DNA of 64,000 bases from Octopus sinensis. Taxonomy: Eukaryota. Under the pieces are notes generated by a model that saw nothing but the letters and a program-made list of their open reading frames with translations, made no database searches and was not told the DNA's origin. Within the stretch, counting starts at the first letter, position 1, and each line of letters opens with the position of its first letter. Shown piece after piece: positions 1 through 64,000 of the stretch. The stretch spans positions 51,460,001 through 51,524,000 of the forward strand of contig NC_043006.1 of the NCBI RefSeq assembly GCF_006345805.1, read 5' to 3'. A program made the translations under genes and the position numbers.

Positions 1-3000
1 TAATTCTAAGTACTTGGATCGATTCACGTGACTAAAATTCAAGGCAGTGCCTCAACATGACTGAAACAAGTAAGAAAAAGATAAAATATGACGTTTTTGG
101 ATTAAGAATTATATATATATATATATATACACACACATATAAATATATATATGTGTGTGTACATCATTCTATTGGTCTTTTCCTGTACCAGCTATGTCTG
201 TTAATTTGTCCGTCTCTCTCAATCTCTCTACTTTCCGTCCCTCCAGCCGACAAATTTATCACTCATAGGGATAAGTTGTCTCCCTTGCTCCATTATACTG
301 AAATGCCTCGTATAACTTTTATTACAAAATTAGTTTGCTTCTGTAATGAACCAAACATGTTCGCTAAAATCTTGTTTTCTTATGTAGCAAGACAGAATTG
401 AACGGAATTTTTTGCCTGTCTATCAATCAGGCATGGGGGTCCGTTATTTTGTGTAAATTTTTTCCACTCTCACAACCTGTCTTGTTTGAATCAAAAAGCT
501 GTCCACATTCATTGGTTATACTTCATCTATTTTTCTGTTAAGTATAATGCTCTATAAAGTTCATCTCTGTTTTGTTTTGTCCATTGAACTGTGCAAGCTT
601 TTATTATTCCATAAATCTGTATACACCATTTGCAACACGCTCCCCACTGTCACTCACCTTTACATATCAAATCCTCATGTCTACAGTTACTTTTACCCAG
701 AAGATAGTTTGCTTTCTATCTTTTTTAATCACTCTGCTTCAGTCTTCTATCACTTGCCTTAAGGTATAACATTTTAATACTTTTAAAATTTCATACCTAA
801 TGCTTAATTTCATCTACGTTGATTATAATTAAAAGCCTACATTGAGGACATATCAGGATGAGCTAGTTGTAAGCTGCCTCTATCCGGTACCCATATCACT
901 TGGTCTTTTCATCATCTATTTTTATATTGCACTTCCAATGACCTGCAATAGCTCACTGGAATATTATCCACCACTACAAATTTTTCATACCAATTGCTGA
1001 CTAATAACGAACGTGTAAGCTAAACACAAACAGAATTGATCTCATCAACTTTGGAGGGTCAACAAAGGTAATGGGTGCTGGACACTTCTTCCAGTCTAAA
1101 ACAATTTCTTCATCCATGGACAATGAAAACATTTTTCACTAAGAAAGTGCATGTCGTAACTTCTACAGTTACATACAAGAAGCTTGATATTTATTATTTA
1201 CCTTTGACAAGGTTAAATAAAATATTTTAGAGTTGGACTAAGTTTCTATGAATTGTTTTTCAAATATTACACAAGATTACATTTCTTATGAAACCTCCTT
1301 GTTCTTACATCAACAAATTTCTGCTTCACATTGTGCATTCTTAATTTGATCAGATTGGACCAATGCCTCTCATTCATTCCTTGTAATGAGAGTAGTGCTG
1401 TTTCCATGTTGTAATTTCTGTTGTAGAACCACCATTACTCCAAACTTGTTCATTAATGGAAAATAGTGCACAATGTTAATGTACTATTGATGCAAAAGTA
1501 CTTTATATTTTACGAATGTGAGGATAGTGTAATTATGTGATAACTAAACAATAAATGGGGCAAAGATAATTAAAATATTTCTTTAGAAAAGGAGAGTTTT
1601 AAACCTGATTTAAGTGTTTGTATCTTCTATCTACAATTCCATTCGATTGTGAGTAATATGTCTTATAAGCATTGTACCCAATTTTCTTTAGCCAAGAGCA
1701 TAGATCATCAACATGAAATTCTTAAGTATTATCAAATACTAAAATATTTTACATAACATTTTCAGATAAAATTACACATAAAACTTGTTTTATTGCAGAA
1801 CACTTCCTATCAGAAATACAAATAACTCCTGCTTAAACTGAAATGGTATTAACTAGTATAAGCAATAATTCAAAACCACACACTCAATTATTTGTTTGTT
1901 ATTAACAGCTGATGTGGATTTAATGTAAAGTTAGCAGGTGGCCACAACCCTGTCACTCTCACAACACAGATAGCCAGAGATGAGAAGAGGTTGTGTAAGA
2001 CATCGACAGCCTCAGACACACACAGAAAAGGAAAATGTAAAAAATTATAAAGTGTAAACATATTCAGTAATGAAATCCTAAAAGCTCAGAGAGAAGCAGT
2101 CATATGACAATTATGTAACACTTGAAACTGAACTTGAGTCTGAAATCATTCATGAAAAGTGGGAAAAAATAGTGTAATTATCTACACACATAAACCAGTC
2201 AATCTGAGTAAATGTTAAGATCAAAGAGAGGTGAATCTGCTTAATAAACGGCCAGTTTAATAATTGTGTTTGAGCTCTAATTGTGGAGGGAATCTTTGCA
2301 AGGGGTTGACCAAGGAAGGTGTACTGTCGAATATTCTACAGTCACATGCTTGATGTGACCTTAAAAGAACAAGTGCAGAACAAGTGGTGCATCATAATGA
2401 AGTACCAGGATTAGATAATACTCACAATCAGTTACATTGATCATGGTAGAATCCACAGACCCATACTCAAAACATATTTTATATTGAATGCTGATTAAGT
2501 TGGTTGCTGCTATTTATAAGATTTAAAGGAACTTAAGTTACTGTGCATGATAATGAACTGGCTAGTACTGCTAGTTGTAGGTCCTCATTAAAGTATAACA
2601 GATTATCCCTTTTGTTTATTGTTGCTATTCACTATTTTAGTTTACATATCTAAGGAGTAGTATCTTTTATATAGTCTAAAGATAAGAGTTTCTCAAACCT
2701 AATTTCTGCATATAATATTGCAGTCTCGGCAATATTCATTAAAAACAAGTTAGACTTGATCTTAATAGAAGCAAAGAAGCTGCTGCTAGGCAACGACCAT
2801 CCAAAAATGGATATTATAACAAACCAGTAGAAGACTGAAAATGTCAAAACAACCTTGTTGCCAAATTCTACTTTATCAATGAAGTTGTGATAAACAACTA
2901 CAGAATATCTAAGCTAAGATTCAAAACTAAATCCACATTATCAAATAAGTCATCAGCCTATTTTTGCACAAAGAGATTAATGTGAATAGGTTGACCTCTC

Positions 3001-4545
3001 AGACCTTTTTGAGTTATTCAAGGGTGAAACCTGATATTGAAGAACCCCATTGTTCTCAGCTGACTTAATTAAACTAACAAAAATATAAATACACAAGTCA
3101 GATTGCTCTCACTCTCTTTTGGTAATTTGGTGCCTACCAAGATTATGGCTATTTCCTTCACCTGGTATGAGTGTGAGAACACAACTGTTACTCTATCTAC
3201 TTTGACTAACTTACTCTTTCTATCTCTAAGAGTCGCAGAGACGAAAATAACTACTATCATACAGAATGAACCAGAGATCTACAAACAAGTTGCACACACA
3301 CAAGCAACTTGACAAAGTTGTATATTTCTTATATATTGTAATGACTAATATTATAATTAATCTTAATAAATGGCCATTTTAATAATTGTGTTTGAGCTTT
3401 AATTGTGGAGAGAATCTGTGGAAGGGGTTGACCCAGGAAGATGTGGGACAAAGTGGTGAGAAAGGATCTTCAGACACTGTGTCTCAGTGAAAAAAAAATG
3501 ACAAGAGATTGGGAGTTGTGGCCATAAGAAAACATGTCAAGCCAAGTAAAATTGCTGTAGTTCATACACACAGGCTTGTTCTATACAGATGCTAGTGCTG
3601 CATAAATGTACCTATGCTGGTGGCACGTAAAAAGCGCCCAGCACACTCTATAAAGTGGTTAGTGTTAGGAAGGGCATCCAGCTGTAGAAACCATAGCACA
3701 GCAGACAATTTGGAGTCTGGAAAGCTCCTGCCAAACTGCCCAATCCATGCCAGCATGGAAAACACACATTAGATGATGACAATGATTCATTTTTCTTATG
3801 CATCTTCATACTAAATTCTGTCATTACATTTGGTGACCCTTGACTAAAGAACTGTATATCTTCATTACATTTTTAAACTGTAACAAAGTAATATGCCAAC
3901 TGATACTGGCACTAAGACCAAGCTACAGGATTGCTTGAACTGCCTCAGATGCATCAAGCAACAGGACTCTCTATTTTCAAGTTTGTGTAAGTTTGGTAGT
4001 AAGTTTGGTAAGGAGACAATTTTATTTACCAATATATTTTAGTATTTTCAGTGGGAAATCAATTTTGAAAATGACCAATTCAACTCTCCAGAAAATATTA
4101 TTCAACTAATTTGTGATTTAGAAAAAATTTTAATGTACATATAAATGTGAATATTTTGTCACAAATTTTAGTGTTAAGATTTTAAATGAAATGAATATCT
4201 CAGTTATTTGTTCTTTTTTAAAATCTAAAGAATGTTTTCAACAAATCATCTCAATAGTTTGCTCCTATATATTTCTCTTTAATTTAAGGTTGGCTTTTGA
4301 ATAAGAACTTTCTACAGGTTTTCTCTTTTATAAGATTTTGTTGCACCAACATAATTCACAGTGAAAATTTTCTGTCCAGTTTGTACTCAGTTGTAAATTC
4401 ATTTGTTAACTACAAGCTTAAAATTCATAAATAAGGATTTCCGAAATATTTTAGAGAGGGGACAGAATCATTTCTGGCATGGTTCACAATGATGTTTTCC
4501 CAGTGTGTAAATTTGTTGGATGGACTAAAAGTTTGCAAGAGAATC

Positions 4546-5421
4546 TCACGTTTCACTGTTAAAAGTCTTGGCTCCAGCGTGTATCCGTATGTGTCTTTTT
4601 AACAAACTCTTACTTATAAACGATTTCCTACATATGTCACAGTGGAAAGGTTTTTCTCCAGTATGACTACGTTTGTGAACTATAAGACTAGAATTCTGAG
4701 TAAAAGATTTATCACATAGCTCACATTGGAAGGGTTTTTCCCCAGTATGTATTCGTTTGTGTGTTTTTAAATCACTGTTAGAGACAAAAGATTTTCCACA
4801 TATTTCACAGGGATACGGTTTTTCTCCAGTGTGACAACGTTTATGAACGGTAAGTTTAGAATTTTCTATGAAAGACTTCCCGCATATATCACAGTGAAAA
4901 GGATTCTCTCCCGTGTGGATTCGTTTATGTTTCGTTAAATTACTGTTATAGACAAAATATTTCCCGCATATTTCACAGTTATAAGGTTTTTCTCCCGTAT
5001 GTATCCTTTTATGAACTATAAGACTAGACTTTACAGAGAAAGATTTCCCACATATTTCACAAAGGAAAGGTTTCTCCCCCGTGTGGATCGTTTTGTGGGT
5101 TACAAGGTTCGAATACTGAGTACAGGATTTCCCACAAGTTTCACAATGGTGTAGTTTTTCTCCAGTATGTATTGTTCTGTGTGTTGTTAAATGACCATTA
5201 GTAATAAATGATTTTCCACATATCTCACATCGATACGGTTTTTCTCCGGTGTGACTACGTATGTGGATTGTAAGCTTAGAATTCTCACTGAAGTATTTCC
5301 CACAGATTTCACAGTGAAGACTTTTACGCGAACGTTTCTCTTCGCTGCACGTCTTTGCAACTGATTTTCTATTGCTGAAAACATTCGTTTTGTAAGTGTC
5401 CAAGTGATTAACTTCTGCCAT
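4546..5421 (-). CDS. C2H2 zinc-finger protein, type A (A1), 9 fingers
   Basis: 291-aa ORF, 9 CxxC-x12-HxxxH repeats with TGEKP linkers; N-terminus MAEVNH shared with A2/A3. Confidence 0.93.
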   Translation of the reverse strand: MAEVNHLDTYKTNVFSNRKSVAKTCSEEKRSRKSLHCEICGKYFSENSKLTIHIRSHTGEKPYRCEICGKSFITNGHLTTHRTIHTGEKLHHCETCGKSCTQYSNLVTHKTIHTGEKPFLCEICGKSFSVKSSLIVHKRIHTGEKPYNCEICGKYFVYNSNLTKHKRIHTGENPFHCDICGKSFIENSKLTVHKRCHTGEKPYPCEICGKSFVSNSDLKTHKRIHTGEKPFQCELCDKSFTQNSSLIVHKRSHTGEKPFHCDICRKSFISKSLLKRHIRIHAGAKTFNSET

Positions 5422-5440
5422 GTTAATTCACCTTTAATTC

Positions 5441-5556
5441 CTAAAATACAAGAAATGTCTGTGAGTATAAGCTATTATGCTTCAGTTTATTTTGAATATC
5501 ACGGGATACTATTTGCACGAGTTAAAAATATGCAATATATCTATTTATTTACTTAC
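5441..5556 (-). other. putative short 5'-UTR intron of A1
   Basis: Minus-strand GTAAGT at 5556-5551 and pyrimidine tract + AG at 5442-5441; equivalent pair upstream of A2 (28743-28659) and acceptor at 40644-40645 for A3. Confidence 0.55.
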
Positions 5557-6213
5557 CACTGGAATGTTTGTTGTTGAATGCATCTATCGTCGTGAGAGAC
5601 ACATTTTTGACGATACACAACAAAATAAAAGCACATAAATTTGAATATCAAAGATTCGCCCATTGGTTGGTAATTAAAACCATTTCATGAAAGCTAATCG
5701 CTCATTGGCTGCTCATTAATACATGTTTGGCCTGGCGTGTTAAATAAGGATGTATAACAAAGATGTGACGAAAATAAAATATTTAGTCATGCAGATGATG
5801 GATCACCAATCTATTCTCAAACACTGAAGTTCTCTCGACATGAGATAATGCTATACGTGATCGTTTAGGCGGTGTCATTAAAAATGTTTTCCACTATTAA
5901 ATGATACCGGTGACATAAATTAAAAGTCCTTAACATAAATTAATACCGCTAAAACGTCTTTAGTTACACCAATTTCTATCCAGCTCATGGAAAATTAAAA
6001 ATAAAACGCCACCCAGCAAATTAACTCCATTGTTCGACTAGCTAGAAATAACAAATAAATACTCCTTCATCGTCCTGTATGATACATTTGACAATGAAGT
6101 TCTAGATGTGGCCCAAAATACACAGAAACAAACACATGTACAGTAGGCGTGCTTTCCGTTTCTCCGTTATCGTTTTGGTTGACTGTTGAGCATCACCAAA
6201 TATCAAACAAACG

Positions 6214-6349
6214 GGCGAACCTTCGGTATATGTACCGGATACGTTTCAAAAAAGTGATTTTTTTATATATGGGGGGGGGGAGAAAGGGGCTTCTATTATC
6301 TTCAGAAATGTAAACAAAGTCACGTGTGTACATATTCCGAAGCATCGCC
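6214..6349. mobile_element. GG...CC palindromic MITE (Merlin-like)
   Basis: TIRs GGCGAxxCTTCGGTATATGTAC / GTACATATTCCGAAGCATCGCC; perfect 8-bp TSD AACAAACG (6206-6213, 6350-6357). Confidence 0.8.
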
Positions 6350-6854
6350 AACAAACGCTGTCTTAGCAATGTCATTTGTAACATATTACCGTAAATATTA
6401 AACACCGAAAGTGTTTATCCCTATTAACATTGTAGACTTTCGTTGCCACCTCTGACTTTTCGCTATTCCAATTCTATTTTTCTATTTTTATTCCACTATT
6501 GAAAACCTGAATTACATTTTATAATACAACCTGCCTTCTCGTCTTCTTTTGAGATATTCAGGAGACCCTGGCCACTGACAACGTAGTTTTTATCATTGAC
6601 GTCTTACCGGAGTATCAAATGATGCAATCAAGGGGTACTTAGTTGTTCCAAGTGTCTTTGCCTTGCCATCACCCGCCTGTTTTGGATACTGTAAAACGTT
6701 TTGGGGGAAAATGTCAGCCTTCCCTGTTTGTGTGTGTTACTGAAGGAGTGTAGGATCTTCCTTTTGACTCATTTTGATTGTTATTATCCATTTACCTTTG
6801 TAAATACTAGTCTTAATACAATGCTTGTAATGTTTAAGAAATTAGTTATAATCC

Positions 6855-7040
6855 GGATATTAAATTCAAATAAGTCCGGACTGGTCGGTGCGTTGTGTTC
6901 TTGAGCAAAAACACTTCTTTTCGCGTTGCTCCAGTCCATTCAGCTGGCAAAAGTGAGTAGACTTATGACAGACCAGCGTCCCATTCAAGGAGGAATATAT
7001 CCACCAGAGAAGCCGGGAAACTGGCTTTGTGCTCCTTACG
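6855..7040 (+). mobile_element. SINE family 3 fragment
   Basis: GGTGCGTTGTGTTCTTGAGCAAAACACTT...CTCCAGTCCATTCAGCTG core; related copy at ~44385-44560. Confidence 0.55.
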
Positions 7041-7395
7041 AAGTAATGTGGAGTAGCTACTAAGTTTACTAAAAATTCCCGTTGAAAACCGCAAGACATT
7101 TCATGGGTTTTATGGAGAATGATTTTATTAGTTGATGTAAAACATGCAAGTATCTTTTGTAGTTACTTCAACTGTTGATTCCAACATATTTATTTCTCTT
7201 ACACTATTATTTTTATACTAATTTCTATTCATTCTACCAATCATTAAAGGTAAATTTTGAAGACAGCTACTTAGAATTCTATATTTACTTCGGATATTTT
7301 TTATTGCTATCCATAAAAAGTAATATTAATCAGGTCATTGTTCAGTCACAACTGTCCATCAAGTTAACTATTATTATTGATTGATTGAAGGTCTA

Positions 7396-8187
7396 TCTCT
7401 CTATATATAAACGGCAGTTTGTCTGTCTGTCTGTGTGTCTGTCAGGTTGTACCCTCACCCTGACCACGGCTTTCAACCGATTCTGATGAAACTTGACACA
7501 CACGTAGCCCAATGTCATAATTCAAAACTAACGCAGCGAAAATTTTGAAAAGTTCCCCCAGTTCTGAAAAAAAATCGATAAATTCGACATGGGTCGTGAA
7601 TCTAAGCTTTTTATATGCAACACATTTTCTACAGACTGTCTAGGGGACGCAACTCGACCTTTTTAACTCTCGGAACACGTGGGGTAAGTATCCCAAAATG
7701 TATAAAAATGTACAAAATCGGCAAAAAAGCGGGCAGCAATGTGAGTGACAACAACGAAAAAGTCAAAAGTGACCAAACTGAACAAACGAATGGAAAAGGT
7801 TTTTTGATGCACACGACAAAAGCAGTTTATAATAAACCAAGAGTTTGCAAGTAGCGTCCGAGGACCCTTAGGGTACATCAAAAATTTAAGGTAAAACGTT
7901 TAGGGTGGTAGTTATAAAGAAAGTGTAAACAAAAAAAGTATTCGAATAACTTGCGGCTGCAGCAGCTGTTAGCAGAAGTGGGTAAAGTCTCGAATGTAAT
8001 TTCTTCCTGGTAGGAATTGGTTGGGTTGAATTATCGATAGCTGTTTGATAGTTATTTGGGAGTGAAGAGAAGACGTTGCAACCTACACATGCGCCTTCGT
8101 TTCCTAGAGGGAAAGGACTAGATTGGGATTAGTTGTTGCCTACTAGGGTCTCTTACATACCCGGGCAACGCCGGGCTATGCTGCTAG
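7396..8187 (+). mobile_element. non-autonomous Helitron
   Basis: 5' TC after A, 3' GC-rich hairpin (CCCGGGCAACGCCGGG) then CTAG before T. Confidence 0.85.
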
Positions 8188-9239
8188 TATTAGATATTTT
8201 CTAATGATATTCTTGTCATTGTTTTTTTTTTTTTTTGGTTAATCTAATATAGAATTTGTAACACTTTTTAAAACTACTTTCTTTTGATTATAAACCTGCT
8301 CAGAGTTGATTAGGGGCTAAACAACAACACCCTGCATTTGATCATAGGTTGTTAGACTTACTTGGAATAGCAGCCAAGTTTCTACTATCATGAAGATAGA
8401 GGGAGAGAGGGGGGAGGGAGAGAAAGAGAGAGAGAGAGGCAGGATTGTTTCTGTTGGAACGCATTTGTTTTAGATTTGCTCACTCAGGGTTGAGTTGGGG
8501 TTAAATAAATCACTAAGTTAGCCTTGGTGTGGTCTCTCTTATAGTCAAATTCCCCTGAAATTACACCCATCTTGAAATAAAAGGGCTATATTGGATGATA
8601 TAGTCCTAGATACATATGCTCAAGAGAAGAATGGAATAGACATGACTAAAATATTTTTGATTATAGGTCTGGTGTAAGGCAGTGAGCTGGCAGAATTGTT
8701 GGCACATTGGACAAAATGCTTAGTGGCACTTCATTTGTATTTATGTTCTTAGGTCAACTTTGCCTTCAATCCTCTCAGAGTCAGTAAAATAAGTACCAGT
8801 TAAGCACTGGATCGATGTAATCAACTAGTTTCCACTCCAAAAATTTCAGGTCTTATGCCTATAGAAGAAAGGATTACAAGTCTGTTGAGTTGACAAGCCT
8901 GGACTAAACAGCTACAAAAAATTCTGTTGTTTAACATATATGATGTTAAATGCTCTAAAAAGTGTAGCTACAGTTTACAAATATATTAGAATTCGCAAAA
9001 AGTTGGGTTATGTAATTTTAATAATGAATTTTAAAAGTTCAAATTGTTCAGTCAAATATAATATGTGACAATTAGTTGGTTGTCATAATAAAACTCAGGG
9101 TTCGGATGCCGGGGATGAAGTCTGCTCCGGCATCTCATCAGTCGTTAAGACAAACAAAAACGCCATGAAAAAATCCGTTAAATAAAGGGAAATTACTCCA
9201 ATAGGTATGGAAAAGTAAAACTTCCTATATAGAATCCGC

Positions 9240-9950
9240 ATATGCACACATACATGTACGCACACACACACACATATACGTATGTATATATATATATATA
9301 TTATATATATATATACACACACACACACATACTCACACACGCATGTACATATACATACAAACACAGATATACGTATATATATCTACGCATGCACGCACAT
9401 ACACACGTATATATATCTCCCCATGCACGCATCACTACGCTCATATACACATTTCTACACACGCACACGCATACATACGCGGATATACAAAACGTAGTTT
9501 ATACGCACATGCATATACATACGTGGATAGACATATATACAAATAAAAACACATGCGCAAAAACGCACACATCATTATGTTCATATACACATCTATATAT
9601 ACACATACATACGGGGGAATGCAAAACGGAGTCTATACGCGCATGCACATACATACGCGGATAGACGTATATACAAATAAAAACACATGCGCAAAAAACA
9701 TTAACCGTAAAACATTCACATTCACCGCAAAACTTGAATATACAAATTAGTTATATATGTATATACACAAATACGCCCTCCTGTCTGTCAAACACATCTA
9801 CACCTGCAGATATATAAACGTATATACATACATATATGTATGAAGGAAGGAGACAAATACAACAGGTAGAGTCTTGCACTCGTATATATACAATCATTCG
9901 TACACATGTATATATGCATGCACATACACATTAGGTATATACTACACGCG
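9240..9950. repeat. CA/TA-rich cryptic microsatellite/minisatellite
   Basis: Alternating purine-pyrimidine runs with a duplicated ~65-bp unit (~9500-9565, ~9635-9700). Confidence 0.8.
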
Positions 9951-10551
9951 TATAAGTTACACAATTATAAAGGGTGAAAAATAATATACAGAAAAAATAT
10001 AAAGCAATAGAATATATGTAAGAAATATATAAGAGATGTTAAGACATATGAAAGGCTTATACATATATAACTCATTTGTCTATTCACGTTTTGCGGCGAA
10101 TGGGAATGTTTTACGGTTTATGTTTTATGCGTATGTGTATTTATTTGTATATACGTCTATCTTTTCGCGGTCCCAATTGATTTGTCTTATTTATTTATTT
10201 GTACTGTGGTGCACCTGAGCTCTATACACAATTAGTTCATTATTACGTTTTTCGGTTTTGCATCATTGAAATATTAAATGTAATTGTTTTTAATTTACTG
10301 ACAATTTCAACAGATTTTACTACAAAAGTGATATATTCCTTCTTCAGATATTCGTAGATGGAGTCGCAGTGACTCCATCTAAGAATATCTGAAGAAGGAT
10401 TATTATTCCGAAATATCATATCAGACTATGGATGACTAAATTACAACAGGTAAATAGCCCATTGTCTATATCATAGTGCATTGTTGTACCATTGAAAACT
10501 TTTTATTCTTTACAAACAATACACAATGCTTCAAGCGAACTACAATACTCT

Positions 10552-10553
<2 letters not shown>

Positions 10554-10623
<70 letters not shown>
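10554..10623. repeat. (TA)n microsatellite
   Basis: Long TA run; similar runs at ~14185-14251, 14786-14843, 37228-37291, 37908-37949. Confidence 0.95.
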
Positions 10624-10629
<6 letters not shown>

Positions 10630-10654
10630 TGTATGTATGTTTATATATATATCG

Positions 10655-11245
10655 GCAAGCCCAAGTGAGAGCATAACCTCGTGGCCAGGGGTGTAACCAG
10701 CCTACTTATGCGCACCTCTCCTTCATTGGACACTAACTTTGCTTGCGAAGACCTGTTAAGGCAAGTGAAATCGAAATCAAATTCGATGATTGGCATCCGT
10801 GCTAGTGGACCGCTAAGAGTACCATACGAGCGTGATCGTTGCCAGAACAACAAACTGGCTTCCGTACTGGTGGCACGTAAAAAGCGCCATTCGAGCGTGA
10901 TCATTACCTGTGTAGCCTTACTGGCACTTGTGCTGGTGGCACGTGAAAAAACATTCGAGCGAGGTCGCTGCCAGTGTCACTAGACTGGCTCCTGTGTAGG
11001 TGGCACATAAAAAGCACCATTTGAGCGTGGCCGTTGCCAGTACCGTATGACTGGCCCTCGTGCCGGTGGCACGTAAAAGCACCCACTTAACTCTCGGAGT
11101 AGTTGGCGTTAGGAAGGGCATCCAGCTGTAGAAACTCTGCCAGATCAGATTGGAGTTTGGTACAGCTATCTGGTTCGCCAGGACCTCAGTCAAATCGTCC
11201 AACCCATGCTAGCATGGAAAGCGGACGTTAAACGATGATGATGAT
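10655..11245 (+). mobile_element. RTE-related element with diverged repeat array and (GAT)n tail
   Basis: Shares GGTGGCACGTAAAAGCACC units and GGAAGGGCATCC...CATGCTAGCATGGAAAGCGGACG end; older copies at ~3500-3786, ~18130-18367, ~25205-25408. Confidence 0.85.
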
Positions 11246-11255
11246 ATATATATAC

Positions 11256-11289
<34 letters not shown>

Positions 11290-13250
11290 ATATGTTCTGT
11301 CTCTGTTTATTTTCTCGTGTTCCTTTCTGTTGAAGAGCGTAGGCTCGAAACGTAAAAGACATTCTCACCTTCCCGAGCGTTAAACTAATACACCTGTTTG
11401 TTGTTTATACACCTGTCTTCCTCTCTTGTTTTAAATCTGTGCCAAGATTTAAATTCAATATAGCGTGTATATGTATTTATCTGACAGATTTTACGAAGCT
11501 ATTAATCATACTGCCCCCTTTTACAAACATGTGATGAAATCACTATTACAATGCCGTCTGAAAGTATTTCACATTGTTCAAAGCTCTTCCCAAAAGAGGA
11601 CACATTGGATAACTGTGTTTCTTCATACAACGACTATAAACAAAGAAGATTATGCAAGCCGAAATAAGTGGATGCAATACAAACAGGAATGCCGTTAAAT
11701 TTTAGAAAGAAGCAAACAACTGTTGTATGTTTCTTTGTAAGATTTAACGGCATTCGTGTTTGTATTGTAACCACTGATTTTGGTTTGCATAATTTTCTTT
11801 GTTTATAGTCGTAGTATGAAGAAATACCATTATCCAATGTGTCCTCTTTTGGGAAATTTACCCACTATTTCTGCCAGGCTGAGCGACCACGTAGAGGCTC
11901 CCTCTGTGTTGCTTCATAACCTTTGTGAATTTCTAATATACCACAACGTAAACAACACAGCAAAACGATCAGAGCAAGTTCTAGATAGGTATCTAACATT
12001 AAATTAACCATATGCAATTTTTCTATGCAAGATTGTTTACGTTTAATTCTTCCATTGTGTGTGACAATAGCATGTGGATTGTTTTTACTAATTCTTTTTT
12101 ATGTGAACTGTTTCAGTAGTAAGTAGATTACAATTCGTTGATCCGTTTGTTTGTGTTAGAAAGATCAACATTATTGTCTGTTAAGACTAGATTGTTGGAC
12201 AGTTCAGTAACTTCTATTGTATGCATAGTAAGCAACCTAAATGTAACACGTGCTGAACATTTATCGTCCTATTGCTAATAGAACATCGTTTTTAGCGATA
12301 TAATTGTACACCCTGGAAACGTGCTAACTCATCATTACAATTCCAGAAACATCCAATTATGTTTTGTAATAAACAAGGTTTTACAAGCCATCCCTGTTCT
12401 AGAATTTGTGCGAATTCATCCAGCTTACAACCTTTAGAAGTATAAACTCTCAGTTCAACTAATCAATTACATAGATCAGATTGTCTTACAAGTAGAACTG
12501 TCGTTCTTTGTATCAGTAATTTTTAAACCTCTCCTCTCACATATAATTCCACTGTCAACGCATCAGTTTCTGCTATCCTGGAGAGCTTTGTAAAGATGTC
12601 CTCTGAGGATTGATCATCAAAGTTTATTATTTGTCTCTGCTAAGAATGACACGCAGTTCACATATTTATGAGAAAGCTACCAGGTCATACTCGCTTGCAA
12701 GTGATGGCTAAACTTTAATATTTACTTTTTAGTTGGAATATGAAAAATAATGTAGATACATAGCTGAAATAAAAGACTGGACAGTCGTAAATTTTATTGA
12801 TCATTGTTGACTTGATGTAAAGAATATAAAACAGCTTCATCTTTCCCCCTTCTGGGATACAATGAAGTACCAATCAAATGCAGAAGTCTATATAATATTA
12901 AGGGGGTGAATTGTTAGAGTGTAGAGTAAAAAGCGATAATTGTTCTGCTTCTTTTTGCTCCAAGTTCAAATCCCACTGAAGTTAACTTTCAATCATACGA
13001 GGGCGATATAAAAGTAGAAGTCAAGTACTTGGATGGTACTTTGTTTATTGCCAGCAAATTAATTCGACTATTGGTTCTCTGCATTGGCTATATTGAAGGA
13101 GTCAAGAAAGAAGAGTTCGTATTGCGCTGCGTCAATCCTTCACCAAGACTCTGATTTGATAGGCATGAATGGGTTATAATAGATCAATATACGATAGGCA
13201 ATATTGCGGAAAGGAAAGGGATTTAATAAGAATTATTTCCCTTTAAATAT

Positions 13251-14196
13251 ATCTATATATATAAAACTCTAGTTGTGTGAGTGTCTGTCCCCTTCGATTT
13301 AGATTCCTAACTACTCCCACATTTTGCGGTGCAGTTTAATCAAATTCGGGTATCTTATAGTCGTGATTCATATCGAGCCCGTCTGAGTATTAGTAAATTA
13401 TAGTAAATTTTTTTAAATCGTTGACTCATCGTAGACATTTTTAGAGAGTTACTTCCCTTATATAATAGCAAAAAAATGCATTAAAATGGAAAAAAATGAT
13501 GGTAAATTATTTTTAAAATCGTAGACTCATCGTAGACGCGCGCTAATACCCAGAAGGGCTCGATATGAATCACGACTATAAGATACCCGGTTTTGGTTAC
13601 ACTGCACCGCAAAATGTGGGAGTAGTTAGGAATCTAAATCGTAGGAGACAGACACACAACCTTACTTTTATATATAAAGATTTGTGCAACAACTAAAACA
13701 TTCGGTTGTGCAAATTGTTTGCACAGGAAACCTGCCCTGTGTGGCGGTTTTTGCCGTTTTTGTGGATCTGTTTCAGCTTTTTTAGCGATTTCTGTTTTGG
13801 CGACTTCAAGCCATGAAGTCGTTGTTCTAAAAGAACGCTGGTCTCCTTCACAACGCATTACGACGTTGATTTCCTTACACTCCCTTCCCCACAGCTTCAC
13901 GAGGGAGGGAAGAAGTGGGAGAAGCAACACATGTGCAGGTGTGAGCGTGGACGCCAACTCCGCCGCCATCGACACACGAAAAAATATGCACTAAAATGGA
14001 ATAAAAAATTATGGTAAATTATTTTTAAAATCGTAGACTCATCGTAGACGCGCGCTAATACCCAGACGGCTCGATATGAATCACGACTATAAGATACCCG
14101 AATTTGGTTAAACTGCACCGCAAAATGTGGGAGTAGTTAGGAATCTAAATCGAAGGGGACAGACACTCACACAACTACAGTTTTATATATATAGAT
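13251..14196. mobile_element. palindromic element built from Helitron-like 5' ends
   Basis: Arm 13251-13393 is the reverse complement of ~14053-14196 and, with variants, of ~13543-13681; each arm begins ATCT(A/T)TATATATAAAA. Confidence 0.7.
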
Positions 14197-14215
14197 ATAT
14201 ATGTTATATAATAAT

Positions 14216-14252
<37 letters not shown>

Positions 14253-14345
14253 CGGAAGGTTTACGAAAATAAACAAAGACGAAGGCAGGTGGAGTACAAA
14301 CAAATAATGTATTAGTATGGCGCTCAGGAATAGAAATAAAAGAAG

Positions 14346-14383
14346 TCTTTTACGTTTCGAGCCTACGCTCTTCGACAGAAAGA
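14346..14383 (-). ncRNA. variant minimal hammerhead-like motif
   Basis: TCTTT-CTGTCGAA-GAGC/GCTC-GAAA-CG-TA-AAAGA; copies at 11323-11358 (+) and 14659-14694 (+, decayed). Confidence 0.55.
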
Positions 14384-14843
14384 TACACAGAAAAGAAACA
14401 AGGAGAGAAAAAATTGCGTGTAGGGGCTAATAATTGTATGTTTTCGTTGATATAATTTATTTGTCTTATTTATATATTTGTATTGTAGTGCACCTGAGCT
14501 CTACATACAATTAGTTCATTATTACTTTTTCGTTTTTGCATCATTGAAATATAAAATGTAATTGTTTTGTAATTTACTTGGAATATATATATATATGTGT
14601 GTGTGTGGCAGTCGCCATAATAGATCGGTAGCCACTACACACATTTTTTTCTGTGTCGCTTTCTGTAGAAGAGCGTAGACTTGAGACGTAAAACACTTTT
14701 TCAATTCCTGAGCGTTATACTAATACATCTGTTTGTTTTCTACACCACCTGTCTTCATCTTTTGTTTTTTCGTGAACTCTCCCCCTATATATATATATAT
14801 ATATATAATATATATATATATATTATATATATATATATATATA

Positions 14844-15395
14844 CAGTTGCGGCCAATATGTTCAAAACGGCATTGTTTTCGTCAGAAAAGTAGGTATAAG
14901 TTTTTATCAAAGTTGTTTTATATTCTATAATTTTCACAGACAATAAATACAATATTAATTGTTATTGTCTGAGATTTTGGTGTAATTTGAGAGGATAATA
15001 CAAAAGTTATGGATGATTTAGTGATTTACTGCAAAACCCATGGCGGCCAAAATGATCAGAACGGTTGCTTTTACTCTGTGCTTTAGTATATTTAACCGTC
15101 GAACTCTAATGTTTTAAATTTGTTTACGTGACGGTTCTTTTACTAAACATTAATAAGAATATCTGCAGTGTACTTTGTAAATATAATGCCACTTACTCCG
15201 TTACCAATTCGTCAGCAGATTATTAAGCTTCGAAAGAAGGATAATTTAAGTATTGGGTCTATTGCAAATATTGTTAACAAGTCAAAAAGTGTTGTTCACG
15301 GTATTCTTAAGGTCTACGATGATTGTGGTTCGTGTGAAGCAAGAAAGTCTACAGGTAGGCCAAGAAAAATGACCAAGAGAGAAGATCGTGCTATG
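14844..15395 (+). mobile_element. truncated Tc1-family transposon (left TIR + N-terminal transposase)
   Basis: TA|CAGTTGCGGCC start in a TA microsatellite; ORF 15168-15506 has HTH-like region and GRPRK motif, no DDE domain. Confidence 0.8.
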
Positions 15396-18367
15396 AAAAA
15401 ATCACATTTGGCCAAACTGTTGTTAAATAGCAACGATATGTATGTGTTCAACTCTTTTTGTATATACCTAAGTATTTTGTCTGCCGGAGAAAAGGTAGGA
15501 CAATAGCTGTGTTGGGGATATCTATTGAGGTAGAAGCTCATGTCCATAGGTGTACTCTACCAGGTGCAGGCGTGACTATGTGGTAAGAAGCTTGCTTCCC
15601 AATCTTGGGCAAATGTCTTCTACTATAGCCTCGGGCTGACCAAAGCCGTGTGAATGGATTTGGCAGAGGGAAACTGAAAGAAGTCCATCATAAATATATA
15701 AATATATATGTTTGTGTGTGTATGTTTGTCCCTCCATCATTGCTTGAAAACCGATGTTGGTGTGTTTATGTCCCTGTAACTTAGCGGTTCAGCAAAAAGA
15801 GATCAATAGAATAAGTATTAGACTTACAAAGAATAAGTCCTGGGGTCGATTTGTTTGACTAAAGGCAGTGCCACAGCATGGCCGCAGTCAAATGACAAAC
15901 AAATAAAAGAATACCTCTTCTTCAATGCCCTGTCAATTTTGGAGAATTTTTGGGATCAGTTACTTGTTTTTGTGCATTCAACCAACTTTTCAAGACATTA
16001 TTCTTCAAAGATTATCTATGCAATCAGTGAAACATGAAATGTTTCCAATTTCCCTAAAGACTCCATCTTTCTGATTCTTCTGTTATTGCTAACATTGCCA
16101 ACTCATGGAACATTTGTAAACTAACTACCTTCTATTATCTGAATTTAATTTACTTTCAGCATAGCATATGTGTATGTATCCATAAGAAACTTATTCTCCA
16201 TTGTCACATATGCGAGTCTCCTAATTTAGTAACTTGCAGATTCCATTCACGTTTCATTTCCCAAAGTATAATCTAATGCCCAGATATTCAGGTCCAGGCA
16301 ATAAATACCTGTTGCTGAGATGCTACAAATATTATGTTGAAACCTCACTAGAATTATGCTAACTAGAATAAATCTGCTACTAGACCTCTTCTAAATCATA
16401 TTGCCTGAATATCTAGCAGAAACTCACACAATAACCACCTGCCATAGATATACTTTTTCTTTTCTGTCTCTTGTAGATCCACTGAAACAGTTTCTGCTCT
16501 GTGAAGTAGTAATTTAATTCCACTTCCATCCAAAACTACCAAATGCACATACCTCTATTGTTTACATCATAGAAGTAAACCTCAGAGTAAAGTTTTTGCT
16601 TAATTCTTTATTCCCAAAACTACTGCACTCTGGAATTCCTTAACAGTTCATACTATTCAAACATAGTAGCCCTAATGGCATTCCAGTGTTTATTTTATGA
16701 AATATGTAGTTATGAATACTAGACTAGATTAGTGACCTCAAGATCAGATCTAAATGGACTTAGAGACAAGAAATAGTCAAGCTATAGCTAGTGGTTATAG
16801 TGTTGTGATATGCACATGAGTATGTGTTGGCCAACTATCTGGATATTTCCTGGAAGTGTAACAGCAGCAGAACTAGCCTATGTACTTTTTTACTACAAAA
16901 TGTTTTCCTTGTTTGTCAGTGGATGAAAAAATGTAACTGGAGAATAGACAATGAGAAGACAGTCAGAACTGTACATAAAATGTCGAAGTGTGTTGTTGAG
17001 TATTTTCCAATGAATCAGATGGACTTCTAGTATTTTTGTCTCACAGTACTATTCTACTGCAAATCATAATTCAGCTACTGAGAACTGAAGCATTTTCCGA
17101 CTCTGAAGAGGAAGCCTATGCTTTGCAGTGCAAATTTAGATATGTTTATGATGTTGTCAGGACTAATCGTCTGATATTGTGAGGCATAGTATTTGTAGAC
17201 TTTGAGTGCTTTAATTACATGTTATCCAAAATTACAGAGGGTGAGACATAATATTATTTCCTTGTTAGTTTTTGTACCTTTGTTTTGTTGAAACAAGAGT
17301 GTTACAAATGTAGGTTTCTGTACAACAATCAACATTAGCTCTCACATTCAAACTTTATCTAACTGAGAAATATATACTCCTTAGACTGTCTCTAGTTATA
17401 ACAGATGTTCAGAAGATAATCACAATCATTAGCATATATGATTCACTGCTTAACATCTAATATCTAGGATTTGGTATCAAATAATTTCAACAAATTATAT
17501 AGATTCAAAGTAAACAGCTGTGTTAGTAAAAGCATTGGTTGGATGTTCTATATATAAAAGAACAGGAGAATAATTTAAGTAAACCAGCTTTATTTAAATT
17601 TCAGGTTATTAAGCATATTCACAAAAGATAATAGGATCAATACTCAAGATAACAAAAGACAGAAAATGTGATACTATCTTGTATAGCAGATATGTGCAGC
17701 CCATATAAGCATACAGAATGAAGATAAGCACAGTCATGAGGATGATTCACAAATCACATAACCCACTTTGAATTTATATAAACAACTGAGTTATATTGAT
17801 GTTTGCAAACTAACATTCAATTTAATCATCAGGTTTGAAAGAATCATACTATAAAGAAAATGAGAGAATTATATACATCTTACCAACATGAGAATCATTA
17901 CTTTGATAGGATACATTCATAATAAGTTTACACCATAAGATATATGAAAGAATGTATAGAAGACTGGGGATATATATTTTCTCTCTGTAACTTGAGGGTT
18001 CACCTCCAACACATCTTCTTGCCTCTCTCTCTTCTTTAATTTTTTTTTTTACCTGGGGTGGCCATGTATCTCCTCTACTCAAAGACACAAGTGACTCTAT
18101 TATACCCTAACCTTTCACCACCAGATATAGTTATCTTGCTCAATATCACTCCCCACTCAGTTGAGGGGATCTTTTCTTGCAAGTTACTTGGTGACATCTC
18201 TGGTGATGGTGCTGCATAAAAAGCACTCAGTACACTCTCTAGCATTAGGAAGGGCATCTAGCCATAGAAATCATACCAAAACAGACAGTAGAGCTTGGCA
18301 CAGTCCCCTGGCTTGCAAGCACCTGTCAAACTGTCCAATCCATGCTAGCATGGAAAACAGACGTTAA

Positions 18368-18587
18368 CCTTTTCATTACTGTATTTATTTTGAGATGCTC
18401 TGTGTTTCTTCCAATTATTTTAAATATAACAAAGAATTTAGTAAAATAACATCATTATCATTAAGCTAGTGTTAGGAACATAAATTGTGACTAAGGTTTG
18501 GTGAAAGATTTTAATTCAGAACTTTTGAAAGCCAGACATTTGTACTAAAGAGCCAGAGCCGGTTTCAGCAGGGTTGGTAACAAGAGG
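18368..18587. mobile_element. piggyBac-like MITE inserted at the TTAA of an RTE-related tail
   Basis: Near-identical to 45718-45937; host (GAT)n tail resumes at ~18590. Confidence 0.75.
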
Positions 18588-18979
18588 TAGATGATGATAA
18601 TGATTTGTAATATAATAACTGCAATGTTATCTCTCATTTATGAAAATACATTCCCAAGCTATTTAACCACAATGTCAAATTAATCAGTCATGCTTTTAGT
18701 CTTTTCTGGAAATATGTAACATGAAATATATAGGACATTTCTGGTTTTTATTAAAAATATCACAGATATTTCACTAATGTAGATATAGCTGAGGACTATA
18801 TAAATTATAGTGTTGACAAGTTGTTATCACACAGCTTATCTTCTTTCTTACATTTATGATTATGTAAGACATTTTGTTTCTTAGAATGAGTTTTGACATT
18901 GTCACAGATACACTTCCATATGAATATATACAAATGTAGTTAAGTGACTTTTTTGAGAATGTCATACTACAGAAATCAA

Positions 18980-19837
18980 TTATGAGGCTTTTTCTCCTGA
19001 AAGTAAGCATTTGTGTCTAGTTAAGGTACCTGTCTGAGAAAAGGATTTACCACAGCTATTACAACAATAGGGCTTTTCTCCAGTATGAATGCGATTGTGA
19101 GTAGTTAAGTTACTTCTTCCAGTGAATGATTTATCACAGATATCACAGTGAAATGGCTTCTCTCCTGTATGAATACGTTTGTGTTTAGTTAAGTGACTTC
19201 GTTGAGAGAATGATCTACCACAAATATCACAGAGATATGGCTTCTCTCCTGTATGAATGCGTCTGTGTGTAATTAAAACACTTCCATCATAGAATGATTT
19301 ACCACAGATATCACAAAATGGCTTGTCTCCTGTATGTATGTGCTTATGAGTAGTTAATTCACTTGTTTGAGAGAATGATTTACCACAAATATCACACTGA
19401 TATGGCTTTTCTCCAGTATGAATGCGTATATGTGTAGTTAACCCATGGCTTTGAGAGAATGATTTGCCGCAGATACTACATTCATGCAATTTTTCTCCTG
19501 TATGAATACGTGTGTGTTTAGTTAAACCACTACTTTGAGAGAATGATTTATCACAGATTTCACAGTGATATGGTTTCTCTCCTGTATGAATGCGTTTGTG
19601 GCCAGTTAGCCTATATCTCTGAGAGAATGATTTAGCACAGATATCACAGTGATATGGCTTTTCCCCTGTATGAATACGTTTGTGCCTAGTTATGTGAGCT
19701 TTTTGAGAAAATGACTTTTTACAGATATCACAGTGGTAAAATGCTTTTGTTGTCTCTTTCAGCATCTCATCATGAAAACCAATACCTTCAGATATTTTTT
19801 TACATTTAACCTGTTTCTCACATGTTTTATTTTCCAT
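18980..19837 (-). CDS. C2H2 zinc-finger protein, type B (B1), 9 fingers (last one degenerate)
   Basis: 285-aa ORF of tandem CDICGKSFS...HTGEKP repeats; one linker is a residue short ([11 protein letters not shown]); last finger ends HKCLL. Confidence 0.93.
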
Positions 19838-20135
19838 TATATATTTTTTTTCCCGCTCATATCAACATTAGGAATCTTTTTGATTGTGATACTTGAAATT
19901 GATACATAATCCTTCATAAATTTATCAAGTTTAATCAGAATGCAAAATTATCTTGAGCATATTTCAGATAATAAAGTAGAGCAGTGTTTACAATAATCTC
20001 ACTCAGAATAAACATTTCACAGTACTTCGGTATAACATCTCTCATGTAACATCTTTCTTTAGTTTTAAAAGATGATAAATTTTGATGATGCAACCACAGA
20101 AAAAAAATTCTCTTATGCCAATGTCATCTGATTTT

Positions 20136-21307
20136 CTGAAATAATAGAAAAACAATTTAAGATATAGAGGATGCATAATAAATATAGATTCAACAGTAGA
20201 TATGTTGCATTTTCATACTGAAAAACTAGATAAAAACAATCATTTGAACAACTGAACTTTACTTTTCAATTTGATTATAGGTGCAGGCATGGCTGAGTGG
20301 TTAAGAAGTTCCTTTTGCAGCCATATGGTTTCTGGTTCAGTTCCATTGCACAACACCTCAAGCCAGTGTCTCCGGGCTGACCAATGCCTTACAGGTGAAT
20401 TTGGTAGATGAAAACTGTGGAAGCCCACCATATATGCATGTGTGCTTTTGTATGTCACCCACCACTGCTTGACAACCTGAGTTGGTTTTATTTTTTATGT
20501 TGTCTGTAACTTAGCAGTTCAGTAAAAGGAACTGATAGAATAAGTACCAAAAGTGAAAATAGGAACTGGAATTGATTTGTTCGACTAAAGTTCCTCAAAG
20601 TGGTGCTGCAACATGGGCACAGTCCAATAACTGAAACAAATAAAAGGTAAAAGATACAACCTTATGGGAATTTTTTATATTTATAAATAACAGCTATATC
20701 TTCAGAGTATGTAACATTGAACTGTATGGAATATAACATTGTGAAGTTGTTATCACAGCTATAGTTTTTTTCTAGTTTCATTAGATTACAGAATAATGAA
20801 GAGATCAAAATCTACTCTCTCCAGAAATATAATCCCTCATTATTCAGCTGTTGTTCTTTAGCTTTATGTCAGCCATGAATGAACTAACCTATGATCAAGG
20901 GCATTGCAGTGTAAGGATTTTAGTGTAGTAAATAATTGGGGGCATAATCAGAATTGAAGTACCAGAACATGGTATGGCTCATATTAGATGAACCCCAGTA
21001 ATAGAGAAACATCTATGGAAAAATATAAAATTTTCCCCTACAATTATTCATACTGGATCAGGAAACTAAAGTTAGAGTGGGAGCAGTGAGTGTATGTGTG
21101 TGTGGTAAGGGAGGGGGTTTATTGATTTAGAGGTGCTAGTCTAGATTCACAACTCCTTTAGTAGTTTCACTTTTATTTTACACTTTCTTAAAGCATAGTA
21201 CTTATTCTAGTGGTCTCTTTTACTGAACCGCGAAGTTACAGGGACCTAAATACACCAACACAAGTTGTCAAGCGGTGGTGGGGAACAAAACACAGAAACA
21301 AAGACAT

Positions 21308-21338
<31 letters not shown>

Positions 21339-22243
21339 CGACGGGCTTCATTCAATTTCTGTCTACCAAATCTCGTCACAAGGGTTTAGTCAGCCGAGGC
21401 TATAGTAGAAGACACCAGTCCAAGGTGCCACACAGTGTAACTGAACCCGGAATTATGTTGTTGGGAAGCAAGCTTCTTACCAGACAGCCACGCCTGCAGT
21501 AAAAGTTTCAGAAATAGCACATATACATATATATTCTTGCAGCAGCATATGTCAGAGACTAAGTAGTCATAGATATACAATGTTTGGAAAAGACTGGGAT
21601 AGTTTTGACCATTCGTATATGCGATCAAGACTGGCTTGAGGCCAAAATATAAACGATTTTAGACGACGATACTGATCTCGAGTGCATTAAAAACAATTCC
21701 TCTCAACCAAAGAAACGGAAAAACCTTCACGCGGAAAAGCGCCAAAGGATGTGCTGGTACCAAACAAACTAATATCAAAACAATCCTTTTCTCAACCTCA
21801 TATGTTTTCACTTTTAAAGCATGGTACTATTTAAGAAGAGTGGTCCCGGAACGCGCACTCGCGCATCCGCTCTAGCAAGTCGTGACTAGTCGATCCTGCA
21901 ACGACTACCTAGGGAAGAGAATAAAATAGAAAATAATTTTTTTACACAAAGTAAATAATTTTTTAAAAACAAAGTAAATAAAACACAAAAACAAAAAATA
22001 AATAATTTTTTAAACAAAATAAAACACAAAAGCACAAAAGATCGACTAGTCACGACTAGCTAGCGCGGATGCGCGCACCGGGACCACTCTTCTTAAATAG
22101 TAGCTTAAAGCATTACTTAAATGAACTAGCTTTTTATCAATGTTATGTATTTCCACTTCTACATGACAGTCTACCCTCAACAATTCACATAGTTCTATTG
22201 ACACCTATTATTATAGCCTTGAAACAAATCAATGTCAACTTAC
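20136..22243 (-). other. putative 5'-UTR intron of B1
   Basis: Acceptor TTTTCTATTATTTCAG at 20136 (homologous acceptor at 36517 in B2); donor GTAAGT at 22243 next to a CpG-containing segment. Confidence 0.5.
21825..22102. mobile_element. TA-flanked MITE
   Basis: ~70-bp TIRs TACTATTTAAGAAGAGTGGTCCCGG...; related interrupted copy starts at 38735. Confidence 0.75.
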
Positions 22244-22794
22244 GTTTTTCAGATGTAAACAATTGTTGAACCTTTTAACCAAGCAACCCAAGAAATTATC
22301 GCATCGACAGAGCGAGGTGTTCAAAGACTATATTACCTTCCTTCTATCTTTAGCCATACATTCGTATCTCGCTGCAATGAAGATAACTTTTCTGTCTCTA
22401 GCCGCAGTTTCGACGTGCGCCTGTGTTTTATTAACTTTAATCGGTAGGAAGTTATAAAAATTACTAAAGAGTTGAGAGTTTCGTTCATGGATCTTATGAA
22501 AGGGGTAGTTTGATAGGTACCCAGCATTAAATTCTCAGCTCTTAAATCACTAGTGTGTAATTCTCTGCTGGTTACAAATAATGCTAAAATACATATACTC
22601 ATATATTGAGTTCTTTTTATCCTGTTTGTTCTATCAAAACTTTATGAATGCGTGCCAAGTTCGCTTCCCAGCCACATGGTTCTGGCTTTAATTCTACTCT
22701 GGGCAAGTGTTCAGCCCTGGGCTGACCAAAGTCTTGTCAATGGATCAGATAGACGGCAAAAAAAAAAAGAAACGAAGCTTATCGTGTGTGTGTG

Positions 22795-22826
<32 letters not shown>

Positions 22827-22859
22827 TATACATATATATACATTTACATATATATATAT

Positions 22860-23690
22860 CATTATTACTATTGTTAACGCCAATGCTGCTATGAATGTTG
22901 CTAATATCAATACTATTTATATTATTATTATTATTGTATGTTAGGTTGGAATTGGTAAGAGCAGTGTCGCTACTCCTGGGTGATGAGTCCTTATTTAGCA
23001 GCTTATTATTATGGGAGGCAATTATCTGCGATAGATTTCTAGTGTTGGAGAATGCAATCCTCACCTTATGCGAATTGATAGTTGAGTAATATCTAGAATT
23101 CCTGGGAAAGTTTCTAGCTACAGCTTCACGGAACTGTAAAGGGAGATTAGACATGATTTGTTTCCCGAAAGGAATGACAAACCAGATATAGTTTTTTTTG
23201 TTCTTAGAGTGTTAACATTTACATTAAAGGGAGTATTTCTGTGTTGTAGAATTGGTGTTGGTTTTCGATTGCCTCCCCTGGTCCGTAAATTATTTTTGTT
23301 AAATATATTAGTGTCGACGTTGCTAGAGCTGAAATCATTAATTACATTATTTCTATTGTTATTAGTTTTCTTATCCTGAGAGGCAAATATTAGTTCAGAA
23401 TGGGCCAGGTCAATATATGATACCTTATCCCTATAACCGGCTTTTGACAAGGCGGCATTATAAAATTCCACTTTTTGTTTAAAAACGTCGACATTCGCAG
23501 ATAAATTTGATAGTCTTAAGGATATATTTTTAACTAAATTATCGGTGATAGTTTTTGCATGGTTACTGAAAATGCTGACATATTTAAGGTTAGTAGAAGG
23601 CTTATGGTAAGGGAAGTAAAAATTGTTATGCAGATTTAGAGTAACATCTAAGAAGTTGGCTTTAGTTAGTTCGTCGTCGAAAACTATGCT
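22860..23690 (-). mobile_element. Penelope-like retroelement fragment (RT C-terminal region and linker)
   Basis: Minus-strand translation NFLDVTLNL..PYHKP..YVSIFSNH..NISLRLSNLS..YNAALSKAGY and IAFSNTRNLSQIIASHNNKLL, frameshifted. Confidence 0.75.
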
Positions 23691-24477
23691 TTTCTTGTAT
23701 GTTGTTGCTGGTTATGTTTGTTCAACTGCTAGCTGCTCAACTAGGAATTAGAAGAAGATAAAATGGATGTTAAATGTAGGGAGTCGATAAAATGATATCT
23801 TCATGGTGCCTGACATTTAAACAGCAATGGTGTTGTGATAAGATACTGTACCATAGTTGATATTCTCACTGCTAAGCCTTCACTCAGTTGTAATATCTCG
23901 CTAACTGGATTTTGTCTGTGGTCGCCTCTCCGTCACCTCCTTTTTGCCAACTAGGTTCTAACTTTTGCTTGGGTATCTTCTGTATATATAATTATCGCAA
24001 GATCGCGATAAAGAAAGGCATACCGTTATCCAAATAATGGGTATTTTGGGAGTTCTATTGTTCTGTCAATTTAAACCACCCTTTAAAAAAATTTTCTTTG
24101 TTTCAACACAAATCCCCCTTTTCAGCTATGGGGAATACGAATCTGCAAAAAAATTGGCAAAAATTGGCATTTTTTAATTACCACCCCACCAGCCACATGT
24201 CTTTCATTTTTTTACTTTTTCCAGAAATTTTTTCTTCAAAATATGCGGAAAAATACGCTGATTATGATTTTTGTAAAATTTTTTTTTCTAAATATGCGGA
24301 AAAACACGGACATTATGATTCGGACATAAATTTCAAAACATTTCTGGAGTTACAATGATGGTTAAGGTTTTTAGGGTTAGGGTTAGTGTTGGGGAAAAAA
24401 GTCGAAATTGAAGATTTTGGGGGGAAGGAGGGGTGGAATTTAACAATACCGATTTTGGCAATTTTCTGGATCTTCCG

Positions 24478-24804
24478 TATCTCCTCCAAAGAAGGCCAGG
24501 GTCGTTTCATCTACAGGGAAGATGATGGTGTCAGTTTTTTGGGATGCAAAGGGCTACACTATCAATGGAGAGTACTATGCCACTCCCTATTCTGACTATC
24601 ATCTGTTTCTCAACATGAATAAACACTAGGCCAGGAACCAATATTGCAGTTATAATGTCATTATCTGCTGTTGATGACATTTTTGACTAACAAGATGAAA
24701 AGCTTCTTCACCAATGGAAGAAGTTTGTGGACCACAAGGGGTACTTGATCACATATCATGAAAGTATCTTGGTCAGCTTATGAACTTTTCAACCAACTCT
24801 CATA
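24478..24804 (+). mobile_element. internally deleted mariner remnant
   Basis: Translates to PPKKARVVSSTGKMMVSVFWDAKG..TINGEYY..PYSDYHLF; ends in mariner-type TIR. Confidence 0.75.
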
Positions 24805-25952
24805 CCTTTTCCTTGTAGTCCCACACAACAAATGACCAGTTGTGTTTTAACTTGGTGGCTGTTTTAATTAAGTTCCACCAATATTCTTTTGATTCATCAG
24901 TCTCAATATCATCAACTGCCAGTAAGTGTTTTGTATGTATGGACGTTAAATGATGATGATGATGTATGACTTGTAAGATTGCCAACCTTCCTTTCTTGTA
25001 TTGGGCAACCCTCTTGTTCCTGAAAAGATAGCCATATGTCCTTTCCCTAATTTATACTAAACAAAACCGGAATCTGTCTGTCTGTAACATAACTTCTGGT
25101 TCACTTTGCAACTTCCCTTCTCTCCCTCTGTATGTGTGTGTTTGTGCACACGCACAGATATTTCACAAAACTTTTATTAACGGCAAAAAAATATGAATCT
25201 ATTCCTCCGGTACCCACTCAGTTGAGGGGTCTTACCTTATGAGTATTCACATGCGCTGGTGCCACATAAAAAGTACCCAGTATGCTCTATTAAGTGGTTG
25301 GCATTAGGAAGTGTGACCAGCTGTAGAAACTATGCCAAAGTAGACTTAGAGTCTGGCGGAGCTCTCTGGCCCATCTGTTTTTGTCAAACCATCATTAAAT
25401 GATGACGATTCTGATTTCATCTTTCTCTGTATGTATAACATTATGCATGTTCATGTACATAGCAGTACATATATATGAATGTGACAGCAGTATTCTCTGT
25501 CTGTCTATATATGTGTATTTATGTACACAAACTCACATTTCTCAACAGGATCTTCAAAGACATTTAACAAACTTAAGATACAACATGAAAATAGGAATTT
25601 ATTTTCAAAATTATTTAACATGGATTGACATCAATACAAAGTGTTAAAGAAGGAAAGGTGGTTCTGACAGAGTTTGCTAGTAATGTTTGAGAGAGAACTT
25701 TGTTAATCCGGGGTAAAACATCAATAATAGAAAAACATTTCACTTTTGATAAGGTAGTGGGTGGGGGACAAACACAAAGAGACACACACACACATATATA
25801 TATTATATATACAAATACACATGACAGGCTTCTTTCAGCCTCAGCCTACCAAATCCACTCACAAGGCCAATGGAGAAGACACTTGCTCATGGTGCCATGC
25901 AGTGAAACTAAACCCAGTCATGTAGTTGGGAAGCAAATTTCTTACCACACAG

Positions 25953-26619
25953 AAGGATGGAGTGAAAATAAAACAATGTGAAAACTGAAAATGCCTGAGG
26001 GCTAAAATGTTGCTATATTTAATTACTAGAAAAATATTAAATTTTCATTGAGATCAATCAAGGGCATTTACTCCCTCAAGCTCCTTAAACTCTGAAAATG
26101 GGGAAGTTTTGAAAATTTTTTTACAATTGCATAGGGGAGTTAATGCCCTTGACTGATCAAAGTGAAAATTTAGCATTTTTCTATTAATCAAATATAACAT
26201 TTTAGCTCTTGGGCGTTTTCAATATAGTAAGATTTTAGGCCTCAGGCATTTTCAATTTCCACAATTTTTTATTTTCACTCCACTCTAACACACATGTATG
26301 TGAGTGTAGATATATAGATTGTGAAATCTAGGGTGGAGTGAAAATAGCAAATTGTTGAAATTGAAAATGTTGCTATATATGTTTAGTAGAAAAATGCTGA
26401 ATTTCTCTTAGGTCAGTCAAGGGTATTTACTCCCTCAAACTTCGCTATTGTAAAAAAATTACAAAATTTCCCCATTTTTGGAGTTTAGGGGCCGTGAGGG
26501 AGGAAATGCTCTTCATTGATCTCAGCAGAAATTTAGCATTTTTCTAGTAATCAAATACAGCAACATTTTAGCCCTCAGGCATTTTCAATTTCCACAATTT
26601 TTTTATTTTCACTCCACCC
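25953..26619. mobile_element. pair of palindromic MITEs (TIR GGGTGGAGTGAAAATA) inside a SINE
   Basis: Copies at ~25954-26287 and ~26329-26620; flanked by direct repeat TACCACACAG. Confidence 0.7.
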
Positions 26620-26646
26620 TACCACACAGTCACGCATGCACTGATC

Positions 26647-26677
<31 letters not shown>

Positions 26678-27221
26678 TATATATCATCATAAACGATGAT
26701 GATGATGATATATATATTCTTGTGTATTTTGTTTCATATTTATATTTGCATTTTATATTTTCATAATTGTACTTTATAATCTCTGACGAGGCCTTGAGAT
26801 ATATATATAAGTAACTAATTTTTAACTGCATATTACCTCAATACATCTGACTAATATAGGCACAATGAGATACCTTTATCTACAGGCTGAAACAGCTGTA
26901 AAATCCATTTTATATGTAATATTTTTATGATATTATCTTACTTATTGATGTATATTGTTTTATTCTGTTGGATTTGGATGTTCCTAATTAATTAGTTAAT
27001 AAATTATATGAATTGGTATTATCTGTAAGTTGATGATTGAAAGGAATCTGTTCCTCCATTTTCTTATTTGTATTATATATATATATATAGATAGATAGAT
27101 AGATATGTGTGTGTATGTCGTTGAGAACTTAAAGGGAATCATTTCTTCATGATAAATGTTCTTCAGTGTGTACCACTTGTGGTGGGCTATGAGTTTAAAG
27201 TTGCAACAGAATGATTTTTTT

Positions 27222-28640
27222 TCACTTTTTTCTGTTTAAAGGCTTCTTTCCTGAATGTATTCGCTTGTGCGTCTTTAACATACTGCCGCTCATAAAAGAT
27301 TTCCCACACGTTATACAACGATAAGGTTCTTCTCCGGTGTGTACTCTTTTGTGGATAACAAAGTTAGAACTCTGGCTAAAAGATTTCCCGCAAGTTTCAC
27401 AGTGAAACAGCTTCTCCCCGCTGTGCGTTCGTTTGTGTTTTATTAAATCATATTTTGTGACAAATGATTTCTCACACGTTTCACAGTGAGACAAGTTCTC
27501 TCCCGTGTGTATTCTTCTGTGTATTGTCAAATTAGAGTTAGAAACAAAAGGCTTCCCACATATTTCACAACGATAGGGCTTTTCACCAGTGTGACTACGA
27601 TTATGGTTAACAAGTTTTGAATTACTAAAGAAGGATTTGCCACATATTTGACATTGAAACGGCTTTACTCCACTATGTATTCGTTTGTGTCTGTTTAATT
27701 CACCATTAGATACGAAAGATTTGCTACATACTTTACAAGAAAACGGTTTTTCTCCGGTGTGTCTACGTTTGTGAACCAAAATACCAGAATTGCTAACGAA
27801 TGCTTTTCCACAAATGTCACAATTATAAGGTTTATTACCAGTGTGTGCTGTTGCATGCGTTTTTAAAAAACTGTGAGTGGTAAAAGATTTTCCACATATT
27901 TCACAACGATAGGGTTTTTCCCCTGTGTGTAACATGGAATGTCTGCTCAAATTACCATTAGAGACAAAATACTTCCCACAGATATCACAGCGGTATGGTT
28001 TTTCACCAGAATGTAAGCGTTTGTGACTTTTTAAGTGACAATTAGAGGCAAAAGATTTTCCACATATTTCACAACTGTAAGGTTTTTCTCCAGTGTGACT
28101 ACGTTTGTGGATAACAAGATTCGAACTACTAATGAAAGATTTCCCACATATCTCACAGCGATTCGGTTTTTTTCCTGTGTGTAATGTTTTGTGTAATTTT
28201 AAATAACAATTATCCACAAAAGATTTTCCACATATTTCACAGCTGAAGGGTTTTTCTCCAGTATGACTACGTATGTGAACAACAAGATTCGAATTCTTCA
28301 TGAAAGATTTCCCACATATCTTACAAAGGAAAAGTTTCTCTCTAGTGTGAATCCGTTTGTGTTTTGTTAATTTCGTCCGTGAAATAAAAAATTTTCCACA
28401 CACTTCACACTGATAGTGGTTTTCCTTGTGTGTTTCTTTGTGTTTGAAGGCTTCATGTTTTGAAGGATATGTTTTCTTACAAATCTCACAGCAAAATTCT
28501 GGAACATTTCTGTGTGATGATCTTTGTACAGAAAAGGTTTTACTTGGTAAAGATTTTTCATTGCTGTATGCCTGTTTAACTGTATCTGTATCGGTAAAAA
28601 CAATTATGTTAGAGGTGTTCAAGTGATTAACATCTTCCAT
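27222..28640 (-). CDS. C2H2 zinc-finger protein, type A (A2), 15 fingers
   Basis: 472-aa ORF, MEDVNH start, 15 C2H2 repeats. Confidence 0.94.
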   Translation of the reverse strand: MEDVNHLNTSNIIVFTDTDTVKQAYSNEKSLPSKTFSVQRSSHRNVPEFCCEICKKTYPSKHEAFKHKETHKENHYQCEVCGKFFISRTKLTKHKRIHTREKLFLCKICGKSFMKNSNLVVHIRSHTGEKPFSCEICGKSFVDNCYLKLHKTLHTGKKPNRCEICGKSFISSSNLVIHKRSHTGEKPYSCEICGKSFASNCHLKSHKRLHSGEKPYRCDICGKYFVSNGNLSRHSMLHTGEKPYRCEICGKSFTTHSFLKTHATAHTGNKPYNCDICGKAFVSNSGILVHKRRHTGEKPFSCKVCSKSFVSNGELNRHKRIHSGVKPFQCQICGKSFFSNSKLVNHNRSHTGEKPYRCEICGKPFVSNSNLTIHRRIHTGENLSHCETCEKSFVTKYDLIKHKRTHSGEKLFHCETCGKSFSQSSNFVIHKRVHTGEEPYRCITCGKSFMSGSMLKTHKRIHSGKKPLNRKK

Positions 28641-29567
28641 ATTAATTCTCAGAGAATTCTTAAAAGCCGAGAAATGTCCTGATAATCTATTACGGTTCGG
28701 TTTCTTGATATGATGGGATATAACAGGTATATTTTTTACTTACTATTAAAATGCGTCTTGCAGAATGGGTCCAGTTCATGAGACACTGTAGACGTTTCCA
28801 GTTCTGTACATATACGTGTATGTGTAGTCCAAATGAAACAACAAACGGTAGAAAAGTTCACTGTTTAAACTATCAAGAACTTTTTGACTGAATGAAATAT
28901 ATAATAACGCAAGTGATGGAACATTCAGCTACATGTACCCACAGATATTAAGGGTTGTCCTGCATTCTTTCAAAAGTTGAAAGTTATTATGGGGAAAAGA
29001 AAAGGGCACGGAATGGTGTGATTGTATAGCGAAATTCAACTGTTTAAAGAACACTCAAATACCGTAACCTGAGATAACAATTACACATGATGCTTCCTTA
29101 GCAAAACTTATAACAGACTAAGTAGGCGGTGGAGTTGAAAATAATACCCCACTCAAGTGGATGACATCGGTGCTATAAGTTATGAGTACCAAGCATGAAT
29201 TAAAGACTCTTAACTTCGCCCGCTGAAATAAGTGCATTACGAAGGTCATTTACGAGTCAAAACGAAGGATCACCACAATTATTATTTATCAGAATTTTAA
29301 TTTTTTAGGAATACAAAAAAAAAAAAAAGGTAAACAAACGAGTCCGGCCTTCTTTTCGTAGTGAACTACAAACAAATGACACCGTCAGGATGCCATTATT
29401 TACGTAGCAGCAAATGCGAGGGCAATGTGAACACATGCACATACAAAGATAAAATATTTAGGAGAACGCGAAGCAAGTGTGATATAGATATCCACGGAAT
29501 AGTGCTCAGATATATGAGAACTTAAATTCTAATTTCTTCATCCAGAGCGGGTACCTCTGGGTGATAT

Positions 29568-31717
29568 TTATTTCCTTATTGCCCACAGGGGGTTAAACAT
29601 AGAGGGGACAAACAAAGGAATTAAGTCGATTACATCGACTCCAGTGCGTAACTGGTACTTATTTAATCGACCCCGAAAGGATGAAAGTCAAAGTCGACCT
29701 TGGCGGAATTTGAACTCAGAACGTAACGGCAGGCGAAATACTGCTAAACATTTCGCAAAGTTTTTATTTTCCACAAGGGGACAGTACAATCTGATATGGG
29801 GTCAGATTTAAACTAATGAATTGACATAAAGATGGATTTTAAAATTTTACATAAATATTAAGAGTTTGAATGATAACAACACATTACAAAATGGAGTTGG
29901 GAGGCTGGATGTGCTCGGAACTCACGAGCCCCGCCTCACCACTGATGCTTTGGGTTCATCCTGCATTGTATTCATGCGGTCCCATCCATACGCAGCATTC
30001 GTACGACATTCTTTCTTCGATCTTGAAACATTTTCGCGGACAGGCATTTTCTCTCTAATCCTATTTTCCTTCTTAAGTGGAAGGTGAAGAAATTCACCAA
30101 GCCAGGGCAGAGATAAAAATGCCTGTTATTAACCCATTCACTCGCGTCTTCCAAATAACCTCTCTCGCAATTGCTACAACGATGAGAAAGCAATTCTTAC
30201 CTTCTTTCGGTAGGAAATCTGCTGGGCAATTTTTTACTATTGACTCAGTTGATAGCTGTACTCTTCCTGTACTTGACAATAGTTGTTCGGCATAAACCCA
30301 CACACCACCGAACACTAAACAACAGCGTGCGGGATGGTTTCCCTGTCCCGCCCAAATCTTGGACAGGTCGTTGGGCCAGGGCCACCATGCCTTGCGAGCT
30401 TGTCCCGGACAGGTAAGGCTCCTAGGTAACATTGCCATGCGAAAGACTTCTGGAAGTTCTCTAGTGTCTTCAGCCCGAATGTACGTGTGTGTCTGCTGAG
30501 GGAGCTTTTTGCTTGTTCATGCTGGATGTTGAGGGGGTGGGATTGGGAAAAATAAAGTAAACTTTTGGTTACTTTTTTTCTTTTTACGGTAGACCATCCA
30601 TCTTCACTCCCAACTGGTTGAGTGTTTTCATTGTTGGGAGCCTGCTGGTCAGTCTTCTGTGTCTCTGCCTCTTCTGCATCCTTTTTTTATATATTGGGTC
30701 ATCTCCACCTTACGGATAGGACAGTTTGCCCGAATATGGCCCTTCTGTCCACATATGAAGCACCGGGGTCTTCTTCCCTCCACCATTACCCATAAGGTGG
30801 TTTCTTCTCTGAAGTATATATTTTCCACGATTTTTTCCAGGGTCTGGCCCGCTTGGATGATGACCTCGAGGCCTTGCTCCTTCCAGTTCTGCTGGGGGAT
30901 TTTTGAGACCTCTAATATCATTATTTCTTCTTCGAGCCCCATTAGTAGGGCTGGGAGTAGCTATGAGATGTTAATTTCTGGCGAGATCTCTTCTATTGTG
31001 ATCTTTGATGTATGCCTGCCTAAGTATGTTTGGCAGCAACACAATGTCTGTGGTTCTCAAAGGTTGCACTGAGTATGTTTTAGCCTTTTCTTCACTCTTG
31101 AAATAAACTACTACAGTGGCAAAGCATTTCCTTCTGGTCAGGTATTCTGTGTCCTGCCAGATCAGTTGTGGCTATTTTTCTATTTCTTCTTTTGGTGCTT
31201 TGTCGAGTTTCTTTTCCTTTATTACCAGAGTTTTAAACACAACTACTTTTTTTGCAGTTTCCTCTATGATTTCACTGAGGATGGTGGCTTTTACGTCATA
31301 TCCCTCCTTCAAAAACATGTTTTGGTGCTGCATTAGCACATTTTGATCTATACATATTTTATTTTCTCCTGCTGCAGCTGCAAAATCTATCTTTTTTGAG
31401 GGTTCAACAAGTTTGTCTGCTGTCGGCATACTTAACATTTCTCAGTTTTTTTCCTCTGCAGAGGAAGTATTCATTTTAAACAAAATTTGTGGAAAAACGC
31501 CACAAAAATGGATAATTACCCCATCTCACAGATGGGAATAAAAGTTCACACTGTCTACCACACGCAGAATACTATTAATAACAACACAACAAGGAAAGAA
31601 TTCTGTAACAATTTCAACACTAGCCTTCAAGCAAAAAAAATACCACAGAATTATTCACAAGTTACAATACCACTAAGCATTTCACCTGGCATGCTAACAT
31701 TTCTGCCACCTCGCTGC
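29568..31717 (-). mobile_element. tRNA-derived SINE family 2, split by the Tx1-like insertion
   Basis: 3' part 29568-29757, head ~31665-31717; 14-bp TSD CCTCTGGGTGATAT; other copies ~8678-8875(+), ~47760-47955(-). Confidence 0.8.
29758..31664 (-). mobile_element. internally deleted Tx1/L1-like non-LTR element
   Basis: Broken gag-like ORF1 with zinc knuckle CFICGQKGHIRANC, then an ORF2-like C-terminus (AREVIWKTR) and A-rich tail; interrupts a SINE. Confidence 0.7.
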
Positions 31718-32229
31718 CCTCTGGGTGATATATGATGACAGTAAATGGTGCTTGTTGATATAACATGGCCAATGAAGAGGATAAATAGAGCATATGCATG
31801 TCTGATGATGACCCATAAACATATACCTCAAGATGGTGAGAGAACTGCGATGATAAGAATGAAAGAAGGTTACCTAAGTGGCATCCTTCGTGACTCTGAA
31901 AGCAATGTACAGTGAACTGAAAAGATCAACTGCTATTCTTAATCACATCGGCAGCATAGAAGTGAGGAGAGTAATCAAGATTACTGGAAGGGTGTGTGAG
32001 CACTAGAAGCATTAGTGATAAAGGCAGCGGAAATAGAGACATGGGTGACAGAGTGATAGGTGTGTTAGATTATATATGTTCATAAATACATACACCCAGA
32101 GATATAAACGAATACATCCATATTCATGTATTATATATATACAAATTTGAACACATTTCACTATGTCCAGACAGATGGACAGGTCTTCTCTTAAACAGCC
32201 TGTTGCCAATCGACAGTCTTTTACCATCT

Positions 32230-33100
32230 CATCTATGAAATGCGACTGATAGTTTTTACCACTTTGTTCCAAGTATTCCTTGGTCTGCTCCTTCTGCAGG
32301 TTCTATTTACTTTGAGCACGTAATTTTTCTTTATATGGTTGCCCTCCTTCATTGACATCTAATGCCCAAACCAACAATCTTCTCTCTTGCACACTACATC
32401 TGATTCCTTTTATGTTAAGCTTTTCTCTCAGCTCATTTGTGCTCTGTTGTTTGTGCACACAAATATATTACACATCGAGTAAGCATGCACCGTTTATTTC
32501 TAATCTTAGCAAATCCTCTACATTCAAGACCTACATCTCACTGCTACATGACATTGCACTTCATCTGCAAGCATCATACAGTCATATCTCACTCTAAGAG
32601 AAAGCCTTTTGTTTCCAGAAGTAATACCTCTCTGAACTTTTTCCTCAACAGTTCTTCCTCCAGTGAAACAGATTTCTGAACAAACAAACCTACTAATAAT
32701 TAGATTCTCAAGGTAACTGAAGCTATCAACTAGTCTAGACATTGGAGAGAATCTATTTTGAACACACTTTTGCTACTCATTGTCTCTGTGCACCTGTTGC
32801 ATATGAAGTCTACCTTCTCTGTTAATCTGCTTGTGATCCTTCTACATCTCTTGTAACCGTAAGTTATACTGAGTGCATCATGTAGAATTCTTACCTGTCC
32901 CTTTTCTATACACTATTCATGACCATTCCCCTGATAGTAACAGGATTTTGTCTTCTCTTTTACTTACTAATATTTTAATCTTGAAGCTTTGGTTTTGTTT
33001 TCAAGTTAGGAATTTCTTTTCCAAGTTTGCTATTGATTCAACTATAAGAACTAGGTCACATATACAGGAATTCTCATGAGTAGCAAGTCTCAAACCCTTC
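32230..33100 (-). mobile_element. decayed RTE LINE fragment
   Basis: Reverse complement aligns by eye with ~57000-57650; similar + strand relic at ~43730-44000. Confidence 0.65.
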
Positions 33101-35324
33101 TGTTATGGTTTGGAAGTGAAGAGACGATTGACCTCTGATGTATCCCTACCGTCATGTTGAATTCATCACTATGTACATTACTCTCACCTTACTGACTGCA
33201 CTTTTCGATATTGCTTGTACAGCTCTCACAAGCTATTCATCTACTCTGAGTGTAAAATTCAATTAGTATAATAATAGATAAAACAAGTAAGTTTATCCTC
33301 CATTTTACTAAAAGAATATAAGATGTGATTAAGTCTTTTTATGGAAGATTAATAACTGATCAGAATTAAGAATTTCCTGTTTCTGAAAAAGAAGGTCAGT
33401 TTTGGAGATGCAGATTTAGTTATGTTGTACATATGCAAGGTAACAAGGAAAACTCATTAGATTGCAAGATCTATTATTTGTAGTGATTCTGAAAGGTTTT
33501 AACTGCATGCCGTCCAAAACTAGAGAGGGTGAGGTACAAGATTACTTCCTTGATATGAACAGTTTCTCTGTCTTTGTGATGATGGGGCTAGATTATCACG
33601 AATATAGGTTTGATGGGTTATTAAAGTCCAAGTCTATTCTTATTCAGAATTCAGCTCACCTAGATAAGTGAGAGGACTATATCTCACTCATAAAGACAAT
33701 ATGTTTCACATTTTAATTGCATCACGAATTAATCATATTATATTGCTTCGAGGTTACTACTTTCAACCTATTGACTACATTACTGCTATTATCATTTAAT
33801 ATACTAAATTATCTTACAATCTCTAATATTTAAAAATTAATATGAAATAACATCAACAAATTACACAGCTTTAAAGTAAACCATTGAAGATCAGTTTGGA
33901 TAAATATGCAAGTCTTCATTCTATTTATGATCAGTACAAGTTTTAATTAGATCTTCTACATATAAAATGAGAAAAGAATAATTTCAGGATAAAACAGCTT
34001 TATTTAAATTTCAGAGTAATGTGGTCACAATTTGGGGTAGCAGACACAAGTTTGAGAAAACATGGCAATAACTTGTATGACAGACATATCCAACCAAAAT
34101 GGATATTGATGAAGATGACGATGATTCACAAATTATACCAACTACTTTGCATTTTTATTAAGTTAAATGCTACACTGATACTTCCAAATTAACATTTAGC
34201 TTAGGCATCACGTCACAAAGCAATCATTGCAATAAAAGGGAATATTTGTTCATTCATTTCTCCATACTGACACAGGTTAGACAGAGATTTACTGATGCAA
34301 TATTTTACAACTAGATGGACTTCCTGTTGTCAATTCTTTCCTGCTTTTCAAGCAAGGGTCTTCTTAAAATCCTACATCATCATCATCATTTAATGTCTAT
34401 TTTCTGTACTGGTATGGATAAGATAGTTTGACAGGGTCTGATGAGCTGCAGAGCTGCGTCAGGTTCCAGTGTCAGCTTTGACATGGTTTCTATTGTTGGA
34501 CATCTTTCCTAATGTCACAAGGCTTTGAAAGTGTAGAGCTACAAGTTATTGCTTACAGGACATCCATGTTTTTCTCAGACAATGACACAGAGTGTAAGCA
34601 CTGGAAGAAGATATTTGATAAAGATGTCACACAGAGATGAAACCTGAAATCACAAGGTCACCAGCAAACTCCACATCCACTCAGCCATGCCTACGTAACA
34701 AAATTATATAGATCTTACGAACAACAGAATCATTTGTTAGTGGGGGCATATACATAACAAAATATCAACAATAACATATATAAGACACATGAAAGAATAT
34801 ATATCTAGAATATAAATAAACTGTTAATATGTTTATATCATTATATATTTCTCAAAGAATTTACCTACAATCTCAAATAAATAAATAGTATTTTATTTCT
34901 CTTCTGGAAATATGTTAGATGCAATATATATTAGTATTCTGAAAGAATATTTCTATTCATAATATCAGTGTGGTAAGTTTTCTCACAAATATATAGTTGG
35001 TATATATAAAAAAAAAGTATCTGAAAGTAGTTATACTGTTACATGTTCATTCCCAACTGGATGCATTTATTGTGAATCATATTTGTTTCATAGAACAAAA
35101 TTTGATATATTTCTGTGTAGTTTATTTATGCATTTTTATTTTTGAGAGAGAATCTGACGTAACACAATAGTTATATGGTTTTAGGGAGTGTTTGTCCAGG
35201 ATAGAACTACACAGCCACAGCAGGAGATGTATTAGGACATGAAAATGTAAAAGTCGGACTAGACTATTTTATGCACAACTCCATTGTCTCCCAAGACAAA
35301 AAAGGATGCCAACAATATATGGTT

Positions 35325-36140
<816 letters not shown>

Positions 36141-37224
36141 TTAAGTTCCTCTCATAAATCATTTTTCTATACTTTTACTTTTTTCACCACAATACAAGGA
36201 TATTTTTCTTCATTTTACTTTTATATTTTGACCAGTACAAATATTTCTGCTGATATACTTCCATCAACTGATATCTTTGTCAATATCTGAAGACACTGTG
36301 ATTTCCTTTGTAAAGTTTTCTCAAGTTTCATTAGAATCTCAAATCATCTATTACTTTTTCAGGCAGCAAAAGTTGGGAAATTTTGCTTTTAATGTCAGTT
36401 CAAGTAAATATTCTACAGGAATTCTACCATGAATTTAAATAAACAAAGTTGCTTAAGTTTGGTATAGCATCTTCCTTAAGCCTTTCCATAATAATATGCC
36501 AACTTCATTTGGTATTCTGAAATAGTAAAATAAAAACAGAATATGATACAGAGGATACTTAAAAAATAAAAAGATAATAGTGTAAGTCTTACTATCTTTC
36601 TATTCTGATAAACTGTAGGTATATAATTTCACCTAACCAATTGAATCCTATTCATCAATTTATTATAAAAATTACATCATACAGCCATGTGCGAAGTCTA
36701 CATATACTTGTAAATTATAGCCATAGCTTCAGATTGTTTAACATTATATAAGTTAAACTACTAAATAAGAAATGATAATTATCTGTGCATATTCAGAAAC
36801 ATCATTTGCCTTTGTGTTTTTGCTTTTGTTAAATCCAAGGTGAAGACCATCACTTCTCATGCGCATTATATATCAAGGACTCCATTTTCTTGTGTCTCTC
36901 TCTCTTTTAAGTAGATGAAGACAGACACAAAACACTCAGGTATTGGATACAGTTCATTATCACCATGATTGTCTTAACATCCACTTTTCTATACTTGCGT
37001 AGATCAAACAGAATTTGTTGAGGCAGGTTTTCTACAGACAGATATCCTTCCACTCACTAACTCCCCTGTTTCCAAGTAAGGTAATATTTCCTCATGGCCA
37101 AACATGTTTTTCAGGGAAGACTGGAAAAAACAACATTACTTGCATGATAGTGAGGTTTGTTTACAACCATCATGTGATGTCAAGACATACACGCATGTAT
37201 ATATGTAAATATGAAAGTTTCGCC

Positions 37225-37282
<58 letters not shown>

Positions 37283-37905
37283 TATATATATTTGTAAAAA
37301 ATGAAGTTCGAAAATGCTGCTGTATTATACAATTTTTAATTTTTATATATACATTATAACATGTTTCAGTTCCTGAAATGAACCTTATCAAAAAAAGTTA
37401 TATATAAAAAAAGACAGCTCATGCCGTCAAACAGAAGAAATTCATTTATAATACACAACGGAGTCAGACATCTTAGAGTTCATGTATAGTTGATATATAG
37501 TTCATGTATAGTTTGAAGTATATGTTCAAAGTGTTCGATGCAGTGGCCCACGGTGGCGATACGTATTCAATACAAAAAACAGATCAAAGTGGTGGAAAGC
37601 GGTCAATACAGAAGATTGATGTTTCCGAAAGAGCGAGGAATTCATTTTTACCTTAAGCAATTGTGATGACCCATGGTGGATGTTCGCTGGGTGGTTCTAG
37701 TGAGTTTTTGTGAAGTGCTCGGTTTTATAATGCCTGTTAGGTGGTCAATCCAGCGTAGCGTGACGTCATCAACGTTTTGACCAATCGTTTCGTTAGGTGG
37801 CTTTAGTCAAGTAGAACGGGACGTCATCCAGATTCTGCCCAATCACGACTTATAGCTACATTAGATCTGCCCCCTGTCTGTACTTGTTAGGTGACTAGTC
37901 AAGCA

Positions 37906-37952
<47 letters not shown>

Positions 37953-38786
37953 ATAGAAAATAAAAGAATGTCTCAAATGCAGGAAGGCTCTGATGATGGC
38001 TTAGAAAATTGGGTAAATACTCAACTTATAATTGTCCATTTCATCGCACACTTCATAATTTAAAAGATTCTAATACCATCACAAGTTGTGTGGTAAACGA
38101 AGCAACAAATCTAGTCTTAATTAACATCTTACATATATTTGTTTATTTTTGTCTCGTGCAGGAGGTGAAAAAATAGTATGTAAAATTAAATTTGCTGACT
38201 ATAAACCGAAGAAAAATTGGATGATCAAAGCTACTAAAATGCAAATGAAACTCTAGGGAATAATCTGCATTATTACATACATTGTTGTAGCTGTGAATAT
38301 ACAAAAGCCATGTATATTTCGTCGTTTCGGTGTTTTACTAAATAAAATTTTACTGTCGCTATCGAAAATAAATTACGTCGCTTTTCTCTAATTTTCTACC
38401 AGAACATCTGGTGATGAAAATAATTTAAATGTTTTGTGTCCATGGTTTAAATAATATAAATATTTACCTACATCATCATTCAGTCATTAGTAATCGGCAA
38501 GTACGGTAAAGGCTATTATATGATTCTAGTTGTCATATTATTATACAATCAACCAAAAAAGCAATTGCTGATTAAAGGCTCTCCTTGTATTTCTCCAAAA
38601 TTTCAATATTGTGTTTCCCAAATCTAAACAATACTTGTCGTCCTTTATTTCTTTTGCTGTCTCTTAGAATGCAGTCTTAGTTTTCGCTCACTTATTATCA
38701 CTTATTCCCTACACGCCTCCAGCACAATTTCTGGTACTATTTAAGAAGTGTGGTCCCGGTGCGCGTATGCAAATTAATAGATGGTT

Positions 38787-39061
38787 GGCGATGCTTCGGT
38801 ATATGTACCGGTGTACATTTCAAAAAAGTGCTTTTTTTATATAAGGGGATTTAAGGTTAGAATTAGGGTTTGTGTTAGGGTTAGGGGTGGGAGAAAAGGG
38901 TTTCTGTTTTCTTCAGAAATGTAAACAAAGTCACGTGTGTACATATACCGAAGCATCGCCACATACCCTACCCCCCCCCCCCATATATGAAAAAAACCCC
39001 ACTTTTTTGAAATATACCGCTACTTCCGGAAGTACACCGGTACATATACGGAAGCATCGCC
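38787..39061. mobile_element. Merlin-like MITE, composite copy of the 6214 family
   Basis: Same TIRs, internal TTAGGG units; 8-bp TSD AGATGGTT/AGATGTTT (one mismatch). Confidence 0.75.
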
Positions 39062-39113
39062 AGATGTTTTTTTTTAAATTAAAATTTTTTTACACAAAGT
39101 AAATTATTTTTTT

Positions 39114-39283
39114 GGCGTAACCTCGCCGCTATATGTACCGGTGTAAGTACCGGAATACATTTCAAGAAAGTGTTTTTTTTATATATGGGGAATTAGGGTT
39201 AGGGTTAGAGGTGGGAGAAAAGAGTTTCTGTTTTCTTCAGAAATGTAAACAAAGTCACGTGTGTACCTATACCGAAGATCGCC
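39114..39283. mobile_element. Merlin-like MITE, third copy
   Basis: GGCG...CGCC ends, TTAGGGTTAGGG core; 8-bp TSD ATTTTTTT. Confidence 0.75.
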
Positions 39284-39559
39284 ATTTTTTTTAAAACAAA
39301 GTAAGGCAATCTTTCGTTTTAACTCGTAATAATGTAAACACTGAATCGGTCATTTCCGTGACCACATGTTCTCTTGCCAATTATCAATTGGGAAGCTAAT
39401 GGGTTGTGCGTGTGTGCTTATTCTTGTTTGTTCCTCTGTGTGTTATTTCTATATTCCACAATTAATAAATACAAAAAAAACAAAACAGAACAGACACACA
39501 TAAACAGAAGAACAAGCAAGCACGCACGCACACACAGAGGAACAAGCAAAAGGTAGAAA

Positions 39560-39800
39560 GAAATACAAAGACCTTACCCGTTGACCTAGGCGGGATGAGT
39601 GATCAGTGTCTAGAAAAGCCACGCCCTTGCACGCTGCCGTCTTTCGTCCAACTGCTCGCTTGTGCTTTTTGCCCACGCATACCCCCGTGGCTCTTCCGCT
39701 GGACCCCGGAGTCTTCACTTTCGTTTACCTCATCTGCAATTCTCTCCACCAACACCAAATAGCTCATCACAGCCCATAACACCATAAACACCACACGGGA
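39560..39800 (-). promoter_or_regulatory. GC/CpG-rich putative first exon/promoter between divergent B2 and A3
   Basis: Local GC/CpG island; minus-strand donor CGG|GTAAGG at 39577; lies between head-to-head ZNF genes. Confidence 0.5.
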
Positions 39801-40656
39801 TCATTAGCTTTTGGCCGACAGATTTTTAAAATTATTTTTTGTATCTAAACACTTTCAAACTTCAGACAAACATCATCCCCTTCGAAATAGTTACCTTACG
39901 CAGCAATATATCTTCATATATCCTTTTGATTTCATAAACCTTTAATTTGTCAAACTTTTTTGCCTCCACCATATGTCACGTAAAGATTCTATCTAAAATA
40001 CAAAGGATCTACCTCTGTTATTTTTATTTTTCCAAGAATTTCTTCAGATTCCTATGTTTTCAATAACGGTGATTACGATTTGGCCCTATCAAGAAGCTGT
40101 ATTTTTTATTAGGTACATTTAACGTATGTCACCGGTATCATATTGCCAATGACACCGCCTACTTCGTACTCTTATAGTATGAAATAGCATTGAAAAAAAT
40201 GCTGTTATCGCATCAGTAATTTATTAATCTTTATAACTTCAACTGATCTGTGTATATTTGTGTAGCGACTATCTCATGTTAGGATGAACTCTAACATTTA
40301 GGAATAACCTACACGTTTCAAAGTCGGTGTTCCACTCTTTTATGATTTCATCCGAAACAGCTTTAATGGGACAAAGAAAATTGGATTTAAACTGTCAACA
40401 ATTAAGCGATTAGCTTTCCTGGTCCTTATCTCTCTTAAAATTAAACTAGAAATTTCTTTTTCGATTACAAGATGTTCATCTCTTTGGGAGGACCCATTCC
40501 GCAACGAGCGTTCTGGTGGTAAAATAGTAAAAAAAAATATCTAAACCTAATTTTTTTCACACATGTTAACAGAGTCCCATGATATGGAAGAAAAAAACTG
40601 AACCATAATTGATTATATATATTCAGACATCTCTTGGATCTTAAGCGGATATAAAT

Positions 40657-42231
40657 ATGGAAGATGTTAATCACACAACTGTTTCTACCAGTGTAGATAC
40701 AGTTATACAGATAAACAGCGATGAAAAACCTTTACGTAGTGCAACATTTACTAAACAGAGAACATTATGCAGAAATACTCCTGAATATCGCCTTGAGATT
40801 TGTAAAAAAGTGTTCTCTTCAGAACATGAAACCTTTACTCACAACGAAATTCATAACAGAGAAAAACCTTATCACTGTGAAATATGTGGAAAATCTTTTC
40901 TATATAACAGTAATTTAACCAGTCACAAAAGGGTACACTCTGGAGAGAAACCTTTCCACTGTGGGACATGCGGGAGATCCTTTGTCCAGAATAGTAATTT
41001 AACAACTCACAAACGAATACATACTGGCGAAAGACCTTATTCCTGTGAAATATGTGGAAAATCTTTTGCTAATAATAGTGATTTAACCCGGCACAAAAAA
41101 ATACACACGGGGGAAAAACCTTATAATTGTGAAATATGCAGAAAATCATTTACCACTAACAGTAAGTTAACAGCACACGTACGAATACACACGGGAGAAA
41201 AACTACACCGTTGTGAAATATGTGGGAAGTTTTTTGCTAAGAATTCGAATCTTGTTATCCATAAACGTAGACACACCGGAGAAAAGCCTTACAACTGTGA
41301 AACGTGTGCGAAATCGTTCATTACTAACGATCTTTTAAAAACACACAGAAGGATTCACACGGGAGAAAATCCGTTTAGCTGTGAAATATGCGGGAAATCA
41401 TTTACTGTTAAATCTAGTCTTGTGCTTCACAAAAGATTACACACGGGAGAAAAACCGTACCGCTGTGAAGTGTGTGGGAAATCTTTCGTCACGAATTCCA
41501 AGCTTACATTGCACATACGCTGTCACACGGGAGAACAGCCGTATCGCTGTGAAATATGCGGGAGATCTTTTATCTCGAATTCTAAGCTTACAGTTCACAC
41601 TCGTAGTCACACCGGGGAACAACTACAGTGCTGTGAAACCTGTGGGAAATCTTTTATCAGCAGTAGCGATTTAACAAGACACAAACGAATACACACGGGT
41701 GAAAAGCCATATTATTGTGAAATATGTAGGAAATTTTTTGTCTCTAGTAGTTATTTAGCAACTCACAGAAGAATTCATACGGGAGAGAAACCTTTTGGGT
41801 GTGAAATATGTGGGAAATCCTTTGTGACAAATGGTCTCCTAAAAACACACAGAGTAACACACACTGGGGACAAAGCATATCATTGTGAGATATGTGGGAA
41901 AACTTTTATATCGAATGGTCTCTTGCAAATACATAAACGAACACATACTGGGGAGAAACCGTTCCACTGTGGGATGTGTGTGAAATCGTTTAGTACCAAT
42001 GGTCAGTTGACAACACATAAAAGAATGCACTCAGGAGAAAAACCATACCAGTGTGAAATATGTGGAAAGTCTTTTGTTAATAAATCAAATCTTGTTATCC
42101 ACATACGTAGTCATACTGGAGAAAAACCATTCCGTTGTGAAATATGTGAGAAATCATTTGTTTCTAATGGTTACTTAAAAACACACAAAAAAATACATAC
42201 TAGAGCGGAACCTTTTAACTGTGAAATGTGA
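40657..42231 (+). CDS. C2H2 zinc-finger protein, type A (A3), 16 fingers plus a degenerate first finger
   Basis: 524-aa ORF, MEDVNH start; only ZNF gene on the + strand. Confidence 0.94.
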
Positions 42232-42918
42232 AAAAACTTTCTCTTACAAATCTGAATTTATAGTCCGTCAAGTATGCATTGGAGACCATCTTGGTGAAAT
42301 ATTTTTGAAATCATTCCCTTCAAATTTTCATCTTGTAGTCTATAAATATGCTTTCATTTGAGAGAAACTCTTTCACTAAAATGCTTAAATTCTTATTTGT
42401 GAATTTATTAACTTCTAGTTAATAAATGAACACATTCAAAATAAAGAAAAAAAGAGCTATATTAATGTGAAATATATGGGGAATATTTCAGTGTGAAATA
42501 AATCTTCTCTTGTAATCCACAGTTGAATACATATTGGGCAGAAAATATAACTTTTATCAGTGTGAAATATGAGTAACCAGTTTCTCACAGCTGGAAGTAG
42601 AGTGGAGGGAAAAATTATCAGCTGGTAATCATTCTTGTCATATAATCCACAACTGCACCCTGAAGAAAGGCCTATTCATGTTATAAGTGATTCGCCATAA
42701 GCTCATTAATTATTAGTAGTAACACAAAGTAATAAAATCTTGCAAATGTGAAGAACTATTCTCATTCACCAGCCACATATGTAAATATAAACGAGGAAAA
42801 TACTGAGATGACTTTTTGAAATATTCTCTACATAGAAGTAAAAAGGCAAAAAATGAATGATTTTATGTATAATTTTATTACTAAAATTTGTGACAAAACA
42901 TTCACATTTATGTATAAA

Positions 42919-43265
42919 CTAGTAGTATAGCCCAGCATTGCTCGGGTTTGTTTTCTTTTCAACCCTTTAGAATTGAAATTTTTGAAAAGTAAAAATTTTG
43001 CATTATGTAGCTTGTTATACTCTTTAAGTGAACATTTTTCTGGTTGAAATACACCAAAAAATCGTAAATAATAGGGATTTTCATAGAAAAAAAGCACCTT
43101 TTTGATGTAAATAATTTTTGGTGTTAACATGGTCCGATTTGAGCTAGCCTTCTATCATACTCTCAATTTTCGTCAACTTGTGCCGCAGGGTCTCGGAGGA
43201 GATAGTGTTAGTTGAAGGCTACCAAACCTGCCACACACAGACAACTTCAGCTTTATATATAAAGA
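42919..43265 (-). mobile_element. non-autonomous Helitron
   Basis: Minus strand: A|TCTTTATATATAAAG ... CCCGAGCAATGCTGGG hairpin ... CTAG|T; empty site in paralogous A1 flank (~4130-4170). Confidence 0.85.
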
Positions 43266-44277
43266 TTAAAAAATCTTATATTTATTGGATATCTTCATGG
43301 CAGTTGAATTGAATTTTTTTTAAAATTTGATTCAATGATGAAAACACTATAATAAAATATTAAAGAAAATAATCGTCATATATAACTTACACAATTATAC
43401 AGATAGTCCCACATATTTCACAATGATAGTCCTGCATCTTGATACATTTGATGCTGTTAGAGCATTCTAGCAGCTTGGTTTTTGTAATGGAGGTCGTATT
43501 GCTTTATTAATTAGGTTAAATTCAGTGGGTCCACAGACAACTTGATATTTTCATTAGTTCCATGGAGATAGCCTATTAACACATTTTCTGTTTACTGCTT
43601 TGCTTCTGATAAGGTCAAGTCTACATGCATCATTACTGAATTAATAAGCATCTGCAAGATGGAAATATCACAGGTAAAAATTTGATACCAATTCCTAATT
43701 GCAAGCTATGATAGCAAGTGAATTGCAGTAGTAAGTGAGAGAAAGATTCATCTCTGCTGTACTAGTAAGAAAGGGTTTCTCAGAGTGAAGGGCAGATTGT
43801 ATGATGGTTGTGTATGGAATGTGATACTGCAGGGTAGTGAGGTATATCCCATAATTGTAAAAAATTTGAAAAGATTAGAAATGAATGAAGTGAGCATGCT
43901 CTACTGGATGTATAATATTGAAACAACATAAATGAGCTAAGAGAAGGGACTAAATGTAAGAGGAATCAGACATGTGTGAGAAGTGGAGGAATGAAAACAG
44001 ACTAGAGATATGTAAGGATATTGTATTTGCAGTTCCATTATTGTATATGTATAACATATAATGCTTTACATATAAAAATATATAAAGAAACCAGTAATTA
44101 TTAAAACAAACATACAGGAATATAAATTTACTGGTATCTTTATATATCAATATATTTTTATATGATATATATGTATGTATATTCTTGTAATTGTCATTTT
44201 AGTAAATAAATAAGTTGACATAATATAATGTCTAAAAGTTGATGAACCACCTATTGATCCCCTCCATTTTCTTATTG

Positions 44278-44308
<31 letters not shown>

Positions 44309-44676
44309 CACATGCTGGTGCTAAGGTGATTTTTGTGAACTCTAACCTAATATACACACACCTCTTTCAATATATGAATGTGAGATGTGTTAGCTCATGC
44401 TGATAAGGTCATGGATTCAATTCCTGGTCTAGGTGGTGCATTGTGTCCTTGGGCAGTACACTTAATTTCTTGTTACTCCAGTCTACTCAGCTGAAAATGT
44501 GTACCAGCCAAATGCTAATGCAACTCCCTCTCTTTGGAACTCACACACAAGGTACAGGAAACTTATATATACACCATTCTGCTTAAATAATGGAACTGCA
44601 AATACAATATCCTTACATATCTCTTGTCTGTTTTCATATCTCTATAATAACTATTGCTTAAACATTTTCTTGCACC

Positions 44677-44724
44677 ATCTCTGATGATGGGATATATTAA
44701 ATATCCTTGAAACAGCTGTAAGAT
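44677..44724 (+). ncRNA. minimal type I hammerhead ribozyme motif
   Basis: ATCT-CTGATGA-t-GGGATAT/ATATCCT-t-GAAA-CAGCTG-TA-AGAT: stem I, core boxes, stem II, palindromic stem III. Confidence 0.7.
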
Positions 44725-45717
44725 CTTTTCATTGTAAATGTTCTGAAAACTATTCACAGCTTTGGATTTTTTAAATCTCATTCTGTTAATTTATATATAT
44801 AGCTGTCATATCTCTAATGTTCCACATGTTGAGGGTGAGTAGATTGAAAGAGTAATTATTTCGGCATTGGAACCTAAAACAATTATTGATAGTATGGTAC
44901 TTACTATTAAATTATACTTGCTTGCATGAGACAGCTATGCATGCATGGCATTACATTTGTGTGTGTATGTGTGTACACATTCTCTTTTCTTTCTGGGAAA
45001 ACAAAGCATCAGAATGCAGGACTTGGCATCAGTCCTGCTCCTCTTCAGTTCAAAGGTTTGAGCAAAGTTGACTTCAACTTTGTGCAAGCATGAAGGCACG
45101 CTGGCAAAATGCTGCTCCTCTAAATGAAAAACCTTACCTGTAATTGTGGCATGAGGCAAAGCAATCCTTGCTGTCCACTCAAGAAAATACATAGTAAATG
45201 ATCCACAAGTACTTGAGCAAACCAAGTCCTCAACTTGTTCACTTTACCAAAAGATTTGCAAGGCACCAGCAGGCCTCAAGAGATACGGTCATGTCCATAG
45301 GATATGTTTTGATTTCGTCAAATTGCTGCTATTTCTAGGAATTTGAACCACTTCATAGAAGTACCTATGATTATTATTCTTATACTTTGCAATAGTCTTT
45401 ACTCTTTTAATTAATCCAACATCAATCAACTGGAGACATGCTGAGCATCTGCAATACACATATATCTACACTTCATATATTGTCAGTTTTCTTAATGTGA
45501 ATACTTAAAATTGAGTTTATGAGTAATATTTAATCACACAGTTATTAATCAGTTATGAAATAACAAAACCACACCACTCTATCTAGTAGATAAAAGCATT
45601 ACCAACACTCTTAATACAACACCTGCCTGATGCAGACCCTGAATTTAGGTTATAAAACTGCTTCAGAAAATCTTGATTGAATATGCAAGTATTGTAAGTT
45701 TGAATAAAATGCTTTAA

Positions 45718-45937
45718 CCCTTTCATTACTGTATTTATTTTGAGAAGCTTTGTGTTTCTTTCAATTACTTTAAATATAACAAAGAATTTAGTAAAATAAC
45801 TTGGTTATCATTCAGATAGTGTTAGGAACATAAATTGTGACTAAGGTTTGGTGGTAGATTTTAATTCATAACTTATGAAAACAAGACATTTGTACTCAGA
45901 GCCAGAGCCAGTTTCAGCCGGGTTGGTAACAAAAGGG
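45718..45937. mobile_element. piggyBac-like MITE
   Basis: TTAA|CCCTTTC ... AAAAGGG|TTAA; second copy at 18368-18587. Confidence 0.8.
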
Positions 45938-48900
45938 TTAACCCCTTAGCATTCACCTCACCCTGTCAAAAGTAAAACTTATTTATCCAGTCTTAACCAT
46001 GCATTATTTTAACTGAGAGATTGTATGAGGTGACTTTTTTTGAATGATAATGCAGGGCTGGTGCAAGGGACCAGATCTTTTAAAAAATCCTTTTATATTT
46101 TTATAATTAAGCATTATAAGAAATTGAAAAAAAAAAATTCTGAAAATATTTTGTGTATTGTAAAAGTATAAGCAATTTATTGCACATAAATTTTAACTAT
46201 GGAATCTTATTTGGACCCCCAAGGGCCCTATGGACCCTTGCTGAGAACCGCCAGTGTAAATGATAAAACAATATACAACAGATATGATATTATAAACTTA
46301 GTTAATCATTATCTTCACACTTATGTCTAGTGAAAGAAACATCAGTTTGATTTAAGATTTTCAGCTATTGGGTGAGCAGTGCAATTGTTGACAAACGATA
46401 CTGCTTGCCTCTTTGTCTGGGTCATCTCTTTCTCACATGTAGTAAATATCCCTCCAGTTATCCAGGCACTCTTGCTGTTTTTTGTAAGTCACTGGAAGTT
46501 TATTCTCATAGATGTGTTTAGGGTCATGACTTTTCCTAACCAGTAGCTATTTTTTTGTCACTTCCTGAGATGTTAGAGGCCTCCATAATTACCAATGCTT
46601 GGCCAACAATAACTTCCACACACTTTGACTCCAACAACATATGTCATGGACATGAGATCATTATAAAAACAGAAGCTTCCAGAATCACTTTATTCACAGC
46701 AAAGCAAAAATATCCAGTTCAAATAACTAAACATTAACTACAAATGCAGTTAATGCTAATTTTATATAGATCTGATGTGAAGTTATTAGTGCTTTGAAAA
46801 AGGATACAATTATCTATTATACAGCCATACAGTATCAACTGTACTTGGACAGTAATGCTGTACTAAGTTAACTAAGCCTTCACTCAATAGGCTTTGTGAC
46901 ATCTGGAGATATTCGTTTCTCATTACAAAATACATCTATAGGCACATACATGGCTGTGGTTAAAAGTTTGCTTCACAACTACATGATTTCAGGTTCAGTC
47001 CCACTGCATGGCATCTTGGGCAAGTATCTTCTACTACACCCTTGGCTGATTAAAGCCTTGAGTGGATTTAGTAGACGAAAACTGAAAGAAGTTCATCATA
47101 CATATATATGTGTGTGTGTGTGTATATGTATGGTACTATCTCCTTGCCTTGACATTCCAATCTTCTGTGAAAACATGTCTTGTCATGGGGAAATATTTCC
47201 TTACTTGGAAACAGGGAAGGCAAAGGCCATCCAGTTACAGAAAATCTACCTCAACAAATCTGTTTGATTCTTGCAAGCATGGAAAAGTAGGAAGTTAAAA
47301 TGATGATGATCTTAGCCAAAATTTATCAGGCCAGAGTGACTGAAAGATGGGAGATTAGAAGTAAGTTCAGAAATGTAATTTTCTGGTAGACTGAACTCTG
47401 CAAAAACTGTAGTGGTGGTCACAAGGAAGAGAAACAGACCACAGGTGATGAAGGATGTAGTTGTTTCCAGCTTACTTTTAAGGCAATAGTGATAGTATAG
47501 CAGAATCAAGAGATTTATGAAAACAGAGAAGATTTCTTGTTCCTATAGACTGAAATAGATACCCATAAAAAGAACAAGCTTTAAAAGTTTGGTGAAGATT
47601 GGAAACAAAAATGTTAAGCAACAGACATACAAGAATTTAGACACCCATTGATGTATTGCTGAGACTGTCTTCATGAAATAACATTGCTTGGTATAATCAT
47701 TGATCCTCATCTGACTGGAATAAGCAAGAATAGTAATATTAGTTTCATATATTGTCACAAGGCCAGCAATTCTAGGGGAAGGGCCAAGTCAACTATATCA
47801 ACCTCAGTAATCAACTGGTATTTACTTTATCAACCCTGAAAGGATGAGAGGCAAAGTCAACCTTGGCAGAATTTGAACTCATAACATAAAGACAGATAAA
47901 ATGCTGCTAAGCATTTTGACTGGCATGTTAATGATCCTGCTAGCTTGCTGCCTTAGTAAGAATAATATTACATAGAATATTTTTCCACCATAGTCAACTT
48001 GGCTTTCTATTCACCTGAGATTTAAGTACCAATAGTGTATTATGGTTATTGTTTACCCCTTCCCTAAATATTTGGTATTTCATTAATTTCTACCAATAAT
48101 GCAAATCTTCTCCATTGTTTTAACATGACAATAAAACTGACTTAATTATTTTATCTAGGTACAATATATTTGACCTCAGTACAATTTCATAATATTAGTT
48201 TCACCCTAACATAGTTAAGTGCAGGAGTGGCTGTGTGGTAAGTAGCTTGCTTACCAACCACATAGTTATGGGTTCAGTCCCACTGCGTGGCACCTTGGGC
48301 AAGTGGATTTGTCATATATGTGTCTGTGTTTATCCCCCCCAACATTGCTTGACAACTGATGCTGGTGTAACTTAGAATAAGTACTAGGCTTCCAAAGAAT
48401 AAGTCCTGGGGTCGGTTTGCTTGACTAAAGGCGGTGCTCCAGCATGGCTGCAATCAAATGACTGAAACAAGTAAAAGAGTAAGTCCTTCACTTTGTTTAC
48501 ACTTGTAGAGATTAGGATATGCATTTACTTAAAAATGTTTTCATTATGTATCCATGTTGGTTATTTGTATTAGTTTAGGCAGTGTTGGTGGAGGGATTTA
48601 AGTTGATATGGATGATGTTTGAGTGCTGAAAATCAAAGAGATTTGAAGAGGTAGTAGCAAGCTAATGTACAAGATAAAAAGAGGGTAGGAACAAAACCAA
48701 ACCTTCAGATTCACAAGAGTTGATGTTGCAGGAGAGAAAACCAAGTGCACACCGGGTTTTTCTCTGAACTTTCTGTGCACACTACCATTTTGAAATTACT
48801 TGATCTTACAAGATATTTATAATCTAAAAGAGATGACTGAAGGACTAGGGACCTCTGGCAAGTGATATACAAAAGCAGGTAGCAATATACATGTCGTGAG

Positions 48901-50700
48901 TAGATATGGTCCTCCAAAATCTGTACTGTTGGCAACTGGAAAAAGAGTGAAGGGCTTGGGGAATCTAATTATTTGTAACAGTTTGCATCATATTCAGATA
49001 TCAGAACAACAACAGACCGATAGTTATTTAGGTCAAAGACATTGCCTTTCTTGAGAATGGGACATACTGTTGCCTGTTTCTATGACCACAAAGAAAGAAG
49101 AGTTTACTGAAGTTAAGAGGCTAGACTGGAATGGATAGTTTGAAGGTAATGGAAGAATGGCTTCTAGAGCAGGTGTTTTCATGCTTGGCATGTATGTATA
49201 CCTGGCTGAAAGGGAAAGTTTTTTTAAAGAACACATGCCTTGTGGAGTTAAAAGAAAATGTGGAAAGTTACTCCAAGAGGGAAATGCTTACAAATAGTCA
49301 GGGGACCAAAAAGTACTGGCTAACATTTCAGGAATGATCTATTACATAATGGCAACAATTCAGTTATTCATTCCATAAAAAATTTTTTTTTAAACTTATA
49401 TAAGGAAACATATCTTTCTTCAAACTCTGGTTTGGATATCATCAAATGGCTACACTGCACGCTTACCTCTATTTAGTGTCAAATAATATCAACAAATTTT
49501 ATAGCTTCACAGTAAATAGTTCACTGAAGACATTTGGAAAATGTGTAACTTTTATCATATAGTTGAACTGTGGATTCTATTGTTTCTGCAAGTTTCAGTT
49601 AGATATTCTATATACAAAATACTTAAATAATAAACCATCTACAGGTTAATTAAAAATATAGAGATGTGAGGTGAGCTCATGATTATGGGTCTCATAGCTG
49701 GGATGACAAAAGATCTGAAAAATGTGGTGATATCTTGTGCAAGAGAAATGTCCAACTTCTACCAGAGATATTGAATAAGGATAATTTACAAATCATATAA
49801 TCCACTTTATAAAGTTACCGTTATAATGACACATGCAACTTAACATTCAGCCTAACTAAATCATAAATCATACTATATAAAAGTATAAAGTAACAGCAAA
49901 ATTAGTCAGTTAACGGGATCCATTCAAGATAAAATCTAAACCGAAATATACACAGTGGATGCATAACGTCCCAAATATATTGAAAGAAATACAGATATGC
50001 TAATATAGTAAATAAAATATTTTCTATTATGGTTTGTGTATTTATTCCTAACAATAACAACACACTGCTGTTATCTGATTTGTGGGAATTTATCTATTTA
50101 ATGTTCTAGTCTCTAACATTTACATACACACATGCATAAAACTATTGGTGGAAGTCTTACGTATACATCTATAAAAAAAAAAGTCAGAAAATAAATAATG
50201 AAAATAGGGGGAAATGCACACTCCTTGAATTATATACATCATATCGGGATAAACATTGCCTTCTAAATACTTTAGAGACATTCTATTACTGCGAGACCGA
50301 AACCAGAAAAGATTTTGGTTTAATAAATATTTTTTTCTCTATCCTGGAAGTATGCTACACACACGAGTATTCTTAAAGAATGTTTTTATTTAAAATATTG
50401 AAGTAAGAAGTCATCACGTCAAAGTAGTTATGGTTATATAAAATACTGTTGGGGAAGTTGACCACACTGTTTTATCTTCATTCCTTTGTGAGTACATTTA
50501 TGATTCTGTGATTAATTTCTGATGTTGGGTATGCATGCTGCACGTTGCTAAAATTACCAGATTACCCAACATGAAAGTTTTGAGTCATAAAATTACTAGT
50601 TATCCCCAACACGAATAAAGAAAATCTTCATATGATCAAAAATTAAGTTGGGCGGCGCTTGTTGTTTTGAAATTACCACAACGCGAATGCGACACAACAA

Positions 50701-51555
50701 TTAGTCTTCTTCATCAATACATACATGTGAAGCTAAGTGACTTCTGTGGGTGAATGATTTACCACAGATATCACAGCGATATGGTCTCTCTCCTGTATGA
50801 ATGTAATTGTGAGTAGTTAAGTGACATTTTTGAGAGAATGATCTACCACAGATATCACAGAGATATGGTTTCTCTCCTGTATGAACGCGTCTATGTTTAG
50901 TTAAGGTGCTTCCTCCAGAGAATGATTTACCACAGATATCACAGTGATATGGTTTCTCTCCTGTATGAATACGTCTGTGTTTAGTTAAGACACCATTTCG
51001 AGAAAATGACTTACCACAAACATCACAATTATATGGCTTCTCCCCTGTATGAATACGTTTATGTATTGTTAAATCACTACTAGCGGAAAATGATTTATCA
51101 CAAATAACACAGTGATATGGTTTCTCTCCTGTATGAATACGTTTGTGTTTAGTTAAGTGATGACTTTGAGAAAATGATTTATTACAGATATCACAGTCAT
51201 ATGGCTTTTCTCCTGTATGAATACGTTTGTGTATAGTTAAGGTATTTATTTGAGAGAACGATTCACCACAGATATCACAGTGATGTGGTTTTTCTCCCGT
51301 ATGAATGCTTTTGTGAATAGTTAAGTGACTTACAGCAGTGAATGATTTACCACAGACATCACAGTGGAATGGTTTTTCTCCTGTATGTATACGTTTGTGA
51401 GTAGTGAGGTTACCTTTTTGAGAGAATGGTTTGCCACAAATATCACAGAGATAAGACGTTTTTCTTTTCTCTTTCATTATATCACGAGAAATACCAATTC
51501 TTTTAGACGGTGTTTTACATTTAAACTTGCTTAATTCACATACTTCGTTTTCCAT
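50701..51555 (-). CDS. C2H2 zinc-finger protein, type B (B3), 9 fingers (last atypical)
   Basis: ORF track starts at a TTG (51594); first ATG (MENEVCE) at 51555 aligns with the B1/B4 leader. Confidence 0.9.
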   Translation of the reverse strand: MENEVCELSKFKCKTPSKRIGISRDIMKEKRKTSYLCDICGKPFSQKGNLTTHKRIHTGEKPFHCDVCGKSFTAVSHLTIHKSIHTGEKPHHCDICGESFSQINTLTIHKRIHTGEKPYDCDICNKSFSQSHHLTKHKRIHTGEKPYHCVICDKSFSASSDLTIHKRIHTGEKPYNCDVCGKSFSRNGVLTKHRRIHTGEKPYHCDICGKSFSGGSTLTKHRRVHTGEKPYLCDICGRSFSQKCHLTTHNYIHTGERPYRCDICGKSFTHRSHLASHVCIDEED

Positions 51556-51789
51556 AACTTTCTTCTTTTCTTTTGTACATTTTACACCTAACAAATATTT
51601 CTTGTGCTATATTTGAATCGACTGAGATCTTTGTCGATGTCTGTCAATGCTGCGAACACCTTTGTAATCCAAGTTAAATTACAACACAAAACCATCTTGT
51701 ATATATTCCAGACAATAAAGTTGAAAGTAGTTCGAGTTGATTCTATTCAGATCTCTATAAACAAGACCTTCCACATACGGATAGTAATT

Positions 51790-52090
51790 AATTTCTATTC
51801 GCACATGCGCATGACAAAATGTCGATTGAGGAGTATGTCCGGTAAACTGACTTACACGCGCGCTGTCTGACAACAATTCTGATTGACAGGCGACAAGCCC
51901 CCTTAACTACTCTATTTCTGTTGTTGGGTCACTCTTAGTCCAAAACTGGATACATTTGCTGACACTTTCTCGTTGATAGGATCAAACACAGGTAACAGCT
52001 CCCGCTTCCGGCCACTGAAGGGTTTGACCAGATCAGTTCTATAGAGTAATTAGGGTTTATTCTTTTCTGCTAGCGGAAGCATGTACCTAC
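51790..52090 (-). promoter_or_regulatory. CpG-rich putative promoter of B3
   Basis: CpG-rich; GCACATGCGCATG (NRF1-like), TGATTGACAG (PBX/MEIS-type), CTTCCGG and GCGGAAG (ETS-type) motifs. Confidence 0.5.
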
Positions 52091-52095
52091 TTCCT

Positions 52096-52855
52096 GGATC
52101 TTTTCCTTTTGAACGGCACATGTCAACACAATTTCTAGTTAACTTTTAAACTTCGTATACTGGTAGAGTGTGATTATAAAACATCATTTTCTCTTGGCTT
52201 TATTGAGAAAATTCTATAGCTTGTAAGATATTTCCACTTTAATTTCGAGCATTTCGGCAATTTTAACCAATCGCTGACCTCCATTTGGGGTGAAAACATT
52301 CCGTGCTGTATGAATATGTCCCTCGTTTAAGAAACAGATTGGGTTTATTTACATTTGCGAAGAAAAAAAAGATACCCTAACCCTAAAACATATTGAAATG
52401 CAATAGATCGATACTAGGGTTATAATTATGGGTGACATTTTCATTTGACACCGCTAGAAAAAAATCCCATTTTCCGTAGTGGTGTCGTATGAAATTGTCA
52501 CCCATAATTATAACCCTAGTATCGATCTATTGCATTTCAATATGTTTTAGGGCTAGGGGTGGGGGAAGGGTATCTTTCTTTCTTTGTAAATGTAAACAAA
52601 CCCAATCTGTTTCTTAAATGAGGGACATATTCATACAGCACGGAATGTTTTCACCCCAAATGGAGGTGAGCGATTAGTTAAAATTGCTGAAATGCTCGAA
52701 ATTTCAGACGAAATATCTTACAAACAATAGAATTTTCTTAATAAAGCCAAGAAAAAATGATGTTTTATAAACATATTCTACCAGTATACGAAGTTTAAAA
52801 GTGTTTAGTTAACTAGAAACTGTGTTGACATGTGCCGTTCAAAAGGAAAAGATCC
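52096..52855. mobile_element. ~760-bp foldback element (Merlin/Mutator-like)
   Basis: Two ~370-bp inverted arms, ends GGATCTTTTCCTTTTGAACGGCAC; TSD TACTTCCT (extendable to CTACTTCCTG). Confidence 0.88.
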
Positions 52856-52880
52856 TACTTCCTGACTACCTCCAGGAAAT

Positions 52881-53405
52881 TACCGTAAATCCTCGAGTAT
52901 AGTCCGCCCTTGAATATAATACATAGGGGATTTTTAGGGGGCTGTACTTCTGAAAAACCTAAACCTTGTGTATAATACGCACCACTTCTCTAACTTGAGT
53001 TGTGCGTAATTAAGCCAGCAGCACTTAGTCGAACAAATACTTCTGCACATGAATAATACAATAATGGTGATGTTCTTAGCTGTTATATGGGAATGTAAAT
53101 ATGTATGCAAATTGTTATTGTTACATGTTATTCTGTGTTCTGAAAACTTTTATTTTAATAAATGTTGCTTACTACAAGTTATGGATGATTCTTTTATGAC
53201 TTCATTGCTTTCAGGCTTAGCTTAAGGTATTTCCACGCCCGACATCACAAAATGTGTCTGAATAAACATTGCCGGACAGCAAATAGAGAGACAGACATTG
53301 CTTAGAAAATAATTTCCATTTTTAGCCTCGTATATAGTACGCACTAGGGATTTTGCTTTCGAATTTTGGGAAAAAAATATGGATTATACTCGAAGATTTA
53401 CGGTA
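52881..53405. mobile_element. pogo/Tc2-like MITE
   Basis: TA+CCGTAAATCCTCGAGTATAGTCC ... GGATTATACTCGAAGATTTACGG+TA terminal inverted repeats. Confidence 0.8.
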
Positions 53406-54340
53406 TGTATCTCTCATTAGTGGGATCTTCATCCTATCTTTCAGTTGCAATTATACATGGATTGGACTTCATCCCCTCATTTGAAAGGATTTGATTCAGG
53501 AATTTAACGTTATCTTTTTGAAAACACATTTCTCCACGTTGAAAGTTATTTTTGCATTCCCAATTTTCTTCAACATTGCATGAAGACACGAGTCATGTTC
53601 ATTTTCCTTCCAATTCCTGTGGTAGCTGGATGCTAAACAGTACTTGGAACCAGAAAAACTGTTGTTCCCATGAACGGCCATGGATTAACTTGTCCTCTAC
53701 TAGCTTTATCTGCTGATATTGTGACTAGCTACTACTGAGTTACAAACACATTCTGTTCAAACTTATTCCTAGCAAGGCAGGCTACTCTCATTACCACTGC
53801 ATTCATTTGAAGTCGGTTCACCCCTGCCATAGCAAACTTTACCTTCCTTCCATTCATAGACAATAAAATAAAGCGTCAATCAAGTATTGGGGTGATGATG
53901 GTATCAACTAGCCTCTCTCCCCAAAATATTGGATTAGTGCCTAAACTACAAACAGTTGCAAAATAAATGCTTTTCTTCAAAACATGATACTGTTGTGCTT
54001 ATTAATATTTTCTCAACAAAATACATATAGGTTTCAGCAAGATTATGCAGTAATCCCACAATAGAATAAATTTGTTTTATTTTAAGGCATACACTTTCTA
54101 GGAGCTCTCTCTTTTGCCTCACACATAATTTGTTGTAAGTTCAAGTTCATACACAAAAATTTGACTAAACCTAGAGGATTTTAACATTTGGTGCTGCTCA
54201 ATGACATTAGCCCATGATAGATTTTTACTCATTTTGTATTTCTAAGGTTGAGACAACTGCATAATAGAATTGACAGCAATACCTTTAATTAACACTATTT
54301 TATTACAACAAATCTTTACAAAATCTTATATAAACTTGTA

Positions 54341-54730
54341 TAGGTGCAGGTGTGGCTATGTGGTTTGTAGCTTGCTTACCAACCACATGGTTCTGGGTTC
54401 AGCCCCACTGTGTGGCACCTTGCGCAAGTGTCTTCTACTATAGCCTTGGGCCGACCAAAGCCTTGTGAGTAGATTTGGTAGACAGAAACTGAAAGAAGCC
54501 CGTCGTATATATGTATGTGTGTGTATATGTTTGTGTGTCTGTTTGTCTCCCCAACATCGCTTGACAACCGATGCTGGTGTGTTTACGTCCCTGTAACTTA
54601 TCAGTTCGGCAAAAGAGACCGATAGCATAAGTACTAGGCTTACAAAAAATAAGTCCTGGGGTCGATTTGCTCGACTAAAGGTGGTGCTCCAGCATAGCCA
54701 CGGTCAAATGACTGAAACAAGTAAAAGAGT
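54341..54730 (+). mobile_element. tRNA-derived SINE family 1, near full length
   Basis: A/B-box-like head, internal TG microsatellite; copies at ~1-85, 15561-15911, 20279-20655, 21205-21499(-), 22650-22800, 25755-25952(-), 46940-47130, 48218-48480. Confidence 0.85.
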
Positions 54731-56571
54731 AAACTTACACACCACTCAAATCAGCCATAGTTCTCACACTGCAGGATAAGGTCCTTCCTTTTATTTCACT
54801 ATAGCTTTCAGTGTCTGATCCCCAGTTTTTGTCAAAATATATATATTCCATATCGCTATCTTAGTCATTGCAGTCTTGTCTCTTTTGTTGTTTCTTGGAA
54901 CTCAGTCTGCTAGTTATTTCATCTACTTGTTAGTCTAGATATGTCCAGTCCAGTAATTTTATGAATTTGACAATGTCATTTAGTTTTGTTTGTTCAGGTG
55001 AAATTTCATATGAAAAGATTATAAAGTTTACTTATAATACATTCAAACTATGTGAAATGCATACCAGTTAAATATTAGAGACTGTAGATGTACAATTGCA
55101 TTTTCAAGGATTTCACCCTTTCTTTCTCCATTTGCTGTAATATTATTAGTACAAGGCCCCATTATTTTTACAGATGGAATAAATAGTTCCATCAAAATGT
55201 AGCTTACATATTCAAATATGGAAAGTTATATAAATTGAAAATAAAATGCATACAACTTATTGTCTTTGCATATTTCTATATACATTACCCACCCACCTCA
55301 CCACATAGCTAAATTATATTAACTAGTGAGACCCAAGAATATTTCACAGAATCAATGGTAAATTTATTTCTGAAAACTCAAAAAAATCTGGAAGCATAGC
55401 CTGTGTTGTGTCTGTATCAAAAGATTGTCACTCATCTTCTAATTATTGAAAAGTGAAGGAAATTGGAATACAACGATTACTTAATGCACCTCATATATAT
55501 ATATATATATATATACACTTTATATACTTTATGCACAGTTTTATAGATTTAATACACAGCATTCTCCCTCTTCTCCTGACCTTCTTTTGCTCTTTGCCTT
55601 CAATCACATGAAAGTGTTACAGATGTGCTAAGTAACAGAAAAAAATTACACATTTCACTCACCATTACCTCTCCCTCCCTCTCTTCAACTAATCATGTGG
55701 AAGCGTTACGGACAGGCTAAATAATGGAGTGACAAGCAGAATTATTATAAGATGAGCCCAAGAGCATCTTGGACACCAGTACTACCTTAAGATAGCATGG
55801 GTTGTGATATACAGCCTGTCTTGGGTATCTAGACCTGGTAGCCAAGGTCAAAATGTTCAAAGCTCTTCTCAGCGACACAAGCACTAGTTTCTGGAGCCAT
55901 CATGAGGCCACAGTAGAAGCTGACGGTTGCTACTTTGAGTAAACTGTTATTTGCCAACCATAATCCAGTTGATATTTTCTGATTTTTCAAAATACTTTAA
56001 TTTTTGTATGGAATATTCTGTCTTCTTTTCCTTTAGTGCAAACTGTCAAATTTAGTCTGAACACATACATACATGCACGTATGCATGAATGAATGAATGA
56101 GATGATGAAAGCAGAGTAAAGTCAGGCAGGTTGTCTTAATGAGAATGGGGAAAAAAAGAGTTTGCCTGTTTTCTTCAATTGGAGTAGATTCCCATGAAAA
56201 AAAAGCTTTAAATGTCTTAAGAAGGTTGGAAGCAAAGTTACTGAGTAAGAGTGTTACAGATATTAAGAAAAATAGGGAAGAGACACTTTTTGATACCTAG
56301 TAATTTATTAATGGGACCATTGATATCTAAATGTACAACTTTGAATATTGATTTCACGATTCATTTATCACTACTTGTGACCTACCAATTTTAGAAATTA
56401 ATTTTTATTCATTAATTCTGATAATTTGGATTACTAGTTGATAGAAACACTAGAAATTTGGATTTAAGTGATTCCTGTATTTAGTTTTATCAATCAATCT
56501 TTTGTTTTGATTTCTGCTAAGTTCTACTCAGTATTTTATTCACCTGAGGTTAATAATAAAATATCAATAAT

Positions 56572-58542
56572 ATGGTTAGTGAGAGCTGTACAAGCCATGT
56601 ACAGAGACACTGCTAGTAAGGTGAGGGTTGGCACCGAGTACAGTGAAGAATTCAGGGTAGAGGTTGGGGTCCACCAAGGTTCAGTCCTCAGCCCCCTCCT
56701 ATTTATCATAGTCCTCCAGGCAATAATGGAGGAATTCAAGACTGGATGCCCCTGGGAGCTCCTCTATGCTGATGACCTTGCTCTAATTGCTGAGTCTCTA
56801 TCAGAACTGGAGGAGAAGTTTCAGGTGTGGAAGCAAGGTTTAGAATCGAAGGGCCTTAGAATCAACCTAGCCAAAACCAAAGTCCTAATAAGTAGGAAGG
56901 TAGACAAATCACAAACGCCTTCAGGTAGATGGCCTTGCTCGATCTGTAGAAAAGGCGTAGGTAGAAACTGTATAAGATGCACCAAATGTAAGCTATGGAC
57001 ACATAAGAGATGTAGTAATGTCAAAGGAAGACTAACTAGGAAAATAGTTTTTATCTGTGGCAGATGCTCAGGAGCAATAAACTCTGAAAATATGCAGAGA
57101 CCAACTTCTATCACGTTTCAGGGAGAAAAACTAGAAGTAGTTGATAGCTTCCGCTACCTAGGTGACCAAGTCAGTAGCGGGGGCGGGTCTGCTGAAAGTG
57201 TAACTGCTAGAGTAAGAATAGCCTGGGCAAAGTTTAGAGAGCTCTTACCCCTGCTGGTGACAAAAGGCCTCTCGCTCAAAGTAAAAGGCAGACTGTATGA
57301 TGCATGTGTACGTACAGCCATGCTACATGTTAGTGAAACTTGGGCTGTGACTGCTGAGGATTTAGGTAAGCTCGCAAGAAATAAAGCTAGTATGCTCCGT
57401 TGGATGTGTAATGTCAGTGTTCATAGTCGACAGAGTGTAAGTACCTTGAGAGAAAAGTTGGACCTAAGAGGCATCAGATGTTGTGTGCAAGAGAGACGAT
57501 TGCGCTGGTATGGTCATGTGGCGAGAATGGATGAAGATAGGTGTGTGAAAAAGTGCCACACCCTGGCAGTTGAGGGGACCTGTGGAAGAGGTAGACCCAG
57601 GAAAACCTGGGTCGAGGTGGTGAAGCACGACCTTCGAACTCTAGGTCTCACCAAGGAAATGACCAGAGACCGAGACATATGGAAGTATGCTGTGCGTCAG
57701 AAGACCCGGCATCACCAGTGAGAACAATCAAAATCAATTCATATATCAGAAAGCAGGGGTTAAGTGACCCATCTGTTCGTGTTCATTGCCAGCCTCGCCT
57801 GGCCCCCATGCCGGTGACACGTAAAAGCACCGTCCGTTCGTGGCCGTTTGCCAGCTCTGTCTGGCCCCGTGTCAGTGGCACGTAAAAGCACCATCCGTTC
57901 GTGTTCGTTGCCAGCCTCGGCTGGCCCCCGTGCCGGTGACACGTAAAAGCACCGTCCGTTCGTGGCCATTTGCCAGCTCTGTCTGGCCCTGTGTCGGTGG
58001 CACGTAAAAGCACCATCCGTTTGTGTCCGTTGCCAGCCTCTTCTGGCCCCCGTGCCGGTGACACGTAAAAGCACCGTCCGCTCGTGGACGTTTGCCAGCT
58101 CTGTCTAGCCCCGTGTCGGTGGCACGTAAAAGCACCATCTGTTCGTGTCCGTTGCCAGCCTCGGCTGGCCCCCGTGCCGGTGACACGTAAAAGCACCGTC
58201 CGCTCGTGGCCGTTTGCCAGCTCTGTCTGGCCCCGTGTTGGTGGCACATAAAAGCACCATCCGTTCGTGTTCGTTGCCAGCCTCAGCTGGCCCCCCCGTG
58301 CTGGTGAACGTAAAAGCACCGTTCGTTCGTGGCCGTTTGCCAGCTCCGTCTGGCACTTGTGCAGGTGGCACGTAAAAAACACCCACTACACTCGCGGAGT
58401 GGTTGGCGTTAGGAAGGGCATCCAGCCGTAGAAACACTGCCAGATCTGACTGGGCCTGACGAAGCCTTCCAGCTTCACAGACCCCAGTTGACCCGTCCAA
58501 CCCATGCTAGCATGGAAAGCGGACGCTAAATGATGATGATGA
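56572..58542 (+). mobile_element. 5'-truncated RTE-clade LINE
   Basis: Open frame to 57721 with GVHQGSVLSPLLF, YADD, FRYLG, RRLRWYGHV, GRPRKTW; tandem-repeat 3' UTR and (GAT)n tail. Confidence 0.92.
57770..58385 (+). repeat. ~10 x 61-bp tandem array in the LINE 3' UTR
   Basis: AAAAGCACC recurs every ~61 bp; two unit types alternate. Confidence 0.92.
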
Positions 58543-59741
58543 TACTGTAGTTATGTCGGCATAAATTTTGGTTAGTGAAAGATCATTTGGGGGAAAATAT
58601 ACAAAACTTTAATCATACACTGATCAAGTCTTTAAGTTTTATAATTTATAGTTGTGTTACAAATTTGATTAGGTACTCTACATGTGGCATAATAGGAGAA
58701 ATCAGGTCTATTTGAATTTCAGAAGATTAGGAATATTGAATGAAATGATGAGGAAAAAAAATTATGATTCTGGACTAAGATAACCAAAACTGAGAAAATG
58801 TGGTGATATTTTGTATGATAGACATGTCCAACCAATAATATGATGTAGAATGAACAGTAAAACACAGATGAAGATAATTCACAAATAATACAACTCTCTT
58901 GGCATTTAGATTCAGTTAAAACTTGTACAGATACTTGCTAATTAACATCGAGCTTAACTACAAAATCATGCTATAAATAAATAAAATATAAATCTGAACC
59001 AACGTCACTATCATTCTCTGAATGGTATGTGTACAGACAAAAGAGATATCCTATTCTGATATGAGAAAATAATTTGTTATGGTTTGTGTATCTACTTCAA
59101 ACATAAAAGCTGTGCATGATGTTATCACTGATTTATGAGAATTTTCAGCTATTTACTGAGAATGTCAAATAAATCAACAGTACCTTTTCTCTCTTGTGGA
59201 ACTATGTTAATCATAAAACATATGTGAATCTGCAATAATACTTTTATTAAAAATATTACAGTGGTAAGTTATTTCATCAATGAACATATAGTCAGTTACA
59301 TATGACATTGAGTTAAGGGATTGTTACTGTACAATTTACACCTTCCTGATCTGATTATATTTATTAAAGGAGACATTTTTTCCTCAGAATAAATTTTGAC
59401 AGTCACAGTAAATACATAAGAAAATGTGTTCTCAATCAATTGTAAAATTATTAGATATTTTAAAATGAAAGGAAAAAAAATTAATTTAATCAACAAAATT
59501 TATGAATAAAAAAATACACTCGATTGCGTTGTGTGCTAACCTCCACAAGGGAGAGTATCTATGTTGATATTTATGAATAGTGACATATGCCCATAGGGAT
59601 ATCAATATTTAGAAAAAGGAACAAAGCTAATATGGCAAACATGGTCCATATTTCAACACTGATAATGATACTTTTCTGTATGAATGCATACAAGTACAGT
59701 TATGTGACTTGTGAAAAAAATGATTAACCATATATAACACG

Positions 59742-60069
59742 GGGGGCCAGCTCTGTCTGGCCCCCGTGTTGGTGGCACGTAAAAGCACCATCCGTTCATG
59801 TCCGTTGCCAGCCTTGCCTGACCCGTGCCGGTGACACGTAAAAGCACCATCCGTTCGTGGCCGTTTGCCAGCTCTGTCTGGCACCTGTGCGGGTGGCACA
59901 TAAAAAGCACCCACTACACTCACGGAGTGGTTGGCGTTAGGAAGGGCATCCAGCCGTAGAAACACTGCCAGATCTGACTGGGCCTGATGAAGCCTTCCAG
60001 CTTCACAGACCCCAGTTGAACCGTCCAACCCATGCTAGCATGGAAAACGGACGCATGATGATGATGATA
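59742..60069 (+). mobile_element. short 3' fragment of the same RTE family
   Basis: Matches ~58215-58542, 3 repeat units, (GAT)n tail. Confidence 0.9.
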
Positions 60070-60071
60070 TG

Positions 60072-61601
60072 TCACGACTTATTTTGTGTATGATTACGTT
60101 TATGAATAGTTAGGTAACCATTTCTAGAAAATGATTTGCCACAAATATCACAGGGATATGGCTTTTCACCTGTATGAATCCTCTTGTGTTTAGTTAAATC
60201 ACTTTTTCCAGAAAATGATTTTCCACAAATATCGCAGTGATACGGTTTCTCTCCTGTATGAACACGCATGTGGATTGTTAAGTCACCATTTCGAGGGAAT
60301 GATTTACCACAAATATCACAATGATATGGTTTTTCTCCTGTATGAATGCGTTTGTGCTTAGTTAAGTGATTTATCTGAGAAAATGATTTACCACAAATAT
60401 CACAGTGATATGGTTTCTCACCTGTATGAATACGTTTGTGAATAATTAAGTTACTATTTCCAGAGAATGATTTACCACAGATATTACACTCGTAGGGCTC
60501 TTCTCCAGTATGAATACGTTTGTGAGTAGTCAAGGTATTTCTATGAGAGAATGATTTGCCACAGATATCACAGTGATATGGCTTCTCTCCTGTATGGGTG
60601 TATTTGTGATTAGCTAAACTCCCTGTTACAGCAAATGATTTACCACAGATTTCACAGCAATATGGCTTTTCCCCTGTGTGAATGCGTTTATGCTTAGTTA
60701 ATACACTATTTTGAGAGAATGATTTACCACAGACATCACAATGGTATGGTCTCTCTCCTGTATGAATGCGTTTGTGTTTAGTTAAATGATTTATTTGAGA
60801 AAATGATTTACCACAGGTATCACACTTATATGGCTTCTCACCTGTATGAACGCGTTTATGTTTAGTTAAGTCACCGTTTTCAGAGAATGACTCACCACAA
60901 ATGTCACAATGATATGGCTTCTCTCCAGTATGAATGCGTCTGTGGTTAGTTAAAGTTTTTCCATGGGAGAATGATTTACCACAGATATCACAGTGATATG
61001 GTTTCTCTCCTGTATGAACACGTTTGTGAGAAGTCAATTCACCACTTCGGCAGAATGATTTGCCACAGATATCACAATGATGTGGTTTCTCTCCTGTATG
61101 AATTCGTTTGTGCTTAGATAAATGATCACTTCGAGAGAATGATTTATTGCAGATATTGCAGTGATATGGCTTCTCTCCAGTATGAATACGTTTGTGACAA
61201 GTTAACTCACCACTTCCAGAGAATGATTTACCACAGATATCACACAGATATGGCTTCTCTCCTGTATGAATGCGTTTATGTATAGTTAAGTGATTTATTT
61301 GAGAGAATGATCTACCACAAATATTACAGAGAAATGGCTTCTCTCCTGTATGAATACGTTTGTGAGTGGTTAAGTGATCATTTTGAGAGAATGATTTACC
61401 ACAGATATCACAGTGATATGGCTTCTTTCTAGTATGAATATTTTTGTTACTGAGGTTTGTTTTTGGAGAGAATGACTTTTTAATGATATTACATGTTTTT
61501 TCTTTCTCTTTCATCAACTCATCAGAATAATTAATCCTTTCAGATTGTTCTTTACATTTAATTTGGTTGTCATGAAATTCAGTTTCCATATTTTTTTTCA
61601 T
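60072..61601 (-). CDS. C2H2 zinc-finger protein, type B (B4), 16 fingers
   Basis: 509-aa ORF, 16 canonical fingers after a decayed one (CNIIKKSF). Confidence 0.94.
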
Positions 61602-63119
61602 CTCTCATTGCAACATATGAAGCTTTTTCTTGATTTCAATTTTATGATATATTTCTAACCAATAATTCTGCTGCGATATTTCTATCAACTGTAATCTGAA
61701 AATACAACAAATTCCTTTATAATGAAAGTTTAAACTGAATGTAATCTGGTATACATTCCAATCAAGTAGAAACAAATTTGCTAATAATAAGACTTAGAGA
61801 ATATTTTCATAGAAATTCTACAACAACTTTATATAAAGAAAGTTATACTTGTTCTGTATAACATATTCCTTTAGTTTTAGATGCAACACTAATAATTTTC
61901 ATCTAATGAAAAGTATTAATGTTGCATCTAAATTAGATGATACTTTAAAGCTAAGCTCATGTCACCTTATATTTTAACATAGAGGAACAGTATAAGATAT
62001 AGAAGACATAAAAAGCAGATTCAACAGTGACAAATGAACTTTACTTTTTAATATGCTATTAAAATTAAGCCATACAACCTTGGACGAAAGTAAAGAATAC
62101 GCACACCCGGTGATTGGGGTTTTTGTTACGCCGAAAACGGGTGGTGTGCGTAGTCTTTACATCCGCCCCTTGAGTTAAATCTTCTTGCAAACTTAATTTT
62201 GTTTTAATTATAATTTTTTCAATTATTTTACTTTTTTTTATGGGAGATATTTTTGTATTTCGTTATTAGAAATATTTGCTGCAGACTCTTTTGTTTGACT
62301 ACAATATAACCTTTTATTCTTAATACTTTCGAGTACACTCACAACAGCGACTAGCACATTTGCGTTTTGAGTCTGCCGAAAGAATGACTACATAAATACA
62401 ATGCTGTTGGTCAATATAATGACTCGTTTGAATCGACTTTTGATCTTTTGAAGTCAAAGGAATTTATTTTTAAAAAATGAGAATTTATACATGTCACCAA
62501 ATGACGTTGGTTACAGTACATTCATCCAATATCTTTTTAGATGTCTCTTTCACACAAGGCCATTATTAAGCCAATTCTTGATCGTAAGACAGCGAGATAT
62601 AAAGGAATTGATCTATTTGACATTTTATAACGCATTTGTAAGTGGGAGCTTATTTAATATGCTTCTAAATAAAACCATTTGAAATTTTCGGTAAATAATA
62701 AAATTAAGAAAAGCATTTAATACTGCAATAAGGAAACAATGAAAAAATAACTACAAAAATTTGGTACTGCGAAAATATACAAAACGATTAGATGTAATAC
62801 TTTCATTATTAAATACATTTAGTCATTAATACTTACTGAAATGCTTCGTAAAATATATTTTTTACAGTTGTGTTTGCCTGTGTAATAATTAAGAAATTAA
62901 ACAGAGAACAAAAGAAGGTCTCAATGTATCAACGGATATTACTACTATGACGCATGCGTATAAATATATTTAAAGGATAAACAACTTTCATAACATCCCT
63001 TTCCCTGTTGTCTTACTAGCTAAGTTTTTGTTGTTTTTCTGGGTTTTTTTTACTTTTTATGTAATCGGCAAAATATAACCATCCCAAGTATAACAATTTT
63101 TGGCATAGTTTCGGTTGTA

Positions 63120-63817
63120 GTAGCACAGATTTCCGTCGATTTCCGTAAAAAACTTTTATTTTTTTACATAAGTAATGAGAGCGAAAGAGACTAAGAGGAA
63201 GCGATTTTACGACGAGAAGGTTTCACTTTGAAGTCGGCCTGTGTGTGTTTGATGGGGTGTGAGAGACAGACAGTATGTTGTGTAAGTGAAGTGCTTCTGT
63301 TAGTGTGTGCGAAGAGACAGACATACATATACACATACACCGAGTAAAAAATTACACTGAATCGACCATACATACATACACACATACATACATACACATA
63401 CATAGATACACACACACATACATGCAGACATACATATACACATACACCGAGTAAAAAATTACACTGAATCGACCATACATACATACACATACATACACAC
63501 ATACATACATACACACACATACATAGATACATACACACACACATACATGCATACATACATATACACATACACCGAGTAAAAAATCAGTTATCTCTCTCTT
63601 TCACACATTACTCTCTCTGTCTCTTCGCACACACTAACAGAAGCACTTCACTTACACAACATACTGTCTGTCTCCCACACCCCATCAAACACACACAGGC
63701 CGACTTCAAAGTGAAACCTTCTCGTCGTAAAATCGCTTCCTCTTAGTCCCTTTCGCTCTCATTACTTATGTAAAAAAATAAAAGTTTTTTACGGAAATCG
63801 ACGGAAATCTGTGCTAC
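63120..63817. repeat. ~200-bp near-perfect inverted repeat around a CA-rich minisatellite
   Basis: 63120-63321 is the reverse complement of ~63617-63817; internal repeated CATACACCGAGTAAAAAAT units. Confidence 0.85.
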
Positions 63818-64000
63818 GACATGCGAAACTTCGCCCAATTTTTTTTCAGTTTTAAAGTTTAGCTTAAATTTTATAGTACTGTGCATCACATGAAATGTTG
63901 GTTAAATTTCGATATGAGTACCGTAGTTGTCAAAAAAAAAAAAAATGCACTTGTATTTGTTTCCCCCCCCCCCAACTCCTTATGTAAAAAAAATTTAAAT

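What the first reader, a model, noticed from the sequence alone, without database searches (positions are those of the whole stretch)
57770..58385. Tandem array of predicted pseudoknot+hairpin RNA modules in an RTE LINE 3' UTR
Seen: ~10 units of ~61 nt in two alternating types. Each unit has CGTGC-CGGTG-GCACG (stem 1, loop GGTG), an A-rich linker TAAAAG, then CACC that can pair with the loop, plus a second hairpin GCCAG-N-CTGGC. Unit number varies between copies (about 10 here, 3 at 59742, 4-5 at 10800, 1-2 in older copies). Inference: an H-type pseudoknot module amplified in the retroelement RNA, perhaps for RT recognition, RNA stability or processing. The stem/loop-pseudoknot/AAA layout loosely recalls pistol ribozymes but lacks their P2 strand. 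Some apparent covariation (TGTGC/GCACA) could be CpG decay.
Basis: partly seen in the sequence, partly recalled or inferred. Interest (0 to 1): 0.75.

Follow-up and report, generated by a model that had tools for sequence, protein, structure and literature searches.

The report
Relocated RNA knot amplified in LINE
The tail of a very common jumping gene, likely from an octopus, carries a variable run of 61-letter repeats whose core is predicted to fold into a small RNA knot; a related core sits once at the front of two such elements in other animals, so it was likely moved to the tail and multiplied, and it is probably a protein-binding or translation signal rather than a self-cutting RNA.

Summary
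The array is real: 10 units at 57769-58383 in the 3' UTR of a 5'-truncated EN-RT-PHD (RTE-type) LINE. The core pattern has 118,031 exact matches genome-wide (control 9); this subfamily carries 4-23 units per copy. The quoted perfect stem occurs in 0 of 10 units. Stem 1 gains non-CpG compensatory changes from two homologues in other animals, where the module sits once before a conserved GGAAGGGCAUCC motif (in a 5' leader in one, a short bipartite element in the other). That motif lies 47-60 nt before the start codon in 9 of 9 testable relatives and follows twister ribozymes in two. The knot stem and hairpin 2 are conserved without compensation. Nearest-neighbour folding prefers a 14-bp duplex between neighbouring units over the knot. 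No ribozyme support: no Rfam match, no pile-up among 48 truncation points; no unit serves as a 3' end (0 of 886). Best reading: a leader module captured into the tail and amplified like a minisatellite, under weak structural constraint. The scan noted this family or close relatives before on other DNA.

The parts
56572..57721 (+). 5'-truncated LINE ORF: end of RT domain, PHD-like finger, C-terminal region, stop
   Evidence: 93-96% identity to longer copies from 56572
57722..57768 (+). 3' UTR spacer before the array
   Evidence: shared by subfamily copies
57769..58383 (+). Array of 10 units of about 61 nt (122-nt A/B dimer); each unit = linker, hairpin 2 (GCCAG/CTGGC), core (stem 1, GGTG, TAAAAG, CACC)
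58358..58383 (+). Last core; homologous in sequence and spacing to the single module of L081 and L160; the only core predicted to fold locally (p 0.47 against 0.00)
58383..58402 (+). Small hairpin with variable loop between array and motif
   Evidence: sequence; loop positions 58394-58396 vary in laid contigs
58401..58441 (+). Conserved GGAAGGGCATCC motif, itself a predicted H-type knot (GGTTGG/CCAGCC, GGCA/TGCC, A-rich loop); 5' leader element in relatives
58494..58530 (+). 3'-terminal stem-loop, likely the RT recognition site; outer stem has a two-sided change in L160 and L204
58531..58543 (+). (GAT)n tail; no convincing target-site duplication found
59746..60068 (+). Second copy of the same subfamily, 5'-truncated inside the array (3 units left)
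10653..11245 (+). Older subfamily copy with five dissimilar units, motif and tail
3400..3790 (+). Oldest subfamily sampled: 2-3 short (about 27-nt) cores without hairpin 2, then motif and tail

Best explanation
This is the 3' UTR of a young copy of an abundant single-ORF LINE whose repeat core is a short module that was likely captured from an RTE 5' leader, is predicted to fold into a small H-type pseudoknot, and was likely multiplied by tandem duplication. Shown: the array, its place, its abundance, its variable length, single homologues in other animals, and the leader position of the neighbouring motif in relatives. Inferred steps: (1) an ancestor replaced its 3' end with a bipartite piece (leader module + motif + RTE 3' end), as exists free in L160, L210 and L213; (2) a 27-nt core was duplicated, the second copy decayed into linker plus hairpin 2, giving 58-68-nt units, and several subfamilies then expanded them independently by slippage, unequal exchange or RT template jumps; (3) in source elements stems and the A-rich loop stay under weak, redundant selection, most likely because a protein (the element's own ORF product or a translation factor) binds the knot as it forms during transcription; (4) in long arrays most cores would, at equilibrium, pair with neighbours instead, so the last unit is the likeliest working copy. 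It is unlikely to be a ribozyme or a priming site.
For: Homologues with the same order and spacing in L081 (5' UTR, in-frame ATG 51 nt after the motif) and L160 (short element ending in a GAT tail). Stem 1 on 14 chosen rows: 92.9% of cells paired against 84.1% shuffled (1 of 500), three pairs with two-sided change, two of them non-CpG transversions. GGUG invariant, partner CACC/CACU/CAUU, first loop base free. Inherited non-CpG variants: 16 in 37 linker/loop columns against 6 in 53 stem and A-loop columns. After insertion CpG decay breaks pair 1 as often as it keeps it (C.A 34, U.G 26 of 549 units), whereas the well-supported subfamily types show C-G, U.G or U-A. Motif absent from the sense strand of this lineage's own 5' region in 29 of 30 loci, the exception being a neighbouring 3' end; a relative with a complete 1143-codon frame has module and motif in the leader and a very short 3' UTR. 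Blocks of units with private structure-breaking defects are duplicated in L280 and L284.
Against: Only two non-octopus homologues, giving two independent non-CpG compensations; none in the knot stem or in hairpin 2. L160 has a mismatch at pair 1. Family A fixed a C.A mismatch in half its units. ViennaRNA puts every internal core in an inter-unit duplex (gain -21.7 kcal/mol against a rough -12 for two knots). 5'-most units of older subfamilies are degenerate. Rows for one search were picked by me and are related. No RNA evidence was obtainable. The protein partner is inferred, not shown. RTE membership rests on architecture, not on a tree.
Confidence: 0.55

Rival explanations
1. A passenger minisatellite: the core is a relic of a SINE body or leader, no longer functional; the array grows and shrinks neutrally.
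For: 4- to 23-unit spread among copies about 1% apart in the ORF end; defective blocks duplicated; a loop change that breaks the knot stem is shared by 6 loci; copies with 4-5 units inserted normally; independent dimer and monomer arrays in other subfamilies.
Against: Homogenisation would not spare stems and the A-loop while linkers and loops drift; asymmetric CpG outcomes in subfamily types.
Confidence: 0.22
2. The working structure is the inter-unit helix: palindromic cores of neighbouring units (or of two RNAs) pair into 14-bp duplexes that compact, dimerise or protect the RNA.
For: A and B cores are perfectly complementary to each other at the very pair where each is defective alone; predicted MFE and ensemble.
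Against: Does not explain conservation of UAAAA and CACC, the free first loop base, or single-copy homologues; any tandem palindrome folds so (a perfect-core dimer does too).
Confidence: 0.1
3. A DNA-level array of transcription-factor sites (each unit holds RCGTG-type words, recalled as bHLH-PAS sites) acting as enhancer or promoter.
For: Sequence only; Kojima 2018 speculates that conserved RTE 5' UTR parts bind transcription regulators.
Against: L081 loses the CACG word but keeps the pairing; several subfamilies fix CACA.
Confidence: 0.07
4. A new or pistol-like self-cleaving ribozyme.
For: The same slot before the motif holds twister-P1 in 2 of the 20 loci scanned (41 bits, E 4-5e-6, below the 67.2 gathering score); stem-loop-UAAA layout resembles pistol P1 (recalled).
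Against: No Rfam match for the array at E up to 10; no pistol, twister or HDV-like pattern in the array; 48 truncation points are spread over the unit; cutting 10-20 times between ORF and 3' end would sever the template, yet copies keep 2.9 kb of ORF plus 15 units.
Confidence: 0.06

Closest known systems
Bipartite RTE derivatives and conserved RTE 5' UTR domains (Kojima 2018, PMC5786205; read parts 1-4 of 5 and supplement passages)
   Same: 5' UTR piece joined to an RTE 3' end; tail exchange; by eye the RTE-2_DPl/HaSE1 5' UTR piece resembles the motif.
   Different: Here the joined piece is the 3' UTR of an autonomous LINE and its upstream part is tandemly amplified; the exact motif is not in that supplement (0 hits); the paper has no 'pseudoknot'.
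Meta/MESC and Deu/Nin SINE body domains (PMC4824008, PMC4758252; passages and supplement passages; file 1 of each not searchable)
   Same: By eye, their consensus sequences hold a CCCGTG...GCACG-N-TAAAG-A-ACC stem and A-run very like the core; HaSE1 and EbuSINE2 bodies hold similar stems.
   Different: Longer stem and loop, tRNA head, about 66-100 nt domain; no such SINE family in this genome by one pattern (3 matches against 1 control, one being a mutated unit). Similarity not tested by alignment.
Ribozyme-headed RTE leaders (twister-P1 RF03160; HDV-like, reviewed in PMC6765202, passages; PMC8501958, listing only)
   Same: Same slot upstream of the motif; leader structures proposed to help start translation.
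   Different: No catalytic features in the core; here in the 3' UTR.
Small H-type pseudoknots with A-rich loop 3 (luteoviral frameshift knots, preQ1-I) and the tandem upstream pseudoknot domain of tobamovirus 3' UTRs (all recalled)
   Same: Dimensions 4-5 bp / 1 nt / 4 bp / 6-8 nt A-rich; tandem knots in a 3' UTR that ends without poly(A).
   Different: No sequence relation shown; no Rfam match; knots here are 35 nt apart and palindromic.
RTE-2_OV of Octopus vulgaris (PMC9115989, passages)
   Same: Single-ORF RTE LINE of about 1100 aa with a zinc finger.
   Different: Its 3' UTR is described as mostly microsatellite; no structured array mentioned in the passages seen; identity with this family not tested.

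Membership tests
RTE-clade LINE | Single ORF with APE endonuclease then RT, no ORF1 | tested here: met
   EN and RT in L031; homologues are single ORFs of about 1000-1130 aa on 3-4.5 kb contigs
RTE-clade LINE | Short 3' stem-loop and microsatellite tail | tested here: met
   238 terminal stems with GAT tail in held loci
RTE-clade LINE | RT phylogeny groups with named RTE references | not tested
   no named reference among hits
H-type pseudoknot | Stem 1 kept by compensatory change | tested here: met
   pairs 3 and 5 two-sided and non-CpG, from two homologues only
H-type pseudoknot | Stem 2 kept by compensatory change | tested here: inconclusive
   14 of 14 rows pair; only one-sided C to U changes
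H-type pseudoknot | Forms in the RNA in preference to alternatives | not testable with these tools
   ViennaRNA has no knot model here; rough estimate favours inter-unit duplex
Pistol ribozyme | P2 and P3 helices and conserved AAAUA/G and cleavage-site nucleotides after P1 (recalled) | tested here: not met
   knot strand follows the A-run directly; no Rfam match
Twister ribozyme | RF03160 match / L4 consensus | tested here: not met
   none in the array; found in L152 and L156
HDV-like ribozyme | Nested double knot P1-P2-P3-L3-P1.1 with catalytic C in J4/2 (recalled) | tested here: not met
   own descriptor, no positive control: no sense-strand hit; one antisense hit in the tail hairpin
Meta/MESC SINE | tRNA head plus 66-100 nt central domain | tested here: not met
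   array follows a LINE ORF; only about 30 nt resemble the domain, by eye
RT priming (3' recognition) site | Insertions end right after it | tested here: not met
   0 of 886 cores followed by a GAT tail within 40 nt

The most novel reading that the evidence does not exclude
A small 'stem-UAAA' pseudoknot is the shared working unit of RTE leaders and of several conserved SINE bodies, recruiting the translation machinery or the LINE protein to uncapped RNA; this LINE lineage moved it behind the ORF and tunes its dose as a variable array of 3' cap-independent enhancers, a retrotransposon counterpart of the tandem 3' knots of plant viruses.
Probability: 0.15. Interest if true: 0.8.

Novelty: new variant of a known kind. 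Interest (0 to 1): 0.5.

Why it matters
The function of conserved SINE bodies and RTE leader domains is an open question, and RTE UTRs are being optimised empirically for gene insertion (PMC13708176, passages). A 26-nt module with a defined predicted fold, natural variants, single-copy homologues and a natural dose series of 4-23 copies makes that question testable. With at least 118,000 cores it is also a major repeat of this genome and a clear case of stepwise higher-order repeat growth (27, 61, 122 nt) inside a LINE.

Tried and rejected
Rfam on 57600-60100 at E up to 10: three chance hits outside the array. Hammerhead: CTGACGA lies in the tail but helices II and III do not form and older subfamilies lack it. 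HDV-like reading of hairpin 2 (loop CCTCGC resembles L3, recalled): no P2 partner or J4/2, loop not conserved. Post hoc knot descriptor upstream of the motif: 9 of 62 loci against 2.2 in 20 shuffles, but three of the nine were used to design it, so not counted as support. Viral contigs: no motif, no module, no protein match; 13 chance matches to the Meta-like pattern. Two of 12 genome-contig hits were chance matches in bacterial genes and were dropped. Expression: no RNA holder listed; laid runs were contigs only and say nothing on strand, level or ends. The 200-aa antisense frame over the array was taken as a by-product of the repeat. No target-site duplication found for the window copy. Literature: seven searches gave no description of this array or of a pseudoknot in SINE bodies; subscription journals, Repbase reports and two supplementary files could not be seen and may hold the family consensus.

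Full report
Observation. The stretch 57769-58377 is a tandem array (period 61 x 9.7; period 122 x 5.0 at 91%) that starts 47 nt after the stop of a 5'-truncated RT ORF with a PHD-like finger and is followed by a conserved tail and (GAT)n. The organism is likely an octopus (inferred from zinc-finger clusters, recalled repeat sequence and earlier notes; no call names it).

The element. Longer copies give EN + RT + PHD in one frame; 910 homologues at E <= 1e-50 among 7978 candidates scored, the 120 listed being single ORFs of about 1000-1130 aa. I call it RTE-type from this architecture and tail; no tree was built. The core pattern has 59,095 + 58,936 exact matches in G000 against 9 for the reversed control. 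Thirty copies picked by the ORF end, about 1% apart, hold 4-18 units (28 of 30 scored by length, several are near-identical duplicates, L297 was over-counted and has 10); thirty picked by the array hold 10-23. Older subfamilies have 3 or 5 dissimilar units, and the oldest sampled has 2-3 cores of about 27 nt with no hairpin 2. The second half of the 61-mer resembles a decayed core (sequence), so the history 27 to 61 to 122 nt is likely. In 40 stretches around the first listed matches, 47 of 57 arrays ran into the tail by my filter and several further array layouts appeared. Blocks with private, structure-breaking defects are duplicated within L280 and L284: growth is minisatellite-like.

Origin. 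The motif behind the array matched 102 metagenome stretches and 12 genome bins. In 7 of the 102 an endonuclease ORF follows it. Twister-P1 sits directly before the motif in 2 of 20 loci scanned. Two loci carry a clear homologue of the core at the same spacing: L081 in a 5' UTR and L160 in a short element that joins module, motif and RTE 3' end. A relative with a complete frame has the motif in its leader and almost no 3' UTR, while this lineage lacks it on the sense strand of its own 5' region in 29 of 30 loci. Capture of a bipartite piece, as described for SINEs by Kojima 2018, is the simplest account. By eye the core also resembles the 3' half of Meta/MESC and Deu-type SINE bodies; this was not aligned.

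Structure. On 14 rows chosen by me (12 copies standing for subfamily types, plus L081 and L160) stem 1 is 92.9% paired against 84.1% shuffled, with two-sided changes at three pairs; pair 1 is a CpG pair, pairs 3 and 5 are transversions contributed only by the two outside homologues. GGUG is invariant, its partner changes only C to U, the first loop base is free, loop 3 is 6-8 nt and A-rich. In 549 family-A units from 57 arrays, non-CpG variants shared by four or more loci number 16 in 37 linker and loop columns and 6 in 53 stem and A-loop columns (the 4 columns of the inner pair, with 3 variants, left out; Fisher p 0.001-0.004, columns not independent). Single-copy CpG decay is symmetric (pair 1: C.A 34, U.G 26), but among 21 unit types from 232 loci the well-supported ones show C-G, U.G or U-A; C.A appears only in one weak type of 4 units. 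Hairpin 2 keeps its 5-bp stem in 19 of 21 types with loops of 6-11 nt and no compensation. Against the knot: each core is a near-palindrome, and ViennaRNA pairs neighbouring cores into a 14-bp helix (gain -21.7 kcal/mol; two knots about -12 by recalled Dirks-Pierce penalties, triples ignored); local stem 1 has probability 0.00 in nine units and 0.47 in the last. The model cannot score knots, and a knot is complete 35 nt before the next core is transcribed, so kinetics or a bound protein could decide.

Function. No ribozyme features. Of 199 elements, 48 were judged 5'-truncated inside the array; their junctions fall in all parts of the unit with no single site (the two classes at the core start cannot be separated and together hold 10 against 6 expected). 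No core is followed by a GAT tail (0 of 886); the true 3' stem-loop, with its own two-sided change in L160 and L204, is the likely RT site. No usable RNA data. I therefore favour a protein-bound cis element inherited from the leader, redundant in the array (0.55), over a neutral minisatellite (0.22), a functional inter-unit helix (0.10), DNA-level sites (0.07) and a ribozyme (0.06).

Novelty. Seven literature searches found no account of this array; the SINE-domain papers listed contain no 'pseudoknot'. Repbase reports, subscription journals and two supplementary files were out of reach. The scan's own unchecked notes describe the same or related families on other DNA; they are not independent support. 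Verdict: new variant of known parts; interest 0.5.

Noticed in passing
L104, 265-75 nt upstream of the motif; L158: An independent tandem array (64 nt x 3.1, 93% match, cut by the contig end) of a different stem-loop-TAAAC knot plus hairpin in the 5' region of an RTE element of another animal; one partial copy in L158.
   Followed up: partly
window 58401-58441 and L072-L173, L204-L215: The GGAAGGGCATCC motif is itself a predicted knot: TGCC partner in 13 of 60 loci against 15 of 388 background windows; upstream strand pairs 4 of 4 in 40 of 60 against 3.9%; conservation, not covariation; partner absent in most of the SINE-like copies that make up about half the set.
   Followed up: partly
L042-L071, 1100 nt upstream of the EN start: The lineage's 5' region has tandem repeats of roughly 480 nt and a pyrimidine run ending in CAG shortly before the EN motif, like a splice acceptor.
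   Followed up: no
L057, L058, L061, L066, L067 (5' region, antisense): Weak antisense match (3 mismatches in 16) to the motif; may be chance.
   Followed up: no
window 58459-58461: Many copies read ATG here, 54 nt after the motif start, the distance of the start codon in relatives; older subfamilies lack it.
   Followed up: no
L324, L340: A subfamily locus with whole 3' UTR segments duplicated in tandem, jumping from a unit back to the ORF end.
   Followed up: no
window 60072-61604 (-) and seven similar frames: The LINE copies lie in a cluster of C2H2 zinc-finger genes, antisense and just downstream of one.
   Followed up: no
L135, L168, L162, L089/L204: Other predicted knots occupy the slot before the motif in other animals; none matches Rfam.
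   Followed up: no
L204-L215 (10 of 12): Animal retroelement DNA inside prokaryote genome bins, i.e. likely contamination.
   Followed up: no
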